The notes under the pieces were generated by a model that saw only the letters and a list, made by a program, of their open reading frames with translations, was not told the origin of the DNA and made no database searches. A program made the translations under genes and the position numbers. From Eledone cirrhosa (taxonomy: Eukaryota): DNA of 64,000 nucleotides. The stretch covers positions 242,544,001 to 242,608,000 of the forward strand of contig OZ024743.1 of NCBI GenBank assembly GCA_964016885.1. Direction: 5' to 3'. Below, piece after piece: positions 1 to 64,000 of this stretch; the stretch's first letter is position 1; every line of letters starts with the position of its first letter.

Positions 1-3000
1 ACGTGACTACTACCACCACCACCTCTAACGACACTACTACCATCACCACTAACCCTAACGTCAATACGATCATCACCCCCCCCCCCTAGCGTCAGAAGTA
101 ACATCACCGCAACCTCTAACGTCATTACTACGACCACCACCAAAACCTCTAACGTCATTACTACGACCACCAGCACCACCTCTAACGTCATTACTACGAC
201 CACCACCACCACCTCTAACGTCACTACTTTCACCATCCCTAACGTCACCAATGCTATCACCACCACCTCTAACGTCAATATTAACACCAACTCTAACGTA
301 GCTACTACCATCACCACCACCACCTCTAACGTAACTACTAGCATCACAACTAACTCTAACACTACTAGCAACACCACCACCTCTAACATCACTACTAACA
401 CAATCACCTCTAAAGTTACTACTAACATCATGACCAACACCACCTCTAACGTCACTACCACCACCACATCTAGCGTCACTACTACCACCAAATCTAACGT
501 CACTACTAGCATTACCACCACCTCTTACGTCATGACTACCACCACCACAACCTCATACGTCTCTACTACCAACACCACATCTAACGTCACTACAACCACC
601 ACTACCTCTAGTGTCACTACTACCATCACCACCACCTCCAACGACACTAGTACCAAAACAAAATCTCTAACGTCGCTACTACCACCATCACCTCTAACAT
701 CACTACTACCACCATCACCTCCAGCATCACTACTACCACCACCACCACTCTAACGTCACTTCTACCTCAACATCTAACTAAATACTACCATCACAACCAC
801 CAACTCTAACGTAACTGCTACAATCACCACTAACTCTAACGTCACTACTACCATCACCACCACCTCTAACGCCACTACCACCACTACCTCTAACGCCACT
901 GCTACTACCAACAACTCTAACGTCACTACTACCACCACCATTTCTAACGTCACTACTACCACCACCACCACCTCTAACGTTACTAATACCTCTATCGTCA
1001 TTACTACCGCCAATACCACCACCTCTAACGTCCGTACCACCACCGCCACCGCTAAGCTCACTACTACTACCACCATCTCTAACGTCTCTGTTACCACCAC
1101 CACCACCTCTAACCTCACATCTACCATCACCACCTCTAACGTCATTACTACCATCACCACCTCTAACGTCACTACTACCATCACCACCTCTAACGTCACT
1201 ACTACCATCACCACCTCTAACATCATTACTACCACCACCACCACTACTACCATCACTACCCCCTCCAACGTCAGAACTACCAACACCGCTACCTCTAACG
1301 TCACAACTACAACCACCACCACTTCTAAATTCAATAGTAACACCACCACACCTAACATCACCACTACCATGACCACCACTTCTAACGTCAGAACTTCCTC
1401 CAACAAAACCCCTAATGTCACTATTAACACCACCAACTCTAACGTCACTACAACCACCACCACCACTAATATCACTACTAACATCACTAATACGATAACC
1501 ACCACCCCCAACGTGACTACTACCACCACCACCTCTAACGACACTACTACCATCACCACTAACCCTAACGTCAATACGATCATCACCCCCCCCCTAGCGT
1601 CAGAAGTAACATCACCGCAACCTCTAACGTCATTACTACGACCACCACCAAAACCTCTAACGTCATTACTACGACCACCAGCACCACCTCTAACGTCATT
1701 ACTACGACCACCACCACCACCTCTAACGTCACTACTTTCACCATCCCTAACGTCACCAATGCTATCACCACCACCTCTAACGTCAGTATTAACACCAACT
1801 CTAACGTAGCTACTACCATCACCACCACCACCTCTAACGTAACTACTACCATCACAACTAACTCTAACACTACTAGCAACACCACCACCTCTAACATCAC
1901 TACTAACACAACCACCTCTAAAGTTACTACTAACATCATGACCAACACCACCTCTAACGTCACTACCACCACCACATCTAACGTCACTACTACCACCAAA
2001 TCTAACGTCACTACTAGCATTACCACCACCTCTTACGTCATGACTACCACCACCACAACCTCATACGTCTCTACTACCAACACCACATCTAACGTCACTA
2101 CAACCATCACCACTACCTCTAACGTCACTACTACCATCACCACCACCTCTAACGTCAGTACCACCATGACCACCTCTAACGACACACCTACTACCACAAC
2201 CTTTAACGTCACTACAACCACCACTACCTCTACTGTCACTACTACCATCACCACCACCTCCAACGACACTACTACCAAAACAAAATCTCTAACGTCGCTA
2301 CTACCACCATCACCTCTAACATCACTACTACCACCATCACCTCTACCATCACTACTACCACCACCACCAATCTAACGTCACTACTACCTCAACATCTAAC
2401 TAAATACTACCATCACAACCACCAACTCTAACGTAACTGCTACAATCACCACTAACGTCACTACTACCATCACCACCACCTCTAACGCCACTACCACCAC
2501 TACCTCTAACGCCACTGCTACTACCAACAACTTTAACGTCACTACTACCACCACCATTTCTAACGTCACTACTACCACCACCACCACCTCTAACGTTACT
2601 AATACCTCTATCGTCATTACTACCGCCAATACCACCATCTCTAACGTCTGTACCACCACCGCCACCGCTCAGCTCACTACTACTACCACCATCTCTAACG
2701 TCCCTGTTACCACCACCTCTAACCTCACATCTAACATCACCACCTCTAACGTCATTACTACCATCACCACCTCTAACGTCACTACTACCATCACCACCTC
2801 TAACGTCACTACTACCATCACCACCTCTAACATCATTACTACCACCACCACCACTACTACCATTACTACCCCCTCCAACGTCAGAACTACCAACACCGCT
2901 ACCTCTAACGTCACAACTACAACCACCACCACTTCTAAAGTCAATAGTAACACCACCACACCTAACATCACCACTACCATGACCACCACTTTTAACGTCA

Positions 3001-5620
3001 GAACTTCCTCCAACAAAACCCCTAATGTCACTATTAACACCACCAACTCTAACGTCACTACAACCACCACCACCACTAATATCACTACTAACATCACTAA
3101 TACGATAACCACCACCCCCAACGTGACTACTACCACCACCACCTCTAACGACACTACTACCATCACCACTAACCCTAACGTCAATACGATCATCATCCCC
3201 CCCTAGCGTCAAAAGTAACATCACCGCAACCTCTAACGTCATTACTACGACCACCACCAAAACCTCTAACGTCATTACTACGACCACCACCACCACCTCT
3301 AACGTCACTACTTTCACCATCCCTAACGTCAGTATTAACACCAACTCTAACGCAGCTACTACCATCACCACCACCACCTCTAACGTAACTACTACCATCA
3401 CAACTAACTCTAACACTACTAGCAACACCACCACCTCTAACATCACTACTAACACAACCACCTCTAAAGTTACTACTAACATCATGACCAACACCACCTC
3501 TAACGTCACTACCACCACCACATCTAACGTCACTACTACCACCAAATCAAACGTCACTACTATCATCACCACCACCTCTAATGTCAGAACTACCACTTCC
3601 ACCACCTCTAATGGTACTATTAACAACACCTCTAACGTCACTAAAACCACCACCTCTAACGTCACTATTACCGCCGCCTCCAACGTCACTACTACCATCT
3701 CCAACATATCTAACGTCACTATTACCACCAAAACCTCTAACATACTTACTACCAACACCTATAATGTCACTACTAACACCACCACCTCTAACGTCAGTAC
3801 TACCATCACCACCACCTCTAACGTCCTATTACCACCAATTCCCACGTCACTACTACCATCACCAACATCGCTAACGTCACCACTACCACCATCTCTAACG
3901 TCACTACTACCACCACCACCACCACCTCTAACGCCACTACTACTACCACCACTTGTGACGTCACTACTACCACCACCACCTCTAAAATCACTACTACCGC
4001 CTCAACCACCACTAACGTCACCCCCACCACCACCTGTAACGTCACTATAACTACTACCACCTCTAACGTCATCAGTAACACCAGAGCCACCTCTAACGTC
4101 ACTAATACGATAACCACCACGTTTAACGTCATTACTACCATCACCACCGCCTCTAACGTCGCTACTACCATCACCAACATCTCTAACGTCACTATACCAC
4201 CAGCACCTCTGACGTCACTACTACCAACACCTTTAACGGTAATACTACCTCTGACGTCACTACTACTACCTCTAACATCCGTACCACCACTACCATCAAT
4301 ACCTCTAACATCATTACTACCACCACCACCTCTAACGTCACTACTACCATCACCACCTCTAACACGATTACTACCACCACCACCACCACTAACGTCACTA
4401 CTACCATCGTCAGCCCTCCAACGTCAGACCTACCATCACCGCAACCTCTAACGTCACTACTACAACCACCACCACCATCTCTAACGTCACTATTAACACG
4501 ACCACACCTAACGTCACCACTACATTGACCACCACCTCTAACGTCACTACATCACCAGCCACTCTAACATCACTACTACTACCACCACCACCTCTAACTT
4601 CACTACTACCATCACCGCAACCTCTAACGTGACTACTAAAACCACCACCACCTCTAACGTCACCAATACCATCACCACCACCTCTAACTTCAGAACTTCC
4701 TCCACATCACCCCTAACATCACTACTACTACCACCATCTCTAACGTCACTACCACCACCACCACCAGCTCTAACGTCACTACTACCACCACCACCTCTAA
4801 CGTCAATAATACGATCACCACCACCTCCAACGTGACTACTACCACCACCACTTCTAACGTCACTACTACCACCTCCAACATCAATACTACTACTACCACC
4901 TTCAACGTCACTACTACCACCACCACCTCTAACGTCACTACCACCACCACCTCCAACGTGACTACTACCACCACCACCTCTAACGTCACTGCTACCACCT
5001 TAGCTCTAACTTCACTACTACCACAACCACCTCTAATGTCACTACCACTTTCACCACCTCTAACGTCACTACTACCACCGCACACCTAACGTTCCCACTC
5101 CCATCACCACCACCTTTAACGTCAGAAATTCCACCAACACCACCACCTCTAACGTCACTACTAACACCACCTCCACCGCTAACGTCACTACTAGCACCAA
5201 CTCTAACGTCACTACTACCATCACCACCACCTCTAACGTCAGAACTACCACCACCACCCCCTCTAACGGCACTACTAACACCAGCTCTAACGTCACTGAA
5301 ACCACCACATCTAACGTCACATTTACCACCACTTCCAACGTCACTACTACCATCACCCACATCTCTAACGTCACTACTACCTCCAGCACCTTTAACGTCA
5401 CTAATACCACCACCTCTAACGTCACTACTACTACCACCAACTCTAACGTCAGTACTACCATCACCACCACCTCTAACGTCACTATTACCTCCAATTCCAA
5501 CGTCATTACTACCTCACCAACATCGCTAACGTCACTACTACCACCACCTCTAACGTCACTACTAACACCACCACTACCTGTAACGTCACTACTAACACCA
5601 CCACCTATAACATCACTACT
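1..5620. repeat. Degenerate (ACC/ACT)n-TCTAACGTC minisatellite with ~1.5-1.6 kb higher-order duplication; reads as mucin-like TTTSNVTTT
   Basis: Unit about ACCACCACCTCTAACGTCACTACT. The block ACGTGACTACTACCACCACCACCTCTAACGACACTACTACCATCACC recurs at 1, 1511 and 3121. The Thr-rich frame is broken repeatedly. Confidence 0.9.
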
Positions 5621-6466
5621 AATAAATCCGAGCATTTATTAACATTAAATTAAAAGTCGAATGACATATATATATAAAATAAACACATCAAACAATTACA
5701 GGGGCTAATTTGTAAAGAGTGTAAACACACATAGTTACGGAGGTAACATTAAATATTAACAAGAACCTTGAATGCCTTGCAATACTGATTAATCTCCTTT
5801 GTATATATTCCATTGAAGAAATATATTTCACCGTTAATCGGTGAATCATAGATGTCAAATCTTGGATCATTGGCAAAGAAGATTTAACTATCTATGATCA
5901 CACGCTAAAATCACTACTGTAATTATTTGATATGTTAATTTTATATATATATATGTCATTCGACTTTTAATTTAATGTTAGTAAATGCTCGGATTTATTG
6001 CTTGGAATCTTCGAGCTTATTCCACGGGTGATATGGCGCATGCTCCTGATATTCTCAGATATGGCATCTTTAATCTAATTTTGGTAGTATTTACGGTTCC
6101 TAAGTATTCTGTTAGTAGAGCTTTTATGTTGAAAGGACTCGGCTGCTATTTCTAGCTATCGATAACCCTATTCACGCCACTGGCTTGGCGGCAGGGTGGT
6201 GTGTTTTTTTTAAAAACCACATGTGCTTTTCGTCGTTATTCTCTCATTTGCTTTTAGCGTGTGATCATAGATAGTTAAATCTTCTCATTTACCGATGATC
6301 CAAGATTTGACATCTATATTTCACCGATTAATGGTGAAATATATTTCTTCAATGGAATATATACAAAGGAGATTAATCATTATTGCAGGGTATCTTCTTA
6401 ATTTATACCTCCATAACTATGTGTGTTTACACTCTTTTATCTCCTGTAATTGCTTGATATGTTTAT
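5621..6466. mobile_element. Inverted pair of a ~525 bp circularly permuted non-coding element with a decayed hammerhead-like motif
   Basis: 5621-5680 is the reverse complement of ~5940-6000, and 5681-5910 of ~6252-6466. The right arm starts and ends with the same AATT..TTGATATGTT motif (~5921 and ~6448). Confidence 0.7.
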
Positions 6467-6641
6467 CAGTGAAACTGTCGACAGTCGGAGCTAGAGGAAT
6501 ATTGGTAACATGTATCTATTATTTCTTCAAGCTTACATTTTAAACTTAGCTCCGTTTAATTGATTATTTATTTAGTTAATTTCTCCGAACTAAGAAGAAA
6601 AATTAGATCAATTTTATCTGCCTGTTCTTCAAACTTATAAT

Positions 6642-6679
<38 letters not shown>

Positions 6680-6842
6680 ACATTTTCGCTCTACATGGCT
6701 GAATACAATAAATGTAATCTGAGCTTTTCGAATATTAATAATAACATTCGATTCGTTTGCAATTATGCAAACGAGCCTCATTTTTAGCGCCATGTCAGTA
6801 GAATGAGCCCCTCATTCTTGCTCTTGACTTGGCATGTAAACA

Positions 6843-6892
6843 GAACTGCAGACATTAATGTTTCTGGGTATCACCCTTCATCAGTACAGTTC
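6843..6892 (-). ncRNA. Type I hammerhead ribozyme (family A)
   Basis: Minus strand: GAACTGTA-CTGATGA-A GGGT gat ACCC A-GAAA-CATTAATG-TC-TGCAGTTC. 8-bp stem I, palindromic stem III (ACATTAATGT), GUC site. Confidence 0.85.
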
Positions 6893-7481
6893 ACTGTTCA
6901 CCTGTCAACTGTCAGAGCTAGTGAAAATATATGCTATTTTCTAAAATATACAGTGACTGATCAGCCTGATTTGAATATTAGCAGACTGGCTGATCAGTCA
7001 GATCTGCATATCAGCCACTGATCAGCCTGATTTGAATATTAGCAGACTGGCTGATCAGTCAGATCTGCATATCAGCCTCTGATCAGCCTGATTGGCATAT
7101 TAGCAGACTACCTGATCAGTCAGATCTGCATATTAGCAGATCCACTGATCAGCCAGATCTGCATATCAGCAGACTGGCCAGTCAGTTTCCTGTATACGAG
7201 CTATAAATGGCCGGCTTTATCACATTCAAATTAATTTTAAAAAAAGTGTAGAGGGAAATTTTTTTTTTTAATGTGGCAAAGCCGGCCATTTATCGCTCGT
7301 ATACAGGAAACTGACTGGCCAGTCTGCTGATATGCAAATCTGGCTGATCAGTGGATCTGCTAATATGCAGATCTGACTGATCAGCTAGTCTGCTAATATG
7401 CAAATCAGGCCGATCAATCACTGTATATTTTAGAAAATAGCATATATTTTCACTAGCTCTGACAGTTGGCAGGTAAACAGT

Positions 7482-7531
7482 GAACTGTACTGATGAAGGA
7501 TTATACCCAGAAACATTAGTGTCTGCAGTTC
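7482..7531 (+). ncRNA. Type I hammerhead ribozyme (family A)
   Basis: GAACTGTA-CTGATGA-AGGATTATACCCA-GAAA-CATTAGTG-TC-TGCAGTTC. Core intact, stem II weakened. Confidence 0.8.
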
Positions 7532-7663
7532 TGTTTACATGCCAACACCAGAGAAAGAATGAAGGGTTCATTCTACTGACATGGCGTTAAAAATGAGGCT
7601 CGTTTGCATAATTGCAAACGAATCGAATGTTATTATTAATATTCGAAAAACTCAGATTACATT

Positions 7664-7719
<56 letters not shown>

Positions 7720-7974
7720 TGATGTCTGGTGGTCCTGTAAATACGCAGGTGAAACTCCAGACTAACAAGGCTCATCACTTAGTCATAACGAATGAATATT
7801 TAAACTCTACTTCGGTATTGAGTTTTCATTCTTACGTCAGTTAATAATTCACGTACTACCAGGTCTAATTATTTTATTTGGCATTAAAAAAACATCATAT
7901 ACGGCAAAAAAAGAACATTACAAGAATCCCATATTTATGAACGTAAACTATATAATTACCGATTTCTCAAGCCA

Positions 7975-8810
7975 CCTCCCTCCCATTCCCACAACTATTA
8001 TTTGGGATCATCTCTGTGTCCACTACAGGACACTCTCCCATTATCCTTTCTCTATATCTACAACCACCAAACTCTCCACATCGCTATATCTAACATATAA
8101 AACACTTTGCCAATCCCGAATTCTCTCCCTCGCCATCTTTACCACACTCTCTCGTAATCGTTCTCTCTCTATCCATCACAAAATCCCCCCCCCTCTATAG
8201 ATTTTACGATATTGCTCTCCCAATCCCCCTCTCTATATTTAACAATATTTATCTCTCCCATTGAAATATACACCTCTCTGTATCTACTACAACTCTCTCT
8301 CTCTCTCTCCCAATCCCTCTATATATATCAATTACCACCAAACTATCTCCCTCTCTATATCTACCATACAATACTCTCTCTCATTCCCTCTCACTCTATC
8401 CATCACTACCATACTCTCACCCTCTCTCTATCTATCAATACCTATCTCTATCAATCCCCTCACTCTATTCATTACCACCAAACTCTCACTACATCAACCA
8501 TACAACACTCTCTCCCAACCCTCCTCACTATATCAATTACCACCAAACTATCCCCCTCTCTATATCTACCATACAACACACTCTCATTCCCTCTCATTCT
8601 ATCCATCACTACCAAATTCTCCCCTCACTATCTCTATCAATCCTCTCCCTCTATTCATTACCCCTAAACACTACCCCTCTCTACATCAACCATACAACAC
8701 TCTCTCCCTATCAATTCTCTATATTCTCTCCCTCTCTATATTTACTACTCGGTACTCTCTTCCAATCCCCCTCTATATATCAATTAACACCAAACTCTCC
8801 CCCTCTTTAT
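7975..8810. repeat. Degenerate CT-rich minisatellite
   Basis: Recurrent ACCACCAAACTCTCC / CCATACAACACTCTCTC / CAATCCC motifs; G is almost absent on the + strand. Confidence 0.7.
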
Positions 8811-8912
8811 GGTGGTGGCAATTGCAGCGATGATGATGGTATTTTTCCTCTAAGTCGCTCCTTATCTAATAACTGTATAATCAAGAACGTTCCAGTCATT
8901 ATGATACCATCT

Positions 8913-9114
8913 TAAGAAGGTCCACTGAAAAGTTCATAGGCTGACTATGAAGGGGTGATGTTATAGTTGTGAAATCTTGTATGCATTAATTTCAACTCTT
9001 CTTAATAATAACTGTACTGTTTCTTTCCAGGGACTATGTTGAAAAATATACTTCATTTGGTCATTCCATGAGAATATCTTGGTCAGCCTAGGAACTTTTC
9101 AGCCAACCCTCGTA
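8913..9114 (+). mobile_element. Mariner-derived MITE
   Basis: TIRs CTGAAAAGTTCATAGGCTGAC ... GTCAGCCTAGGAACTTTTCAGCCAACCCTCGTA with TA ends. Internal GGGGACTATGTTGAAAAA-like stretch reads (G)DYVEK, the mariner transposase C-terminus. Confidence 0.75.
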
Positions 9115-9629
9115 TTATAGACACAACGTGACTGAATAATGAAGACGTTCGCTTCCGAATCATAATGTCCAGAGTTCGAACCCACTGCTTCGTATCATGT
9201 ACAACTATTTTTACCATAGCCTCGGACTAATCCATGCAATTTCGTGAACAGAAACTAAATGAAATCTGTCGGATGGACTGCACCAGTAATTCAAATATCA
9301 GTGTTGCTACACATTGTCTCATGCTGAATCTCCCTGAGAATTACGTCAGTTGAATACTCAAACATTTACGCGCCAATTCATATGTCAGATGTTCGATTGA
9401 TTGAACGACTGACTGCTCATCTTCTAAACTCTAAACCGACGTAGAATCTATCAACATCTAGGAATATATTATCTGTTGTGTCCTCTATTTTATTAAGATG
9501 GTGGAGGTAATTTGAGGGATATCGAGTTGTTATGTCTAGCTGGACAAACGACAATATAAAAGCTCACATGTTGGATCGTTGCTTGTTGTGCTTCTAAAGA
9601 CAATGTGGCTCCCTCTGGAGTCCGTGACG

Positions 9630-10140
9630 TTAACCCTTTCGTGACGATATTTCTTCTAGAGGACACTGCTTGTTTTTAACCTTTTTGTTACCATACTTCT
9701 GTTGGACGAGACTACATATGTCCTTAACCTTTTCGTTGCCATATTTCTAATGAAACTGTTTATGTTTTTAACCCTTTTGTTACCATATACCTATGCCCTT
9801 AACCCTTTCATTACCATATTTCTAATGAAAGACACTGCCTATGTCATTAACCCTTTCGTTACCATATTTCTAATAAAAAACACTATGTCCTTAACCCTTT
9901 TGTTACCATATTTCTAATGAAAAACAGTCTTTAACCCTCTCGTTACCATATTTCTAATAAAAAACACTATGTCCTTAACCCTTTTGTTACCATATTTCTA
10001 ATGAAAAACACTCTCCTTAATCCTTTTGTTACCATATTTCACTCTCCTTAACCCTTTCGTTATCATATTTCTAATGAAAAACACAGCTTGTGATTTCAAA
10101 ATAAATTTGAAAATAATCAAGAATTAGTAATATAACGCAT
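9630..10140 (+). repeat. ~45 bp tandem array of a piggyBac-like MITE terminus
   Basis: About 10 units each begin TTAACCCTTT(C/T)GTTACCATATTTCT (TTAA target plus CCC end). The last unit continues into unique element body. Confidence 0.65.
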
Positions 10141-11479
10141 GCTTGGGTGTGAAAATTTTAGAAAGACATTAATTATTTCTGTCGGAGACAAATAATAGGT
10201 GACTAGGTGGGGGTAAACACCAAAATAAACTAGAAAAGGCAGATGACTTGTAAAAAAAAATATATCAAAACAATAAATACGTTCTTTAAGAGCAACTATC
10301 AAAACATAAAACAACCTCCTCTCAACTGCAAAGATGAAACAAGAGAAAAATAGGTTTATTGACAGATATTAGAATCTAAAAATAAATCATCAAATTCTGT
10401 TTGACCGAGGGACCCTGTTGACTGAATGCAATCAAATTCCGGCTTCTTCGGGAGAATTACACAGGTTACATCGTTTTCTTCTTCTTCTTCTTCTTCTTCT
10501 TCTTCTTCTTCTTCTTCTTCTTCTTCTTCGTAATATTATTATTATTGCTGTTGTTGTTGTTGTTGTTACTGGTGTTATTGTTTTCATTCATTTCTCCAAA
10601 CGGGAAATGACTTGTAAAAAGGAGTTGAGATAGAGAGAGGTGACCAAAGGAAGCTGAGAAACTAGGGATTCCCATTTTAATAAACACTGCTATCAGATAA
10701 ATAGGAGGAATCTAGTTCGTTTAGTGGTGTGTATGTCTGTGTATGTCTGTGTATATTTGTGTGTGTGTGCGTGTGCCTATTGTGTGATTTGTATGTGTAT
10801 GTCGGTGTGACTCTCTGATTGTGTTTGTTTGTCTGTGTGTGTCTCGAGTGTGTATTTTTATATAGATGTGTGTATCTATATCTGCGTGCGCGCGCGTGTA
10901 TGTGTCTCGAGTGTGTATTTCTGTATGGATGTGTGTATCTATGTCTGTGTGTGCGTATGTGTGTGTGTGTGTCTGTGTATGTGTGCGTCCGTTTGTGTCT
11001 GTGTGTGTTACATTATCTATATAGTAGATTGTTTGTTGGACAATCACTGCAATAGATCGAAGGTTCCTCTGTCTGATTTATAGTTTTTTTTGCAGTCGAA
11101 CGATTTCTTTGCTGTGGAATCAGGGAGAATTTTTCATATTAATTTTTCAAAAGTCAATACCGGATGCTTAGAGAAGATTGGCCAATGCCCATTTCCCTAT
11201 ATTTTTTAGAGCCTCGGAGATTGGAGATTTAACACCAGTACTTGCAACAGAGAGAACGCCGCTAATTTCACAACTGGTGGTGAAGGTGGTAATGGGGGTT
11301 TTGGTGGTGCTGCTGCTACTGCTGCTACTCGTGAAGATGATGATGGTGGTGGTGGTGGTGGTGATGGGAGTGGTGGTGGTAGTGGTGATGGGAGTGGTGG
11401 TGGTAGTGATGGGAGTGGTGGTGGTACTGCTGCTGGTGTTGGGGTTAAACCGGGTGACGTATTCAGTCTAAAAAAGTTT

Positions 11480-11763
11480 AAAGTCTGTCTTAAGCTAGAA
11501 GGTTCATTTGGTCGGTGCTTATCCCGGTTTCATGGCTTGAAGCGACTGAGAGTACAAGACTCCCCCCTCCCCCTGGACAGGACGCCAGTCCATTGCAGGG
11601 TTAAACTCCCAGCTATTGCTGGTACTCATTTTCAGCTGAGTATACTGGAGCAATGTGAAATGAAGAGTTTTTCTCAGGAACACAACACGCAACCCAGGAA
11701 TCGAACCCGCAACATTATGATCGCAAGTCCAACATCCTTACCACTAGGCTACGTGCTTCCACA
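11480..11763 (-). mobile_element. tRNA-derived SINE
   Basis: Minus-strand head GAAGCACGTAGCCTAGTGGTAAGG...GGGTTCGATTCCTGG (A/B boxes), followed by TTTCACATTGCTCCAGTATACTCAGCTG body. Related heads at ~36137 and ~58776 (+). Confidence 0.75.
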
Positions 11764-12244
11764 TAACGTATTCAGTCTACCACCCAATATATCAGAACAC
11801 AAACAGCCAGAACAAATATTGCCAGATATTTCCTTTTAAGTTCCAACGACTCCGCTAAGACACCCACCTCCGAGTGATACTTTATTTCATAGACCCCCAA
11901 AACGGTGAAAGTTGAAGTTGACCTCAATGGGATTTGAACTCACTGAAATACAAAATACAAAATAAGATGAAACGAAAATTCATCTAGGCAGTAGCTCAAC
12001 CTGCTAGAAATAGCAATGAAATCTCCCATTTCTTGAAAAAGAAAAGAAAAGACACATTAGAAAATGTGATCCTAGATATACACGAAGAAGGACAAGATGG
12101 CCACCGTTATATCTTTGAAACTCTCTTATATATAAAATTTATCGTCTGTTTTTTCACAACCTTATTCTCTCCCTATATCCCCCTCTCTCCACTGTCTCCT
12201 TCTTTCCCTCAGTTTTTATTCAATCTATCACGTCCGCAGTAATG

Positions 12245-13170
12245 GTATCTAATCTAGACACAAAGACAATTCGTAGGGAGGGAAAAATCGGTTATATCAA
12301 ACCTAGGACTTAACTGCAACATTATTTTATCGAAAGCAAGATTGGACTCGGTGAGGAGTGGGGGGGGGGGGCTATTTGTACTCAGATAGTAAAGAGCCGA
12401 ATCAAATACAGCTATGTGTTTGTCCAATGCTAATCCACCGCTTTCCTATCACTTACATAATAAAGGTTTCTGTTTTAGGTACAAATGGGGAGGGGAAAGT
12501 CGATTAAATCGACCTTAGTGCATTACTGGTAATTTATTTCATCGACCTCGAAAGAATGAAAGACAAAGCTAACCTCGACAGGATTTGAACTCAGGTCGTA
12601 AAGGCATGTAACTAAATGCTGCAAAGCATGGTGTCCGGCGATCTACCCATACTGCCAATTTACTCCGCTTATCACTTGCGTTATAATGGTTTCTGACTTA
12701 GACACCAGCCCAACAATTTTCGGGGAAAGAGAAAGTCGATTAAATCGATCTCAGTGTGTTACTGGTAATTTATTTTATCGACCCTCTAAGGATGAAAGGC
12801 AAAGCTAACCTCGGCGGGATTTGAGCTCAGGGTGTAAAGGGCCGTAGCTCTATCCCATAAAATTGTTGTCCGGTGCTCTACCGATACTGCCAATCCACCG
12901 CCCTTATCATTTGCGTAATAATTGTTTCAACTTTTGCCACAAGGCCGGCAATTACCCCAGTGCATTACTGGTACTTTGCTTTATCGACTCCGTAAGGATG
13001 AAAGGCAAAGTTAACCTCGGCGGGATTTGAACTCAGGGCGTAAAGGGCCGTAACTCTATACCGCAAAGCATGGCGTCAAACGCTCTACCGATACTGCCAA
13101 TCCACCTAGATATCCGAAAATATCATTTACGTAATAATAAATTTCTAATTTAGATACAAGCCCAACAATT
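12245..13170 (-). mobile_element. Cluster of 4-5 head-to-tail cephalopod-type tRNA-derived SINE copies
   Basis: Repeated ~220 bp unit containing ACTGGTA...TTATCGAC...GGATGAAAGGCAAAGTTAACCTCGGCGGGATTTGAACTCAG...ACTGCCAATCCACC. Confidence 0.85.
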
Positions 13171-13695
13171 TGGTGGAAGTCGGTTATATTGACTCTTTGC
13201 ACACGGTATAAAGACCAGTAACGAAATATTGCAATGGATTACATCCAATGCACTAATGATTCTGTCAATTTACCACCCATATTATTTACGTAATAATACC
13301 CGCTTCAACGGTCAGAATATATTCCTACTTAAATATAAGATTATTAATATTTATATCATTCGCTTTATTGCAAGTTTTAACACTTCATGTACTCACCTTA
13401 ATCTTATCAATTAACCCCACAGTTGTTTAGAATGAGAAGATAAGAAGCGGCACTGCAAAACTAAGACGTAAAAACGCTGAAATATCTCATTTCTTTTTCT
13501 ATCATTAGCACACCTTTTTCCTTACATTCGTATGCACAGTGGCACACACACGCACACACACACATACACACACACATACATATATATATATATACATTCA
13601 TACATACATGTAAACATACATACAAATATGCATAAATACATACATGTACACACACACACTCACACACACATACACACACGCACATACATACATAC

Positions 13696-13768
<73 letters not shown>

Positions 13769-14477
13769 GGTTACATTTCTAAATAAGCACCCCGAATCTT
13801 TGATCAGTGTAAATCTGACAATTAGCAATCTTCAAATGTAACAGATCTCCGTACCAATAACATTAAAACTTGACAAGATTACAAATACAACTAAAGTTAT
13901 TTAAACTTTGATTATATTTTTCTTTGAATGAGAATTAAGATCAACCTTTACCAATGTATTTGATGAGTGAATATATAATGACAAACGAATTTCAAAGACA
14001 TTTCAAAACTAAGCACTTCTTTCTTTAATGAATAGGTTCAAATTATTTTAAAAGATTGACGGAACATTAATAAAACAAAGTAACGGTTTTCTATATCGTT
14101 TCTAAATTCTTAACTTTAGAATACATTTAGAAAACTTTCTATGCGAAGCGCGACATTTTTTTTTTATTATTATTTCAAAGAAATTGAACCCCATTGGAAG
14201 GGTGTGGTTGGGGTAGCAATGTGATTCTCGAACAACTCTCTGTATATTTAATTTTGTATTATTCAGTGACGAATATTGATTTTTTTCTCACACCACAATT
14301 ATTTCTAGTTTGTCTTCTGCATGAAATATGATAACACTAAATCAACTATTGGTTTTTTGTGCAGATGACGTCTCTAAGTAATTTATTCAGGAATCACTAC
14401 AAAGTTTCTACTCCAACTACTGTACATCCTTACCCAAAATTTGTGGCCTTGTACCTAAATCAGAAATCATTATTATA

Positions 14478-14878
14478 CGGTGGATTGGCAGTATCAGTAG
14501 AGGGTCGGACGCCATGCTTTGACGCAAAGAGTTACGTCCCCTTACGATCTGAGTTCAAATCCCGCCGAGGTTAACTTTGCCTTTCATCCTTGCGGGGTTG
14601 ATAAAATAAAGTACCAGTAATGCACTGGATAATTGCTGGCTTTGTGCCAAAAGTAGAAACAATTATTATACATTCACTTATTCACTATCCAAGGCAGTAT
14701 CGGTCGTGCCTCAGACACCATACTTTGCAGCATAGAGTTGTGGCCCTTTGCATTCTTAGTTCAAATCCTGCCGAGGTTGGCTTTGCCTTTCATCCTTATG
14801 GAGTCGGTAAAATAAAGTACCAGTAATGCACTGGAGTAATTGCTGGCCTTGTGCCTAAAGTAGAAACAATTATTATAC
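14478..14878 (+). mobile_element. Two tandem copies of the same SINE family
   Basis: GGTGGATTGGCAGTATC...GAGTTCAAATCCCGCCGAGGTTAACTTTGCCTTTCATCC...TAGAAACAATTATTAT twice. Other copies at ~18480-18672(-), 35085-35230(+), 39780-39930(-), 46562-46746(-), 54120-54260(-) and 55340-55720(+). Confidence 0.85.
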
Positions 14879-15895
14879 ATTCACTTAATGAGGCTCTTAG
14901 CAAATTTGTTGTTTTTTGTTGTTGTTTTTGTCGTGTTTTGTTTTGTATTGGTTGTTTGTTTTTGTCTTTTGTAAATCTGAAATTATGACACTGTCGGGGT
15001 GAGTTAATCACGTGATAAATTTCCTTACCACCCCTACTGTACTACCATCAACACTACGACCACAATCACTAACACCACCACTACCACTACCAGCACCAGT
15101 ACCTGCAACAACACCAATGACACCAACTACCACCAGCGAACCTACCTTCTGCAATCAACACAACACCTCCATCACCCCCATTCTTACCTTCACCACATAC
15201 ACTACGTCCCCCACCCCCATAAGTTATGAAGATGCAGTTTGACTGGGAGAAAAAAGAAATAAATCCACCAACATGCACACACAAACCCACACACTTATGC
15301 ACACATACACACACATACACACACAAACACACACACTCATGCACACATACACACACAAACACACACACTCATGCACACATACATATACATACACACACAA
15401 ATACACACACACACACACACAAACACACACTCATGTACACATACATACACACAAATACAAACATACACTCATGCACACATACACATACATACACAAACAT
15501 ACACACACACAAGCACACACACACATGCACACACACGCTCATGCACACGCACGCACAAACACATTCACAGACACACACACTCACAAACACACAAACACAC
15601 AAGCACACACAGAACCAGTAACAGAAAAATACAACATAGGCTAATTTCTGTCGTGTTATTTCTGGACCATTAAATAGCAACAATCGGAAGAAGAAGATTT
15701 ATGCTTCCTACTGTCTTCAGGCATAATTTCCTCAGGTAGCAACCAACAAAACTATTGCTGTTATTCTTCCCATTGCTATTGTTTTATACTTTTACTTTAT
15801 TCTGTTATTGCTTTTTGTCTTCTTTGCCTTTCTCATGGCAAAGGCAAAGATCTTTTTTTATATTCTTCTTATTCACTCTCTCTCTCTCTCTCTCT

Positions 15896-15961
<66 letters not shown>

Positions 15962-16062
15962 ATATATGTATGTATGTATTTGGCAAACAGCCCTAACGTA
16001 AATTATATATATATATTTATACATAAGTGGTCTGTTGTCGTGAGGCTGTGGGAACCAGATGA

Positions 16063-16099
<37 letters not shown>

Positions 16100-16189
16100 G
16101 TATGTATGTGTATATATATATATATATATATACATGTGTGTGTGTGTGTGTATACAAAATTAGAAATGTTTTCTCAGTATTATCTCTAC

Positions 16190-16396
16190 CAGATGCAGTC
16201 TAAGATTTTGTCCTAGGTTCTTGCAAAGAGGGATGCTTATATTTAACGATTCAGGAAAGCACGGGCCTGTGTGCTCCTGGATAGGCGTGTCAACGACAAG
16301 CTTCCCTTCATGCGAAAGGACGAATAACAAACTTAACTTCTGTAAAACTTTGACTAATTTGGATTAATCGAAAGCTTTCGATTGGGCGGGCCATCT
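16190..16396 (+). pseudogene. Degenerate Tx1/L1-type reverse transcriptase fragment
   Basis: Reads KILS*VLAKR ... ARACVLLDRRVNDKLPFMR ... LTNLD*SKAFDWAGH. Compare QILAKVLAKR / AQTCAIPSRSIHDNLHLMR / LINLDQSKAFDRVDH in the LINE ORF at 48258-50420. Confidence 0.7.
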
Positions 16397-17329
16397 TTAC
16401 TTTCCAGCTGTCTGTATTCTGAGTTCAAATCCTGCCTTATGTGGTAGACTTAACTGGTCACCCACTAATACCTGACCCTTGAGTTTATTGAGCAGAGTTC
16501 TCTCTGTTCCAAGTATTCGGACTAAATGCCCGATTTCAAGATATTTTCTTTCCTCCGTCGCTCCCGATAAAAGAAATACTTTTAAATAATCTTCCGCGTT
16601 GCAGTTACATTGAATCCACCCTTTGTCCTCTTAATGATATGTGCTTTGCTAGAACAGCACTGAGGGAAGTCATAAAACATCCATTTAAGAAAGTATTCAC
16701 TTAGCATATGTACGCTTTCAGACGTTCAGAAAGAAAAAAATACTACTTCATTGTAAAAGTATATATTCAATCTAAAAGACAATAATATTGAAAATTTGAA
16801 ATAAGGTAGCCTGTGGTGAAATATGGTTCTGCATACAAGAATGGTTTGAAAAAAATGTCAATTGTGTCTCGTGAAGAAATACATTATTTTAATGGACTTT
16901 TCATTGTTGCTAAATAAAGAAAATCTGAAGTCGTAAGTGGTGGCCATCATATGAATGAGTTTTTAGGAATTACTGGGAAAAAAATAGCTAAATAAACACA
17001 CATACTACATTCTTTCTAGAAACGAACGACAGGCTCGCCAGCATTTATAGTCCTTTATGTGTTTTGGTTTTTACATGAGTATATGAAAACATTTTACGAT
17101 AGTCCGTTTTGACAGAACTGCGTATTCACTTTCATGTAAGCTATTATACATATATATATAATAATAATACTATTTATAGTTATGTATATAGTATAAACAA
17201 CTATAAACAGGAAGGTCAGTAATTTCTTAATTACCTTATTGCCAGTAAGAGAAATAGCTCAATGTATGAACATCAGTTGTTTTACAGAACAGTTAAATAT
17301 AAATATTTATTTATATATATATATATAAA

Positions 17330-17457
<128 letters not shown>

Positions 17458-17609
17458 TACACGGGTGTGTATGATTGTGTATAGAAGATTATATTAATAA
17501 GAGGAATTCCAACTTTGTCTGATTTACTCGTTTTATTTACAATCCTTTAAAATATATAATGGTGTTATAATGAAATAGTATGATAGAATATTAAATTCTA
17601 AGTGTTAAT

Positions 17610-17648
17610 TGAACAAGTACTTTCATGCTTTCGCAATCTTCAGGTTCA
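17610..17648 (-). ncRNA. Minimal type I hammerhead ribozyme in a Penelope pLTR-like remnant
   Basis: Minus strand: TGAAC-CTGAAGA-T TGC gaaa GCA T-GAAA-GTAC-TT-GTTCA. Stem III is the palindrome AAGTACTT. Upstream on the same strand are TATAAAA and a CCAAT box. Confidence 0.75.
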
Positions 17649-18715
17649 TAATATGTGGTGACTGTCAAGTTTGCAATTTTCAACTGTAATAAGATGGGTA
17701 TATTTCCTACCTTTTATACATTTTATACAGAGAAAAGTGGCTCCAGAATGCTAAGCCCTGTAAACTGTATTTCGACCAATCAGTGTGTAGTTTCACTGAA
17801 TTACTAAAGCTGATTGGTTTAAGCGTCACGGCTGGTTGAGCATGTCTAACGACCAATAATTAATCATATCCAAAGCATCAATTGTTTTGATATTTTTAGA
17901 AATTATGAAAATAGCATTTTCTATTAATCATCACCATCAACATCACTTTTATTATTGTTGTTGTTGTTGTTGTTGGGTGGATTTCATGAGCGATCTAGAT
18001 ACAGACCGTCCGACGTGAGCGAGATGTGAGCAAGAAGAGAACCCACTGCTAGCCAAACGGGAGGAAGTGAGAAGGGGAGAAACAGAGAGTGAGTGAGTGG
18101 AAGTGCGAGGAAGAGGTCAGTCGAGAGAAAGTGTAACTGACAGAGGGGGCGAAAGAAGGTGAGAGAAACAGAGAGAGCAGGGAAGCAGTAAGAGAGAAAC
18201 AGACAAACGCAGCCGAGGTAAATATATATAAAAAACATGAGAAGAAAGAATACTGCGTGGTTGCCCATGGGTTACATATGATAAAAATAGTCCTTCGTCA
18301 GTGATTTTCCAACCTTCATTGGTATTTCATCGCATTAAAAATCATATACCTCCGGTTGGTGCGAGCAATAGCTAAATAAAGCTATTGGGACAAGTAAATC
18401 GCGTAAAGCGAGGGGGACAAGTAAATAACATAGAAGGATGAAAGCAATATATATATATGTATATATATACATATCTATTATAATTGTTTCTACATTAGGC
18501 ACAAGGCCAGCAAATTACCCAGTGCATTACTGGTACTTTATTTTATCGACCCCGTAAGGATGAAAGGCAAAATTAACCTCGGCGGGATTTGAACTCAGAA
18601 TGGAAAGGGGCGTAATTCTATGCGTCAAAGCATGGCGTCCGACTCTCTACTGATACTGCCAATCCACCACCCTCAATGATATATATATATATACACATAT
18701 ATACATATATTTCAG

Positions 18716-19577
18716 TTACCGTTGTGGTCTTAGATTAACCTTAAGTTGCCCGCACATTGCTCGGTTTGTTGTTTTTTTTAGCTGTTTTCTCTTCTCTCCA
18801 CTTTTCCCTTCTATTTTCTTTCCTTCCCTCCTCTGTTTTTCTAATAACTTACCCAGATATTGAACGCTCTGGCGGTAGATATATTGTCTTTAAAGCGTTG
18901 AAATATCCGAGACCCGCAGTAGACAACTGACGAGGCAAACTCCCCCTACACACACACACACCGTTCTTGTTTTCTTCTTATTCTCATTCCATTTTAAAGC
19001 CTAACTTAATTACCAACTACACACCCATCCTATTCTCCATATATTTTACCATGTTTCGCTGTAACCCGTCTTCTCTCTCCCTCTACCTACCTATTTCATT
19101 ACTATCTACTCTTCCCCCCTCTTTCTTCCTCTCCCTTTCTCCCTTTTACTTTCACTCACCCTCTCTCTGCCATCCACCTCATTGTTTCCCTCACCTGACC
19201 TTATAGCAGTCCTTTTCTCACTTACACTCGCTGGGGTCAGTCGTGTCTTTTCGTTCGCCCACACGCTCTCGAACTTAAGTTATGTTACCGCTGTGGTCTT
19301 GGACTTCCTTACCTGTTTTTCGCTGTTTTCTCTTTTCTTCCCTTTTTCCCTTCTCCCTTCTATTTTCCTTCTCTCCCACCCCCATTTTCCCAATAACTTA
19401 CCCAGTTATTGAACGCTCTGGGGGTAGATATATTGTCTTTAAAGCGTTGAAATATCCGAGACCCCCAGTAGACAACTGATGAGGACCCCCTCCCGCCTTC
19501 CGCCCCGTTCTTGCTTTGTTCTTATTCTCATTCCAATAAGGCTACCTTAACTAGCAGCTACACAGCCAATCCTATTC

Positions 19578-19580
<3 letters not shown>
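18716..19580 (+). repeat. Two diverged direct copies (~300 bp homologous, ~570 bp period) of an unknown element
   Basis: AATAACTTACCCAG...GAACGCTCTGG.GGTAGATATATTGTCTTTAAAGCGTTGAAATATCCGAGACCC.CAGTAGACAACTGA.GAGG at ~18843 and ~19392. Confidence 0.75.
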
Positions 19581-22140
<2,560 letters not shown>

Positions 22141-22555
22141 ATGGTGGCTGCCAACTCGTTTTCGAGTACGGCCACTACTTTATATCCATGTAGGAGAACC
22201 CCTACCGATGCGCTGAACGAGTGTGACTTTTTAGTCCAGCCAGCGACTTGAAAACTCTGGTACAAACACTACACTTGTGACAATTATTGACACATAGTGC
22301 TGGGCCCATGATACCATGTGACGACAAGTGCAGAGAGATCTCCAGAAATAAAGCAATGCCTGTGCCGTGAAGCTTTTATAGTGAGCAAAGGCACTGCACA
22401 AAGCCAGTCCCACTCTCTTAACCAAGATGATATTTACCAAAAAGAAGAACAAGTCAACATCATTGGATACCATCAGAGTTGCAGGTGTTATATCAGAGTT
22501 TTCCTTCTCCTAGAATTCTGCCTTGACAAAGGCTAAGGCGTCATCTCTCCCGGAG
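22141..22555 (-). mobile_element. Non-autonomous RTE-like element, 5'-truncated copy with (TATG)n tail
   Basis: Minus strand 22279-22202 encodes [25 protein letters not shown] (C2H2 finger like RTE ORF C-termini), then a short 3' UTR and (TATG)n. Confidence 0.6.
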
Positions 22556-22717
22556 AGATACATACATACATACATACACACATACACACATACATACACA
22601 CATACGCATACATACATACATACATACATACATACATACATACATACATACATACATACACAGATCCACACATACATACACACATACATACATACACACA
22701 TAGACACATACATACAT

Positions 22718-22754
<37 letters not shown>

Positions 22755-22841
22755 TACATACATACATACATACATACATACATACATACATACATACATA
22801 CATACATACATACATACATACATACATACATACATACATAC

Positions 22842-25800
22842 AGTCAGTCAGCGCGATCAGTCGCATATTTTGGCGTGGGAGACTATATATTAAATTTAAG
22901 ATGAATACTATCTCCGACAGTAATGCCACAACTACAGCCAGGTTGAATAACTGGTTATTCTTCTAACTATCCCTTCTGAAGACACCTTTTATTCGAATTC
23001 GTAGAGATATCCGACTAAATACATAATTTATTTTACAAGGATTTGCTACAAACAGCATGGCTGAACACAACATCAACAAAAAAATTAAGGAAGTATCGAA
23101 GACAAATAACAAAGAAGGTAATCAAACTTTATTCACTTTTAGCTACAGAAGAAACCGAAATTATAAATCGCATTTCTCTTGGAGTTGCGAACTTAATAAT
23201 GATTTATTTAATTGTTATAAAATGGCAAAAAACAATCCCTCCATTGGCTATATGAATAGAATGAAGCTACACTGGGACGAAATGCACCCAGAGCTAAATT
23301 ATTTCACAGCGAAACAATTACGCCAACAAGCGACGTTTGTTGAACGTAAAAATAAGATAAATATTATTAATTGTAAGTCCCCCACAACAAACATGGAATC
23401 AACAACACGTGCTACAGGTCGCCATGCTACTAGACTTCCTAGCAGCCAGGTCGAACAGCGCCTTGAAACAACTATGCCTGTAAGAAACTTGACACCACCT
23501 GTATCATCTAAGTCTACCTCGAATGCTGGGGAAAACACTATCGATAATAATAATAATCGAATAAATGTGACACCACGTATACCATCCGAGTCTACCTCGA
23601 CTGTTGTGGAAAATACTATCGATAATGATAATCAAAAGTATAAACAATTGAAACTTTCCCTCAGCGAAATCTTCCAGAGAGAAATTAACTCATGTATAAA
23701 TATCTCTCTTGCTGAACGTGTTAAAATGACAATGGTGAATAAAAACCCAAATAATGAAATACTACGTGTTATTGACGAAATAGGGGATGAATATTTACGA
23801 CGGATAAAAACCCCAACATTTTGGCAAATCAACGCCTGTTTATATGCCTTAGCAATGATAGTGAAGCATTATCTTCGTAATAGCAGAGATATTAACAAGA
23901 ACAAAACACCACCAAAAATACCATCATATATAACTAAAATAGAAAAAAAGAGTGCTGACCTACGAAAAAACATAGGACATGTGATAATGCTCCTTACATG
24001 CAACCAAACACAAAAAAAACTCACTCCTCACCAACAAAGAGTGAAAAATAAAATAGAGACGATGTTTGGTAAGAGTAGAACCAGAACTCTCCAATATAAG
24101 CTGATCACCCTCAAACAAGAATTGAGAGCTGTTAGCGAAAAACGACGATACCTAAAGAAGGTAGATGAGAGAAAAATGCTTAATAAAAGATTCAGACGAA
24201 ACCAAACATCAGTCTATAGAGATATGAAGGGCAAAATAATAAGTGTCACTGAGGCCCCATTAGGGAAAGACATAGATTCCTTTTGGAGAAAAATATGGGG
24301 TGAAAAGAAGAATTTCAACCAAGATGCAGTGTGGCTAAGAGAAATCCAAAAGAACTATTGCTCCTACACTACAACAAAAACATACGAAATAAGTGAGGGT
24401 ACCCTTGAGACTGTGATAAGAAAACTCCAAGATAAGAAAACACCAGGAAGAGACATAATTGTTGGCTACTGGTACAAAAAACTAATATTCTATCGGAAGT
24501 ATCTTACTGACCTCTACCAACAAGTTCTTAAGGGAGATACACTTATACCAGAATGGTTGACATTAGCACAAACGTTACTGGTCCCCAAGAACAAAGACAC
24601 CCACTTGGCAAAAAAATATCGGCCCATTGCATGCCAGAATCTGATGTATAAGATGTATACAGGCTGCCTGAACCTATTCCTCCAAGATCACTGTGAAAAT
24701 AATAACATCATCACAGATGAACAAGCAGCTGGAAAGAAAAGGGTTTGGGGATGTGCCGAACAACTCCTAATCAACAAAACTGCGATGTCGGAGGTGCGAC
24801 AACTTAGGAGGAATATGACGACAGTCTGGCTGGACTACAGGGAAGCTTTCGATTCTGTTCCCCACTCTAGGATGATAGAGGCCCTCCAACTTGCTAAAGT
24901 CCCAGACATTATTGTCAGAGCCATAGAGAGGCTGTCTTCTTCTTGGGATACTATCCTAAGGTTAAAGACAGAGAGGGAGGACTCTATTTTCACTGATAAA
25001 ATAAAATATTGCAGGGGTATATTTCAGGGGGACAGTCTCTCTGTGGTATTCTTCATCTTGTCATTAAACCCCTTGTCCTTTCTGCTCAAGAAATGTGAGG
25101 GATACATCAGTGGCTCACAGAAGGACAGAAATACGAAACTAACCCATAACTTCTTTTTGGACGATCTGAAACTCTATGCCAAGAACATAGATGAATGAAG
25201 AAAATTCTTGACCTGGTTACAACGTTCTCAAAGGATATAGGAATGGAGTTTGGCCAAGATAAATGCTCATACATGACTGTAAAGCGGGGAAAAACAACAA
25301 CCCAATCTAGCAACATTGTCATCAATGGTCTAACTGTTTCACCGATATCTGATGAGGACTGCTACAGATACCTGGGGATAGATGAGAACATATCCTATAA
25401 TGGTATCTGTAATAAAGAACGCGTAACCAGGGAATACTACACTCGATTAAGAAAGATCTGGTCATCGGAACTCTCTGCGCAAAACAAAACAGTGGCTCAC
25501 AATGTGCTTGCTGTGTCTGTCCTAACGCCAACGTTTGGAATACTCAATTGGACGATAGACGAAATCCGAGCAGTTGATGTTGGAACTCGAAAAATACTGA
25601 ACAACACCGGAAACTTCCACATGAACGGTGACATAGACCGCCTTTACTTGAAACGTAAGCAGGGAGGCAGAGGCCTAACATCAGTCCAGACAACATTTGA
25701 ATGTCGCATCATATCTCTCCGACATCTACGAACCTCGAAGCGTAGGAGCCCGCTTCTCGAGAAAGTCTATCTGCATGAAACAGATAAGATCATGAGAGTT

Positions 25801-26948
25801 GGGAAGGAACTCCTTGAGAGATATTCCCTGTGTGATAATCAAAAACTCACACCCAGGGATGTCGCTCAGCAGTATCGCAGAGAATCCATGGATGAAAAAC
25901 TGCATGCCTATCAGCAAAAAATCATGCATGGATATGTTGCCAGGAAGCTCCAGAGTGAGAGTAATATAGATAAGGAAAGTAGTCTATCTTGGACCAACAA
26001 CCGCTATATTAGCTCCCACTTTGATGGATACGCCTTTGCAATCCAGGAATAGGAGATTAGCACGAAATATCTGATTCACAAAAGAGATAGGGATGCAGGC
26101 AAAACACCTAGATGTGATAACAAGTGCAGACTCTGCAGAACTAACATCGAGGATATCACCCATGTCATCAGCAGCTGTCCAAAGATGTCATCGCTGTACT
26201 ATCTACCTTTGAGGCATGATGTAGTGGCCAAAACACTGTACAATGCAGTTCGTAAAAAAAGATAGCCCCGATAATAAACACATTAAAAGCTACAACAATG
26301 TGGAAGACATCCATGTACATAATATGAAAGAGTACTGGTGGAATGTTCCAGTAAAAACCTCAATAAAATGCAGGCATAACAGACCAGATATTGTGATATG
26401 GGACAGGGAGAAGAAAGTATGCACAGTAGTGGAAATTAGCTGCCCAGCAGATGCCAATATAATATCAAAGATTAGTGAAAAGGAGAATATTTATGCAGAA
26501 CTGATGAGAAATCTGCAGATACTCCACCCTGATTACACCTTCAGATTTATGCGTGTGATTATTGAGGCACTGGGATATGTTAGTAACTGCCTCAATAAAA
26601 ATCTTGAGAAGCTAGGCTTCACGGGAACAGAAAGAACACAATTAGTTAGGAAACTAGAAGTACAATCCATTAATGGAACAGTAAAAATATGTAAAACATT
26701 CCAAAAATTGTGCATCTAATAACTACATATACACATGTACAGATACAAAGCATATACACATGCACACATACAACTCAAAACATCCACATCTACACAGACA
26801 ATAACATCCATATCTACACATGAATGCATGCATACATACATATCTACCTAGTTGATGTGTAAATTCCAATGAGAGAGTCTTGTGTCTATGTTAGAAACCA
26901 ACTCTCTCTCTATTGGTAAAACTTTGTGAAATTATAAAACCAGAAGAA
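22842..26948 (+). mobile_element. Near-full-length R4/Dong-like non-LTR retrotransposon (RLE type) inserted in (CATA)n
   Basis: Single long ORF with RT and restriction-like endonuclease. (CATA)n abuts both ends (22558-22841 and 26949-26973). Confidence 0.8.
23057..26719 (+). pseudogene. RT + CCHC + RLE polyprotein, disrupted
   Basis: N-terminal GYMNRMKLHWDE..HPE. RT motifs YRPIAC, WLDYREAFDSVPH, GIFQGDSLS, FFLDDLKLY, YRYLG. Also CRLC..EDITHVISSC, RHD and RPDIVIWD..VVEISCP. Frameshift ~25196, stop at 26052, frameshift ~26255. Confidence 0.92.
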
Positions 26949-26973
26949 CATACATACATACACACATACATAC

Positions 26974-27582
26974 ATGGTGGCTGCCAACTCGTTTTCGAGT
27001 ACGGCCACTACTTTATATCCATGTAGGAGAAACCCTACCGATGCCCTGAACAAGTGTGACTTTTCAGTCCAACCAGCGACTTGAAAACTCTGGTACAAAC
27101 ACTACACTTGTGACAATTATTGACACATAGTGCTGGGCCCATGGTACTATGTGACGACAAGTGCAGAGAGATCTCCAGATATAAAGCAATGCTTGTGCCG
27201 TGAAGCTTTTATAGTGAGCATAGGCACTGCACAAAGCCAGTCCCACTCTCTTAACCAATATGATATTTACCAAAAAGAAGAACAAGTCAACATCATTGGA
27301 TACCATCAGGGTTGCAGGTGTTATATCAGAGTTTTCCTTCTCCTAGCCTAGAATTCTGCTTGTCAAAGGCTAAGGGGTCATCTCTCCCGATGATTTTGGA
27401 TGGCCATTGACTCTTAAGAGCTCCTTTTCCCTTTGACAGGTTTTGTTTTTAGTCCTGCAGGATGTCCAAAGTCATCCTCCTCACCAAGAAACCTTGGTGG
27501 CGTTGCCAGTTTAGTCGCCAACGACCCGACCATGAGACAGGTTGTACTGGGATACATGTTACCAGTAGCACCAACTGGTGAC
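26974..27582 (-). mobile_element. Longer copy of the non-autonomous RTE-like element
   Basis: 26974-27390 closely matches 22141-22555, with an extra ~190 bp GC-richer structured 5' part. (TATG)n on both sides. Confidence 0.65.
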
Positions 27583-27667
27583 ATACATACATACATACTG
27601 TTCCATTTCTATCATGTTTAAACTTGTATTCTCCTGTTATTTTTCCTTGTTGATTTTATATATACTG

Positions 27668-27706
<39 letters not shown>

Positions 27707-28136
27707 GAATAATCGAGAATCGGAATATCAGCTCACGAAATCACGATAAACAATATCCGATATATGTGGCAGAGGGCTCAATAATTTGGAAAAATCAGAG
27801 CTATAACTATCGTTAAAATACCAACACATAGAGATCATGCCTAAAATCACCCATGCAGCCGAAAAAGAACGACCAGGAAGATTCGGGTGACTCAAATAAA
27901 ATATCAATAAATTAATAAATTAAATGAATGTAAAATATATATATATATATATAATACAATAACAGAGATAGTTTAAAGCTAATCTCTGACTGGTAACCAT
28001 CTCACTCAACAAACATTAGGTTATATTTTAAATAAACCCAATTTAAGTGTTTGGGGTGCTAACAATATGTATTATGTGGAAAAGCCAGTTGTATTATTTT
28101 ATGAGATATAATTAAAGTTAAAATATATCTCTCTTT

Positions 28137-28197
<61 letters not shown>

Positions 28198-28288
28198 CGC
28201 GTGCGTACATATACACGCATACATGGATACTTACATATACATATTTGCATGTCGTATATATGCATACATGTATGTGTATATATATATA

Positions 28289-28468
28289 TAGGAAAAAGTA
28301 TGACCCCGACGGCAGAGCTCAAGCCGTTTCGACGGCTATTTCTATACTCGAAAGGGCTTGAGCTCTGCCGTCGGGGTCATACTTTTTCCTATTACCCACT
28401 CTACTACCCTAAGTATTGAGTACTCTGGTGCGTTATGGTCCATCTGGTTCCTTACCACAATTCCTTCG

Positions 28469-28470
<2 letters not shown>
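28289..28470. mobile_element. Fold-back element carrying the 3' half of a hammerhead (family F); second copy at 31520-31653 (-)
   Basis: Inverted repeat 28289-28331 / 28349-28391. Minus strand reads GAAA-CGGC ttgagctct GCCG-TC-GGGGT. (TA)n on both sides. Confidence 0.65.
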
Positions 28471-28510
<40 letters not shown>

Positions 28511-28916
28511 GTATGTATATACATATATATATATATAAACATACATGTATATGTGTGTGTATATATGTACATATGTGTGTATATATATATATATGTATAT
28601 ATAATATCCATATATACGTAAACATATATATATATACATATATATATACATATACATATATATATGTATATATGTGTGTGTGTACATATATAATTACATA
28701 CATGCATGAATGGTTTGTGTATTAATGAATGGTTTTGTATATATATACATACATGCATGAATGGTTTTGTGTATTAATGTATATATATATATGTGTGTGT
28801 GTGTGTGTATGCATGTATGTGTGCGTATGCACGTATAAATGTTTATCATGTCAAAAGTTCATTTATTCAGAAGTTGGTAAGATAATATATTTCTAACAAG
28901 ATGGCCGTGAATATGG

Positions 28917-28955
<39 letters not shown>

Positions 28956-28957
28956 AT

Positions 28958-29081
<124 letters not shown>

Positions 29082-29094
29082 TAATTTAATATAT

Positions 29095-29131
<37 letters not shown>

Positions 29132-29319
29132 TAATTTAATATATCAACTAACATAAGCGCACAGATGCACGCCCATGCTAGCAAATACACAGGTTATGTC
29201 ATAGTACCTAGGTGGTTCAATGCAGGAGAATGCAGAACAATAATATAAAAGACGTAAAATAAGAAAATATCTTTTAAAAAAATGTTTTCAAAATTTTTTA
29301 CTTACTTACTTAAATTTTC

Positions 29320-29393
29320 ACTCCAGTTTCTGCAATGGGATAAAGACAGTTACGTAATCCAACTGTCGAGAATTCATTGCGTCATCAGGGAGT
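29320..29393 (-). ncRNA. Hammerhead (family C) with 8-nt deletion in stem III, probably inactive
   Basis: The + strand has CTCCAGTTTC where the other copies have CTCCAACTAATTAGTTTC. Confidence 0.7.
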
Positions 29394-29869
29394 CTATTCT
29401 CAGTTAAGTCTCCAGGCAATGCGCGGACACTGGCGGCTCATATAAAAATAATAATAATTCGGTAGATCGAACAGCTGGCGAGGACTGGATTCTATGTACC
29501 GAAATTCTCACTGCTTCAGGTCAAATGGCCGATTCTAAAGAATCAATCACGTGACACAGAGGCTAGTTAGAAGGAATGGGATGGTAAGATGACTGACGCC
29601 TACTAACACCCCAAAAAATTTTTTTAGAAGTGGTTTTGGCAAGTTTGCTCGACAAATCAGTGATTTGGAGATAAATATAGATAATTTAATATATCAACTA
29701 ACATAAGCGCACAGATGCACGCCCATGCTAGCAAATACACAGGTTATGTCATAGTACCTAGGTGGTTCAATGCAGGAGAATGCAGAACAATAATATAAAA
29801 GACGTAAAATAAGAAAATATCTTTTAAAAAAATTTTTTAAAAATTTTTTACTTACTTACTTAAATTTTC

Positions 29870-29951
29870 ACTCCAACTAATTAGTTTCTGCAATGGGATA
29901 AAGACAGTTACGTAATCCAACTGTCGAGAATTCATTGCGTCATCAGGGAGT
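29870..29951 (-). ncRNA. Type I hammerhead ribozyme (family C)
   Basis: Minus strand: ACTCC-CTGATGA-C GCAATG..GACAGTT..AACTGTC..CATTGC A-GAAA-CTAATTAG-TT-GGAGT. Long two-segment stem II, palindromic stem III AACTAATTAGTT, GUU site. Confidence 0.88.
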
Positions 29952-30425
29952 CTATTCTCAGTTAAGTCTCCAGGCAATGCGCGGACACTGGCGGCTCATA
30001 TAAAAATAATAATAATTCGGTAGATCGAACAGCTGGCGAGGACTGGATTCTATGTACCGAAATTCTCACTGCTTCAGGTCAAATGGCCGATTCTAAAGAA
30101 TCAATCACGTGACACAGAGGCTAGTTAGAAGGAATGGGATGGTAAGATGACTGACGCCTACTAACACCCCAAAAAATTTTTTAGAAGTGGTTTTGGCAAG
30201 TTTGCTCGACAAATCAGTGATTTGGAGATAAATATAGATAATTTAATATATCAACTAACATAAGCGCACAGATGCACGCCCATGCTAGCAAATACACAGG
30301 TTATGTCATAGTACCTAGGTGGTTCAATGCAGGAGAATGCAGAACAATAATATAAAAGACGTAAAATAAGAAAATATCTTTTAAAAAAATTTTTTTAAAT
30401 TTTTTACTTACTTACTTAAATTTTC

Positions 30426-30507
30426 ACTCCAACTAATTAGTTTCTGCAATGGGATAAAGACAGTTACGTAATCCAACTGTCGAGAATTCATTGCGTCATC
30501 AGGGAGT
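30426..30507 (-). ncRNA. Type I hammerhead ribozyme (family C)
   Basis: Same sequence as the 29870-29951 copy. Confidence 0.88.
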
Positions 30508-30920
30508 CTATTCTCAGTTAAGTCTCCAGGCAATGCGCGGACACTGGCGGCTCATATAAAAATAATAATAATTCGGTAGATCGAACAGCTGGCGAGGACT
30601 GGATTCTATGTACCGAAATTCTCACTGCTTCAGGTCAAATGGCCGATTCTAAAGAATCAATCACGTGACACAGAGGCTAGTTAGAAGGAATGGGATGGTA
30701 AGATGACTGACGCCTACTAACACCCCAAAAAATTTTTTTAGAAGTGGTTTTGGCAAGTTTGCTCGACAAATCAGTGATTTGGAGATAAATATAGATAATT
30801 TAATATATCAACTAACTGTCTTTATCCCATTGCAGAAACTAATTAGTTGGAGTGAAAATTTAAGTAAGTAAGTAAAAAATTTTTTTTAAATTTTTTTAAA
30901 AGATATTTTCTTATTTTACG

Positions 30921-30979
<59 letters not shown>

Positions 30980-31017
30980 GTGTGTGTGTATAGTGGTAGC
31001 TATGGTGCATATTAGAC

Positions 31018-31107
31018 GTGTCTGAAAGAACCCGCAAGGAGTAGAATCAGCCAGATCCATACAAGGACCATGACTCGAGCTACATGCCGGCGAAACATTT
31101 GTAACAC
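31018..31107 (+). ncRNA. Degenerate type I hammerhead
   Basis: GTGT-CTGAAAGA-(long weak stem II)-GAAA-CATTTG-TA-ACAC. One extra A in the core. Confidence 0.45.
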
Positions 31108-31224
31108 AAAATAAACTAAGTCCAGATGAATCACTGATTTTTCGTTTTCTTGATAATATATATATATATATGTGTGTATATATATGTTTATATATATATA
31201 TATATACATATATACATATATGTG

Positions 31225-31301
<77 letters not shown>

Positions 31302-31682
31302 ATATATATGTATATATTTATATATATGTGTGTGTGTTTGTGTGTGTGTATACACACACATATATATATATACTGTATATACACACATATATATATATAT
31401 ATATATACCATATTCACCGCCATCTTGTTATATATATGTATATGTATATATATTCTTTTACCTGTTCCAGCAGACTGCCTACGCCATGCTGGGGCACTGC
31501 CAATACACACCTCATATATATAACGAAGAAAGTGTGGTAAGGAACCAGATGGACCATAACGCACCAGAATACTCAATACTTAGGGTAGTAGAGTGGGTAA
31601 TAGGAAAATGTTTAACCCCGACGGCAGAGCTCAAGCCGTCGGAGTTAAACATTATATATATATATATATATGGAACAATATA

Positions 31683-31713
<31 letters not shown>

Positions 31714-32089
31714 ATATATATATGCTGTAGAAACGCCCGGAACTCATCCGTCGGCGTCCTGACGCTTTACCTTTACCTATATATATATATATGTATATAT
31801 ACAGAGAGCGCGAGAGAGAGGGGGAGGAGAGAGCGCGAGAGAGAGGGAGGGTGAGAGACAGAGTGACGGGGATTCCCCTGTATGAATAAAAACAGTGTTC
31901 GACTTTGAAAAGCTGTAATATAAAACTCTTGATACAGCATATTGGAATTCGAATTATCCGAAAACACATAGGATTAGCGATTCTAGATGTAATTACTTAC
32001 ATATTAACGAAACACGTGTCAGTTACATAATAAATATTCATCCTTCGATTGTGAAATGGTGTATTCATGAAATTTATTAATATATAATA

Positions 32090-32295
32090 ATAATATTCGA
32101 TTCGTTTGCAATTATGCAAACAGCCTCTTTTTTAAAGCCATGTCTGATCAGTGGGTCTGTTAATATGCAGATCTGACTGGTCAGCCAGTCTGCTAATATG
32201 CAGATCTGACTGGTCAGCCAGTCTGCTAATATGGAAATCAGGCCGATCTGTCACTGTATATTTTAGAAAATTACATATATTTTCACTAGCTCTGA
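32090..32295 (+). mobile_element. Fragment of family A element (no hammerhead retained)
   Basis: TTCGATTCGTTTGCAATTATGCAAAC and the CTGCTAATATGCAGATCTGACTG subrepeats match 6680-7668. Confidence 0.75.
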
Positions 32296-34339
32296 ACTTA
32301 CCCACGAACATACACTCACATTATTTTTCGCACCACGCTACCTACATCCACACCACCTATAAACACAAACACACACGTGCGTACCCCCACATATACACAC
32401 TCAGCCTCCGGAATCCACACACACCCTCCCCCACCCCTGACCCCTCTCCTTCCACACTCACGCACACAGCGACTTACACCCCACCCCACGCACACACCTT
32501 TTCCTGAACATGGAACCTCGTTCTTCCCCCAACTCTCACATTCACATATACACGCACACACATGTACACCTACACACATACACAAACACCACCTTCAGCC
32601 TATATATATGCCTAATACCATTGCTTGTTTCCTTCCTGTATATGACTAATGCATTTGCACTCTATTTACGCTTGCATATGTACTGCTAGTGTTCTCGTTT
32701 TACGAATAACTTTCTGCCATAATGCCTCTTTAATTGTTATACTATTTCCTTATAATCTCTGTCGCTTGCATTCCACTCTGTACCTTTTTAATTTTTAATT
32801 TTTAATTTTAATTATTGTACAATTCTCTTGTAATCTATGTCGCATCCATTCCACCCTGTAAATACGAAACTGTTGTTGACATTAATATCCATGTATCTAT
32901 ATGATTGTTCAGTTGAACAGGAGATTAATTATATGTCAAACATTGCTACTGCTCCGTTGATTCCAAACGATAGTTTGGAAGAAACGATTGTCAGCAATGT
33001 AAAACATCTCATGTATTTACATTAAGTTATTTTTTCTTACTGATAATAAGGTAGTAATAAATTACTGACCTTTCCTGTTTATAGTTGTATATAGTGTATG
33101 CATAACTATAAATAATATTATTATATATATACATATATATATATATAATTAGTATTGGTGCTCCAACATAGCGTTATACACATGTATGTAAGTGTTTTAT
33201 ATCGAATAATATACGTGATGTTTATGAAAAACCTTTGAAAGCCTTTCACTATAAATTTTTAAGTTTGTAACCAACGTCACATACCTCATCTTAGCAAAAG
33301 CAAGGGGAATTATTCGACAACTCGTAGTTTGTCGCTCCTTAGGCGATATCACCCTACTAAGTTGAGAAATAAGCTAGAATCATATAGATTTCTCGCTTTT
33401 GTATATGTGCTTTTGAAGTTCATCTGCATATGGAGCTTAAATTAAAAAGTTAGTATTAGTGCTCCATATACATAAACTCATACACATGCATAGACACTTA
33501 TATATGCATATACACGCATACACATATATAGATCCATCGAGTATATTGTGGCATGAAAGTGTCACAATATATCTGAATAGATACCTACTTGGTTATGTCT
33601 GTAGCTGTATTCTGGAATAGGCCACCATTGGTTTCGACGACAAGTTATCCAGCTTTTCGGTTAACGGAACAGCCAGCTCTGTAATTCTTATTCAAAATCA
33701 GCGTGACACAGTGTGTGTGACAAGCCATGAATTACATGTAGAGTTCGCCCAATCGACGGGCTTCCAAACAGTTTCCATCCACACAGTTTTTCATAGATAT
33801 GGGTCAACCTTAGGCTATGGTAAATAACATTTGCTTAAGATGCCTCACAAGGGGATCGAACTCGAAAACTGATGTTTGCGATGCGAACTCCTAAACCATT
33901 TTGCTATGCAGTATCCAGATTGTGAGGACTGGACAGACAGAAAGTATGTGACCGAATGAAAATTTATTTATACTAGGATTGTTTTCAACACGCTGACGCG
34001 TATGTGTATCTGTGTGTGCGTGTGGGTATGTGCATATGCATACATTTATATGTATGAGTATAGAAATATGAACGCGCAAATACAGATACACTTAGAAAAA
34101 TACTTACTCACAGACATGTATTCACACAAATACACATACATTCACACAAATATACACATACATTCACACAAACACACACGCACACATACATTTACACAAC
34201 CACATATATACATAAACGCACACACAGCGTAGCAAATGGAACGCCAGCCGCTGTTTTGCTATAGTTTTTTCACCATCCCCTTCCTTTCTTTTACACACAC
34301 ATACATTCACAGAAACACACAAACACACACATTGTGTGA

Positions 34340-34810
34340 CGGACGGAAGTCGCTCAAATTTATATATAGGTTTGTTACAGTCTCAAAGTGGACGTCTTGT
34401 TTCATTATATTATTTCTGTTGTTCTCCAGTGCATTATTTAACCTGTGTAGTTTATGTTTGTGATGGTTCGTGTATTGATGTCTGTAATACTATTTCTTCC
34501 ATTGTTTCAGTTTTTAATAGTTGCCTGATTCTTCTATAGTACTCGTGTCTTAATTTCCTTCTGCATTTATATATCGCATCTTATCAGTTTCATCTCCTTC
34601 TTAATTCTTGTAAGGATGGTTCAGTTGTAATTTAAAGTGCCGTTTTAAGTTTTAATTAATTTGCCTTTAACACATTTGTTTAATCCCATATTAAAGTTAC
34701 TACACTATTGAATTCATTTATAGCTTTCATCAGAGTTTTGTCTTTCGTGTGTAGATTTAAATCATCCATATTGAAAAATTGGTTTATAGCTTGTCCATAG
34801 CATTTGTAAC
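34340..34810 (-). pseudogene. Highly degenerate R4-like RT fragment
   Basis: Minus strand reads INQFFNMDDLNLH and LRHEYYRRIRQLLKTE. Compare HNFFLDDLKLY and REYYTRLRKIWSSE in the 23057-26719 element. Confidence 0.55.
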
Positions 34811-36199
34811 CGTAAGAGCCAGAGCTAGACAGCAGATTGGAGTATGCATTAGTGGTTTGTTTTATATTAATCTAAGATAGACAGAAGATTGGGGTGGGGT
34901 ATTAACGGTCTGTTTCATATTAACACAATCAGAGCTAGACACAAAACTGGAGAACGCAAGAAGACACCATGAAAGATTTCTCTTTTTATAGAGATAGAGA
35001 TTCTTTTTAAAAGTTCTTTATCAGGCAGTGTTATTGATGTCTTCCATTTTGACACCGGGTGGAGTCATTGATATATAACAATATAGGCGCCAGAATTAGC
35101 AGAGTCGTTAGAATCTAAGACAAAAGACCTATGGGTATTTGTTCCGGCTCTCTGCGCTCTGAGTTCGAATCCTTTTGAAGTCAACTTTGCCTTTCAACCT
35201 TTCGGAGTCGTTAAAATACAGTCCCAGTCTAGGGCGAAGTTTTGGTTGGATTGTTAGAGGGTAGAAAAAGATAACTTGTGGTGTTTTTATGGCTCTTTGT
35301 GTTCTAAGTTGAAATATATTTATAATTATAATCATAAATATATAATATATATATCGGAGTGTATGTGTGTTTTTATATTTATCTATCTATCTATCTCTCA
35401 CACACACACACTCACGTATACAGGCACATATACACACACACACACACACACACCCGTACACATGCATACATACACACACTCACCCATGTACACGTACAGA
35501 CACACACACCCATGCGCTCTTTATCTCTCTCTCTCTCATACACACACACATACACATGCACACACGCGCGCGGGCGCGGACGCACGTACACACACACAAA
35601 TATACAGATAGATAAACACGGGATCACATGATCTACATTTTCAGAGATCCTTATTACCACAATGATATAATACCCATAATTCTTTGTACTGGGTGGGTTT
35701 TTTTTTTGTTTGTTTTTGTTTTTGTTGTTGTTGTTATTGTTTTGCTTTTTGATTTTGTTGTTTGACAGTTTAATATATTTTAACGTATTCTTCCGGTTGG
35801 TTTAGTACGTATTCTGCTGTACTGGTCTCACCTACTCACCAATAAAATCAACTTAATAAACGATGTCATTTACCAAATACAACTTGTTCTATCAGGGTCT
35901 AAAGGAGGGGTATTCTATTATTTCTTTGGGCTTTGGAGTTTTGCTGTTTTGTTAGTTGTTTTTTTTTTTTTGTTTGGTTGGTTGTTGTTGTTGTTTTCTT
36001 GGAAGTTAGGGGGGTGGGGAGGTTCATTTCTACTTTGATTCATCATTTTATTTCGTAGAAATTTCCAACTCAAATCATTTTTCTCATTTCGCCTTGCTTG
36101 AGTGTTCTTCTTCTTGTGGTCGATGATGTTGAGTGAAGGCACATGGCTTTGTGGTTAGAGTATTCGGCTCACAGTCGTAAGGTCGTGAGTTCGATTTTT

Positions 36200-37080
36200 G
36201 TGAAGTCTTGTGAAGTTCTGTAATGAAACCTATCATGGAAACTGTCCCAAGGAGTGGGGAATCTCCGGTCTAACGCCAATACCGACGAAAGGTGACCTAA
36301 CAAAAACAGAAAACTACAGAGGCATCTCGCTCTACCAAGTTACATCCAAGATTTACAACCATTTTCTGTTAAATAGAATTCAACAAGTTATCGATGAGGT
36401 GTTACGTCCAAATCAAAATGGTTTCGCCAAGATCGCTCCACTAAATCCCACTTCCTTGCTCTTCGCCGTATAGTAGAAGTTAAAAACCACGGCATGAAGG
36501 CTGTATTAGCAATTATCGATTTCCGAAAGGCTTATGACTCCATCAATTGCAAGAAAATGCTTGAAATTCTCGCAGCTTACGGCATTCCACCTGGTGTAGT
36601 CAACGTGATCCGAGCCATGTACGAGAATACCATTGCAACAGTAATCACACCGGATCGTGAGACTGGTGCATTTAACATCAACACCGGCGTTATTCAGGGT
36701 GACCCTCTCGTCCAATTCTTGTTCATCATCTCTCTAGTCTATGCATTTCGCTCTTTGATCACTGAAACCGATGGTCTGACACTGTGACAACACCGTAGTC
36801 ACTGTCATCCTATCGAAACCATAGCTAATCTTGACTACACTGACAACATTGTGCTTCTCGAAAATACGACTGAAGCTGCGCAGGATCTTTTCATCAGAAT
36901 CGAGAAGACATGCCATGTGGTTCATTTATTTTTGAATGCACCAAAGACGAAGTACATGTACTTGAATCCATCTACCAATGAGTACCTACACGCATCAGAT
37001 GGCTCGGATATCAAACTCGTGAGTGATATCAAGTAACTGGGTGGTTACACTGACTCTGGCCGTGACATGGATGTCAGGAT
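36200..37080 (+). pseudogene. RTE-like LINE reverse transcriptase fragment
   Basis: PIPTKGDLTKTENYRGISL, LRPNQNGF, IDFRKAYDSI, ILAAYGIP, GVIQGDPL, LDYTDNIVLL, LNAPKTKYM; frameshifts and stops. Confidence 0.85.
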
Positions 37081-37362
37081 GTAAAGAAATGAGTTGTCCA
37101 GCCGTATATCAACATATCACCTTGAAATCAATCATCAAGGAACGGATCTGAGTGCTGCAATGGTCAACTGAGGACTCTAGAGCTCGAACTTGCTTTGCAA
37201 ATGCCTCAATACCACCTCAAAGCTTCGAATGACTCAAGAAGAATATATATATATATATAGTAAGTATGTTTTGAAACAGCGAGCAAGTTTGAAATTAGAA
37301 AATAGAAGCTTTCACCGTATTTTTTTTACTAAAGAATGTTTACCCTGATATATATATATATA

Positions 37363-38248
37363 TACCAGATGGGTCAGAAAAGTTCCAGGACTGATGTCAC
37401 AAAAGATTTATTTCAAACCCAAACTTCACACTAAGAGTTTTCTCCTTCAAAGTAATCCCCCTGGAGTCTAATGCACTTTTCCATCCTTTTCTGCCACACT
37501 TACATGCATTCCTGGAAGGATTCTTCCGGGATCCTCCGCAGTTCCGTCGTCACGGCCTTTTTGATGTCGTCCACGTCTTCAAAACGGGTCCCCTCCGGGT
37601 CGTACTCGAAGATCAATGACACATCACCGGTGATGACTGTCCCTAGCAAGTCTGGTTCGGTTTCAAGACGCTCGGGGATGTCCTAGCACACTTGCATGCG
37701 TCGACCCTTCTGGTCATCGTTCAGCAGTTTTGGCACCATCTTCGCGCAGACTTTCCTCATGTCCAAATCTTCAGTGAGAATTTTCCAGACGCTGTCCCGA
37801 TTCATGCCCAGCTCATTTGCCATCAGTCGAACAGTCAGCCGACGATCGCTACGCACCATCTGCCTGACGCGCTCAGTCCTGGTTGTTGAGGGCCTTCCGC
37901 TCCTGGCGTCATCTTCCACGTACTCGCGTCCTTAATTAAACCTCTTGCACCACTCAAAAACACGTGAGCGTGACATCGTCTCATCTTCATACACTTGCTG
38001 CAGCAATCCCAGTGCTTCTGACGGAGTTTTCAAGTTTGATCGTTGCTCTGTGCTCATTGCTTGACGACCTGAAACAGAAGACATGTATATAAAATTATGA
38101 AGAAAAAAGTTTGATCGATGCAGAGAGCTAAGATTACAGTTACATACTCCAGGGGGATTACTTTTAAGGAGAAAACTCTGTGTGAAGTTTGGGTTTGAAA
38201 TAAATCTTTCATGACATCAGTCCTGGAACTTTTCTGACCCACCTCGTA
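37363..38248 (-). mobile_element. Internally deleted mariner transposon
   Basis: ~100 bp TIRs (GGGTCAGAAAAGTTCCAGGACTGATGTCA...) with TA ends. Transposase remnants EDDARSGRP, RKVCAKMVPKLL, VITGD..IFEYDPE, fused to GTRFEDVDDIK...GDYFEG. Confidence 0.92.
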
Positions 38249-38271
38249 TATATATACATATATATATACAT

Positions 38272-38303
<32 letters not shown>

Positions 38304-38304
<1 letters not shown>

Positions 38305-38721
38305 ATCAAGGTTTAGCAAATAAGAAAAAGTTTCAAAATAAATTTCAAAAAATTCACTGTACTTACTATGGTTACCTTTACCGAAACGGTTTCGAGTCTC
38401 AAAAATAAATGGTGGTCCTTGCGGGCCTCCATTGAAAAGATAAACTCTGTCCAGTGCCTGGACAGAATTGCTTCCACATCATTCATTCTCATCTCGGGAA
38501 CAATTTTGAATAGCGCCAGTTCGTAATTCGAACTCGGGAATTTTATATTCTCCGAGTAAAAAGAACCTTCTGACGAGAGTTTATCTTTTCAATGGAGGCC
38601 CACAAGGACCATCCATTTATTTTTGAGACTCGAAACCGTTTCGGCAAAGGTAACCATAGTAAGTACAGTGAATTTTTTGAAATTTATTTTGAAACTTTTT
38701 CTTATCTGCTAAACCTTGATT
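38304..38721. mobile_element. Inverted pair of hammerhead-bearing element (family D) between TA tracts
   Basis: 38304-38448 is the reverse complement of 38576-38721. Confidence 0.85.
38565..38651 (+). ncRNA. Type I hammerhead (family D), U16.1 changed to C in this copy
   Basis: ACCTT-CTGACGA-GAGTTT..AATGGA..TCCATT..AGACTC-GAAA-CCG ttt CGG-CA-AAGGT. The inverted arm keeps the canonical GGTA but lacks an intact CTGACGA. Confidence 0.75.
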
Positions 38722-38816
38722 ATATATGTTCTGGCTCGTTAATTTATTAACCTGCCATTGAACCACATTGGCATATGGTTGGATAATACATGTGTCCCTA
38801 TACGTGTTTTGCGTGT

Positions 38817-38909
<93 letters not shown>

Positions 38910-38920
38910 TATATATATGT

Positions 38921-38983
<63 letters not shown>

Positions 38984-39105
38984 AGGAGGTGAGTTTTATT
39001 GTAGCACAATAAAGCAATGCAAATATCGGATAAGTAGCACTCAACAGTTTATAGGACTGGAGTATAAATAATATAAAATCAAAAGATGGTTAAAAGAGTT
39101 CCATG

Positions 39106-39176
39106 TATTTTATTATGCGCATTTCAAAAACAAATATCATCATGGTATGATATTTGCGTTCTCATCAGATAAAATA
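39106..39176 (-). ncRNA. Type I hammerhead ribozyme (family E)
   Basis: Near-exact reverse complement of the 40339-40409 motif; core intact. Confidence 0.85.
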
Positions 39177-40338
39177 GGGAGACATGATATGAAGCTTAAA
39201 AAACACTTGCGAGCAGTGACGTGTTAAATCAACATATGAAAAATAAAATTAGAAGGATATATGAGATTGGAAAAAAGGAAAGAAAGGGGGAAAGAAAAGG
39301 TAAGGAAGAGGAAGAAAAAATATAATAATAAGGAAAGGATGACGGAGGAGGAGTATAAGAAGGAAGGATGAGAGAGGAGGAGAAAATGAGTGAGAGAGAT
39401 AACCTTTAATACTGAGAAACATTGTTTCACAGAAAAAAAATAACCGTTGTAATACATAATTTAAAAAAGATGTAGTAATTTAAAGTTAATGAGGTTTATG
39501 AATGGTGATGCTTATGATTAAAGAAAAAGGAATTAAGAATACTATTTATTTTTAATATATACTAATATTACCATTAGAGAAATTTTGTAAACATTTTTTT
39601 GACGTTATATATTTTTTCTTCCTTGAATTTTTTCTTTCTTCTCTCCTTCCATGCTCGTATTAAATCTATTATTTACTTTTTCCTATAGAACCAAACTTCG
39701 ACCCTAATTAATTCCTCTAAGTTCATAATTCATTTAACCATATCTTCATTCACCTTATCTTCTTAATATATTTTATTTTAATAATTGTTTCTACTTTTGG
39801 CACAAGGCCAGCAATTATCCCAGTGTATTACTGGTACTTTATGTTATCGACCCCATAAGGATGAAAGGCAAAGTTAACCTCGGCGGGATTTGAACTCAGT
39901 CCGTAAAGGGACGCAACTGTGCTGTAAAGCAATAAATTCCTTTTCGCACATCTTATTAAACCCTTCAATATATAAACCTTAAATAAATAGTATTCTTAGT
40001 TCTTTTTTCTTTAATCATAAGCATCACCATTCATAAACCTCAATAACTTTTAATTTCATAATTTTTTTAAATTATGTATTATCTTACAACGGTTTTTTTT
40101 CTCTGTGAGACAGTGTTTCTCAGTATTAAAGGTTATCTCTCTCTCTCTCACTCATTTTTCTCCTCCTCTCTCATCCTTCCTTCTTATACTCTTCCTCCGT
40201 CATCCTTTCCTTATTATTATATTTTTTTCTTCTATCTATATTTTTCTTCCTCTTCCTTACCTTTTCTTTCCCCTCTTCCTTTCCTTTTTTGCAATCTCAT
40301 ATATCCCTCTAATTTTTAAGCTTCATATCATGTCTCCC

Positions 40339-40409
40339 TATTTTATCTGATGAGAACGCAAATATCATCCCATGATGATATTTGTTTTTGAAATGCGCAT
40401 AATAAAATA
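40339..40409 (+). ncRNA. Type I hammerhead ribozyme (family E)
   Basis: TATTTTAT-CTGATGA-GAACG CAAATATCAT cccatg ATGATATTTG TTTTT-GAAA-TGCGCA-TA-ATAAAATA. 8-bp stem I, palindromic stem III ATGCGCAT, AUA site. Confidence 0.87.
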
Positions 40410-40434
40410 CATGGAACTCTTTTAACCATATTTT

Positions 40435-40520
<86 letters not shown>

Positions 40521-40522
<2 letters not shown>

Positions 40523-40715
40523 AATATATGTATTAACTTGCTCAGGTTGTCGAGAACAATACATAGACCAGACCAAAAACAGCCTCCGCCAACGCATGAC
40601 TGTCCATAGATCCCAAATTAAAATACGGGAATACAGGAAAATACCACTGAGTGAACACATTGATACCCGTGCCGCCCAAAATCATCCCAACTTCAGAATC
40701 TTTCCCCATTATCAC
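40521..40715 (+). pseudogene. Penelope-like element GIY-YIG endonuclease fragment
   Basis: Translates LIYVLTCSGCREQYIDQTKNSLRQRMTVHRSQIKIREYRKIPLSEHIDT..PNFRIFP: the IY-x3-C-x2-C-x3-YI(G/D)QT..L..R...H..H pattern of PLE endonucleases. Followed by a CCAAT/TATA-like region similar to the reverse complement of 17696-17750. Confidence 0.85.
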
Positions 40716-41205
40716 AACAACGAACCTCTTTACTACTACTACTACACACACACACACACATATTTGTTTTGAAAGACTTATTTTTCAGTGACTTCTCAAT
40801 CAGCCGACACAAACCTACATTTGGCGCAAAATCAATTTTTAACATTCACATGACCTCTACCGACCAATCAAAATTGTTTTGACCACAAGAATTTTTGCAA
40901 CACGAATTGGCGCGAAACTTATTTTAATACATCTGGAGCCACTTTTTTCACATAAAAACAGGTAGAATTCCCAAAACTAATCAGATCAGAGCAAACATCA
41001 CGGACGCTCTATCTCAAAATTATTTTTGAAAAGCATTAGAAATGTGCAACCGGTAAAACTTAAAACCAAAACTGAATACTAACCAATACTATTACTAATT
41101 CTCACTTATTCCTAATTAAACTATTTTTCACTGTGAACAATTTGTCAGCATTTTCTTTTCCATTTACCAATATATCATAACTTGTGTGTTACACCTCTAT
41201 TCTTT

Positions 41206-41280
<75 letters not shown>

Positions 41281-41303
41281 GTATATATATATATATATAT
41301 CTG

Positions 41304-41359
<56 letters not shown>

Positions 41360-41457
41360 CAAAATATGGTTAAAAGAGTTCCATGTATTTTATTATGCGC
41401 ATTTCAAAAACAAATATTATATATATATATATATATACAGAGAGAGAGAGAGAGGGC

Positions 41458-41546
<89 letters not shown>

Positions 41547-43768
41547 GAAATTACTGAGACATCGTAAGATGTATATAAATGTTTAGTATATAGACATGTA
41601 GACATGCCAAATATACATATACGTATTTCCCCGTAAATTCACGCGTCAATACAAAAGGTATCATTGTGTTAAGACACGAACTGAGTAGACGTATGATTTA
41701 GTGTTCTGCAGCAACACACACAACCACATGTGACTACTCACTGAAAACGAAATCATATAATTGGAATATTTATTCATCGAAAATGAAATCAAATATTTGA
41801 AATATTTATCCAAACCAAAACCTGTAGCTCTGTCAGAAGATCCACAGCCTATCTACAAATAGAAGCTTGATGTCGACCAGCATTTAAATATTTCCAGAGC
41901 TTCATTACTGGATAAAGCATTTAACTTTAAGACATTCTCCGAAATACAATAGATATGCTTGGTGTGACCTGTAGAGCCCAAATAGATTAAGGTTGTTAGC
42001 CAAGTTGTTTATAGGGAGTTATTCAAAGTAAGTTCTTTGTATTTGCAGTAAAGGAATTGTGGGGGAAAATATCATCTTCTCTCTTCCTTCGGCCTGCTCG
42101 ACTCGCGTGAATGCTGGTAAATTTCACTTCAACATTCAAGTGTCAGTATATATATATGTATGTGTGTGTGAGCGGGTAAGTGTGTGTGGGGGGCGGGAGT
42201 GTGTATGTGTGTACTTAACAAAGTGAAATTAGGTGTTTTTATCTGTCTTAACCATACACCAAATTCCCATTGCTGAATCAAAAAATCAAAGCGCGTTGCA
42301 ATTCAAGATACGGCATCACTTTGCATCATCCCTACTTCATCGACTTTCTGTACACCTCTCTCTCTCTCTATCTATCTATCTCTATCTATCTATCTATCGT
42401 TATTACACTTTCTCTCGCCCTCTCATCCTCTCTCTCTCTCTCCTTCTCTCACTCTCCCTTTCCTTCTACCTCTCTCCCTCTCTCTCCCCTCTCTATCTCT
42501 ATCTATCTCTATCTCTATCTATTATCGCTATCTATCTATCTCCCAAGATCAGATGCAACAGCTGAAGAATGTGTGTGAGGTTATGTAATAATAATTATCA
42601 ATGAGAATAGAAATGCTCCAGAAACCATCAATTGATTCCAATACCTCAAACATAGAAAGCGACAAGCAATCCTTGTGTTTCTAACTCAACCTAATCTCCT
42701 GGCCGTGTCTCTGACTTTGGAGAATATTTCAATAACCACCAACACAGTCAGCAATCAATAATGCCAGCAACATCAACACCACCAACACAACCTGCAGCTA
42801 ATACTGCCAGCAACACCAACATCATATAACCACACCACTAAAGCCAACAACACCAACACCAGCGTCACCAACATCAACTACACCATACAACGATGCCACA
42901 ACACCACCATACTGTGGTGAGTGAGGGAAGTTGTGAGTGAGTGAATCAGTAGTGAGTAAGTGAGAGAAGCTGTGGGCGAATGATTAGTGAGAAAGTGGTT
43001 GAATGAGTGGGTGAAGAAGTGAGTGAATAAAGGAGTGAATGAGTGAACGAACGAGCAAGTGAGTGAAGGAGTGAGTAAGAGAGTGAGTGAGTGAATGAGT
43101 GAGTGAGTGAATCGAGGGAAGTTGTGAGTGAATGAGTAGTAAGAAAATGGGTGAATGAGTGAGTGAAGGGTTGATTGAGTGACTGAACGAGCAAATGAGT
43201 GAAGGGGTGGGGATGTGAGTGAGTGGGTCAGTCAGTGAGTTAGTCAGTCAATGAGTAAGTGATCAAATGAGTGAGTGAGCGAATGAGTGGATGAATGAAA
43301 GAATGAAATACAACATGAAAGCCCATCGTTTTTCAATCATGGCCGCCACTTTAAGACTCACTGCATCAAATGGTTTGTAAACTATTTTCATTTTAACACT
43401 TTACCTCCAAATCACCCTAGTAAGATCATTTATAGTTTTACCTATTCTTCTACTTCACTGGTTCTTCCTTATATACACGTGTGTAAGTGTGTATGTGTGT
43501 GTGGGTATGGGTGTGTTTGTATGGCTACATACATATTTATATAGAGATATATACGCGCACATACACGTTTATGCGGAGGAAGTGGCCAAAGCACCTACAG
43601 AGTTATTTCAACCCCTGATGAGACATCGACTCCGGCATTGGAGTATAACAGCGCCTTCAGCACACATGTGTTTACGAAGCATGTTAAAATGTATGTGCAT
43701 GTATACGCATGTCTGTGTTTATCGATATATATTACACACATACAAACACGCACAAACACGCACACGCA

Positions 43769-43822
<54 letters not shown>

Positions 43823-43843
43823 TATAGATAGATAGATAGATGG

Positions 43844-43886
<43 letters not shown>

Positions 43887-44342
43887 TATATACAAAATAT
43901 AAAACAATCAAATCTTAGTTTAATACATTTAATTGCTGACAATTGTTTCTTGTTTCTTCCAGACGAATGTCTGGATTCATCGGAGCATGTATCGCGGCTC
44001 TCTAATACATTTGATAATTTACATTGAACCTTTTCTATTACCGGTAATTGGCTAGTGCTTATGATTATTTATGATTATATATAAAACATATATAAGTATA
44101 AATATTATTATTATTACTATATATATATATATATTTCGCTTCTGTATCTTTTATATCTCCATAGTTAATTTATTTGGCAATCAATGTTTATTATTGATTG
44201 ACCAGCAGTTAAAAATACAGATATAAACATATATATATAGTCTATCAAAGTTGTTTCGTCGCACATCTGCAACATCATCAGTGGTACTATTATGTTTCCG
44301 CCATTGTATTGTAATGTCTACGCCATTTTTATCTAATTTATT

Positions 44343-44910
44343 AGATCGGCCTGATTTGCATATTAGCAGACCGGCTGATCAGTCAGATTTGCATATTAGC
44401 AGATCCACTGATCAGCCAGATTTACATATCAGCAGACTGGCCAATCAGTTTCCTGTATACGAGCCATAAATGGCCGGCTTTTCCTCATTCAAATTAAAAA
44501 AAGAAAATTTTCGCTCTACATGTCTGAATACAATAAATGTAATCTGAGTTTTTTGACTATTAATAATAACATTTGATTCGTTTGCAATTATGCAAACAAG
44601 CCTCATTTTTATAGCCTGCTAATATCTAAATAGCCTGCTAATATGCAAATCAGGCCGATCAGTCACTGTATATTTTAGAAAATAGCATATATTTTCACTA
44701 GCTCTGACAGTTGACAGGTGAACAGTGAGCTGTACTGATGTGGGTGATACCCAGAAACATTGGTGTCTGCAGTTCTGTTTACATGCCAACACAAGAGCAA
44801 GAATGAAGGGTTCATTCTACTGACATGGTTATAAACATGAGGCTTCTTTGCATAATTGCAAACGAATCGAATGTTATTATTAATATTCGAAAAACTCAGA
44901 TTACATTTAT

Positions 44911-44912
<2 letters not shown>
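44343..44912. mobile_element. Family A inverted pair spanning the monomer junction
   Basis: 44343-44610 matches ~7075-7235 joined directly to ~6683-6785. 44630-44912 matches ~7390-7668. Confidence 0.85.
44727..44775 (+). ncRNA. Hammerhead (family A) with one core A missing
   Basis: GAGCTGTA-CTGATG-TGGGT gat ACCCA-GAAA-CATTGGTG-TC-TGCAGTTC. Confidence 0.65.
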
Positions 44913-44954
<42 letters not shown>

Positions 44955-44963
<9 letters not shown>

Positions 44964-46900
44964 TTGTAGTTCCTGTCTGTTTGTTTGTTCACGAACTCCT
45001 CCTATGGGTTTGGAGATAGACCCCCTAATGGGGGTTAAATCCCCTATAGTGAAAATTTTGGAAACCCAAATAAAATAATGCTTTACACAAAAATGAAATG
45101 ATCAAATTTTGAATTGGTATTTTGAAAAAAATTATTTACAAGAAATAAAATAAGAATAAGATTTAATAATGTAATTTTGATTTGATATGTTACAAAAAAT
45201 AATGTTTTCCAATTGTTCATACATTACATTTTACATTGAGTAATATTGAAATGCAGAGTTTTTCTGCATAAATTATATCACTAATTTAAAACAATCATCA
45301 TTATCTTACAAAAAAAATGTGTGAAACGCAGCAAGGCGCGGGTAAGTCGGCTAGTATATAAAGTTGTAGTTCCTGTCTGTTTTTTTGTTTGTTTGTTCAC
45401 GAACTCCTCCTATGGTTTTGGAAATAGACCCCCATAACCATATATATTCTGAAACTACATTGCCCAGGGTACTTGGATAAGTATATTTCATTTTAATCAA
45501 AGGGTTCCCCAGTGGCACAAACCCCCGCTGAAAAGTTTTTCTCTTCGATTTATATGAAATTTAAACGATAGGTAAATGACAAGATATGATGCCTATTCAC
45601 AAAATGTCAGCAAATTTCAATAATATTAAGACACCCTAATGAGGGTTGAGCCCCCCCCCCCCCTCGCCCTGTCTGTTTTTTGGGGGGAGGGTTGTTTGTT
45701 TGTTCACGAACTCCTCCTATGGTTTTGGAGATAGACCCCCACCCCACCCCCATAACCACATATATTCTGAAACTACATTTTCCAGGGTACTTGGATAAGT
45801 ATATTTCATTTTAATCAAAGGGTCCCCCGGGGAGGGGCTTCCCGGGGCACAAACCCCCGCTGAAAATCTTTTACCTTCGAGTTATATGAAATTTAAACCA
45901 TAGGTAACTGACAGAGTATGATGTCTATTCACAAAATTTCAGCAAATTTCAATAATATTAAGACACCCTAATGGGGATTAAACCCCTATAGTGAAAATGT
46001 TGGTAAATAAATGAAACAAGATGTGTTGTAACAAGATTGCATGAGAACTTGATTGAAGCAACCAATATATTCGGGGCTTACAAATGTCAAGCTCTTCTCA
46101 TTCCGAAGATTCCACTTATACCAAGTGATAGCTAGTTGAGTTTTACATTTAAGAGGCTGCAGTTCCCAATGAGTCCATGTTTTGCCATGAGCATCAATAA
46201 GAGTCAAGATCAAACTTTCAAAACTATTGGTATAGATCTGACAAACCCATGTTTCAGTCATGGCATGTTTTATGTGGCTGTTTCAAGGACTGGAACTTCA
46301 AAAAATCTTTACATTTTAACCAATCAAGAAATGTTGTTTATCCTGAAGTTCTTCATTAGGACAAAGTATGGAATATATTTTCATGTATTTATTATGTTAA
46401 AAAATAAATAATTAAACTTTGAATTTCTAATTAGAAATAATGCTATACACAAAAATGAAATGAACAAGTTTTGAAATGATATTTTTTTTTTTTATTATTT
46501 ACAAGAAACGAAATAAGAATAAGATTTAATAATGTAATTTTGATTTGATATATTACAAAAAATAATTGTTTCTACTTTTGGCACAAGGCCAGCAATTACC
46601 CAGTGCATTACTGGTACTTTATTTTATCTACCCCGTAAGGATGAAAGGCAAAGTTAACCTCGGCAGGATTTGGACTCAGAATGACAAGGACCGTAACTCT
46701 GTACGTCAAAGCATGGCGTCCGACCCTCTACTGATACTGCCAATCCATGTTTCCCAATTTTTCATGCATTACAATTTACATTGAGTAATATTGGAATGCA
46801 GAGTTTTTCTCCATAAATTATATCACTGATTTAAAAGCAATCATCCTTTTCGTACGAACAAAATGTGTGAAACGCAGCAAGGCGCGGATAATTCGGCTAG
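44955..46900 (+). mobile_element. Two tandem non-autonomous Helitron copies, the second with a helicase remnant and a nested SINE
   Basis: Shared 5' part TGTAGTTCCTGTCTGTTT..CACGAACTCCTCCTATGG. 3' ends GCAGCAAGGCGCGG..TCGGCTAG|T at ~45354 and 46899. Confidence 0.8.
46090..46325 (+). pseudogene. Helitron PIF1-like helicase C-terminal fragment
   Basis: LIPKIPLIPS..FTFKRLQFPMSPCFAMSINKSQDQTF..IGIDL..PCFSHGMFYVAVSR. Confidence 0.9.
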
Positions 46901-46904
46901 TGAA

Positions 46905-46943
46905 TATATATATATATATACATATATATATTTATATATATAC

Positions 46944-47029
<86 letters not shown>

Positions 47030-47038
47030 GTATATACA

Positions 47039-47078
<40 letters not shown>

Positions 47079-47129
47079 CATATATGTATATATATACATA
47101 TATATATATACATATATGTATATATATAC

Positions 47130-47166
<37 letters not shown>

Positions 47167-47211
47167 CATATATGTATATATATACATATATACATATATG
47201 TATATATATAC

Positions 47212-47260
<49 letters not shown>

Positions 47261-47314
47261 TGTATATATATACATATATATATATATACATATATGTATA
47301 TATATACATATATG

Positions 47315-47380
<66 letters not shown>

Positions 47381-47436
47381 TGTATATATATACATATATA
47401 TATATATACATATATGTATATATATACATATATGTA

Positions 47437-47514
<78 letters not shown>

Positions 47515-47568
47515 TGTATATATATACATATATATATATATACATATATGTATATATATACATATATG

Positions 47569-47632
<64 letters not shown>

Positions 47633-47687
47633 TGCATATATATATATACACATATATATATATATATACATACATATATGTATATAT

Positions 47688-47734
<47 letters not shown>
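46905..47734. repeat. (TA)n/(TACA) microsatellite followed by (GATA)n
   Basis: Seen directly; (GATA)n at 47690-47734. Confidence 0.95.
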
Positions 47735-47735
<1 letters not shown>

Positions 47736-47949
47736 ATTTCTAATTATTTGCCACGAGGGCACAAAAGAAGGGGACAAATACACAGTGGGGGAGTTTACAT
47801 AAATCGAGTAAAGAAAAAGGAATAACAATAATAATAAAAAGTCCTCAAAAGGGAGGGGGCGTGTTCGGGATTGCACATACCCCCGAAAAGTGTGCAACCC
47901 TTTTCGCGGGGGAAGCCCAGAGAGGAGGCGCTCCCCCTTTCCTCTTCAC

Positions 47950-50900
47950 TTCTTCACCTACAGAACAATGTAGAGAGAAGGCCCATTTACACGAGCCATT
48001 CTCGCTTCTTTCACCCACCTTTCATAAAACTGTCTGGGGCCAAGCACTTCTCTCTCCATCCTGATCCTTCTTCCGAAGTGGTATCAGAAGAAGTAAACCA
48101 GGTGATGGCCGGAGAGAAAGTCACCCGACCTCAGACCTTTCAGGCGCGTCCACCACACAACCTCTTTCATCATGGCTATTACGCACAGAAAGACCGCCTC
48201 TGCTTCGTTTCTGAAGGGAGGCGGCGGCTTGATGTTCACCACAGACTCGGCGGTTAATCAAATCGGCGCCACACGCGACAGCAGTCGTTCGACGTAGCCC
48301 CACAGATCGGCAACGCCCGGGCAGTGTACCAGTGCATGCGCAACGGTTTCCTCGTCGCGCACGCATCTGGGACAGATCTTTTTCGCTGGATCCCTGCCCG
48401 GGCGCCCGTGTCTGTAGAGCTTTTCTCGAACGGGCAGAGCCCCCCGGTAACACTGCCAGGCTACGGACCTCTGGAAGTTGTCCATGGGTCCCGGGCCGAA
48501 AGTTCTACCGAACAGGCTGGCCAGTTCGTCCTCCTCCATGCCTAGCGACTCTCCAAGGGTGTCGTCGCCCCTGCTAGCCACCAGCCCTCTATAGAATGTC
48601 GAGGTGGATTCTCTACTGACGGTCGGGTCCGCTTGCCAGATAGCCGTGAGCGCCTGGGCACACTCGGTGTGCCAGTTGCCCAGTTTTCTCGGTCTTTGCT
48701 TCACCCAGGATTGCAGCTCGCTGAGCGAGACGAGCTGTGGGAAGGCTCGCCTCACAAACGGGGCCCACACCGGCTGACCGGTGAGGAATACCTGTAGATG
48801 CCGTAGCCTCAATGCGTGCCTACGCATCAACAGCCACGGCATACCCAGCCCTCCTTTCGAAGGGTGCTGGCAGCAGATGGATCTCCTCACCATGGGAGGC
48901 CGCTTCTTCCAGAGGACCTGGAAGAGCATGCGTTCCATGATGGTGATCTTTTCCTTGGGGCAAGGCACGACGGTCAGGCGGTAGCAGATGACGGACGCTA
49001 TGTAAGCGTTCGTCACCTCCGCCCGACCTTTCAGTGATAGTTTGCACTTGGCCCACTTCTGGGTCAGCGCAAACACCCTGCTCGTCACCTCGCCCAAATT
49101 CTTCTCCACCTGGAGGTCCGGTCCGAACCAGACCCCGAGCAGCTTCACCGGGCCCTCCGTCCACCGCCCGACGACACCGTCTAACGGCATCGGTTTGCCC
49201 CTCCACGTTCCGAGTTGCAAACTGACTGACTTGTCCCGGTTCAGCCTAGCCCCCGTCAGCCTTTCGTATTCCTCCAGTAGGGTGGCGATCGCCCCGATTT
49301 CCGAGGCGTCCGCCACCATTACTGTTACGTCGTCGGCATAGGCCGAGACCGCTTTGTGCAATCCCGGTTCCAGGGGTATGCTCCGCAGCAACTCCAACTT
49401 CCGCAGCAGTGGCTCGAGAGTCAATACGTACAGAAGGGAGGAGAGGGGGCACCCCTGTCTGATGGACCGGGTGATTTGAAACGGCTCCGAGAGGTAGCCG
49501 TTTACTTTAATCCTAGAGTAGATGTTGCCACTGTGCATGGCAGAAATCCAGCCCCTGAAAACGGGTCCGAAGCCCGCCGCCGCTAGCACCGCATCCAGGT
49601 AACCATGGTCGACCCTATCGAACGCCTTAGATTGATCCAAGTTGATCAGGGCCCCACCAAAGCCGGGTTCGTTGCCAACCCTCTCTATGATGTATCGCAT
49701 GAGGTGGAGGTTGTCGTGAATGGACCTGGACGGGATAGCGCATGTCTGCGCGTCTCCCACCAAACCACCCACCACAAGCGCCAACCTCTTCGCCAACACC
49801 TTGGCCAAAATCTGTAACTCTGCATTCAGCAGAGTTATGGGCCTAAAGTTACTTAAGTCGTCCCCCTTGCTCTCGTCCTTCCTCACTAGCGTGACCACGC
49901 CCTTGGTCACAGAACAGAGAATTCTCCCGTTCTGTTGCCAGTTGCAATAGACAGCCTCGAGGAGTTCGGAGAACAAGACCGGCATAGCTAAATAAATTTC
50001 GTATGGTAGACCATCGAGACCCGGAGATTTGCGTCTGCTGCATTGGTTGAGCGCTTCCCCGATTTCAGTGGCTGTGATTGGCCTTTCGCAGCACTCCGCT
50101 TCGCCGCTCGAAAGACGCGGTAGACCGTCGAGGTATGGACCGAAGTCCACATCCCAGTCCGGCCCCCCGCCCCCTCCGAACAGTCGAGCAAAGTGCCTTT
50201 GAAAGGCCTCGCACATCCGCTCAGGTTCAAGGATCACCCGTCCATCCTGGTCTCGCAAAGACCGAATGGTGGATTTAATCCCACTCTTGGCTTCTGTCAC
50301 GCGGGCCCAGCTAACAGCTTTGGTCCCCTCGTTTCCTAAAGCACGTATTTTACTTCGGACAACGCAGCCTTCGTGCTTCGCGTCAAAGAACTGGCTCAAC
50401 GCCGTTCTCGCCGCTAACACTCTGGCTACGCCTCCGCTCCTAATCGCCTATTCTAGTTTATCTGTTAACTCCCTTTCCTTCCTATTTCTATTCGCCGCTA
50501 GTTCCTTACTGTAACCTATCGAACTTACTCTAATCTCTCTCTTTAGAGATACCCACCACCTACTGTTGACGATCGCTCCCGTCAACCGCATCTTAACTAA
50601 GCTACTAATCCGGTTCCTGTAATCTTTCTTTGCCGGCAAGGACAAGTTCATCTTCCAGTAACCGGGACCCTGTCTATGCGTTCTATCAAGGTTGACCACG
50701 CAGGTCACTAATTTGTGATCTGAATAGCCAACCATGAACAATTCTGGACAACTAAATACGTCCCTATCCTTACTCCTAACCAAAAACCTATCTAGGTACG
50801 ATCTAGATTGTCCACTGCGGTTTGCCCAGGTCCAGGTTGGCGCAGTTGGACAATCTAGTCGAAATCTATCGACCAGGTCGAATCGATCGAGTAACCCCTT

Positions 50901-51390
50901 GAGGCTGCTACACCCACCTCTATCGGGACATGCCCCTGCATAGTCCCAACGCGCATCTAGGATTCCATTCCAGTCCCCCACTAAAAGCAGGGAACGCGAC
51001 GTTCCTAGAAAAGTCTCCAGTCGCTGGAAGAAGTCGGCTCTTTCAGCCCCGAAGGGGGCATAAAGACCGACCATTCTGAAAGCCCCGCCTTCACCGCCTC
51101 CGACGTCCAGCACCAGTAATCGACCCCCCGAGTCCGAGTGAACAATCTGTACGTCGAGAGCCAGACGTTTATCCAGCAGTACGGCAACCCCCCCCCCCCC
51201 CGCCTCCGGGTTGACAGAGAGATGCGTGCATCTCAAAGTCATCGAAGGCGGGAGCCAGCTGTCGCACGCTGCTGATCCGACTCTCGCAAACAACCATCAC
51301 ATCTATACTTCGTGACCTGAGGTCACTTAGTAGCTTTTCTTGCTTCCAAGCTGAGCCCAGGCCACGCGCGTTCAAACAGCCAACTCTCAA
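47950..51390 (-). pseudogene. LINE ORF2: AP endonuclease + reverse transcriptase + C-terminal Zn motif
   Basis: CLNARGL, GLYAP, LLVGDWN, SYLDRF, SDHKLV; KSPGLDGLP, NFRPITLLN, LDQSKAFDRV, IRQGCPLS, AYADDV; CPRC..EETVAHALVHC. Frameshift at the C-run ~51190, stop at 50448, frameshift ~48260. The 3' boundary is approximate. Confidence 0.93.
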
Positions 51391-51395
51391 TTGAT

Positions 51396-53187
51396 CTATT
51401 TTGGTGTTGAAAGTGAAGAAAGAAAAGCACCTACCTCTCCGGGCTGTGTAATTTCCATGGCGTCAGGTGTGTTGGGTGGAGGGATGTTTTGTGGTGGTGT
51501 GGGGGTGCCCGAGTGTGGTGGGGTTGAGGTGTTTGGAGTTGTGTCAGGGAGAGGGGAGGTTATGGGGAAATCTTTCAAGAGGACGCGATTTAACGGTTTT
51601 AAACAGGGGGGGGGGGGGGGGCTCACGTCCTGTCTAAATTGTTCTTTTAAGGAACGATAAAGGTCCAGAGGGACCTTTATCATTTTTAAATGGGTGAAGT
51701 TCTCTGTTGAGATAAAGTTTGGCCCTTCGGTCTGCACCAAAGGGCTATTGTTTATTAATTTAAACAGTTTTTTGTTTTCTTTATTTATATATGTGTATTG
51801 CAATGTCTTTTTTTGTGATGCTGTCAATGTTTCGGAGAGGGGAGGCGCAGATTTATTTTTGTTTGTTGAGGGTGGGGTGTTTTTTATTGGAGTTGGTGTT
51901 TGTGTGTGGGTTATTTGTGGTGTGCTGGGTGTGTGCTTTCTTTTTTTTTTTTTAACTTGTCTGAAGGCTTCTCCTCCTTCTTCTTCAGAAGTTGGGGGAA
52001 ACTCTTCAGCGCTAGGTGGGAGGGACGTCGTGTCTGGTTGTTTTTTTTTGCGGGAGGGGTAGATTTGTTGCTGTTTTTTTTATTATTTGTTTGGAATGCG
52101 TTTTGTGGTGGTGGTGGTGCTGTTTGTGTCGTGCTTGTGGTTGGTAATGGTGGTGGTGGTGTTTGTATTGGTGATGGTGGTGGTGATTTTTGTGTCGTGC
52201 TTGTGTTTGGTGCTGGTGGTGGTGATGTTTGTGTTGTGCTTGGTGGTGTTTGTATTTTGTTTGCTGTGTGTGGTATTAGTGTATTTTTGGAGGTGGGTGG
52301 TGTTGGTGTACTGTTTGTGGTGGGTGTGGGCAATAGTCCTTTTTGGGGGATACGTTTCGGGCAGTTAGCCTTAATGTGTCCCCTTTCCGTGCATAAATAG
52401 CATGCTGGTCTTCTCCCCTCTACAATTATATCTATTGGGGTGAGCTCATCCAGCCAGATGCGATCCGCGATTTGTGCTATTCTTTCGGGCCTCATTTGGA
52501 CTAGTAGGTCGAGGCCCATTCCCAGGAACGCATCTCCGGATGCCTTCCCCATTGACAGCACTGTGTCCTCGCCCATGTCTATGAAGCCAGCAATAGCCCA
52601 CCAGAAGTCCATTGTGGGCAGCATTGTTTGTATTTTTACTCTCTGTGTTCTTCTACCCATGTAGGAGGGATAGAAGCTGTATGTTGTCGATGAGAGTGGG
52701 CTTAGGGAAAGCTTCTCCGCCGTTTCCTTGTCTTTTGTTTGGACCGAAATGCTGCCATAGAGTCGGTCCTTTCGTATGAAGAGAATATTCTTCATATAGT
52801 CTTTTAGGACCAACTCTATCTCCATTTGGCTGGGCTGTGCTGGCTTTCTTGTTTGGTTTAGGATTGTTCTGAAGAGAACTGTGTTCTCTGTTCTCGCTTT
52901 CTTGAATTCTGGGGGGGGGGTTAATGGAAAACATTCCGTTCTCCCCCAAAACAATGTGTTTCTTTGCTTCGGCCAGTTTTTCTCTGGCGGCCGTTAGGTC
53001 AATTGGTGTGTATGCTTTGTTTGTTTTCCGTTTGCTCATTTTCCTTAACATTTGTTTTTTCATTTTCTTTGTTTGTTTCGTTGTCTAATTTTGTTGTAAT
53101 TATTTTTTGTTCTTCAGACTTGGGGGGCGTGGCAGAGCTAATGGCAGACATGTCTGCCATCCTGCCAAGAAAGAAATTTTTCGGCAA
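51396..53187 (-). pseudogene. LINE ORF1 (gag-like, zinc knuckle), frameshifted
   Basis: IIVEGRRPACYLCTERGHIKANCP with a Pro/Thr-rich tail. Split over several frames at homopolymer runs. Confidence 0.8.
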
Positions 53188-53591
53188 AAATAGATATTTA
53201 TTTTACCCCCTAAAAAGGGGGTAAATGCAAAAATGTTTCCCTAAATAACAGGGGTTAGTGTTCCAAATGTGTTGCACTGAAAAATTTATCCGGTACTTAC
53301 AATAGTAAGGGTAAATCCCGATGGAATAGCGGAGCCGATGTGAAGCGTGTCTTACTCTATCAAGATAGATAGATAGATAGATAGATAGATGTAACATTGT
53401 TGTGAGGTAAGCCAGATTTTCAAGGGAGCACCTCAGGGAAAGAGAGCTAACTAGACACGTCCGTAGCATGCGAGAGAATCTCAAAAAGGCGAATATATAT
53501 ATATATATATATATAATGAGGAATTAGTGATGCATCAAAACACAATTTATAATATAACGATATAATATCCAAGCATACTGCCCTATTTTTC

Positions 53592-53626
<35 letters not shown>

Positions 53627-53723
53627 AAAAAAAGATGAAATCGAAAATGCAACTGGAACCAAATAAATATATATATATTTTTTTAAATAAGACTCCAGTT
53701 GCATTTTCGATTTCATCTTTTTT

Positions 53724-53844
<121 letters not shown>

Positions 53845-54280
53845 TGGAGAGAGAGAGGGAGAGAGAGAGAGGGGGAGATTGCTAAATAGATGCATAGATA
53901 GATAGACATAGCGTGTGATGAGTGAGACAGATAGACAAGTAGAAAGAGGGGTAGAAAGTGTAAACTGCCATAAAGTTTGTTTCGACTAACAAAATATCTC
54001 GAAAAGGTATATTAGTGTATCTTTTCTCAGAAGACATAACTATAAGCAATCACTATATATACTTCCTCACATCCGGTATTCTATTACAAAGGGAGAGTGA
54101 GAGAGAAGGGAAGTAAGTAGAAGAATCAACCCCAATATTGGACTCATCTTCCTTTTTATTGACCTCGAAAGAGTGAAATACAAAATTGACCTCAGTTGGA
54201 TTTGAACTCAGTGCAGTGAGCACTACTCCGAGGCATAAACCGACTCTCTAACGACTCTATAATTCACCTTTTTTTCTCAC

Positions 54281-54351
54281 CTTCTGGACTGAATGTAAAT
54301 AGCAATTCGTCAGAGTGTTCTGTGTCTGACACAGCAAAAATCGTGTACTTT
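54281..54351 (-). CDS. Candidate 71-bp internal exon of an unidentified host gene
   Basis: Minus strand gtttttatttag|A AAG TAC ACG ... CCA GAA G|gtgag, reading KYTIFAVSDTEHSDELLFTFSPE, in non-repeat sequence. Confidence 0.35.
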
Positions 54352-54928
54352 CTAAATAAAAACTAAATAGACGTCGAACCTCCGATATTTTGACGATTCG
54401 TTTTCTCAATTTGCAATTCATCTTTTTGTCCGACAGAGACAGATTCGTCTTTTGACTGTTTTTCTCTATGGAATACCTTACCAGAAATAAATCTATGATA
54501 ATATTTCGAGGAAGTTTTAACAATGGAAATGATATAATACTATCATAATTAAACGGGAATGCAGCTTGGCTTCAGTATGTATAATGGACTGAGGCTAACC
54601 ACTAGACGATCGTAAATTCTATGCAAGTGTTTTTCTTAATCAAAGTGGCTATGTTGTACTGGAAGTTCATGAAGCAATTATATGTCTCATTATGATCCAA
54701 CATACACATCCGCAATATATTATAATAATTTTAATCAGAAAAATGTTTTTTGGTTCATTCCTGAGTTTTAGTTATTACCAAACATGTTGAATTTTTTCAT
54801 TTCTTTTACATTACGCGAAACATTTCATTCGCAAAAAAATGCATAATTGCATTGTATATTCATTAACTTCACGTTTCACTACTGGTGCTACACACACACA
54901 CGCGCGCAAATATATATATATATATATA

Positions 54929-55005
<77 letters not shown>

Positions 55006-55244
55006 AATAAAGTTAGTCCTTCATCAGTGATCTTCCAGCCTTCATTGGTATTTCATCGCTTTAAAGACCATATACCTCTGGTTGGTGCGAGCAACGGCTA
55101 AAGAAATCGTTGGGACACGTAAATAGGGGGAACGAGTGAGACAGTAAACAAACAAAGATGGTAATGCAACGAAAAGTGAGGAACAAGGAGTCAAGTCCCT
55201 GAAATCGATGAACATAAGTTCTGTAAAATTGTAGACGAGAGATA

Positions 55245-55295
<51 letters not shown>

Positions 55296-55730
55296 TACAT
55301 ACATATGTATTATTATTATCATTTTTATTGTTATTATTGTTGAGTTCAAATCCCGCTGAGGTTAGCTTTTGTCAGTATCGGTAGAGAGTGGGACGCTATG
55401 CTTTGCAGCATAGAGTTACGCCCCTTTACGGGGTCGATAAAATAAATACCACTGGGATCGCTTTAATCGACTTTCCCTTCCCACCAAATTACTGGCCTTG
55501 TACCTATATAAGAAACTTGTATAATTATTGGCGGGGAAATGGCAGTATCGGCAGAGCGTCGGACGCCATGCTTTCCAGCATAGTTACGTCCCTTTACGAT
55601 CTGAGTTCAAATCCCGTCGAGGTTAACTTTGCCTTTCATCCTTACGGGGTCGATAAAATAAAGTACCAGTAATGCACTGGGTAATTGCTGGCCTTGTGCC
55701 AAGAGTAGAAACAATTATTATTATTATTAT

Positions 55731-58455
55731 TGATCTGTTCGGACGTTCTTCTTGCTCGCTCCCAGTAAGTCGCTTTATGTACCTGTTATAATTATTTGTT
55801 GTTAAATTTTTCTTGTTGTGTTGGAGATATAAGCCCTTGGACTTTGCCCTGTGACGGGGAACGTATAATATTTGGGCCTTTTGGTCTAAATATTTGAAGA
55901 ATATTTAAATATTTTACTTTTGAAAATAAAATTAAAAAAAAAAACATGGCTGAGCCACGCCCACCAGCAATATGTCTGCTGTCGTGTGACAACGGCGTAA
56001 AAGTTGAGAGGAGGGTTAGTGAAATTCATACAACAGACACCACCACAAACAACGTGAACAAAGACAACACTGAGAACACTAATTTTGAAAAAATTACCAC
56101 ACTAACTACAACAATAACAGCGTCAACCAAAATACAGACAACAGAAAAAAAAATGACAACAAATGCAACAACGATATTAACACCACTAACAAGAAAATAA
56201 ACAACGACAATACGAACAGCAACAATACAAATTGCACCGAGAACAACAACAACGGTGGCACCAGAAACACAACCAACTACAACAGTTATAACAGCAACAA
56301 CACCAACAACACTGTTTGTAGCAGTAGCAACAGCAACAACACCAACAACAAGACCAGTAGCACCAGTAGCGGCAGCAATAATGGTGCCGCTGAAAAAGGG
56401 GCCACTTCTTTCGCAGGTGTGGTCCGAAATATAGAAACAGTGCTAGTCACGGAGGAGGAGGTGGCAGTCGCAAGAGCCATGGTGTCGAGAAATGACAATA
56501 GAGTTTCCCTGAAACCTCCACCCGATTTCTTCAAAGACCAGCAGCTGCGCATGGTGACTTACCGCACCGTAAAAAAAATGACACATAGGGTGGGGAGAGC
56601 CACGGAGGCCCAAATCGAAAAGGCCTTGGGGTACGTCTGGGCGCGCAAAACCCACATCACCCGAGGTAAAAAGTACGCCACAGTAGACGTACTTTTCGCT
56701 ACCCCCCAAGAGGCGAAGCCTCACTCTTTGGAAACCCTAAAGAGTAAGGAGATAGTCTTGGTGCCCTCCTACAGCGGGCAGAAAATTGTGAGGGTCAAAG
56801 TGACCCAGGTCCCGCCCGACGTGCTCATACCTTGCGAAGAGAGAACTGGTCAGGAATAGGCATGCAAAGGCTAATACAGACTGATCAAGAGTGCATCGAG
56901 GCCATCCCAGACATCATAGACCTCGAAGAAGGGCTCCAACTCCCTATAATCGTGGAAGGTAGGCGCCCAAAGTGCTATTTCTGTGGACAGAAGGGTCACC
57001 TCAGGGCCTTCTGCCCGCAGAAGACAGCCAAGAAGAGAGCCCCCTCCTTCCGACGCCTGATCCGTTGCTACCAAGAGCAGGGCAGGCAACAGAGGCAGAA
57101 GACTCTTCTATGGTGAGTAGGAGGGCAACGCCCGTGGCACGGACAACTAAAGCAGCGGCAGCAGTGGCGGTAACACCCACAGTCGCAGTAGCTACACCGG
57201 CGGCAAAATCGCCGGAGCGAGCTTCACTACCACCACCAACGGCAGTGGAGCTCATACCCCTCCCAGACGCCACGGAATCTGACATGGCGTATGAGGCGGG
57301 AGGGAAGTGGCAAACGGTCTGCCACAAAAAACAAAAAAGGAAAAACCCCTTAGCTTCACCCTCCAAAAGTGAAGGCAGACAAAGAGGGGTAAAGGCTGCA
57401 AGGAGACTTGCAGCAATACCACCACCATCACCATCACCACCGCAAGTATCACCACCAACAACAACCACACCACCACCAACATTGCAAACACAACAAAACA
57501 CACACATCCAACAGCAACAAAATCACCCCTCACCTCAAAAATCTACACAGCCATAAACATGGCAAATAAAGAACTCCTCCAACATATAAAGCAGCACACA
57601 GACATTACATAAAAAAACTACTAGACCACACCAACATCAAGAACTCTCCCGACAAACATTAACATCATTGAAATCAAAATAGAACACTACAAACTTTTAA
57701 AACAAAAATTCCCCAACGCAGTTGGAGACTTCAGAGGTTCGGTTACCAAGAGGATATACACCGATATCTTCTTGGAAACACCCATGACCAGCCAAAGGGA
57801 CGGTTCTCAGTAGAACCGTCCCTTCACCACACGATCAAGGTAAGTGATCCTTTCTCACTTACCCCGTTTCTCATCCAACATGGCCGTACTTAGAATAGGC
57901 AGTATAACTGTACGTGGCCTGGGGTCATCTTGGAAGCAGGGTCACCTGCTCAACGACCTCAGGTCACTAAACATAGATGTGGGGGCCATCAGCGAGACCA
58001 CCAGAATCTCCGAAGCGCGAGCCTTCGCACCGATCTTCGGTGGCTACGATGTATACGCATCTCCCAGCCGTCCAGGATCGGGGGGAGGGGTTGCCGTGCT
58101 TTTTCGGAGAGGCTTGGATCTCGCCATACGGGCCATCTTCCTGGACCCAGAAGGTAAGTCGGTGTTGCTGGACGTGACCGGCAGCGAAGGCAATGCTTTC
58201 AGGCTAGTAGCCGTCTACGCTCCAACAGGGGCAGGACGGCCAGATTTCTTCAGACGTCTAGAGACCTTTCTTGGAACGTCCCGCTCTTTAGTGTTAGTGG
58301 GCGATTGGAATGGTATCTTAGATGCACGCTGGGATTATGTGGGGCTAGTAGACTGGGCCGGAGGGTATAAAAGCCTCAACAACCTGCTCAGACCGTTTGA
58401 ACTGTCTGAGAGGTATAGACTGGATTATCCGAATGTGCCAATGTGGACATGGTCA
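55731..58455 (+). mobile_element. Second Tx1/L1-type LINE: 5' UTR, disrupted ORF1 and AP endonuclease, 3'-truncated
   Basis: IIVEGRRPKCYFCGQKGHLRAFCP. APE region FFRRLETFLGTSRSLVLVGDWNGILDARWDY is nearly identical to the 50448-51293 protein. Homology stops after WTW (~58452). Starts at an (ATT)n SINE tail. Confidence 0.88.
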
Positions 58456-59084
58456 AAAGCATTGTTTAAATATAAAGGCTTTTGTGATTTCTTCAGCAAT
58501 GAAACCACTACAATTAGATATCTTGATTGAGGGCAGCTACGAGCAGCTTTTTACTTCTATTAAGTCCATATATAGCCGAAAGTGGATTTAATTATAAATC
58601 CAGTATCAAATAGAAAACAATTAATCAGTTTAACATCGATGGATGTTATTACCTAATAATTCAAACACAGACGATTTTATCTTAGTATTCGTGTTATTGG
58701 TAACGGCTTTCGCTCCGATCCATCTCATTGAGAATTTAAACTTCATTTAAAATCTATTTTATTATTAATTTGAAAAGGCACGTGACTGAGTGGTAAAAGA
58801 ATTGGATTCGCAATTGTGAGGTTGTGAGTTCGATTCCTGAACCGGGGGATTCGTTATCTCCTTGAGCAAGACACTATATTTCACCTTGCTCCTTTTACCT
58901 GGAGTTGCGACCGATAGATAGTATTGGCAATTGGAAAGACCAACGGAAACATTGTTTCCTCGGTCCGATTTGACGAAAGTCGTTCGACTTTGGATTCATG
59001 AATGTCACATGGACGAAATATTGGTGACACGTAATCTCAGCTGGTTTGGGTATTACGTTGATTGGCGGGGACAAGAGACACAAG

Positions 59085-60810
59085 GGATACGGTGTTTAGG
59101 TAAAAGTGAGACAACATATATTGTTAAGGCGCAATTGAGATAAAAGAAAAACACAGTATTGAGGCTCAAGTGAAATACAAGAAAGACAGTATTGAGACTC
59201 AAGTGAGATACAAGAAACACTGTTGAGGATCAAGTGAGATACAAGACAGAGTGTTGAGGCTCAAGTGAGATACAAGACACAGTGTTGAGGATCAAGTGAG
59301 ATACAAGACACAGTGTTGAGGATCAAGTGAGATACAAGACAGAGTGTTGAGGCTCAAGTGAGATACAAGACACAGTGTTGAGGCTCAAGTGAGATACAAG
59401 ACACAGTGTTGAGGATCAAGTGAGATACAAGTGAAACAGTGTTGAGACTCAAGTGAGATACACGACACAGTGTTGAGGCTCAAGTGAGATACAAGACACA
59501 GTGTTGAGGATCAAGTGAGATACAAGTGAAACAGTGTTGAGACTCAAGTGAGATACACGAAAGACAGTGTTGAGGCTCAAGTGAGATACAAGTGAAACAG
59601 TGTTGAGACTCAAGTGAGATACACGAAAGACAGTGTTGAGGCTCAAGTGAGATATAAGACACAGTATTGAGGATCAAGTGAGATACAAGAAAGACAGTGT
59701 TGAGACTCAAGTGAGATACACGAAAGACAGTGTTGAGGCTCAAGTGAGATATAAGACACAGTATTGAGGATCAAGTGAGATACAAGAAAGACACAGTGTT
59801 GAGACTCAAGTGAGATACAAGACACAGTGCTGAGGATCAAGTGAGATACAAGAAAGACACAGTGTTGAGACTCAAGTGAGATACACGAAAGACAGTGTTG
59901 AGGCTCAAGTGAGATATAAGACACAGTATTGAGGATCAAGTGAGATACAAGAAAGACACAGTGTTGAAACTCAAGAGAGATATAAGACACAGTGTTGAGG
60001 CTCAAGTGAGATACAAGACACAGTATTGAGGATCAAGTGAGATACAAGAAAGACACAGTGTTGAGACTCAAGTGAGATACAAGACACAGTGTTGAGGATC
60101 AAGTGAGATACAAGAAAGACACAGTGTTGAGACTCAAGTGAAATACAAGACACAGTGCTGAGAATCAAGTGAGATACAAGAAAGACAGTGTTGCGACTCA
60201 AGTGAAATACAAGACACAGTGTTGAGGCTCAAGTGAGATACAAGACACACTGTTGAGGCTCAAGAGAGATATAAGGCACAGTGTTGAGGCTCAAGTGAAA
60301 TACAAGAAAGACACAGTGTTGAGGCTCAAGTGAGATACAAGAAAGACACAGTGTTGAGGCTCAAGTGAGATACAAGACACAGTATTGAGACTCAAGTGAG
60401 ATACAAGATACAGTATTGAGACTCAAGTGAGATACAAGACACAGTGTTGAGGATCAAGTGAGATACAAGACACAGTATTGAGACTCAAGTGAGATACAAG
60501 ATACAGTATTGAGACTCAAGTGAGATACAAGACACAGTGTTGAGGATCAAGTGAAATACAAGACACAGTATTGAGACTCAAGTGAGATACAAGATACAGC
60601 ATTGAGACTCAAGTGAGATACAAGACACAGTGTTGAGGATCAAGTGAGATACAAGACACAGTATTAAGACTCAAGTGAGATACAAGATACAGTATTGAGA
60701 CTCAAGTGAGATACAAGACACAGTGTTGAGACTCAAGTGAGATACAAGAAAGACACAGTGTTGAGGATCAAGTGAGATACAAGAAAGACGAAAGACACAG
60801 TGTTGTAGCA
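59085..60810. repeat. ~29-33 bp minisatellite
   Basis: About 50 units of GACACAGTGTTGAG(GA/GC/AC)TCAAGTGAGATACAA with optional GAAA insert; no unique spacers. Confidence 0.95.
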
Positions 60811-61219
60811 TAACTGAGACAAAGAGGACACAATCTTAAAAACAAGAAGCATCTGTTAATGCCCTCGATGTGACACAACATCTGTCATTACCACGGCTGT
60901 GACATAACAACTGTTACTACCATAAATGTGACATAAAATCTGTTCTTACTATCTGTTCTGATACTATCCAGGATGTAACACATCTGTTACTATCAAAGAT
61001 GTGATACAACATCTGTTACAACCACGGTTGTGACACAATATCTCATATTGCCATGACTGTGTCAAACGAAACAAACTATTCACCAAGACGACACTATAGA
61101 CTGGGGATAACAAGCAATAATAATAACCGTAACAACATTGTTCTACCTCACTCCTCTGTTCACAAAATTTATACGGTTCCTTGTAAAATATACATCACAA
61201 ACGTGGGCATAGTATATAT

Positions 61220-61559
61220 CAGAGTTTCTCAAAATTTAGGGGCCACCGACCCCCTCACGGCCACGTAATACCCTCAGTGCCCCCAACCCTATTTCCTGAG
61301 AGACCTGCCTACACGGAAATTGTAAATAATATATAATAAATAAAATCATTAATTTATATATAATAAATAATATTATATATGCTAAGTATAAATAAATATC
61401 ATATATTTTTTTATTTTACTATATTTATCTGTAATATGTATCATTTGATATATAATATACTATTATATCATCTCTACCACCACTCACTTAGGCCACATCG
61501 TGCCCTCGGCCTGCTCAACGCTCCTCGGGGGGAAGTAGCGCCCACTTTGAGAATCTCTG
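61220..61559. mobile_element. hAT-type MITE
   Basis: TIRs CAGAGTTTCTCAAA / TTTGAGAATCTCTG with a perfect 8-bp TSD GTATATAT (61212-61219 and 61560-61567). Confidence 0.85.
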
Positions 61560-62687
61560 GTATATATAATGTGTAACTCTGAAGCAATGCAACAAAAGAA
61601 AAACATGGTCATATCCCTTTTCATCAGCAACCTACTGAAGATCAATCACGAAGATTTCAGTGCTTTAAAGTTAGTATAATTCATTCCAGCTCATATGAGA
61701 TAGCAACACAACTAAACAAGATGGGAAAATTCGTTGAAATAGGTGAGAGTAAGTGTTTTCTAGCAAATTCACGTATAAGATGTAAAACATGTACGTATAT
61801 CGATGAAACAAGCTACAATGTGCAACACTTGGCCAGAAGGAAATATATGTATATATATTTATAAATATATATGAATGTATGTATAGTATATTTGGCAATA
61901 TACTGTATGTTTAATTAAAAACATTTTAAAGACCATTCGCTATGAGTTTTAAAGTAGTGACTATGTCACTTATTCTCGGCAAAAAACAAAGGAGAGTGAT
62001 TGACAGTCTGTTTCTCGCGTTTATCAAGACCACACACTTCCCTGCTTCAGCCGAGATTTATAGAAACTGGCTTCTTATAGAATTCCAGTAATATTTAAGA
62101 GCTAATTAAACAGAGCGATTGCCGGTCCAGCAAAAATTAAGTATTAGTATTGGGGCTCTAAAATAGCGATGTATACATGAATGTATGTATAGTGTATTTG
62201 GCAACATACTGTATGTTTAATTAAAAACATTTTGAAGATCATTCGCTATGAGTTATAAGAGAGGCATATATGTCTACTCCTCTTCCTATTTTATAAAGCC
62301 CGAATTGATAATTTATATATATATATAAACGGAAAAAATGAAACGAAATTTCATTTCACACTCTTAGTACGGCTGTTACTTAAATATAAGTATGTACACG
62401 TACATACATATATGTATACAGACGTACAGTAGTATGTATATATATATACATACATGCACACATATATATATATGTACGTATGGACGTATGTATGTACGTA
62501 TACATACTTATATTTAAGTAACAGCCGTACTAAGAGTGAGAAATGAAATTTTGTTTCATTTTTTGCCGCTTATCGTTTTCGGTGCGCCCGGCCGATTAAC
62601 TCACTCAATATGCAAATTAGGCTGCTGAGCCGTTAATATGCATAAGGAAAGTGTTGTATGGACTGGGAATCGAACTCACAACCTCAT

Positions 62688-62927
62688 TGTTGTATGGACT
62701 GTTAAATTTCTATTCAATTTACACGTGCTCACACACTTGCATATGAATCACGTGACCTGGGCAGTCAGTCAGCGTTGGTATTAAAAACTCGGTCACAGAC
62801 TGCTACTTACTTACTTTATGTTATTCTGCTACTGCGAGGAGGGGCGTTTTGGTTGTTTCGCAAATTACACAAATTATTTGATATAACTCGTTGTGTTTTC
62901 TCTGCGAGTACCGAGAGGAATACAACA
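62688..62927 (+). mobile_element. 5' LTR of a Gypsy-type retrotransposon followed by a PBS
   Basis: TGTTGTA...TACAACA inverted ends; PBS-like TGGCGTCGCCGATAGGAT at ~62936. The start could instead be 62652 (duplicated TGTTGTATGGACTG). Confidence 0.7.
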
Positions 62928-63012
62928 GAGTTTATTGGCGTCGCCGATAGGATTTACCTACATTGCCGATAGGATTTACCTACATTGCCGAGAAATTGTT
63001 TATCACAAAAAC

Positions 63013-64000
63013 ATGGCGGAACAACAAACAGCGGAGCTAATAAAGTTGTTTAGAGAACAGATGGAACAACAAATGCAACAACAGGAACAACAAATGCAAC
63101 AACACAAGAAAGATATGGACACTCTGATAAAACTGTTTGGTGCTCGAGATTCTGAACAACAGAGTTTATTGGCGTCGCCAGTTGCTTCGACACCAACACC
63201 ATTCATCCCACCATTTGCTGCTTTTGATTCAACAACAGAACTATGGCCTGATTACTGGTCAAGATTATGCACGTTTGTGGCTGCTAACGCTGTACCCGAG
63301 CAACGCATGGCACAAGTGTTCCTGACTAATCAGACGGCTGCTATCTACAAACAACTTGCAAATCTGGCTGCTCAACAAAATCCGCCTAAGAATATCAACA
63401 AGTTGACAATGGACGAAATTGTTGACTTCATGAAAGAACAGTTCGACCCAAAACTTTTCATTGTGAGAGAACGTTTCAAGTTCTGAAGTGACATGCAACG
63501 GAAGCCAGGCGAAACTCTCCAGGAGCTGGCAGCACGTATACGTCAGGATGTAGCTACCTGTGATTTTCCTTCGATCACAAATCCACAAGATGAAGCTCTA
63601 AGACAGAGATTTATATGTTCTGTCAATAATGAAGCTGTGTTGAAGGCTATTTTCAAGATCAAGGATACAGAACTAGATTTCGCCCGTGCTGTCCAAGTTG
63701 CCATCGGGACCGAAGACGCAGCAAAGGTTGCCAAGGAAACTGTTTAGGGTTCCAAAACCAAGCAAGTCTACAAGGTCCAGCAGAACAAGAACAAGGGTCC
63801 TCGAAAGAACTATCAGCAGTCTTATTCCACAGACCAGGAGATGTGCTACCGATGTGGAAAGGCCCACAAAGCGACAGACTGCCCCTTCAAAGAAGCCAAA
63901 TGTCATTTTTGTGACAAAAAGGGACATTTGCAAGCGGTGTGTAGAAAGAAACAACATCAGCAACGTAATCATCGCTCACAGAATTACGTGAAAAGAATCA
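63013..64000 (+). pseudogene. Gypsy (Mag/K02A2.6-like) gag with in-frame stops, runs off window
   Basis: FDSTTELWPDYWSR, IVRERFKF*SDMQRKPGETLQELAARIRQ..C.F, and two knuckles CYRCGKAHKATDC and CHFCDKKGHLQAVC. Stops at 63486 and 63747. Confidence 0.88.

What the first reader, a model, noticed from the sequence alone, without database searches (positions are those of the whole stretch)
6680..7668. Family A: 1 kb palindrome of two hammerhead monomers, with evidence of a circular or multimeric template
Seen: each arm has an HHR with an 8-bp stem I and GUC site. The sequence that starts the left arm (ATTTTCGCTCTACATG, ~6682) follows the arm's far end directly in the copy at 44480-44530, and again in inverted form at 7246-7290. 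The unit is therefore head-to-tail or circular (~480-565 bp depending on the number of 30/60 bp subrepeats). Inference: reverse transcription of a circular or concatemeric RNA, as proposed for retrozymes. A read-through transcript would also form ~450 bp of dsRNA.
Basis: partly seen in the sequence, partly recalled or inferred. Interest (0 to 1): 0.75.

Follow-up and report, generated by a model that had tools for sequence, protein, structure and literature searches.

The report
Head-to-head retrozyme with Penelope footprint
This 1-kb palindrome is one of thousands of insertions of a ~435-base non-coding repeat that carries a hammerhead-ribozyme motif; its back-to-back layout, with one short and one long end in TA repeats, matches this genome's Penelope-type jumping genes, whose enzyme likely pasted it in, possibly by copying a small RNA circle.

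Summary
In detail: 6682-7667 is two head-to-head arms in (TA)n, each about one turn of a head-to-tail unit with a type I hammerhead motif. It is not special. A 19-mer of the unit has 4,480 exact hits in this 3-Gb genome, and 49 of 80 sampled insertions are head-to-head, 0 tail-to-tail. Direct arrays reach about 2.8 units. Outer ends fall at two U-rich zones about 30 nt apart; 70 of 73 two-ended insertions have one short and one long end, as do 10 of 10 clear palindromes of an autonomous RT+GIY-YIG Penelope-like family here. So this is a metazoan non-LTR retrozyme likely inserted by Penelope machinery priming from both sides of a cut. A circular template is suggested, not shown: arms stop just short of one full unit 3-5 times too often (discovery P=6e-5, replication P=0.03). 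A pile-up of 5' ends at the ribozyme cut did not replicate. No RNA data; no autonomous partner identified. The scan has reported the same kind before, on other DNA in this and other genomes. New member of a known kind.

The parts
6652..6679 (.). (TA)n target tract, left flank
6682..7245 (-). Left arm: about one full turn of the unit (424 of 432 reference positions; 564 nt with extra subrepeats), ending at the long 3' zone
6682..6706 (-). One-sided tail: sequence between the short and the long 3' end, present on this arm only
6836..6901 (-). Type I hammerhead motif; core starts 6884; predicted cut between 6851 and 6850; extended stem I with 2-nt bulge, 4-bp stem II with flanking A and A, 3-bp stem III
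   Evidence: activity untested
6956..7178 (-). 33/61-nt quasi-palindromic subrepeats (expanded in this arm); predicted to form a long hairpin in the RNA
7240..7250 (.). Inner junction of the two 5' ends (7245/7246)
7246..7667 (+). Right arm: about one full turn (425 of 432 reference positions), ending at the short 3' zone
7321..7416 (+). 33-nt subrepeats, about 3 copies
7473..7538 (+). Type I hammerhead motif; core starts 7490; predicted cut after 7523; stem II has a mismatch
7667..7716 (.). (TA)n target tract, right flank
32079..32295 (.). Third, short head-to-head copy of the family, without hammerhead
44344..44915 (.). Second head-to-head copy: minus arm 44344-44611 crosses the unit joint, plus arm 44632-44912 ends at the short zone; its hammerhead (44735) lacks core A9

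Best explanation
The palindrome is one insertion of an abundant non-coding, hammerhead-bearing head-to-tail repeat (a metazoan non-LTR retrozyme) that was likely pasted into a TA tract by a Penelope-like RT/endonuclease priming from both sides of the cut, possibly on a circular RNA. Steps: (1) a more-than-unit copy is transcribed (inferred); (2) the hammerhead cuts out monomers, which close into circles (predicted; stem I brings both ends together); (3) a Penelope-type enzyme cuts (TA)n (target shown; enzyme inferred); (4) one DNA end primes at the short U-rich zone and the other about 30 nt further 3' (two end zones and their pairing shown; priming inferred); (5) the two cDNAs, of unrelated lengths, join at 1-5 nt microhomologies or short fillers (junctions shown), giving a head-to-head insert with a tail on one side. 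At this locus each cDNA ran about once round the unit. The confidence is for retrozyme plus Penelope-type two-sided insertion; for a circular template alone about 0.5.
For: Architecture: head-to-head 49 of 80, 20 of 49 and 28 of 39 insertions, tail-to-tail 0 in all three sets. End pairing short+long: 40 of 42 (P=2e-10 against independent choice), 11 of 11, 19 of 20. Same rule in autonomous RT+GIY-YIG elements of this genome (Pfam): 10 of 10 clear F1 palindromes (1 more intermediate, 2 cut off) and 1 of 1 F6. This matches the published PLE layout (PMC8557442 passages) and the two RT start sites and both-strand extension of the Anolis PLE protein (PMC11167929). Direct arrays up to about 2.8 units with 5' ends all round the unit. 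Arms, and tandem units, of one insertion share diagnostic alleles: mismatch 0.19 and 0.17 against 0.41 and 0.39; identical in 36 of 59 and 34 of 59 loci against 20 and 15 expected. Monomers fold as stable circles, z -6 to -12 in 5 of 5 extracted. Hammerhead stem I changes keep pairing: U-A to G-C in 8 of 217 distinct motifs, and several pairs in a homologous sister family (read by eye). Arms stop at 420-432 positions, just under one unit: 11 events, 5-fold, P=6e-5 (includes this locus's two arms); 5 events, 3.2-fold, P=0.03 in the two new sets.
Against: No autonomous element with sequence similarity to the unit among about 95 PLE-bearing loci, so the enzyme is assigned by footprint only. The 5'-end pile-up at the cut site (8 events, 6-fold) did not replicate: 0 of 56 with the preset filter; 1 of 28 and 2 of 47 after boundary refinement. 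Most unit-length stops of long-ended arms lie in a T tract where joining is easy and boundaries are blurred. This locus's arms differ at 4 of 11 diagnostic sites (6.4 expected at random) and in subrepeat number, so they may come from two RNAs. The isolated 76-nt motifs fold only weakly better than shuffles (z -1.4 to -2.0) and Rfam does not recognise them. Core conservation of 95-99% is what the whole ~5%-diverged family shows, so it is not evidence of selection. The fold z is inflated by the subrepeat hairpin. In the cited preprint 8 of 9 tested retrozyme dimers did not cleave.
Confidence: 0.82

Rival explanations
1. Same element and enzyme, but the template is a linear, uncut or partly cut multimer transcribed from a tandem master; no circle is involved.
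For: Some arms start at or near the cut site, also one unit upstream (L321, L419), which needs a linear 5' end. No array above about 2.8 units was found. Hammerhead mutants did not affect insertion by the Anolis PLE in vitro (PMC11167929). Not exclusive of the best explanation.
Against: 5' ends lie all round the unit with no fixed start; excess of arms just under one unit for both end types; units within an array share alleles.
Confidence: 0.4
2. The arms are 5'-truncated end stubs (pseudo-LTRs) of a protein-coding Penelope-like element, not a separate non-coding element.
For: Identical insertion geometry to autonomous PLEs. One copy is joined head-to-head to an old PLE ORF (L183; single case).
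Against: Copies run round the unit into the next unit and not into an ORF, up to three hammerheads in a row. tblastn of a 784-aa PLE over 91 family loci found only neighbouring insertions. No similarity to sampled PLE UTRs.
Confidence: 0.08
3. Foldback or MITE-type DNA transposon with long terminal inverted repeats inserting at TA.
For: Long inverted arms, internal subrepeats, TA-rich targets.
Against: The two termini are systematically different (70 of 73); arm lengths and inner junctions vary freely; 31 of 80 insertions are not head-to-head; direct multimers; compensated hammerhead stem.
Confidence: 0.02
4. The palindrome arises by fold-back self-priming of a single cDNA, as proposed for bdelloid Penelope (PMC3846280).
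For: Arms share alleles; a minority of junctions are near-symmetric.
Against: Most junctions join unrelated positions; the inverted arm often extends beyond the other arm's end by the tail, or is the longer arm, which copying one cDNA back cannot give directly.
Confidence: 0.1

Closest known systems
Metazoan non-LTR retrozymes (Cervera and de la Pena 2020, PMC7229834; bioRxiv 10.64898/2026.07.22.740005)
   Same: Non-coding head-to-tail unit of a few hundred nt, one type I hammerhead per unit, GC below 50%, highly self-paired monomer, thousands of copies, PLEs in the same genome.
   Different: Mostly dispersed sub-unit to 2-unit arms, not long arrays; head-to-head two-ended insertions and a one-sided tail are not described in the parts read; cleavage and circular RNA are not shown here; no pLTR homologue found.
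Insertion units of endonuclease-bearing Penelope-like elements (PMC8557442; PMC3846280; Anolis PAc, PMC11167929)
   Same: Partial tandems, inverted 5'-truncated copy at the 5' side, tail at one end only, (TA)n targets, two RT start zones, hammerhead upstream of the 3' end.
   Different: No ORF; the unit closes on itself; full-size stem I and stem III, not the minimal PLE hammerhead; ends lie 140-175 nt behind the cut site.
Non-autonomous Chlamys elements such as MRC1 (PMC8557442 passage)
   Same: Non-autonomous PLE passengers with multicopy head-to-tail insertions.
   Different: Those generally resemble their autonomous partner at the 3' end and lack canonical hammerheads; no such partner was found here.
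LINE-1 twin priming (recalled)
   Same: Both target ends prime reverse transcription, giving a 5' inversion joined by microhomology.
   Different: Here both primers use fixed zones about 30 nt apart and the arms overlap in sequence; no poly(A).

Membership tests
Metazoan non-LTR retrozyme | Tandem head-to-tail unit of about 150-450 bp with a hammerhead in consecutive units | tested here: met
   432-443-nt unit; dimers and trimers of the motif
Metazoan non-LTR retrozyme | Type I hammerhead with intact core and three stems | tested here: met
   All core positions present, stems pair, compensatory changes; no Rfam hit; A and A at the base of stem II
Metazoan non-LTR retrozyme | No coding capacity, no LTR/PBS/PPT layout | tested here: met
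   No ORF of 120 aa or more over the element; variable 5' ends; PBS and PPT not searched specifically
Metazoan non-LTR retrozyme | Highly self-paired monomer | tested here: met
   Circular fold z -6 to -12, 63-68% paired, 5 monomers, 25 shuffles each
Metazoan non-LTR retrozyme | Self-cleavage of transcripts | not testable with these tools
   Genomic proxy (5' ends at the cut site) seen in one set and not replicated
Metazoan non-LTR retrozyme | Expressed as linear and circular monomer RNA | not testable with these tools
   Genomic proxy: excess of arms just under unit length
Autonomous EN+ Penelope-like element | ORF with RT and GIY-YIG endonuclease | tested here: not met
PLE-mobilised element (insertion signature) | Inverted 5'-truncated copy, one-sided tail of about 30-40 nt, partial tandems, microsatellite target | tested here: met
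   same in autonomous families
PLE-mobilised element (insertion signature) | Sequence shared with the pLTR or 3' end of an autonomous partner | tested here: inconclusive
   None in the sampled PLE families; only the best 150 GIY-YIG hits were listed and 50 fetched
Foldback/MITE DNA transposon | Identical terminal inverted repeats at both ends | tested here: not met
   Ends differ in 70 of 73 two-ended insertions

The most novel reading that the evidence does not exclude
A dimeric Penelope enzyme holds one small RNA circle, primes both ends of the cut DNA at two fixed sites about 30 nt apart, and each RT stops when it meets its own start after one turn; this locus is a complete fossil of that event, and the family's arm lengths are a genomic proof of circular-RNA retrotransposition in an animal.
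Probability: 0.35. Interest if true: 0.65.

Novelty: new member of a known kind. Interest (0 to 1): 0.36.

Why it matters
Which enzyme moves animal retrozymes, and whether circles are the template, are stated as open in PMC7229834 and the 2026 preprint. This family links a retrozyme to Penelope machinery by insertion footprint, with the autonomous elements of the same genome as an internal control, and offers two countable predictions (end pairing, unit-length stop). The ideas themselves are in print (PLE as mobiliser; circular template and opposite-strand hammerhead pairs in PMC4209133), and the scan has already noted younger families in this genome that show the same pattern, so this older family adds a case, not a concept.

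Tried and rejected
No RNA holder listed for the unit; four runs of unrecorded kind, contigs only, one study, laid on the locus: an 87-nt contig crosses the inner junction without differences but with only 24 letters on one side, and may come from the assembly's own sample, so it was not used as support. Rfam: only hairpin-driven miRNA matches below their cut-offs. Search for the autonomous partner by blastn, tblastn and a family profile: none. Idea that the body is a deleted ORF between two pLTRs with a fixed start near reference position 366: rejected, since 5' ends continue all round the unit and that cluster sits at the base of the subrepeat hairpin. 5'-end pile-up at the cut site as proof of in vivo cleavage: not replicated. 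Long tandem masters: best-40 searches with 1.4-, 1.9- and 2.5-unit queries found none above about 2.8 units (lower bound only). Target-site duplications were not resolvable in (TA)n and were not scored. A sequence look-up in earlier findings was empty.

Full report
1. Observation. The region 6682-7667 is an inverted repeat with arms 87.5-91.7% complementary, between two (TA)n tracts. A motif scan finds hammerhead cores at 6884 (-) and 7490 (+), each with an 8-bp stem I, a 3-bp stem III and a GUC site. The copy at 44344-44915 and the centre of the palindrome both run across the joint between the end and the start of the unit. Rfam recognises no hammerhead here, and the isolated motifs fold only weakly better than shuffles.

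2. The family. The window lies in a 3.0-Gb animal genome; earlier scan notes call it octopus-like, which I did not test. Two 19-mers of the unit have 2,865 and 4,480 exact hits, 0 for reversed controls. With copies about 5% from the majority I estimate roughly ten thousand arms; this is an inference. I used a real 432-nt unit from L004 as ruler (V1 = first base of the core; cut after V34). Best-40 searches give direct arrays of 1.4-1.9 units with two hammerheads and two arrays with three (L068, L132); these sets are selected for length. No long satellite was found, but the searches give lower bounds only.

3. Insertion anatomy. Set 1 is the first 100 hits, merged to 81 insertions, 80 after dropping one segmental duplicate. 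Set 2 is 49 further loci. Set 3 is 39 further loci; its motif forces one arm to be long-ended or internal. Head-to-head: 49 of 80, 20 of 49, 28 of 39; tail-to-tail: none. In the ribozyme sense, 3' ends fall in two U-rich zones, about V165-178 and V196-212, nearly always followed by (AT)n. Where both arms end in such a zone, one is short and one long in 40 of 42, 11 of 11 and 19 of 20; head-to-head pairs with a non-standard end (7, 9 and 8) were left out of this count. The window's palindrome obeys the rule. Inner junctions join unrelated positions, mostly with 1-5 nt of overlap or a short filler (50 junctions).

4. Internal control. The genome holds several RT+GIY-YIG families. They also insert head-to-head in (TA)n with two 3' ends about 35 nt apart; 10 of 10 clear palindromes of the commonest family are short+long (one more intermediate, two cut off by the locus edge, whose output was cut in the middle but complete for this family). 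This is the published PLE layout: partial tandems, inverted 5'-truncated copy, tail at one end, (TA)n bias (PMC8557442, passages; PMC3846280, passages). The Anolis PLE protein cuts AT-rich DNA, extends both strands and starts at two internal RNA sites that define the tail (PMC11167929, parts 1-2 of 4). No sampled PLE shares sequence with the unit, so the partner is unknown; the commonest family looks younger than this repeat.

5. The ribozyme. All core positions are present in the majority; stem I extends with a 2-nt bulge; stem II has four pairs with an A on each side at its base; stem III has three pairs. Common variants keep pairing, one pair swaps U-A to G-C in 8 of 217 distinct motifs, and a homologous sister family has a rewritten but paired stem I (by eye). 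High column conservation alone is not evidence, since the whole family is similarly conserved. Monomers cut site to cut site (5 obtained from 8 loci tried) fold as circles far better than shuffles, partly because of the subrepeat hairpin. Activity is untested; at this locus the right-arm stem II is damaged.

6. Template. Arms of one insertion, and units of one array, share diagnostic alleles more than chance (the pair counts are not independent, one search uses one pair per locus), so both arms usually come from one source. This locus is a weak example (4 of 11 sites differ). For a circle: arms stop at 420-432 positions five times more often than in the neighbouring length classes (11 events, P=6e-5, pool of set 1, and non-duplicate loci, including this locus), and 3.2 times in sets 2 and 3 together (5 events, P=0.03; set 2 alone P=0.08). 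Five short-ended arms stop at V181-190, outside the T tract, while most long-ended ones stop in it, where boundaries blur. For a cut linear RNA: 5' ends at V33-37 were six-fold enriched in set 1, but this failed to replicate (0 of 56 with the preset filter, although three filtered-out arms start at V34-36; 1 of 28 and 2 of 47). Both templates may be used.

7. Comparison with what is known. It meets the sequence-level definition of a metazoan non-LTR retrozyme (PMC7229834, parts 2-3 of 6 and passages; bioRxiv 10.64898/2026.07.22.740005, parts 1-3 of 5); cleavage and circular RNA could not be tested. Those papers propose PLEs as mobilisers from co-occurrence and pLTR similarity. PMC4209133 (passages) already mentions opposite-strand hammerhead pairs 100-700 bp apart and proposes circular templates for PLE tandems. 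Six literature searches showed no paper describing the PLE insertion footprint on a retrozyme or a unit-length stop; I saw listings for most hits and no supplements, which may hold such cases. Earlier scan notes (unchecked, seen after my analysis was largely done) report the same reading for other families in this genome and in others; they are not counted as support.

8. Verdict. Real feature; an old, ordinary-looking member of an abundant retrozyme family whose palindromic form records Penelope-type two-sided insertion. Both arms being one full turn makes it a tidy example for the circle hypothesis, which remains about even. New member of a known kind; interest 0.36.

Noticed in passing
L174:1328-1579, L185:1507-1749, L306, L051, L294, L157: Sister family homologous to this unit (profile E 7e-8 and 3e-7), 430-465 nt, with a hammerhead that has a different, still paired stem I and a minimal palindromic stem III; forms trimers and head-to-head inserts. 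May be the ~460-470-nt family of earlier scan notes.
   Followed up: partly
L313, L331-L360: Older subfamily of the element (83-89% to the main one) with a longer loop II and a G-C for U-A swap in stem I in some copies.
   Followed up: partly
L004, L014, L024, L043, L073, L313 and others; reference position 140: A ~190-nt SINE-like repeat has inserted again and again at the same ATTATT site of the unit, with duplications of different length (5-19 nt); 8 of 80 sampled insertions are split there. The same repeat lies at window 39787-39900.
   Followed up: partly
window 39080-40430 and 41360-41415: A second hammerhead family (long stem II, palindromic loop III) as an inverted pair about 1.2 kb apart, with (TA)n ends; more copies in 10 or so fetched loci.
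   Followed up: no
window 40524-41210: 5'-truncated stub of a very abundant, young RT+GIY-YIG Penelope-like family (9,034 candidates; many 784-aa open frames, some preceded by a second frame of up to 455 codons); no canonical hammerhead was found in its UTR by my scan.
   Followed up: partly
L166, L167, L168, L176, L181; window 17540: Another PLE family with a minimal hammerhead about 380 nt behind the stop codon and two 3' ends.
   Followed up: partly
L183:4000-6574: A 1.7-unit arm joined head-to-head to a truncated, older PLE ORF; single case, could be a mixed two-template insertion or chance.
   Followed up: partly
window 1-5621: 5.6-kb degenerate tandem array (about 27-nt period) with long Thr/Ser-rich open frames; mucin-like exon or minisatellite.
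   Followed up: no
window 23027-26719, 48258-51296, 57844-58530: Large LINE-type RT and endonuclease reading frames (by eye).
   Followed up: no
L273 and L274 (L232 and L233): Two identical insertions 1.2 Mb apart, a segmental duplicate; one was dropped from the counts.
   Followed up: yes
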